A DNA stretch of 23,372 bases, taken from contig JBCCEA010000050.1 of the NCBI GenBank assembly GCA_039030515.1, positions 1 through 23,372 on the forward strand, given 5' to 3'. The notes beneath the pieces were generated by a model. The model ran no database searches, was not told where the DNA came from, and saw only the letters and a program-made list of their open reading frames with translations. This document shows, piece by piece, positions 1 through 23,372 of the stretch. This DNA comes from Myxococcota bacterium (lineage in GTDB: Bacteria > Myxococcota_A > Polyangia > Polyangiales > Houyiibacteriaceae). Every line of letters starts with the position of its first letter. Within the stretch, counting starts at the first letter, position 1. The position numbers and the translations under genes are program-made.

Positions 1-14
1 CTCAACTACCACAT

Positions 15-175
15 CCCCAGGGGGTCTGGGTTTGTTCAAACAGCCAGCACCCCCCAGCACGCCTCGCTAGGCCTGAACGCCCGCTTTCCTCCCATGCTCG
101 GAACTCGAAGTAGCAGAACTACTCCTTCGTTCCTGCGCGTGCGGGGCGCTGGCCGTTAAGACCCATCGAGACGCG
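15..175. repeat. Direct repeat copy 1 (161 bp) of a non-coding mosaic palindromic element; partner at 23090-23250
   Basis: Manual ungapped alignment to 23090-23250 (offset 23075) shows 7 mismatches in 161 bp, only 2 of them in the first 136 bp. Contains hairpin GAAGTAG-cagaa-CTACTCC. Confidence 0.95.
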
Positions 176-264
176 CTGGGCCGAGGAGGAGGAGGGTACT
201 TAAGGTACCTGACGACGACGAGCGAGGAGGAAAGCAGCTGTTTGGGCCGACATAGGCCCTCTGG
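176..264 (-). repeat. Diverged, inverted copy of the palindromic module
   Basis: 232-264 is the reverse complement of 23253-23285 (32/33). The central hairpin here is GGGTAC-ttaag-GTACCT, at the position where other copies have AGTAG-N5-CTACT. Confidence 0.8.
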
Positions 265-268
265 GAGG

Positions 269-637
269 TTAATTCGTTTCTAGGATCCTAGAAACCCCAC
301 TAGCTGAATGGGTGAGCAGCGCGTCTCGAGCCATGCCTCCTCCCGTACAGGCGAGAAATAGCTTCTGACCGAGCAGCGAGAGCGGGAGCACTTCGATATC
401 GGCTCCTTCGAGCAAGGGAGGTACCGGAATCGAAAATGAGTGGCCAGAAAACACAGGCGCTAGGGCACCAAGCTCGGAACATACCGCCTCGTCACCCGCA
501 TGAGCCACGACGAGACCGTATCCATCGGCCAAGACCAACGCTTCCAATCCTCCGCGGTGACGCGTGTGCTCGAGCTGGTAGCGAAGGGCAACGGCACGCT
601 CCTCACTTCGACGGGTTCGACGCTCATCGTCTGACAC
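269..637 (-). CDS. Roadblock/LC7-like (MglB-like) small protein
   Basis: ~122 aa with the roadblock-type pattern 'GLEALVLADGYGLVVA'. GTG at 637 follows an AAGAGG RBS-like site; the ORF track uses TTG at 643. Confidence 0.7.
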   Translation of the reverse strand: MSDDERRTRRSEERAVALRYQLEHTRHRGGLEALVLADGYGLVVAHAGDEAVCSELGALAPVFSGHSFSIPVPPLLEGADIEVLPLSLLGQKLFLACTGGGMARDALLTHSASGVSRILETN

Positions 638-892
638 AACCAAAACCTCTTATGTAGTACAAAGGAATACATCACCGTATATTGACCTTCATCAAAAAAT
701 CAAGAATCGAACCTCGAAACCGCCACGGTTGACGGACCAGAGGACGGGAACCGGACGCCTTCTTTTGCACGGCTCCCTCGCCTGCCGAAGACCCTCGACT
801 GGGCAGCGATCGCGGATAAACGCATACCTTCTTTCGCTTTGCAAAATTCGTTGTTGGGGTCTGCTCCGTTCATACTGCTATGGTCTACCCGC

Positions 893-2047
893 ATGGGACT
901 TCGGTCAGTTCTGGACAACCACCGCATCGTCGTGTGTATCGGGAGCGGCGGAGTAGGCAAAACGACAACAGCCGCAGCGCTTGCGTTGGATGCAGCGCTG
1001 AACGGTCGGCGGGTGCTTTGCCTTACCATCGATCCGGCTAGGAGACTGGCGAACAGTCTCGGGCTTACCGAAATGACGACCAGCGAGCAGCGAGTCGAAA
1101 CGGCGCTCTTCACGCGGCATGGGCTGAAGCCGCAAGGAAGCCTTTCTGCGATGATGCTCGACGCAAAGCAGACCTTCGACGAACTCGTCATTCAATATGC
1201 GTCGTCCGCCGCCGCACGCGATCAGATCTTGAACAACCGCCTCTATCAATACGTCAGCGCATCTTTGGCGGGAACGCAAGAGTACATGGCGATGGAAAAG
1301 TTACATGCAGTACGTCAGAATCAGGAATGGGATCTGATCGTGCTCGACACGCCTCCTACCTCCAACGCACTCGACTTTTTGCAGGCTCCGGAACGCCTCG
1401 TCTCCGCGATCGACTCGGGAGCGATGCGTTGGTTTCTGGAGTCGTTTGAGGGCGCAAAAAAAACTTCACTCGGTCTCGTTGGACGAGGCACTGGAGCACT
1501 GCTGCGTGGCCTCTCCCGATTTACCGGAGTTGATTTTTTGAGACAGATCGCCGAATTCGTGACCGGCTTGAACGATCTATTTGGAGGTTTTCGGCAGCGC
1601 GCCGAGGAGGTCGCCAAGACCCTTCGAACTGATGAGGTCACATTCGTCCTCGTGACCAGTCCTGCACCGCTCGCGGTTCGTGAGGCGATCTTCTTCGAAG
1701 AGAAGCTCCGCCATGCGGGAATGCGTCGCGGAGGCGTAGTGATCAACGGCGTCCACGCTCTACTCAGAGAACCGAACGCTTCTGATGAGCAACTAAAGGG
1801 GGAGCTTCAGCGCTTACTCCATCCCGCGGACTCGGCAGATCGCGCCCTCCGTAAAATGAAGCAGAGCCTCGATGATGAGCGCGTTCGCGGAGTCGCCGAC
1901 CGTATCCAGACCGAGTGGTTGCGAGCGCAGATCGGCACTGACGTTTGCTATGTCGAAGTACCGGCGTTCGAGAAGGATGTTCACGATTTAGGGGCGCTTT
2001 CCAGAGTCTCTGACTATCTGAGCGGCGCGCGCGTACTCGGGGCATAA
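893..2047 (+). CDS. ArsA/Get3-family (anion-transporting ATPase-like) protein, single ATPase domain
   Basis: GSGGVGKTT P-loop, 'TIDPARRLANSLG', 'GTQEYMAMEKL' and 'DLIVLDTPP' motifs. ATG at 893 is preferred over TTG at 839. Confidence 0.9.
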   Translation: MGLRSVLDNHRIVVCIGSGGVGKTTTAAALALDAALNGRRVLCLTIDPARRLANSLGLTEMTTSEQRVETALFTRHGLKPQGSLSAMMLDAKQTFDELVIQYASSAAARDQILNNRLYQYVSASLAGTQEYMAMEKLHAVRQNQEWDLIVLDTPPTSNALDFLQAPERLVSAIDSGAMRWFLESFEGAKKTSLGLVGRGTGALLRGLSRFTGVDFLRQIAEFVTGLNDLFGGFRQRAEEVAKTLRTDEVTFVLVTSPAPLAVREAIFFEEKLRHAGMRRGGVVINGVHALLREPNASDEQLKGELQRLLHPADSADRALRKMKQSLDDERVRGVADRIQTEWLRAQIGTDVCYVEVPAFEKDVHDLGALSRVSDYLSGARVLGA

Positions 2048-2103
2048 ATCCGGTCTGTTCTATTCGTAAGCGGTCGAGCGACCTGCTAGGTGCGCCGTCG
2101 GAC

Positions 2104-3633
2104 ATGCGTGATTCAAAAAGGGCGCCAGGGTCATCTCAGAAACCAGGGTCATCTCAGAAACCAGGGTCATCTCAGAAACTGGGACCGGAGATCATCGCCG
2201 TGGTTCTCGCCGCGGGGCAGGGAACCCGTATGAAAAGCCGCACGCCGAAGGTGCTCCACGAGGTAGCGGAGCGACCCTTGGTGTCCTGGGTGCTGCACGC
2301 CGCCCATCAAGCAGGGGTTGCGAGGACTTGCGCGGTCCTCGGACACGATCGCGAGCGTGTGAAGGCCCGACTCCAAAACTGCATCGACAGGCTCTCACTC
2401 GAGTTCGCCTACCAAGAGGAGCAAGTTGGAACCGGGCACGCCGTCCGCTGTGCACTCGCCTCGATCGCAGCCCGCAAAGCCAATGATGCGAATCCATGGA
2501 TTCTAATTCTGTACGGTGATTGCCCTCTGATCCGCTCGGAGCAACTACGCAGGCTCGTCCGAGAGACCTCGAAGTCAGGCAGTGATCTCGGTTTATTCAC
2601 CTGCGTGGTAGAAAACCCGGGCGCCTACGGCAGAATCCTCCGTCAAGGAGGCCGAGTGATCGGCATTAGGGAATACAAAGACTGCACGGAGCGAGAGCGA
2701 GAGATTCGCGAGGTCAACCCCGGTGTGTACCTGGTCCGGCGTTCGTTTCTTGAGCAAGCGATCGATGCGCTCACCAGCGACAACGTACAGGGAGAGCTTT
2801 ACCTCACCGACATCGTAGAAGCTGCGGCTCGAGCATCTGGAGCGCACGATATTCAGGCGCCGATGACCGAATTCTTCGGCGTCAACGATCGCGCGGATCT
2901 TGCTGTATGCGAGCAAGAAATGCAGTCCAGAATCGTGGCGCAGCATCAACACGCGGGAGTGACGTTTCGATCACCGAAAAACGTTTTTGTCGGTGCAGAG
3001 GTTAAAATTGCACCAGACGTCACCATAGAAGCAGGAGTCGAACTTCGGGGGCAAACCGTGATCGAGTCAGGCGCTCATATCGAGACGGGTACCATTCTAT
3101 CGAACGCAACGGTTCGGCAGAACGCACATCTCAAGCCTTACTGCGTCGTAGCTGAAAGCGAAGTCGGAGAGCACGCCTCAGTGGGCCCCTTTGCCCACCT
3201 TCGTTCCGGCACCGTGCTCGGCTCGAGCAGCAAGATCGGTAACTTCGTCGAGACCAAGAAGACGACCCTGGGCAAAGAAAGCAAAGCCGGTCATCTAGCC
3301 TACCTTGGAGACGGCATGATCGGCGAACGCGTGAACATCGGCGCCGGAACGATCTTTTGCAACTATGACGGCATCCAAAAACACACTACGGTGCTGGAAG
3401 ACGACGTATTTATCGGTAGCGACAGCCAACTCGTCGCCCCCATCACGGTGAAGCGAGGCGCATATGTAGCGAGCGGAAGCACGGTGACCCGCGACGTTCC
3501 GAGCGATGCGCTGGCGATTTCTCGGGTCAAGCAGGACAACAAAGAGGGCTACGCATCGAGACTCCGAGCGCGGTTCAAGGGAAGCCAGACCCCCGAGGAC
3601 GCGAATTCGAAGACTGAAAAGCCGTCAAAATAG
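2104..3633 (+). CDS. glmU: Bifunctional UDP-N-acetylglucosamine pyrophosphorylase / glucosamine-1-phosphate N-acetyltransferase
   Basis: LAAGQGTRMKS...PKVLH, GTGHAV, YGDCPL, YGRI, ELYLTD, GVNDR, GPFAHLR, GNFVETK, HLAYLGD, NIGAGTIFCNYDG and FIGSDSQLVAP motifs; hexapeptide repeats. Confidence 0.98.
   Translation: MRDSKRAPGSSQKPGSSQKPGSSQKLGPEIIAVVLAAGQGTRMKSRTPKVLHEVAERPLVSWVLHAAHQAGVARTCAVLGHDRERVKARLQNCIDRLSLEFAYQEEQVGTGHAVRCALASIAARKANDANPWILILYGDCPLIRSEQLRRLVRETSKSGSDLGLFTCVVENPGAYGRILRQGGRVIGIREYKDCTEREREIREVNPGVYLVRRSFLEQAIDALTSDNVQGELYLTDIVEAAARASGAHDIQAPMTEFFGVNDRADLAVCEQEMQSRIVAQHQHAGVTFRSPKNVFVGAEVKIAPDVTIEAGVELRGQTVIESGAHIETGTILSNATVRQNAHLKPYCVVAESEVGEHASVGPFAHLRSGTVLGSSSKIGNFVETKKTTLGKESKAGHLAYLGDGMIGERVNIGAGTIFCNYDGIQKHTTVLEDDVFIGSDSQLVAPITVKRGAYVASGSTVTRDVPSDALAISRVKQDNKEGYASRLRARFKGSQTPEDANSKTEKPSK
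2125..2178 (+). repeat. 3 x 18-bp perfect tandem repeat CCAGGGTCATCTCAGAAA (PGSSQK) in the GlmU N-terminal extension
   Basis: Read directly: 2125-2142, 2143-2160 and 2161-2178 are identical. Confidence 0.97.
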
Positions 3634-3718
3634 ACTCTACGGGCGATAGATACGTGCAAGGGCGGCTACATCCCGGAGCGATGGCCGGCAAGGCGCCTCG
3701 CTCGATCGGAACGCGCGT

Positions 3719-5464
3719 CTACCTCAGGTGCTCAGAGCTCGAGGCACGTGCGGTAGCGGGGGCAAAGCGCTCATTTCCGGGGCTGCGTACCAGAAGCCGA
3801 TAGAGGCCTACGGGGAGATCGGAGGGCACACCAAAGGCCGCACGAAACCAGCCATGTTCACGGCTCACGGTGACTCCCAAGAGCCGTTCTTCGGGGCCAC
3901 GTACGAGGACCTCGATTCGAAAACCGGCGAGCCCGGCACCGCGACTGTCGCGAGCACGCCCATCTATCTGCAGGGTACGACCTCGAAACACATCGTATTC
4001 GTCGCGATCGAGCTCAAGGATCAGCGCTTGCCTCTGTTCCTGTGCGCCTGTGTCCACCTGAGACCCGTACCCCACCTGAGACCCGTGCCCGGAGTCCAGG
4101 ACGCCGTTCGATTCACCAGAAACAAGATCCGCCGCCGAAGCCGCTTCGGAACGCATCTCGCGCTCTTCACGAGTCAAGCGCGGGTCGTCACGTCCGATCA
4201 AGCCCGCGATCCGAAGGGATCGAAGGTAGGACTCAGGTTGAGGGAGCGGATCCGAAAAACGCGCTCGGTACCTCGGCGCGTCCGACCGTCGAGGCCGTCC
4301 AGACGTGGAGGTCGCTCCGCCCAGACCGATACGCATCCATCCGAGCTCGTTTGAGAGGTACACCTCCACCCAGGCATGGACTTCATTGTGGACAAAGCGG
4401 GTTGGAATCCCCAGCGCCATCGAAGTCACCATAAAGGCATAGGCTCGATGTCGGCACACGCCCATCTTACCTCGAGCGAGATCTAGATAGATGTCCCCAC
4501 TGTTCCCGGAGGATGCATCCGTTTCCTCAAACGAGCGAAAATATCCGGTGAGCACTTCGAGAGTTCGGCGCAGGCCGTCACCACGCGACAGGCCCAGTTC
4601 ACCAGAAAATCGAAGAGCCCTTCGCTTGATGCTCGCCGGCAGCTCCGCAATGCGATCCGCATGGGTATCCGCCGGGATCTCAGGAATGGGATGATTGAAA
4701 TAGGACTGCGGAGCGTCCATCAAGTAGACAATCCGTACGAGCCCGACTCCGTCAGCACCGGCCACGGCATAAAAGTTACCGGCGCCATCGCGGCGGAGCT
4801 CGACCGGTGAGGGGGGATCGACCTCAAAGGAGATCACTCGGGAATCCGGAGAAACCGAGGGAAGCGCGGCGGTCTGACCGGATTCAAAGTCCACCACAAC
4901 ACTGCCCCAGAAATGGTCCCGCAAAGAAGGGTTGTTCTGGGCTTGACGATCGGTCTGAGTGCCTCCTCTTCGAAGAGAGGTGTCGTCACCCAAAGCGGGC
5001 GGCACGGCAGTTTCTGCGCTTTGCAACTCGAGCACTGGGGTGACGCCATCACGACCGAGCACCACCGCATCGAGACCCACGACTCGCTTGTAGGGAGCGA
5101 TAGTCGGCGTAAATACGGAATCGTAACTTCCAGGCTCGACCAGTTCTGTCCGCCGGTCCGGCCGAAACCGCGGCAAGGGCCTGCTCCGGGGCTCCGAGCC
5201 GGGCAACCCCCACAACACCTGCTCGCCGGTGCGCAGTGGTCCACCGCTTGGGGCAAGAAGAATTTCACCGTCGTATACGATCGCTTCTGGGAGCTCCGTC
5301 GAATCTCCTTCGACTCCGTAAAACCGCTCATCGAGTGGCTGATCTGCAGAAATCTCCGGGAGGTATTCATGGAGCACGGGAGGTGGCGGAGCGCTCTCTT
5401 CGCCACGAATGATGGCGGCCCCCCAAAACCAGTAGACCGCACACCCTGCCCACAAACAAAACAT
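3719..5464 (-). CDS. Transglutaminase-like domain protein, probably exported or membrane-anchored
   Basis: 'GVCRHRAYAF...LGIPTRFV..EVHAWVEV...GWMRIGLGG' transglutaminase-like core and a hydrophobic N-terminus. The start is uncertain. Confidence 0.85.
   Translation of the reverse strand: MFCLWAGCAVYWFWGAAIIRGEESAPPPPVLHEYLPEISADQPLDERFYGVEGDSTELPEAIVYDGEILLAPSGGPLRTGEQVLWGLPGSEPRSRPLPRFRPDRRTELVEPGSYDSVFTPTIAPYKRVVGLDAVVLGRDGVTPVLELQSAETAVPPALGDDTSLRRGGTQTDRQAQNNPSLRDHFWGSVVVDFESGQTAALPSVSPDSRVISFEVDPPSPVELRRDGAGNFYAVAGADGVGLVRIVYLMDAPQSYFNHPIPEIPADTHADRIAELPASIKRRALRFSGELGLSRGDGLRRTLEVLTGYFRSFEETDASSGNSGDIYLDLARGKMGVCRHRAYAFMVTSMALGIPTRFVHNEVHAWVEVYLSNELGWMRIGLGGATSTSGRPRRSDAPRYRARFSDPLPQPESYLRSLRIAGLIGRDDPRLTREEREMRSEAASAADLVSGESNGVLDSGHGSQVGYGSQVDTGAQEQRQALILELDRDEYDVFRGRTLQIDGRARDSRGAGLAGFRIEVLVRGPEERLLGVTVSREHGWFRAAFGVPSDLPVGLYRLLVRSPGNERFAPATARASSSEHLR
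4054..4089 (-). repeat. 2 x 18-bp tandem repeat (GHGSQV/GYGSQV) in a linker of the transglutaminase-like gene
   Basis: CCACCTGAGACCCGTACC followed by CCACCTGAGACCCGTGCC (17/18). Confidence 0.9.
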
Positions 5465-5591
5465 CCACCACCAGGGATCGGCACCCGATTTGACGGGCCG
5501 TTCTTTCTTGGACGAAGGGCTATTTTTTATCGGATCGATGACAGATGCCTGCTTGTGTGTGTGGTCTGTGCCACTATTCTCTGAGGTCTAC

Positions 5592-6635
5592 ATGGGAATT
5601 GCGCTTGCGATACTCGGTCTTACGATCCTCGTGATCGTACACGAAAGTGGCCACTACCTCGTGGCGCGCGCTCTCGGTATGAGGGTCTTGCGATACAGCA
5701 TCGGGATCGGGCCTACGATATTCCGCTACCGGCCTAAGGGTAGCTCAACGGTGTTTCAACTCGCCGCGATTCCGTTTCTGGCCTACGTCCAAATCGCGGG
5801 CATGAATCCCCAAGAGGAGTTCGACCCCGAAGATCCAGAAGTGTTTCCCAACAAAAGCGTGTTTGCCCGCATCGCGGTCATCGCAGCTGGCCCCGCCGCC
5901 AACTACCTCTTCGCCTCACTGGTCTGTTTCGGCATGGTGCTTTACGCCGATCCCGGTTGGCCGATCGAGCCGGTCACCCCGGTTCAAGTCGGCGCCGTAA
6001 TGGACTCTACTCCCGCTGAAGAAGCGGGACTTCAACCGGGCGATGTCATCCTGCGAGCCAACGGTGAAACGGTGAGGGACTTCATGCACCTTATCGAGAT
6101 CACCGAACCACGAGCGGGGCAACCGACCGAATACGTAGTCAAGCGAGGTGGAGCCCTCGCGCCTCCCATCTTGATCACTCCGGCGGAGCGAGGTGATGGG
6201 GAGCGCAGTGTTGGCAGGATAGGAGTAGAGCCCCTGCGAGGCGCCACCTATTCGGGTTGGTCTGGCGCCGCTGAGGCCGCCTTGGTGCTTCCTATGCAGC
6301 TGACGGCGCTTCAGCTCGAGGGCATGGCCAATATGGTGCAGAGCGCGAACACCTCCGGACTGGTCGGACCCGTTGGAATGGTCAAACTCACCGCAAAGCA
6401 GGCGGAACAAGGAGCAGATCGGCTGGTCAACGTGCTGATGGTGCTTTCCGTGGCGCTCGGCTTATTCAATCTGCTGCCTATTCCTGCTCTCGATGGAGGC
6501 CGGTTGATGTTTCTGGCCTACGAGGTGGTGACCCGAAAGCCGCCCAACGAGCGATTCGAAGCGACAGTGCACACCATTGGGATTCTCGTGCTGCTTTGCG
6601 TGATCGCCCTCGTGACCTTTCGAGAGCTCGGCTAA
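5592..6635 (+). CDS. RseP-like site-2 intramembrane zinc metalloprotease (M50B) with one PDZ domain
   Basis: HESGH zinc motif in TM1, 'YSIGIGP', 'AAGPAANY', PDZ 'TPAEEAGLQPGDVI' and 'NLLPIPALDGG'. ATG at 5592 follows GAGG; the ORF-track start at 5490 is probably too long. Confidence 0.93.
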   Translation: MGIALAILGLTILVIVHESGHYLVARALGMRVLRYSIGIGPTIFRYRPKGSSTVFQLAAIPFLAYVQIAGMNPQEEFDPEDPEVFPNKSVFARIAVIAAGPAANYLFASLVCFGMVLYADPGWPIEPVTPVQVGAVMDSTPAEEAGLQPGDVILRANGETVRDFMHLIEITEPRAGQPTEYVVKRGGALAPPILITPAERGDGERSVGRIGVEPLRGATYSGWSGAAEAALVLPMQLTALQLEGMANMVQSANTSGLVGPVGMVKLTAKQAEQGADRLVNVLMVLSVALGLFNLLPIPALDGGRLMFLAYEVVTRKPPNERFEATVHTIGILVLLCVIALVTFRELG

Positions 6636-6639
6636 ACGC

Positions 6640-7557
6640 ATGACTGTAACGGGACGAGGCCCCCTCGCAGACGGTACCGAACTCCATCTACCTGAGCAGC
6701 AACGCCTCCGAGCCAACGATCTCGATCACGCGGTGCTTCGCTGGAAAGGTTCCGGCCCGAACGTACTGCTGTGTCACGGCTACCTCGACATGGGCTTCAG
6801 CTGGACCTCCGTCGCGACGCGTCTCCAGCGCTGCGGGTACGATACCGCGGCGTTCGACTGGCGTGGACACGGAACGACAGAATGGGTGGGCGCAGGGGGC
6901 TACTATCATTTTCCGGATTACGTGCTCGATCTACATGAGCTCACCCAGAAACTCTTCGGTGGAGAAGAATACCATCTAGTGGGCCACTCGATGGGTGGCA
7001 GCATCGCCTGCATGTTTGCCTCCACGCTCCCGATCGGACTGCGCACTCTGACGACGATCGAGGGTCTCGGACCGCCGGATGAAAACGCCGACCATCCGGT
7101 CGACCGTCTCAAGACCTGGATTCGCACGGTCGAAGGACTGCGCAAGTCTGATCAGCGTGCTGCGATCAAAGACGTCGATGAAGCCGTGCGACGTATGCGG
7201 GTGCGTAACCCTACCCTGCCGGACAAGCTCGGACGGTTTCTCGCGGAGCAGGGAACCAAGCTGAATTCTTCAGGTAGCCGTGAGTGGACATTCGATCCGC
7301 TGCACCGCAGCCGGGCCCCGATTCCTTTTCGTAAAGACATGTTCCTTCAATGCCTGGACCGAATTGCTGTGCCGACTCTGGTTGTTGGCAGTTCAAACGG
7401 GTTTCGTCTCAGTGACGAGCAAGAACGGATCGATCACATAGAGGACACCACCGTGGTCGAGATCCAGGACGTCGGACACATGGTTCATTGGTTTGCGGCT
7501 GAGGAGCTCGCGAGCGCGATCGACAAGCATATACGGCGCAGCGCAAAAGCGACCTGA
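6640..7557 (+). CDS. Alpha/beta fold hydrolase
   Basis: 'LLCHGYLD', 'DWRGHG', nucleophile elbow GHSMGG and C-terminal 'GHMVH'. Starts 4 nt after the M50 protease stop. Confidence 0.92.
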   Translation: MTVTGRGPLADGTELHLPEQQRLRANDLDHAVLRWKGSGPNVLLCHGYLDMGFSWTSVATRLQRCGYDTAAFDWRGHGTTEWVGAGGYYHFPDYVLDLHELTQKLFGGEEYHLVGHSMGGSIACMFASTLPIGLRTLTTIEGLGPPDENADHPVDRLKTWIRTVEGLRKSDQRAAIKDVDEAVRRMRVRNPTLPDKLGRFLAEQGTKLNSSGSREWTFDPLHRSRAPIPFRKDMFLQCLDRIAVPTLVVGSSNGFRLSDEQERIDHIEDTTVVEIQDVGHMVHWFAAEELASAIDKHIRRSAKAT

Positions 7558-7751
7558 ACGCGATCGTCCGAGCGCCCGATGGAGTCATAGCTGAGCAGAG
7601 CTCTGCCGCACGCAGCTCGGGGGCCGATTGACGCCGCCTGGTATTGAGGCGACCATCAATGGGCATCTGGGGTCATGCGCGGAGGGTTCACCGCGTTGTT
7701 GGGGAACTCATCCGTTTGGGGCGTCACTGGTTTTCTGGAGGGGGAAATCCA

Positions 7752-10700
7752 ATGGGACAAAGGCGAAACTACCTTACCATCATTGGCCTTTTTCGGTACG
7801 CGGCCGCGATACTTGCCCTTCTGTGCACGCAGACCGTCACGGCGCAAACCGAGATTCGACCACGGTTTTTCATCGCGTTCGATACCTCTGGATCGATGGC
7901 GCTGGATCCCGACGGCGTCCCCAGCTTTGGAGACGGGGTTCCCGGAGTTACGGAGGGTCTCGACACCGACTGCGATGGAGAGGCCGACGACAGCCGGGTG
8001 TATATCGCCAAGGAGGCCTTGAGAAACGTGGTTCTCGCCTACGGCGAGCTCGAATTCGCCCTTGGTCGCTTTCCGCAGTACTCGGAAACCGAAATCATCT
8101 GCAACCGCGAGGCAGTACCGGGGAACTACCGAGGCAATCGGATTCAAGATATCGAATGTAGTGGCTTTTTGTCGAGCATCGGCAACCCTGCAAACAACAC
8201 CGGCACCGTACTGACCACGAGCAACTGCGGAGCCAACTGGAATGGATTCCCGGGAGTCGAGCTGCCGACCTCGGGCATACCCGCTGCGTGCCGTCCCAAC
8301 TCGATTCGCAGCGTAGACCCGAACACCGGTCCGCGAGTCTGCCTCAACTACCTGCCTGGGTGCCCGGGCTCCACCGAGTCGGTCAGTGGATACGTATTTC
8401 CGGAAGGGGATGTCCTTGTCGGATTTGAGGGTTTTGGATGGCCCGACACAACCGACAACCGAACCGGGATCCTGCGCTGGATCGACAATCAGGAAAGCAA
8501 CTTTGATCCGGACATCACCGAGGGCGACTTCTGCAACCACTCCGCAAACGGGGACTGCGAGCTCCGCGTAAGCGGCGCCACCCCACTTGCGGGAGTCCTC
8601 CGAGCGGCAGCGGACTACATGATCCCGATTCGGGCCGCAGACCCAGAACCTTGCAGGCCGTACACCGTACTGTTGCTCACGGATGGATTTGAGACCTGCG
8701 GTGACGATCCGGTCGCCGAAGCGGCCAATCTCTTCGCCAACAACATCGCGGTGTACGTCTTGGGCCTCGCCGTAGATACCGGCAGCCAGTCACTACTCAA
8801 CTCGATCGCGGCTTCGGGAGGCACCACGAGCGCGTTCTTTGCAAACGACCCTATCTCGCTAGCCGATGGGCTTGCAGACATCGTGCGAGATTCACTACTC
8901 ATCGAAGAATGCGGCGGGGGGGATGAGGACTGCGACGGCCTTGTGGATGAGGGGTTCGTCAAGTACTGCGACGTCCCGAACGGCATCACCACGCCGACTC
9001 TGTGCGATCCTGTAGATGAATCTGTTTGTGACGGAGGAGACGACAACTGCAATGGGCTTATCGACGAGGGCGTCACCAATGCATGTGGCGCTTGTGGCGT
9101 CGTACCTGCAGAAACATGCAACGGAAGCGATGACGACTGCGACCTTAGAATCGATGAAGGCGGCGTATGCACCAACTGCGCACGCGAACCGGAGATCTGC
9201 GACGGCCTCGACAACGACTGCGACAATTCAGTAGACGAATCCCTTTCGCGGTCCTGCGGGTTGAGTCTCGGCGTATGTACTCCCGGAACCCAGGCGTGCA
9301 CTGCGGGCGGCTGGGGTGACTGCGTCGGAGGCATCGTTCCCTCTGCGGAGAGTTGCGACGGACTCGACAACGACTGCAACGGTGCTGTCGACGACCTCAG
9401 CCGACCCTGCGGTAGTAGTACCGGCGAGTGTTCCCCAGGAACTCAGCAGTGCATCGGCAACGGGCTTTGGAGCGCGTGCCAGGGCGGGGTCGAAGAGCGT
9501 GATGAGGTCTGCGACAATCTCGACAACGATTGCGACGGGATCACGGACGAAGCGATCGCAGGCCTCGGAGCGAGCTGCGGCGTGGCCGTCGGCGACTGCG
9601 CTGCCGGCACCACCGCCTGCGTGCAGGGAACGGTGATCTGCGAAGGAGGATCGATCCCCTCGGGCGAACTCTGTGATGGCGAAGACAACGATTGCGATAG
9701 CCTGATAGATGAGGGTCTCGGCGTAGGCGCTCCGTGCGGTACCGACGTCGGGGAGTGTTCGCCCGGATTCCTCAGCTGCGTGGACGGCAGCTCGATCTGT
9801 ACGGGAGCGATCGAAAGCGTATCGGAAACGTGCGACGGGCTCGACAACGACTGCGACGGAGGCGTCGACGAAGGCTTGGGCCTTGGACAAATCTGTGGGG
9901 ACACCGTCGGTGTGTGTAGTCCGGGCACGCTTCGATGCGCGGACGGACAAGAGATATGCGATGGGGAGGTGCCGATCGGTTCTGAAGTCTGTGACTGTCA
10001 GGACAACGACTGCGACGGCAGCATCGACGAAGATGCGGAGGAGATATCTTTGTGCCCAGGCAGCTCTGCCTGCGTCAGCTGTCAATGCGCCCTACCGTGC
10101 GGCACCGGGGAGTTCGGTCTGAGCTGTCCCACCGGACGAGTGCCCTCTACCGAAAGCGGGCAATGCTACTGCATCGCCGATGCCTGCGATAACGAGTCAT
10201 GCGGCCAAGAAACCATCGACCTCGACGGTGAAACCCTGTGCGCGCCCGACTCTGACCTGGTGACAGCCTGCGTCTGCAAAAACAATGAGTGCACGTTCTC
10301 ATGTGACGGTGTGGTCTGCAGCAGCGGCACCGTCTGCAACTTTCGAGATCCGCTCGGCAGCTGTACCGAAGACAGCTGCCGGGGACTGGGCTGCCGTTCT
10401 ACCGAAATCTGCTCTTTTGAGACGGGCATTTGCGAGCCCGATCCGTGCCTAGACGCCTCGTGTGCTGCGGAGGAAGCCTGCCGGCTGGGGGCATGTGAGC
10501 CGAGCTGCGCCGATGCGAATTGCGCAGACGACGAGCGATGCGTACGCGGCGTATGCGTTGAAGATCGATGTGCGGATGTTTCGTGCACCTCCAGCGAGGT
10601 CTGCCTGCAAGATTCGGGCAGCTGCATCACGAATCCCTGCAGCGCGGTCCTGTGCCCCACCGGCACGCTGTGCAACCCGCAAAACGGAAATTGCGAGCAG

Positions 10701-13094
10701 GACCCGTGTGACTTGCTCCGCTGCCCAGCTGCTCAATCTTGTTTCGAAGGCGAATGCCGCTTCGACACGATGCCCTCAGAGCCTCCAGAGACCAAATCGG
10801 ACGAGGAGGATACGACCCCGAATCGGCGCGTTCTTGTCACCGGCGGAGGCGCTTCATGCGCTGCCTCGGGCGCCGCCCCACCGCACACCCTGCTAGCGCT
10901 CATGATGTTTGTTTTTGCGTCTCTTATGATGAGATCTCGCCGAATCTACGGCAAAGGTCGAAGACGTGCTTCGCTGATGCGACCGTTTCTCTTCATCATT
11001 GCAGTCTTGGCCCCGGTGACCGGCTGCGATGTCTCTCCCTTCTGTCTCGATTGCGATGAATCCGCAGAGCCGGCTCCGGACGGTTCGATTGTGGGGGCAA
11101 AAGATGCTTCAGGCGGCGATCCAGCCGACGCGACCGTCGGAGACGCTGGGACCATCGATAGTCCAGACGCATGTAGCCCGGATGGATCGGAAGAGTGCAA
11201 CAACTTCGACGACGACTGCGACGGGCGGGTCGATGAGGGGGTAGATACTCAAGCAGACCCAAATCATTGCGGAGGTTGCGGCATGCTGTGCGCGCCCCCC
11301 CAGGCATTTGGCATCTGCGATGAAGGCACGTGCACCATGGGCGACTGTGATGTCGGTTGGTTTGACCTCGACGGAGAGGAGTCCAACGGCTGCGAGTACC
11401 GATGCATTCCGTCTGCGGTAGACGACACGCTATGCGATCGCCGAGACAACGATTGCGATGGGGCGGTCGATGAAGACGTGCAGTTCGAGTCAGACCCGGA
11501 AAACTGCGGTGGTTGCGCCCAGAGATGCGCGTTCTCCCGCGCGGTCACAAGCTGCTCCAATAGCACCTGCCTACTCGAGACCTGCGAGGCCAACTTTTTC
11601 GACATCGACGAGATCAGCAGCAACGGGTGTGAGTACGCATGTGTTCCGGCGGACGGAGGCGCAGAGCTTTGCAACGCGGTCGACGACGATTGCGACGGGA
11701 CCATCGACGAGGGAAACCCCGAGGGCGGCACTGCCTGTGGCGAAACCACCGGTCGATGCGATGTGGGAATTGAGGTCTGCAGCGGCGGGAGCCTCGTATG
11801 CACCAACACGATCGGTCCCTTTGTGGAAACCTGCAACGGTAGCGACGATGACTGTGACGGGCTCACGGACGAGACTACGCTTTTTGATGTGGATCCACTT
11901 AATTGCGGCTTTTGTGGCAATACTTGTGACGCACCTCAAGCGATCAGCCAATGCATCACCGGCAACTGCGTGCTGGCTGGATGCATGCCGGGATTCGCAG
12001 ACATCACTTCCGAACCTGGATGTGAAACCGCATGCGTCAATGCCGGCAGCGAAGTGTGTAATGGCGCAGACGATGACTGCGACGGGACCATCGACGAGCA
12101 ACTCACCATGCCCTCCAACTTTTGCCTGAACTTTGGAGTCTGCGTGGGCACCCAACCGGTATGCACCGGTACCGGCGGCTGGTCCTGCAGCTACCCGTCA
12201 ACGTTTCAAGATCCAGAAACGGTGTGTGACGGTATCGACAACGACTGCGACAGCCTGAGCGACGAAGGCTTTTCGGTCGGTGAGCCTTGCGGCGTAGGGA
12301 CGGGCAGCTGCCGCGTCACTGGGCTCACGCAGTGCGCAAGCGATGGAGCCGGTACCGAGTGCTCCGTCCAAACGCCGGGAGACCCCGTCGATGAACGGTG
12401 CAACGGCGAGGACGACGACTGCGATGGAGCGGTGGACGAGGGCGTCGATCCGGCAAATATCGACACGGTGCGCCTCTCGATCGCCGGCGCCACGGTGGAC
12501 GTCTTCCAGTTTGAAGCCTCAAGGGCCGATGCCACCTCGAGTGAAGCTGGGATTCTATCGACCGCCGCATGTTCGGTTGCCGATCGAATTCCCTGGACCT
12601 CGGTCACTTGGTCTGAAGCGGAAGAAGCCTGTTGCGCCCTGAACGATGGCGGCCAATGCCCAGCCACCAGCACGACCGACGGCTGGAGACTCTGTGATGT
12701 TGACGACTGGGAAGCAGCGTGCGCAGGGCCTTCTTCGAACTGCACGTGGTCGTACGAAAACAACTGCACATCAAGCGCAAGTCTCACCTGCAACGGGACC
12801 GAGTTTGACTGTGATCCGGGGGCGTCCGGAGTTCAAAACTGCATCAGCCCAACGCAAAACAGCACTTCGTTCGCAAGCTGTCGTACGAGCTGGCCTGCTG
12901 GACCGATCTACGATTTGTCCGGCAATGTCAAAGAATGGACCAACACGGAGGTTGCGCCGGACGTCCACGCCATCCGCGGAGGATCGTACAACAACCTGGA
13001 GGAGGGTCGCACGTGTGCATTCGACTTCACTGTAGGTGATGAAACATTCCGTTTTCCAAACGTAGGCTTTCGTTGCTGCTACTACGATTTCTGA
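7752..13094 (+). CDS. Giant cell-surface protein: signal peptide, VWA domain, Asp/Cys-rich (MopE-related putative metal-binding) repeats, Cys-rich region, internal MYXO-CTERM-like anchor, internal lipoprotein-like signal, further repeats, C-terminal FGE-sulfatase/SUMF1 (CLec-fold) domain
   Basis: ATG at 7752 follows GGAGGGGG. Signal peptide ends ...TVTA-Q. MIDAS residues DTSGS / ATPL / LLTDG. About 16 'CxxxDxDCDGxxDE'-type repeats (9 before the anchor, 7 after). 'GGGASC-AASG..hydrophobic..RSRR', then 'MRPFLFIIAVLAPVTG-C', and C-terminal 'YDLSGNVKEW..RGGSY..VGFRCC'. Confidence 0.88.
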   Translation: MGQRRNYLTIIGLFRYAAAILALLCTQTVTAQTEIRPRFFIAFDTSGSMALDPDGVPSFGDGVPGVTEGLDTDCDGEADDSRVYIAKEALRNVVLAYGELEFALGRFPQYSETEIICNREAVPGNYRGNRIQDIECSGFLSSIGNPANNTGTVLTTSNCGANWNGFPGVELPTSGIPAACRPNSIRSVDPNTGPRVCLNYLPGCPGSTESVSGYVFPEGDVLVGFEGFGWPDTTDNRTGILRWIDNQESNFDPDITEGDFCNHSANGDCELRVSGATPLAGVLRAAADYMIPIRAADPEPCRPYTVLLLTDGFETCGDDPVAEAANLFANNIAVYVLGLAVDTGSQSLLNSIAASGGTTSAFFANDPISLADGLADIVRDSLLIEECGGGDEDCDGLVDEGFVKYCDVPNGITTPTLCDPVDESVCDGGDDNCNGLIDEGVTNACGACGVVPAETCNGSDDDCDLRIDEGGVCTNCAREPEICDGLDNDCDNSVDESLSRSCGLSLGVCTPGTQACTAGGWGDCVGGIVPSAESCDGLDNDCNGAVDDLSRPCGSSTGECSPGTQQCIGNGLWSACQGGVEERDEVCDNLDNDCDGITDEAIAGLGASCGVAVGDCAAGTTACVQGTVICEGGSIPSGELCDGEDNDCDSLIDEGLGVGAPCGTDVGECSPGFLSCVDGSSICTGAIESVSETCDGLDNDCDGGVDEGLGLGQICGDTVGVCSPGTLRCADGQEICDGEVPIGSEVCDCQDNDCDGSIDEDAEEISLCPGSSACVSCQCALPCGTGEFGLSCPTGRVPSTESGQCYCIADACDNESCGQETIDLDGETLCAPDSDLVTACVCKNNECTFSCDGVVCSSGTVCNFRDPLGSCTEDSCRGLGCRSTEICSFETGICEPDPCLDASCAAEEACRLGACEPSCADANCADDERCVRGVCVEDRCADVSCTSSEVCLQDSGSCITNPCSAVLCPTGTLCNPQNGNCEQDPCDLLRCPAAQSCFEGECRFDTMPSEPPETKSDEEDTTPNRRVLVTGGGASCAASGAAPPHTLLALMMFVFASLMMRSRRIYGKGRRRASLMRPFLFIIAVLAPVTGCDVSPFCLDCDESAEPAPDGSIVGAKDASGGDPADATVGDAGTIDSPDACSPDGSEECNNFDDDCDGRVDEGVDTQADPNHCGGCGMLCAPPQAFGICDEGTCTMGDCDVGWFDLDGEESNGCEYRCIPSAVDDTLCDRRDNDCDGAVDEDVQFESDPENCGGCAQRCAFSRAVTSCSNSTCLLETCEANFFDIDEISSNGCEYACVPADGGAELCNAVDDDCDGTIDEGNPEGGTACGETTGRCDVGIEVCSGGSLVCTNTIGPFVETCNGSDDDCDGLTDETTLFDVDPLNCGFCGNTCDAPQAISQCITGNCVLAGCMPGFADITSEPGCETACVNAGSEVCNGADDDCDGTIDEQLTMPSNFCLNFGVCVGTQPVCTGTGGWSCSYPSTFQDPETVCDGIDNDCDSLSDEGFSVGEPCGVGTGSCRVTGLTQCASDGAGTECSVQTPGDPVDERCNGEDDDCDGAVDEGVDPANIDTVRLSIAGATVDVFQFEASRADATSSEAGILSTAACSVADRIPWTSVTWSEAEEACCALNDGGQCPATSTTDGWRLCDVDDWEAACAGPSSNCTWSYENNCTSSASLTCNGTEFDCDPGASGVQNCISPTQNSTSFASCRTSWPAGPIYDLSGNVKEWTNTEVAPDVHAIRGGSYNNLEEGRTCAFDFTVGDETFRFPNVGFRCCYYDF

Positions 13095-13124
13095 GCGACC
13101 TGCAAAACTGATACACTCCTTTGG

Positions 13125-14267
13125 GTGATCGAGTCATCCTCAACTCCGGTGGGACAGTTGGACCGATTCCAATTGATCCAGCGAATCGGGGTCGGAGGCA
13201 TGGGAGAGATCTATTTGGCCGAGGTCTTGACCGGTGCGTACGAGGGCGGACGCGTTGCGATCAAATGCATGCTTCCGGAGGCATCAAACGACCCGGTTTT
13301 TGTCGGGATGTTTCTCGACGAGGCTCGCCTGGTGACCCGGTTGCAATGTGATCAACTCTGTCGAGTATACGAGCGTGGATTTGCAGACGGCCGTTACTAC
13401 CTGGCCATGGAGTACGTCGAGGGCACCACACTGCGGCAGCTGCTAAGTCGTCATAAAGACGGTTTGTCTCCCAGAATATCCGCTTACATCCTGGCAGAGA
13501 TAGGTCGCGGGCTCGACTATGCACATCGATTTCGGGATATGGCGGGCATTCCGGAGGGGATCGTCCACCGCGACGTAAACCCCAGCAACATCATGGTGGG
13601 CGCAGATGGGGCCGTGAAGCTCATCGACTTTGGCCTCGCAAAATCGAGGACTCAACTGCAAAAGACGCTACCTGGATTGGTCAAAGGCAAATTTGGCTAT
13701 CTGGCTCCGGAACAACTCTCTGGAACCATCGATCATCGAACGGACATTTTCGCCATGGGACTTAACCTCTATGAGTGTCTGACGGGTCGACGTGTCTTTC
13801 ATCAAACGAATCCGGCAGAGGTGGTGTTCGCCGTGGCCGAGTTCAGCGAAATAAACTCGCTCAGTGCACAAAGATCAGATGTTCCAGCGGAGCTCGATGC
13901 CGTATGTAGACGGCTGCTGGCTAGAAATCCTGAGGACCGATTCCAATCTGCCGCAGAGGTCACCTCGATTCTTGAAAAACTCCTCTACTCGTGGGGAGCG
14001 ACCACTGCGAGCGTGCGAGCCGAACTCGCTGCGGCGGTCGATCCAGAGGCCGGAGCAGATCTCAGTTCAGCCGATTGGAGGGTCGAGCCTGCGACTGAGG
14101 CGGTAGAGCTCTCAACCGACGAGCATCCCTCCGATACGTCTCTCGATACGTGCGATATTGAAGCTTCACCTGAACGCCGAGGTCTAAGGAATAGGACCAT
14201 AATCTGGACCGCATTGATATTGATGCTGTGTGCAGCGGCAATAGCCTCCTGGTCTAGAAGTGGATAA
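13125..14267 (+). CDS. Hanks-type Ser/Thr protein kinase with a C-terminal transmembrane helix
   Basis: IGVGGMGEIY, VAIK, HRDVNPSN, DFG, GKFGYLAPEQ and DIFAMG motifs; C-terminal TIIWTALILMLCAAAIASW. Confidence 0.95.
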   Translation: MIESSSTPVGQLDRFQLIQRIGVGGMGEIYLAEVLTGAYEGGRVAIKCMLPEASNDPVFVGMFLDEARLVTRLQCDQLCRVYERGFADGRYYLAMEYVEGTTLRQLLSRHKDGLSPRISAYILAEIGRGLDYAHRFRDMAGIPEGIVHRDVNPSNIMVGADGAVKLIDFGLAKSRTQLQKTLPGLVKGKFGYLAPEQLSGTIDHRTDIFAMGLNLYECLTGRRVFHQTNPAEVVFAVAEFSEINSLSAQRSDVPAELDAVCRRLLARNPEDRFQSAAEVTSILEKLLYSWGATTASVRAELAAAVDPEAGADLSSADWRVEPATEAVELSTDEHPSDTSLDTCDIEASPERRGLRNRTIIWTALILMLCAAAIASWSRSG

Positions 14268-14276
14268 ACTTGGGTT

Positions 14277-16802
14277 GTGGACGAGGAATTAGAGTCGGTT
14301 CGACCGGAGTCGGTTCGATCGCGGCCGTCGGCATTGGAGAAACAACTCCACTACGCTCTGCTGATTCTGCTCAGGCATACGCGAGGAGCACGCAAAACCA
14401 ACAAGGCCTGGGTTGATCCGCTCATCGATGATCTCCACCAGGCACTGACCGCCATTCTGGAAGAGCATGGGGTGATTCACCTCCGAGTCGGAGTCGACGG
14501 ATTTTCCCACGGGCCGCATAAGGTCCTCGACTATTCACCCCGAGATGATGCCAAGCTGTTCTCTCTCTTCCAATACGGGGTGAGGCAGCTTTCCTTTCTA
14601 CCGGGCCTCAGAACAGAAGAGCTGCACGGACTGATCGAAGTGCTCAATACCGATCTCACCGCGCTCGCATTCCAAGAGGAGGACATCACCACGCTCCTTC
14701 TCTCGAAAGACCTGTCATGCGTTGAATTCGTGGTCGTCGAGACTTTTTCTGAGAGTGAGAGTTCCAAGCGAAGGGGAAGCTCCAGAGCCGAAGACATTGC
14801 GAAAGTCGTTGCCGATGCATTGAGCCAAAGCATTGATCCGGACCGAGCCGGAGCCGGTTCGTTCACGTTCTGGAAAGCCGACGTCACCTTCTTCAAAGAG
14901 CAGGACGTCGCAGAGCTGATCGCCACCCTGCCAAACGTCACCGGAACCCACGAAGCAAAAACCGATGCGTTTGCACCCTTACGGGAAGAAATGGACCGCA
15001 GGTTCGGTTCGACCGCCCAGGAACTCCCACGTTCGACCATCGAAGCCGTCAGAGGTACTTCGGACGAAGTGACCGCCCGCCTCGCCGGGGTGCTTGGGGG
15101 CGAGTGGCTGCGCTACGTTGCCGGTCACGGCCTCGATTCTATTGCAATAGGCGTGCAAGAGATCATCTCCTGGCTCGAAGAGAGAAGAAAGGGAAGCACA
15201 CGAACCAGATGGGTTGCTGAGCAGGCATTTAACTCAAAGCTCCAACGATTGGCGCTGCGCACCCTCGATCAGTCGAAGCGCGGCATCCAAGGGGAGCGGG
15301 GCGAGCTTGCAACCAAAGTGGCACTCGCCATGATCGCTTGGACCTCTGCCAACGATGTGCCGGGAGCTTTTCACACCATCCTCAGACAGGGCGAAGGATT
15401 GCGCAGAGAGGACGCCCTTGCCGCTCTAATGTCCACCGGCCACGCGTTCGAAGTATCTTCCAAGAAGCTCCTCGAGTGTGACGAGGTAGCAGCGCTTGCC
15501 ATCTTGCAGGCCGTTCGAAATGAGAGCGCAAGTCCCGGGACCGTTCAGCTGTTCGGTGTGGCGAGAACCCACCCTTCGCTCAAGGTTCGAGTGCAGGCGC
15601 TTTCTTGGTTCGCCTACCACGGAGGTCCCCACGCGGTACGTGTTCTCGGCGAGGCGCTCAGAGACATCAGCCCCGAGGTGAGAACGACCAGTCTATGTCT
15701 CGTCACCCGGACCCAAAGCAAGAATGCAGCAGCTTTGGTGAAAGTATGGATCGAAAGCGAGGAATTTGAGCGGCTCGAATACGAAGAAAAGCGTTTGGCC
15801 TGGCTACTTATGGCAAAGCTCTACGGAGACCACGGTCTTGCGTACTTTCGCGAAGTCGCAAGTCACCGAAATCTGATGCGAAGAGCAAAACTAGACGAGC
15901 GCAGAGCAGCAGCGGTCGCGGCCCTTGGCTTCCTGGTCGACACGGAGTCTTTCGACAGTATCGAGCAGGCGGGCGCAAGCCGAAGTTCAGGTGCGGTTCT
16001 GCGCGACGAAGCCCATCACGTGATCGAGTCTCTGAGGCAGGGCGATCATCCTTACCCTGATCCGGTGGAGACCCTCGAGGGGATGGCCAGCGCCCTCGAC
16101 CTCTCTTCTCATTTGATTTCGGGCTCGAATGTGCTGCCGGAGATTTCCCTACCCACCTTTACCAATGCGCCTACCACCGCGCGATCTCGAACGAGTTCAG
16201 TCCGAGCCCCCGCATGGGCAGTCACGAGTAGCTTTGGCGTGTTTGGTTCGGAGCCGGAGCAGGTCTTCTCACTTCCTGTTCCGGACGATTTGCCCCCGTC
16301 GAGCGACGAACCCAGCACCCCTCGACAACCCAGTGCCCCTCGACAACCCAGCACCCCTCGACCAAGCCAGTCAACTTCGGTGAGTCACCCGCTTCCGAGA
16401 GCTGTCTCTGCTCCCCCAGAGCGGCTCTCGCGTCCACCTGTCTCTACCCCGCCAACGCGGCTCTCTCGTCCACCCGTCTCTACTCCCCCAGAGCGGTTCG
16501 CCAAACCTCCCGTCGAGTTCCATGAAGCCACCTCTGGACGCTTTGGGGACTCTGGAGGAGACGACCTCGAGCGAACTAGGAGCTTGAGGCGTTCCATCGC
16601 ACCCGAGGCAGATGTGCGGTCTTCCGAGGAAGCCATCGATCCCGCTCTCGATTCGTTGGAAGCGTTTGTGAACGATATTGAAACGACCGCAGAGGCCACC
16701 CGTTCCCGTTCTGACGAAGCCCGATCGGACACTGCAGATCTTCTCTCGATGTTCTCTTTTGATTCTCTGAGTTCCCATCCTCGAGAGGACGAAGATGCAT
16801 GA
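14277..16802 (+). CDS. HEAT-repeat protein with a Pro/Ser-rich disordered C-terminal region
   Basis: HEAT-like units 'HPSLKVRVQALSW', 'ALRDISPEVRTTSL' and 'RAAAVAALG'. N-terminal 'LFQYGVRQLSFLPGL..EEL' resembles the N-terminal region of the downstream gene ('MGVHEISF'). Confidence 0.75.
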   Translation: MDEELESVRPESVRSRPSALEKQLHYALLILLRHTRGARKTNKAWVDPLIDDLHQALTAILEEHGVIHLRVGVDGFSHGPHKVLDYSPRDDAKLFSLFQYGVRQLSFLPGLRTEELHGLIEVLNTDLTALAFQEEDITTLLLSKDLSCVEFVVVETFSESESSKRRGSSRAEDIAKVVADALSQSIDPDRAGAGSFTFWKADVTFFKEQDVAELIATLPNVTGTHEAKTDAFAPLREEMDRRFGSTAQELPRSTIEAVRGTSDEVTARLAGVLGGEWLRYVAGHGLDSIAIGVQEIISWLEERRKGSTRTRWVAEQAFNSKLQRLALRTLDQSKRGIQGERGELATKVALAMIAWTSANDVPGAFHTILRQGEGLRREDALAALMSTGHAFEVSSKKLLECDEVAALAILQAVRNESASPGTVQLFGVARTHPSLKVRVQALSWFAYHGGPHAVRVLGEALRDISPEVRTTSLCLVTRTQSKNAAALVKVWIESEEFERLEYEEKRLAWLLMAKLYGDHGLAYFREVASHRNLMRRAKLDERRAAAVAALGFLVDTESFDSIEQAGASRSSGAVLRDEAHHVIESLRQGDHPYPDPVETLEGMASALDLSSHLISGSNVLPEISLPTFTNAPTTARSRTSSVRAPAWAVTSSFGVFGSEPEQVFSLPVPDDLPPSSDEPSTPRQPSAPRQPSTPRPSQSTSVSHPLPRAVSAPPERLSRPPVSTPPTRLSRPPVSTPPERFAKPPVEFHEATSGRFGDSGGDDLERTRSLRRSIAPEADVRSSEEAIDPALDSLEAFVNDIETTAEATRSRSDEARSDTADLLSMFSFDSLSSHPREDEDA
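16311..16364 (+). repeat. 3 x 18-bp tandem repeat (PSTPRQ/PSAPRQ/PSTPRP)
   Basis: CCCAGCACCCCTCGACAA, CCCAGTGCCCCTCGACAA, CCCAGCACCCCTCGACCA. Confidence 0.93.
16404..16511 (+). repeat. 3 x 36-bp degenerate tandem repeat (VSxPPxRLSRPP)
   Basis: VSAPPERLSRPP / VSTPPTRLSRPP / VSTPPERFAKPP; each unit starts GTCTCT. Confidence 0.88.
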
Positions 16803-18162
16803 TCTAGGCCCCATCGATCAAAACGAGGAAACCCTATTTCAGCACCTGGCCGAGGAGCTTTTGCTGCGACTCTTCGTCCTGGTGAAGTTGGCGCTTGTAC
16901 ACCGAATGGACAACAAAGCCGTCACACCGGCGCTGCAGAGGTTCCGAGAAGCGCTGACCACCTATCAAAAGGAGATCGAGGGAGATGTTGCAGTGCAAAT
17001 GGTCGATGACGCCGTGTACATCAACTACCGTCTGGTGCGCGCAAGTCTAGATACGTACGAGCGAGCTAGTTTTCTCAAGGTGTTCTTCTCCCGCATGGGA
17101 GTTCATGAGATCAGTTTTATCTCCAAGGTGGAAGACAAAGCACTGCGTGATTTCCTGCAGGCCGTCCGTGCGGTCTCGCTCGATGCAGATGAAGCCGACA
17201 AGGTTCGCGCACGCAAGTTCAAGGGCATCCAATTTCGCGAGCTTAAGGCCATGGGAATTGGAGCCCAGGAAGCCATGGTGCTTCCCAACCGGATTCGGGT
17301 CATTCGCGCCTACGGCGTGCTGGTGATCACGATACGTGAGCTCTTGGCGGCGCTTGCAAACCAAGAGCAGATTCGACTGCTGGCCTTTCGACGCGCGATA
17401 CAGGACCTCGCCCGCCTGCCTGAAGAAACGAAACCACTGCAGCTCGGCCTGCTCAGTCTTGAGCACTATCACGGCAAAGCCGAAAGCCGCCTTGCGAATG
17501 TCGCTCTGCTCGCGATGATGATGGGGCGCCGGCTTCAGCTTCTGCCGTCAAAGCTCAGAGACCTTGGCACCGCAGCGGCACTGGGCCTTATCGGTAGGGC
17601 CGTGCGCCCAGAATTTCTTTTTGCATCAGCAGAAGAGGTTGCTCAGGCAGACGCGTTCTTAAAGGGCATTCGCCAAATTGCACCCTATTTTGGCCAAGGC
17701 CGAGCAGTATCGCTACGCATCGTCGTCGCTGCCGATCAACAAACCGCGGAAGGACGTCGCAACGGACACCCAGTCTCTCGAATCGCGGCGGTCGCCGATC
17801 GATACGATATCTGGACCCAACCCGAGCCTTTTGGACTGGGCCTCCGACCAGATATGGCGCTGCATCGCCTGCTGGAAACCCGGGACCTTGATCCAACCGC
17901 CACCAAGTTGCTGGTTCAAACCTTGGGACTCTTCCCGGTAGGGTCCACGGTCAAGCTCTCAAGCGGTCACACCGCGATTGTCGTCGATACAAGCTCCAAT
18001 CCAGAATACCTCGCCTCTCCAAAGGTCATGATCATAGCGGACGACGCTGGAAACCCCTGTCAGCGCCAATCACTCGATCTCGCCACATCGGAGGTGCAGA
18101 TTCTCGGCACCGTCGAAGCAAAATCGGTGAATCTGAACGTAGGTCACTTTCTCTTCTCTTGA
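16795..18162 (+). CDS. HD-GYP-like protein, apparently degenerate (no HD dyad, no GYP)
   Basis: 'NVALLAMMMGRRL...DLGTAAALGLIG', 'SRIAAVADRYD' and C-terminal 'LGLFPVGSTVKLSSGHTAIVV...P' match the HD-GYP scaffold. Overlaps the HEAT gene by 8 nt (ATGCATGA). Confidence 0.8.
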   Translation: MHDLGPIDQNEETLFQHLAEELLLRLFVLVKLALVHRMDNKAVTPALQRFREALTTYQKEIEGDVAVQMVDDAVYINYRLVRASLDTYERASFLKVFFSRMGVHEISFISKVEDKALRDFLQAVRAVSLDADEADKVRARKFKGIQFRELKAMGIGAQEAMVLPNRIRVIRAYGVLVITIRELLAALANQEQIRLLAFRRAIQDLARLPEETKPLQLGLLSLEHYHGKAESRLANVALLAMMMGRRLQLLPSKLRDLGTAAALGLIGRAVRPEFLFASAEEVAQADAFLKGIRQIAPYFGQGRAVSLRIVVAADQQTAEGRRNGHPVSRIAAVADRYDIWTQPEPFGLGLRPDMALHRLLETRDLDPTATKLLVQTLGLFPVGSTVKLSSGHTAIVVDTSSNPEYLASPKVMIIADDAGNPCQRQSLDLATSEVQILGTVEAKSVNLNVGHFLFS

Positions 18163-18416
18163 GCTTGATTTTCGATAGAGCACTGTTGTCCAGAGCCGGT
18201 CTTCCTTGCCAGCAACGATTCACGCCTCTAGCCCGGATCGATCACCAGGGTTGACAACTTCCTTGGAATTTTTGGTATCGGACCCGCGTTCTCCTAAGTA
18301 AAATCCAACACCTAGGGCGACGGTCGTCACCGGGAGATCGCGGTAAGAACCCGGGCGCATCCATGCGTTCCGCACCGACCACGCGATGCGAGCAGACCCC
18401 GTTCACTGCATTTTGC

Positions 18417-21400
18417 TCACTGCATTTTCGCGAGCGCAGCGGTATTCATAGCCAGGCCCTCTCGCCAACCTGCGCGTCTCGAAGCGTCGTAACCATTTTG
18501 CAGCAGCGTTCGAGCGCGTTCGGGTTGACCGACTGAAAGCCACAGCAAAGCGAGATTAAAGGACTGACGCGCGATACCCATTTGATCACCCAAAGCCTCA
18601 CTCTCGCGAAGCGCACGCTCTGTGAAATGAATCGCTCGCTCGTGATCTCCGGTATGGGCATAGGCGCCGCCGAGGTTCCCAAGCAGTCCTGAAGACTGAA
18701 ACCGGTCGCCAATATGCTCCGATATAGACAAAGCTTGTGCAAATATTGCGATCGCCTCGACCATTTTTTGTTCCTGAAGCTTGATGCGCCCGAGACGGTT
18801 GTAGAGCTGTATTCTAAGCGCTAGAAAATCTCTTCCGTCCATTCCATCGATGAGCTCAAGTGCATCCGAGAGCTGCTGATGTGCCTCTTCTGGCTTGCCT
18901 TCACCATCCGCCAGCTCCGCCAGATCCCCGTGCACTTTGGCAGCGTTCAAGCGGAGACCGCGACGACGAGAAAAACTCAAGGAGGCTTCCAGCTCTTCTC
19001 TGGCGGTATCGTAGTCTGACTGCAACATACGCGCTCGACCGTGGAGCCTTAGGAGATCGGCCGAAAGATCCAGCTTCTGAGCCTCTTTTGCAGGCGAAAA
19101 TGCGTATTCGAACAGACGCTCCGCCTCAGAGTAGCGGCCTACATCGATGAGCAACTGACCTAAATCACGAGCCACTCGCGCCGTTTCCACCTCGTAACGA
19201 TCGCCCAGAGTTTGAGCCGCACGCAGAGCAGCTCGATGAAAATACTCTGAAGCCCGCAAAGCGCCCTCGAGATGAAAATAGCTTGCGGCTTGGCGGAGCT
19301 TTGCAAAGGCGTGCCCCACATCTCCCGCGGCCAGGAGATGCTCACCGACTTCACCGAGGTACGCAGGCGTATCTCGATATCGGCGCTGCAGCATATGCGC
19401 GGCTCGGGCATGCAGCGCTCGGAGATCGGACTCAGCCAAAGTCGACAGTACGGCTCGACGTACGATGGTCGAACGAAACTGAAGCCGTCCTGAAGGACTC
19501 CAAACCATAAGCCCGGTATTTTGAAGTTCAGTGAGGCTCTCGTTCGAAGAGGAGGAGATAAGGTCAAGAATCTCTACATCGCGAGGCGATTCCCCGAGTA
19601 CCGCTGCCGCTTGGAGCCCAGACGAAACGTCTTGCGAACACCGCTTGAGCCGATGACCCACAAGCAAGGCGACCGCTTCTTCGATGCGAAGCTCGGCAGC
19701 TTCTTCAAGCAGTTCCAGGGCATCGCAACCGAGAGCCGCAAGTACCTCCTCCACGAGCAGAGGCACGCCACGACTTGCTCGAACCACGATCTTCGCCGTA
19801 TCTCGAGTCAGATCGGGAAGCACCCCCTTGGCAAGCGAAACCAGCTCCCGAGTTTTGAGCGGCGTGAGTTCGATAAGCTGAACGCCCTCCGGTAGCACGA
19901 GAGGCAGTTCAGCTCCGGATCGCATCGAGAGGACCACCGAGATGCCCAACTCTTCCGACATATCCATCAGCCGCGCGGCAAGCGCCAAAGTCAGGTCGTC
20001 CGCCACTTCGAGCTGGTCGAGTACCACCACGGTGGGTTCCTGTTTCCCTCGTCGGCTCAGCCCTTCAAGTGCGGCAGCAAGAAGCCGGGCCTGCCGACGA
20101 TCCCCCCCAAATCCGGCTTCCTGCTGACTGAGACGGCCGAGCAAGACATCGACGATCGAGCGTTCCGTCATGGAAGGCGCACCCTCGCTGTGGCTCCAGC
20201 CGAGCGCCGCAAGCAGGCTCACCGGATGAGCGGGGCCCACCTCCCTTTTCGCGCATGAGGGCAAGACGCACCAAAGCACTCCGATGCGCGCCGCTTGCGA
20301 GATCATCTCTTCCAGTAGGCGCGTCTTGCCGATGCCCGCGGGACCGCGGAGCACCACCACATGATGTTCGGTCGCTGAAGCCGCAAACTCGAGGAGCCGA
20401 CGCAGCTCGTCCTGTCTGCCCGCGAATTCAAGACGTGATCCCATAGCGACCGGTGGAAGCAGGGGATCCGAGAGCGCAAAGGTAGGCTCGTCGATCGAGG
20501 TTGGCGGCTGAACGGGCGCAAGGCGGAGATCGGGCGGGACATAGCGCGCCACCGGCCCCGAGATCAGGATTTGCTCCCTCTTCGCATGGGAGGTAAGCGC
20601 GGAGAGGACGCCCTGGCCTTCGCCGAACAGCTGAAAACGGAACCCCGGACTGGAGGCGCGCCCCTCGCACGAAGCTCGGGCGTCTCGAATCCCGATCGAC
20701 AAGCCCGCCGCCATATCGATCAGCTCCAGGGCACACCGCATCGAATCGGCAGCTGCCTCCGGGATATCCCTGTCGATGCCGAAGATCAGCGTGAAGCGAT
20801 GCTCCTGCTCTTGACCAGAGGCAGCAGCTGTGTGGTTCAAAAGAGCTCCGTGACGTTTGCCAACCGTTTTGATAGAGCGTAGCGCGTCAGAGTCTAAAAC
20901 AGCAATCGAGCATAAAACTACGGGCCGCTCTTCTTTGGCAACCTCGATTCCGCCGGTTCCAAGCGCGTACTGATATTCGTCAGCAACGCCTTCAAAGGCA
21001 TTGTCGAGCGCCTGTTTTAAGGCTTTGGCGCTCGGGTAGCGGTGCACAGGGTCTTTGACCAGTGCGCGTAGAATCACGCGCTCGAGGGGAACGGAAATCC
21101 CGGCGTGCGGATTGCGCCGTCTTGGAGGCTCGGGAGCCACACTCACCTGCTGAGCGAAGATCTGTTGGGCGGTGCCGCGAAAAGGCAAGGTGCCGGTCAT
21201 GCAAAGATAGAGCAGCACCCCGACCTGGTAGACATCGAGTCGCTCGTCCGCGCCATGTCCAAGGATGTACTCGGGAGCCATGTAGGCCGGCGTACCGATC
21301 AGCATCCCCGCACGCGTAAGCCGTTCGCCCTCCGCGCTACCCTGCATCAAGAGCGCGGATCCAAAATCGAGTACTTTGACGAAATCCGCTTCGTCCGGGA

Positions 21401-21875
21401 GATCTAGGAGCATCAAGTTCCCGGGCTTTAGGTCGCGATGCACCACGTTGTTTTGGTGCGCGAGCGAGAGCGCATCACAGACCTGTCCAAAAATGCCCAC
21501 GGTCCGATGCGCGCCCAACACCTGAACGTCCAGGATAACGTCGGTCAGAGAGCGACCTTTTACATACTCCATGACCAAATAAAGCGTGCCGTCGACGTGG
21601 GTGCCAAAATCGAAGACATGGACGATATGCGGATGCCTCAGCGCACTGGTCGCTTTGGCTTCACGCTCAAACCGAGCTCGAAATTGAGGGTCCGCCTGAG
21701 CTCCAACGTGCAACGTCTTGATGCATACTTTACTCCCGAGCGTCGATTGTTCCGCGAGGTAAACCCGGCCCATCCCCCCCTCACCTAGAACCCGCTCGAT
21801 GCGATACTTTCCAGCGATGGAGGCCCCCTCGGGCAGTTCGATCATCGCGGCAGAAGCGTGTTGATCTGGATCCAT
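18417..21875 (-). CDS. Ser/Thr kinase fused to a degenerate class III cyclase-like domain, an AAA/STAND-type ATPase and TPR repeats
   Basis: LGEGGMGRVY, HRDLKPGN, DFG and GTPAYMAPE; 'FAGRQDEL...GPAGIGKTRL...VVVLDQLEVAD'; C-terminal TPR-like helices ('LYNRLGRI', 'LLGNLGGAY', 'SFNLALL'). Confidence 0.9.
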   Translation of the reverse strand: MDPDQHASAAMIELPEGASIAGKYRIERVLGEGGMGRVYLAEQSTLGSKVCIKTLHVGAQADPQFRARFEREAKATSALRHPHIVHVFDFGTHVDGTLYLVMEYVKGRSLTDVILDVQVLGAHRTVGIFGQVCDALSLAHQNNVVHRDLKPGNLMLLDLPDEADFVKVLDFGSALLMQGSAEGERLTRAGMLIGTPAYMAPEYILGHGADERLDVYQVGVLLYLCMTGTLPFRGTAQQIFAQQVSVAPEPPRRRNPHAGISVPLERVILRALVKDPVHRYPSAKALKQALDNAFEGVADEYQYALGTGGIEVAKEERPVVLCSIAVLDSDALRSIKTVGKRHGALLNHTAAASGQEQEHRFTLIFGIDRDIPEAAADSMRCALELIDMAAGLSIGIRDARASCEGRASSPGFRFQLFGEGQGVLSALTSHAKREQILISGPVARYVPPDLRLAPVQPPTSIDEPTFALSDPLLPPVAMGSRLEFAGRQDELRRLLEFAASATEHHVVVLRGPAGIGKTRLLEEMISQAARIGVLWCVLPSCAKREVGPAHPVSLLAALGWSHSEGAPSMTERSIVDVLLGRLSQQEAGFGGDRRQARLLAAALEGLSRRGKQEPTVVVLDQLEVADDLTLALAARLMDMSEELGISVVLSMRSGAELPLVLPEGVQLIELTPLKTRELVSLAKGVLPDLTRDTAKIVVRASRGVPLLVEEVLAALGCDALELLEEAAELRIEEAVALLVGHRLKRCSQDVSSGLQAAAVLGESPRDVEILDLISSSSNESLTELQNTGLMVWSPSGRLQFRSTIVRRAVLSTLAESDLRALHARAAHMLQRRYRDTPAYLGEVGEHLLAAGDVGHAFAKLRQAASYFHLEGALRASEYFHRAALRAAQTLGDRYEVETARVARDLGQLLIDVGRYSEAERLFEYAFSPAKEAQKLDLSADLLRLHGRARMLQSDYDTAREELEASLSFSRRRGLRLNAAKVHGDLAELADGEGKPEEAHQQLSDALELIDGMDGRDFLALRIQLYNRLGRIKLQEQKMVEAIAIFAQALSISEHIGDRFQSSGLLGNLGGAYAHTGDHERAIHFTERALRESEALGDQMGIARQSFNLALLWLSVGQPERARTLLQNGYDASRRAGWREGLAMNTAALAKMQ

Positions 21876-21893
21876 CGTTTCGGGTCGATTTTA

Positions 21894-22991
21894 TCACTCT
21901 CGCTCAGAAACGTCATCGAAGCGGGCATGTCCTGTTTTTTGCAGCAGCCGCTGCGCAGCGTCGATCCCGCTCAAGAACGCAGCCTCTACCCGAGGTCCCC
22001 TAAATCCATCCCCTGCGACCCCGATCCAGGTGTCGTGGATGCGCTGCCAGGGGATGTTCGAGGCCACCTCGGCAACCCGAGCAAACCTCCACCGATGAGC
22101 CGTTTTGAATCGAGGCTCGGCAACGCAGCCTACCAAGCGTCGAAAGTCTTCCAGTAGAGTCTCGAGCGCCTCGCTTGCCGTCAACTCAAGGTGGGCCTGA
22201 GACCACGCTTGACTCGCGTGCAGCACCCAGGTTTCGGGCCCGCTACGTCCGGGTTTGCTGCAGTCGCGAGCGATCCAGTCGATCGACCCGGAGGCGTAGG
22301 CTGCATCCCAGGCGACTGGCAGGGCGGCATCGAAGCCGAGCAGGACCGCCCAGCAAGGCGCATGCGAACCAGTGGCGGCGCGATCGCGAATCGGAGCGAA
22401 CACCGGAGCGTCGACAAGCGCGACCAGCTGCTGCAGCGGGGGAGTGAGCAGTACCCATTCAAAGTTCCCCAGGTCGGTTCCCTCAAACGTTCGAAGGTGC
22501 CCAGGAGACGCTGCATCGAGAGGTGCCACCCGAGTCTCAAGGCGTACGTCCAAAGCGCTTGCAAGATGCTCCGCGATCCCCCGCATTCCGTGCGTACCGA
22601 CGTACCAGCGATCCGCCCGCTTCTTTTCTTTCACCGGTGACGAATCTTTCACCGGTGACGAATCTTTCACCGGTGACGCAGCTGGCTCTCTGAGATCGAC
22701 CCAAGACGCCTCCCAAGGAGCGAGCTGCCCCTGCTCGAGCCAGGACTGAACATGGTGCTCAAAGGCAGGGTCGCGCACCGTCAGATATTGAGCGCCGTGA
22801 TCAAACTGAAATCCCTCCTGCCTTCGGGTGCTGAGCCGCCCACCAACCCGGCGGCCCTTGTCGAACACCTGTACCTCGAGACCGTGGTCGCAGAGCATCT
22901 TCGCCGCGCCAAGTCCGGCAATCCCGGCCCCAACAACCGCAACCCGACCGGGTGCCCTGCATTCCGACCCGCCGCATTCGTTATTCTTCAT
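21894..22991 (-). CDS. NAD(P)/FAD-dependent oxidoreductase, renalase-like
   Basis: VAVVGAGIAG, 'FDKGRRVGGRLSTRR', 'FDHGAQY', 'HRWRFA' and 'AGDG..GPRVEAAFLSG' motifs. Confidence 0.93.
   Translation of the reverse strand: MKNNECGGSECRAPGRVAVVGAGIAGLGAAKMLCDHGLEVQVFDKGRRVGGRLSTRRQEGFQFDHGAQYLTVRDPAFEHHVQSWLEQGQLAPWEASWVDLREPAASPVKDSSPVKDSSPVKEKKRADRWYVGTHGMRGIAEHLASALDVRLETRVAPLDAASPGHLRTFEGTDLGNFEWVLLTPPLQQLVALVDAPVFAPIRDRAATGSHAPCWAVLLGFDAALPVAWDAAYASGSIDWIARDCSKPGRSGPETWVLHASQAWSQAHLELTASEALETLLEDFRRLVGCVAEPRFKTAHRWRFARVAEVASNIPWQRIHDTWIGVAGDGFRGPRVEAAFLSGIDAAQRLLQKTGHARFDDVSERE
22627..22678 (-). repeat. ~2.9 x 18-bp tandem repeat TCTTTCACCGGTGACGAA (SPVKDS on the coding strand)
   Basis: Read directly; each unit contains the palindrome TCACCGGTGA. 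Confidence 0.95.
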
Positions 22992-23036
22992 CCCTCACAT
23001 CATTCTGAAAACAACGACCCGATCGCAAGCAAAACC

Positions 23037-23077
23037 CAAGCGACGAGCACCTTCGGCAAGCAGCTGTTTGGGCCGAC
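23037..23077 (-). repeat. Inverted half-copy of the palindromic module
   Basis: Reverse complement of 23266-23306 at 35/41 positions. Confidence 0.85.
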
Positions 23078-23089
23078 TCACTCACCACA

Positions 23090-23250
23090 CCCCAGGGGGT
23101 CTGAGTTTGTTCAAACAGCCAGCACCCCCCAGCACGCCTCGCTAGGCCTGAACGCCCGCTTTCCTCCCATGCTCGGAACTCGAAGTAGCAGAACTACTCC
23201 TTCGTTCCTGTGCGTGCGGGGCGCTACGCGTTCAAACCCATCGAGACGCG
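23090..23250. repeat. Direct repeat copy 2 (161 bp); partner at 15-175
   Basis: 154/161 identical to 15-175. Confidence 0.95.
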
Positions 23251-23258
23251 ATCCAGCG

Positions 23259-23372
23259 GGCCTATGTCGGCCCAAACAGCTGCTTACCTCCCATGCTCGT
23301 CGCTTGAAGTAGCCACACTACTCCTGCGCTCCCGTGCTTCCGGGGCGCTGGCTGTTTCGACCAACCTAGGCC
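23259..23372. mobile_element. 114-bp MITE/REP-like non-coding element with 22-bp imperfect terminal inverted repeats
   Basis: Left end GGCCTATGTCGGCCCAAACAGC and right end GCTGTTTCGACCAACCTAGGCC are inverted at 18/22. Central hairpin GAAGTAG-ccaca-CTACTCC. Mobility is inferred only, and no transposase is present in the window. Confidence 0.55.

Follow-up and report, generated by a model that had tools for sequence, protein, structure and literature searches.

In the window (the 23,372-nucleotide stretch of DNA analysed here, from an uncultured myxobacterium), positions 7644–13094 of the + strand form a single stop-free frame. Translation likely starts at ATG 7752, and the 1780-residue product read from that codon matches an existing protein record. 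Its N-terminus resembles an export signal, in which basic residues are followed by a hydrophobic stretch (residues 10–24; KD 2.17). The remainder consists of two stalked modules, referred to below as half A and half B, that are separated by a membrane-associated junction (Table 1).

Table 1. Features of the fused gene and its product, in window coordinates
Feature	Position	Strand	Remarks
Shine-Dalgarno of fused gene, GGAGGGGG	7737..7744	+	
Fused ORF	7752..13094	+	1780 aa, 183.9 kDa precursor
N-terminal Sec signal peptide	7752..7844	+	sequence and hydropathy; putative cut TVTA/Q after residue 31
VWA head of half A	7845..8906	+	complete MIDAS: DTSGS at 7881, T 8580, D 8682
Half-A stalk, Cys/Asp repeats (PF11617)	8907..10061	+	
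Membrane-proximal Cys-rich (EGF-like) part of half A, plus its acidic/Pro linker	10062..10832	+	common to all paralogue types
MYXO-CTERM signature LVTGGGASC	10833..10859	+	Cys1036 proposed lipidation site; proposed myxosortase cut after Cys1036
TM1, stop-transfer helix of MYXO-CTERM	10887..10931	+	hydropathy
Arg/Lys-rich cytoplasmic loop	10932..10976	+	doubles as MYXO-CTERM tail and n-region of second signal
TM2 / h-region, lipobox V-T-G at end	10977..11024	+	ATG 10977 not conserved, without Shine-Dalgarno
Cys1092 and conserved CDVxPFCxDC motif	11025..11054	+	Cys1092 proposed diacylglyceryl-Cys, residue 1 of mature B
Half-B linker and Cys/Asp-repeat stalk (PF11617)	11055..12461	+	
FGE-sulfatase / CLec-fold head of half B	12462..13091	+	PF03781, E 1.8e-10

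The MIDAS motif of VWA adhesin domains comprises DxSxS, T and D. The head of half A combines a Rossmann VWA fold with all of these residues, and the MIDAS columns are at least 90% conserved across 23 aligned rows. Its match to the Pfam VWA profile is weak (18.4, cut-off 23.8), and a structural model of the head (pLDDT 72) matched VWA folds with a best E value of 1.9e-7. The membrane-proximal region (labelled EGF-like by eye) is 56% identical among 10 orthologues. The FGE/CLec head of half B gave weak fold matches to CarF, PvdO, PorK and TvpA; a fold search with its model (pLDDT 60) returned no match at E 0.001, nor did a sequence search of the PDB with either head. The same head was also considered as a DGR variable protein and rejected: blastn of the window's genome (85% complete) for a template repeat of the 3′ end gave no non-self match at E <0.96, and its pocket residues are nearly invariant in 23 homologues rather than hypervariable.

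At the junction the frame reads, in order, TGGGASC, AASGAAPP, HTLLALMMFVFASLMM, RSRR, IYGKGRRRASL, the ATG at 10977, RPFLFIIAVLAPVTG and a Cys codon at 11025. The TGGGASC Cys (codon 10857, residue 1036) lies 58% of the way into the ORF. The Gly-rich motif with its Cys, the TM helix (TLLALMMFVFASLMM) and the Arg cluster RSRR together display the anatomy of a MYXO-CTERM tag, and HTLLALMMFVFASLMM is the most hydrophobic 15-mer of the protein when Cys is set to 0 (KD 2.31). The tag is found 750 residues before the stop rather than at the C-terminus, and is missing the usual second Cys. The initial annotation had proposed scoring it with the MYXO-CTERM profile: TIGR03901 does match, at 19.0 and 16.5 bits, and both scores fall below the cut-off of 20 bits. 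Four homologous internal tags in one relative genome (G011) pass that profile, at 33.9, 26.9, 23.6 and 21.5 bits.

A lipoprotein-type signal follows, comprising a basic stretch (RRRASLMR), an uncharged one (PFLFIIAVLAP) and V-T-G-C with its Cys at +1, located internally rather than at an N-terminus with its own start; the KD of RPFLFIIAVLAPVTG is 2.15. The loose lipobox pattern is [LVI][ASTVIG][GAS]C. The V-T-G-C sequence agrees with that pattern and not with the strict form L-A/S-G/A-C (as given in PMC9360617). The NF058595 ‘lipo-invert’ profile matched weakly (16 bits, cut-off 37), and ‘lipo-invert’ was not found as a term in the literature. The presence of an internal MYXO-CTERM-type tail followed by a lipoprotein-type Cys within one frame, as originally described, is confirmed, and the proposed fusion of a VWA protein with an FGE lipoprotein is likewise supported.

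Contigs from each of four runs (4/4, all from one study and compared as contigs, not raw reads) cover the loop with zero gaps. One of them (X1) may itself be the source of the window; X2 covers 10500–11929 with 12 substitutions, of which the sole one at the junction is synonymous; X3 covers 10898–11868 with zero differences; and X4 covers 10704–11501 with 23 substitutions, not all of them displayed. The 20 best non-self matches in the homologue search all have the same in-frame joint (20/20), which therefore lies beyond chance. Neither of the outcomes that the initial annotation had named as fatal to its reading (an indel or stop at the junction, or separate ORFs in all relatives) was encountered. 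The source genome is a MAG, and two homologue loci (L136 and L165) appear mis-assembled or frameshifted, as might be expected if the joint were an assembly error or a recent stop-loss merging two ordinary genes; against this, four runs without an indel and conservation of the joint across 13 family codes already refute such an explanation, and we assign it a negligible probability.

We collected 74 distinct (non-redundant) joints, comprising 55 fused genes and 19 overlapping gene pairs, with both signals common to both forms; since the 60 stretches examined were chosen from 145 homologue rows, with long frames favoured, the ratio of 55:19 is not a population frequency. Of the 61 genomes in that search, 30 contain fused joints, with up to four paralogues in a single genome, and most of the closest relatives have the joint in its fused state. 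The window's own genome also encodes a split paralogue pair, on contig C58. A single origin of fusion was rejected (AU test, p=0.0007), and five changes between fused and split states are forced by starred branches of the trees, which are quick searches; the fused state has arisen or been reversed on several occasions. In a phylum-wide sample of 251 genomes, scored at up to six candidates per genome with the query used, the junction region was matched in seven at E 1e-25, all belonging to one class. Conserved neighbour genes were not found within the short flanks beside homologues, with the exception of kinases at four loci.

The signals themselves differ little between the two forms. The signature Cys is retained in all 55 fused joints, and the counts for Cys and for the −1 residue given here are partly circular because the homologue profiles were seeded on the Cys motifs themselves. 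Both helices are equally hydrophobic in fused and split members (p=0.56 each), and the loose lipobox consensus is matched by 17/55 fused versus 6/19 split joints. The strict L-[AS]-[GA]-C form is rarely found (6/55 and 3/19, respectively), which leaves room for an SPase I cut. In 73 of the 74 joints, the 30 residues counted from the second Cys include an odd number of cysteines, such that one Cys would be left free. Among 10 orthologues the hairpin is 33% identical and 50–94 residues long, whereas the two Cys motifs reach 66% and 76% identity and the flanks 56–60%; this divergence of the hairpin between retained Cys motifs is the pattern expected for a disposable signal. The loop carries a net charge of +2 to +13 in 55/55 fused joints, in agreement with the hairpin topology that had been proposed. 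Split pairs overlap by ATGA or GTGA in 18 of 19 cases, with a Shine-Dalgarno in 17, and in 18/19 the half-B signal has its own N-terminal start.

The enzymes that the proposed processing would require are encoded in the window's genome, as judged by profile matches over cut-off: a myxosortase on contig C23 (Mrt_core NF040914, 111.8 bits, cut-off 100), two copies of Lgt and one of LspA. GspD also scores above cut-off, and there are four terminal TIGR03901 matches besides the paralogue on contig C58.

The VWA and FGE/CLec heads passed a complex-prediction test in which split-gene halves generally do well, with a score of 0.81 against 0.00 for the best of three controls; the model runs share at least 62% of contacts, with partner pLDDT of at least 89. 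In that test 116 of 157 solved complexes attained the mark, as did 2 of 215 mismatched pairs; with the alignments used here, these figures hold only roughly. In the prediction, a conserved pocket of the FGE/CLec head (NN-E-G-R/F-F-T-V) takes hold of the VWA head; conservation at the interface is 0.78 vs 0.65 on the FGE side and barely higher than the rest of the domain on the VWA side (0.65 vs 0.60). Across 49 pairs the stalk lengths of the two halves co-vary (r=0.98, slope 0.95), after exclusion of 27 of 76 pairs that were truncated or of the DUF4114/BNR type. Their independent contrasts do so as well (r=0.987, slope 0.97), and 18 of the 19 large ones agree in direction. The offset between stalks, approximately 150–175 residues, is alike whether members of the main clade are fused or split; three loci (L014, L048 and L012) depart from it. 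In some paralogues a BNR-propeller head is paired with a DUF4114 head. The two halves thus seem to be joined at their heads, and their stalks to have changed length in concert during evolution; the modelled VWA–FGE/CLec complex and the length co-variation, which are new, back the 1:1 stoichiometry that the initial annotation had argued for.

We consider it fairly probable that the product is a polyprotein precursor from which two lipid-anchored subunits arise, together forming an adhesin heterodimer clasped at the heads; the precursor is probably cut in two. One ribosome would start at 7752, and Sec would export half A behind the N-terminal signal peptide. By the positive-inside rule, TM1 would halt transfer, the Arg-rich loop would stay in the cytoplasm and TM2, as an internal signal, would set export going again for half B. 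By comparison with split homologues and with the processing described in PMC11980579, Cys1036 would be lipidated and myxosortase would cut after it, and Cys1092 would be lipidated by Lgt with LspA cutting before it. Mature A (∼1005 residues, 103 kDa) would then have a C-terminal anchor and mature B (689 residues, 71 kDa) an N-terminal one, and the 55-residue hairpin would be thrown away after both cuts. The model and the length co-variation suggest that antiparallel repeat stalks stand side by side, with the CLec pocket of B holding the VWA domain of A by its alpha1/alpha7 face and the MIDAS free for an outside ligand. The folded pair might reach the surface via T2SS, by analogy with TraA. Fusion could serve as a substitute for ATGA translational coupling, delivering two subunits 1:1 at one translocon. 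The polyprotein interpretation of the initial annotation is, on this evidence, partly supported.

Other fates of the same chain have to be weighed against this one. It might stay single, uncut or cut once, with the hairpin serving as a two-helix membrane anchor (its Cys residues perhaps lipidated in place) and the heads still clasped. All of the fusion, topology, complex and stalk data fit such a chain, the head-head model and stalk co-variation equally well; uncleaved MYXO-CTERM proteins partly reach the surface, according to PMC11980579, and our literature search found neither LspA acting on an internal lipobox nor anything on internal lipoboxes or a bacterial polyprotein processed by signal peptidase. 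We nevertheless regard an uncut chain as rather unlikely, given that both Cys motifs are kept far better than the hairpin, that the geometry stays the same as split and fused forms interconvert, and that sorting tags are reportedly processed mid-protein in work cited in the same article; stalks of 650–1750 residues would also be hard to fit in the periplasm under an inner-membrane hairpin.

If signal peptidase I made the second cut, B would be unlipidated and held only by its binding to A, an arrangement compatible with G, A or S at −1 in 74/74 joints, with the frequent A, S, T, V or G at −3, and with a fit to the loose lipobox in only 17 of the 55 fused joints. The Cys at +1 and the odd Cys parity make this quite improbable, as do the persistence of the second Cys alone where CxxC is lost (L007, L024 and L003) and the equally loose consensus of the split forms; among rough N-terminal lipoprotein candidates in the window's genome, moreover, Ala occupies −3 as often as Leu (14/46 each). 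Still less probable is that B arises mainly from an internal in-frame start at ATG 10977, a codon that the initial annotation had named as a possible start, with read-through being incidental. That codon is fittingly placed 16 codons before the Cys, and one homologue (L110) has a similar ATG with a Shine-Dalgarno; yet ATG 10977 has no Shine-Dalgarno at normal spacing, 50 of the 55 fused joints contain no ATG, a start with a Shine-Dalgarno occurs in just 3/55, and A would still bear B as an extension. Since 28/55 have no ATG, GTG or TTG at all, the internal-start idea is not supported.

An internal MYXO-CTERM is already in print for Myxococcus xanthus MXAN_5598 (Guo, Haft and Wall, mBio 2025, PMC11980579), where it is explained by two overlapping genes having fused, and its processing is proposed rather than experimental. 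That protein likewise has an adhesin region, an internal tag and a second exported module, but ends in an outer-membrane beta-barrel with OmpA (TraB-like), and the Discussion of that article mentions no internal lipobox, although the MXAN_5598 junction may contain a second signal; it is presented there as a rare single case, whereas the joint described here has a lipoprotein second half and is a reversible, multi-paralogue majority state. Our proteins also resemble TraA/TraB and the MYXO-CTERM, myxosortase MrtX and T2SS pathway (PMC11980579 and bioRxiv 10.1101/2023.06.07.544157): a surface protein on a Cys-rich stalk carries a Gly-rich motif with its Cys, a TM helix and an Arg cluster, and in the split form an overlapping gene encodes the partner. 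Unlike in TraA/TraB as described there, the tag lies away from the C-terminus, a stalked lipoprotein takes the place of the barrel as partner, and the head is VWA rather than that of TraA. CglB and CglD of M. xanthus share the MIDAS VWA head, Cys-rich stalk and surface location, but are reportedly single lipoproteins.

Integrins have two legs with joined heads, a MIDAS VWA domain, and a TM helix and cytoplasmic tail in each subunit. The resemblance is by analogy only: the VWA head is paired here with FGE/CLec and not with a beta-propeller, there is no homology to integrin alpha, the predicted stalks are antiparallel, and no cytoplasmic tails would remain after the proposed processing. The FbcH cytochrome b-c1 precursor of Bradyrhizobium japonicum reportedly comprises two subunits of a respiratory complex of the inner membrane, which a single gene encodes and a single signal-peptidase cut at an internal signal sequence separates. 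Our case is alike in making two subunits of one complex as one precursor, but differs in that two distinct lipid-anchoring pathways would act on one chain. Abdul Halim 2017 reportedly describes a Haloferax ArtA substrate whose tripartite tag is not terminal, and Navarre 1994 is said to concern internal LPXTG constructs; both reportedly involve a sorting tag processed mid-protein, but by other enzymes, and we know of no second export signal behind either tag.

More tentatively, the locus may exemplify a widespread polyprotein design, in which two lipid-anchoring pathways act on one product to give an integrin-like two-legged adhesin, with legs that are height-setting repeat rulers, a CLec head that holds and perhaps controls the MIDAS, and interchangeable head pairs (VWA/CLec, DUF4114/BNR) on one chassis. 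If the proposed processing is true, Lgt and LspA work on a lipobox about a thousand residues into a chain, and the rule of N-terminal signals would have natural exceptions that annotation tools miss. PMC11980579 raises the question of which enzyme lipidates the MYXO-CTERM Cys, and each fused gene would offer a built-in test of it, with two cysteines of opposite topology in one substrate and dozens of fused and split pairs as natural controls. The arrangement suggests a portable means of 1:1 co-display of two anchored proteins from a single gene. Together, the length-matched stalks and the clasped heads point towards a family of two-legged surface adhesins that has not been described before, with several copies per genome in these myxobacteria.

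Re-reading of the window bore out exactly the junction described in the initial annotation, in which a MYXO-CTERM-like tag, a transmembrane helix (TM1), an Arg-rich loop, a second helix (TM2) and a lipobox Cys follow one another in the single frame that joins a VWA protein (half A) to an FGE/CLec lipoprotein-like protein (half B). The 1780-residue product is already recorded in the protein collection, where it clusters with two fragments from other contigs, and when Cys is scored as zero its three most hydrophobic 15-mers correspond to TM1, the N-terminal signal and TM2. As for the proposed assignment of the tag to MYXO-CTERM, the corresponding profile (TIGR03901) does match it, at 19.0 bits, just below the cut-off of 20. 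The fused protein lies outside the strict MYXO-CTERM class (its tag is not terminal and scores under the cut-off) and outside the strict lipoprotein class (its signal is not N-terminal), and is predicted to work like members of both. The hairpin also weakly matched NCBIfam NF058595 (‘lipo-invert putative C-terminal anchoring domain’; 16 bits, cut-off 37), a family for which we found no description in the literature searched.

Features of the fused gene, its surroundings and related loci (window coordinates unless a locus or contig is named)
Feature	Position	Strand	Description or basis
GlmU-like protein, start	2104-2200		PGSSQK x3, in-frame tandem repeat
RseP-like intramembrane protease	5490-6635		HExGH, PDZ-like (by eye); two genes 5' of fused gene
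Single stop-free frame	7644-13094	+
Likely start	ATG 7752	+	GGAGGGGG 7-14 bases 5' of ATG
Half A			signal peptide, VWA with full MIDAS, PF11617 repeats, Cys-rich region
First Cys	residue 1036, codon 10857, 58% of length	+	sequence
Hairpin matching NF058595	10863-11030	+
Second Cys	residue 1092, codon 11025	+	sequence
Half B			PF11617 repeats, FGE-sulfatase domain
Downstream genes	13125-18162	+	Ser/Thr kinase, HEAT-repeat protein, HD-like protein (start overlaps preceding stop)
HEAT protein repeats	16300-16520		Pro/Ser-rich, in frame
Oxidoreductase-like ORF	~22630		DSSPVK doubled in frame
Split paralogue pair, window's genome	C58 ~8761-13800	-	VWA protein ending in MYXO-CTERM, then FGE-headed lipoprotein; stalks 400/301 aa
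Fused member with very long stalks	L024:966-15149		4727 aa; matched stalks 1757/1682 aa; ~500 residues beyond FGE domain
Tandem half-A-like frames	L034:1-10994		two, same reading frame, one stop between, 5' of single half-B gene
Second head pair on same chassis, fused and split	L147-L162, L010, L013, L164		DUF4114 (A) + BNR propeller (B) in six scanned
Hairpin in different family	L172 (G011:C1 ~6549962)	-	internal MYXO-CTERM, long loop, second helix, LAIAG|C

The window's own genome encodes one myxosortase core above the cut-off, two Lgt, one LspA and one GspD. One study (PMC11980579) reports that MrtX cleaves MYXO-CTERM proteins in a Cys-dependent manner, E. coli included, and proposes lipidation before cleavage, possibly by Lgt, and T2SS export. 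We consider it probable that the fused gene yields a heterodimer through two cuts: TM2 would re-initiate export, the precursor would be lipidated twice and cut twice, export would proceed via the T2SS, and the free MIDAS (the metal site of the VWA head) may have an adhesive role. RseP-like enzymes degrade signal peptides, and the RseP-like protease could clear the hairpin; no such gene was found beside homologues within the short flanks examined. A kinase gene also lies near four homologous loci.

An artefactual joint can practically be discounted. The loop is gap-free in contigs from 4/4 marine metagenome runs of one study, of which one (X1) may be the source of the window; another, X2, represents a separate allele that carries 12 substitutions across 10500-11929 (one in the junction, synonymous), and X4 differs from the window by 23 substitutions. 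The 20 best non-self matches to half B all keep the joint in frame rather than encoding two ORFs. Half B was matched at E 1e-40 in 39/61 genomes (the window's own and 60 relatives), and named records among the closest matches listed are titled Polyangiales, Myxococcales, Deltaproteobacteria or uncultured bacterium. The fused joint is real, conserved and mechanistically testable.

Sixty stretches, picked from 145 half-B match rows with a preference for long frames, comprised 49 fused, 9 split (the halves as two overlapping genes), 1 frameshifted and 1 apparently chimeric; pooling with other loci gave 55 fused and 19 split distinct junction sequences, with L146 and L163 fused but outside that count. 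Fused joints occur in 30/61 genomes and 13 family codes, at up to four per genome and often alongside a split paralogue. The split pairs are classic coupled genes (ATGA/GTGA stop-start overlap in 18/19, Shine-Dalgarno-bearing start in 17/19). Among fused joints, 50/55 lack an ATG in the stretch from TM1 to the second h-region, 3/55 have a Shine-Dalgarno-bearing start, and 28/55 contain neither ATG, GTG nor TTG, so that for at least half of these joints the long product must be the source of half B; the internal start once suggested for half B is thus highly improbable. Both signals are kept in fused joints: the signature Cys is present in 55/55 (a count partly circular, because the search profiles were seeded on Cys motifs), helix hydrophobicity equals that of split joints (p = 0.56 for each helix), loop net charge is +2 to +13, and the lipobox consensus is matched in 17/55 fused versus 6/19 split joints. 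We judge it unlikely, if by no means far-fetched, that the chain stays uncut or is cut once, and quite improbable that SPase I makes the second cut; the two-cut heterodimer is the reading we favor.

Across the window protein and nine close orthologues, identity is 33% in the hairpin, which is 50-94 aa long, against 66% and 76% in the two Cys motifs and 56% and 60% in the flanking domains. The first 30 residues counted from the second Cys hold an odd number of Cys in 73/74 joints. At L136 the joint is interrupted by frameshifts; the 3.9-kb contig of L165, which couples an ABC-permease-like membrane region (by eye) to half B, is probably a product of chimeric assembly.

Two subunits, one C-anchored and the other N-anchored, can meet at their tips only if their stalks lengthen and shorten together, an independent prediction that the stalk lengths bore out. 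In the 49/76 pairs with both heads present, A/B stalks fell into matched classes (about 400/303, 650/490, 763/600, 872/712, 1250/1086 and 1757/1682 aa) and their lengths were correlated (r = 0.98, slope 0.95); independent contrasts gave r = 0.987 and slope 0.97, with 18/19 large contrasts in the same direction. A single duplication cannot lengthen both stalks, because the arrays flank a conserved region on opposite sides. Within the main clade, fused and split pairs share the same offset, and both forms therefore yield the same structure; L012, L014 and L048, all distant split pairs, deviate from this offset.

For a complex test, both heads were supplied as 23-row alignments (VWA, 390 aa; FGE/CLec, 210 aa); the pair passed with a score of 0.81 (best of three controls, 0.00), model runs shared at least 62% of their contacts, and partner pLDDT was at least 89. 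The mark is reached by 116/157 solved complexes and 2/215 mismatched pairs, counts that are only rough with own alignments, and the test tends to be passed by the two halves of a split gene. The modelling supports binding of the VWA head to the FGE/CLec head; a search of solved structures found none near either head by sequence. The modelled interface comprises, on the B side, residues 175-200 in the C-terminal pocket region, nearly invariant among homologues, and on the A side residues 62-69, 202-211 and 341-352, distant from the MIDAS residues. The C-terminal CLec pocket region is hypervariable in DGR proteins.

Fusion or fission has occurred repeatedly. The fused/split label requires five changes on a tree of regions outside the joint (71 rows) and again five, all forced by starred branches, on a 49-row tree; an AU test rejects the grouping of all fused genes in one clade (27 vs 15 rows, p = 0.0007). 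Six to seven split pairs form a clade nested in well-supported fused groups, which suggests re-splitting, on trees that are unrooted quick searches and give no direction of change. The closest tree relative (L166) of the split pair in the window's genome is fused. Nor is the joint confined to VWA/FGE heads: these are absent from 16 fused and 3 split loci, and all five fused genes and the one split pair scanned among those loci combine a half A bearing DUF4114 with a half B bearing BNR repeats. In genome G011, the 30 best of 65 TIGR03901 matches include four internal ones, all of which precede a second helix and G-C; one of the four belongs to a different protein family. The L172 hairpin is the same design as the window's joint.

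In Bradyrhizobium japonicum, FbcH is reportedly a precursor of two subunits that is cleaved at an internal signal. PMC11980579 describes one protein with an internal MYXO-CTERM, MXAN_5598, for which processing is proposed; there the tag is followed by a beta-barrel, in contrast to half B here. The literature searched, mostly outside subscription journals, yielded no description of an internal lipobox or of a tag-plus-lipobox hairpin. The fused gene may encode a dual-pathway polyprotein that gives rise to a two-legged, length-matched adhesin, a reading we hold tentatively, as nearly an even call.
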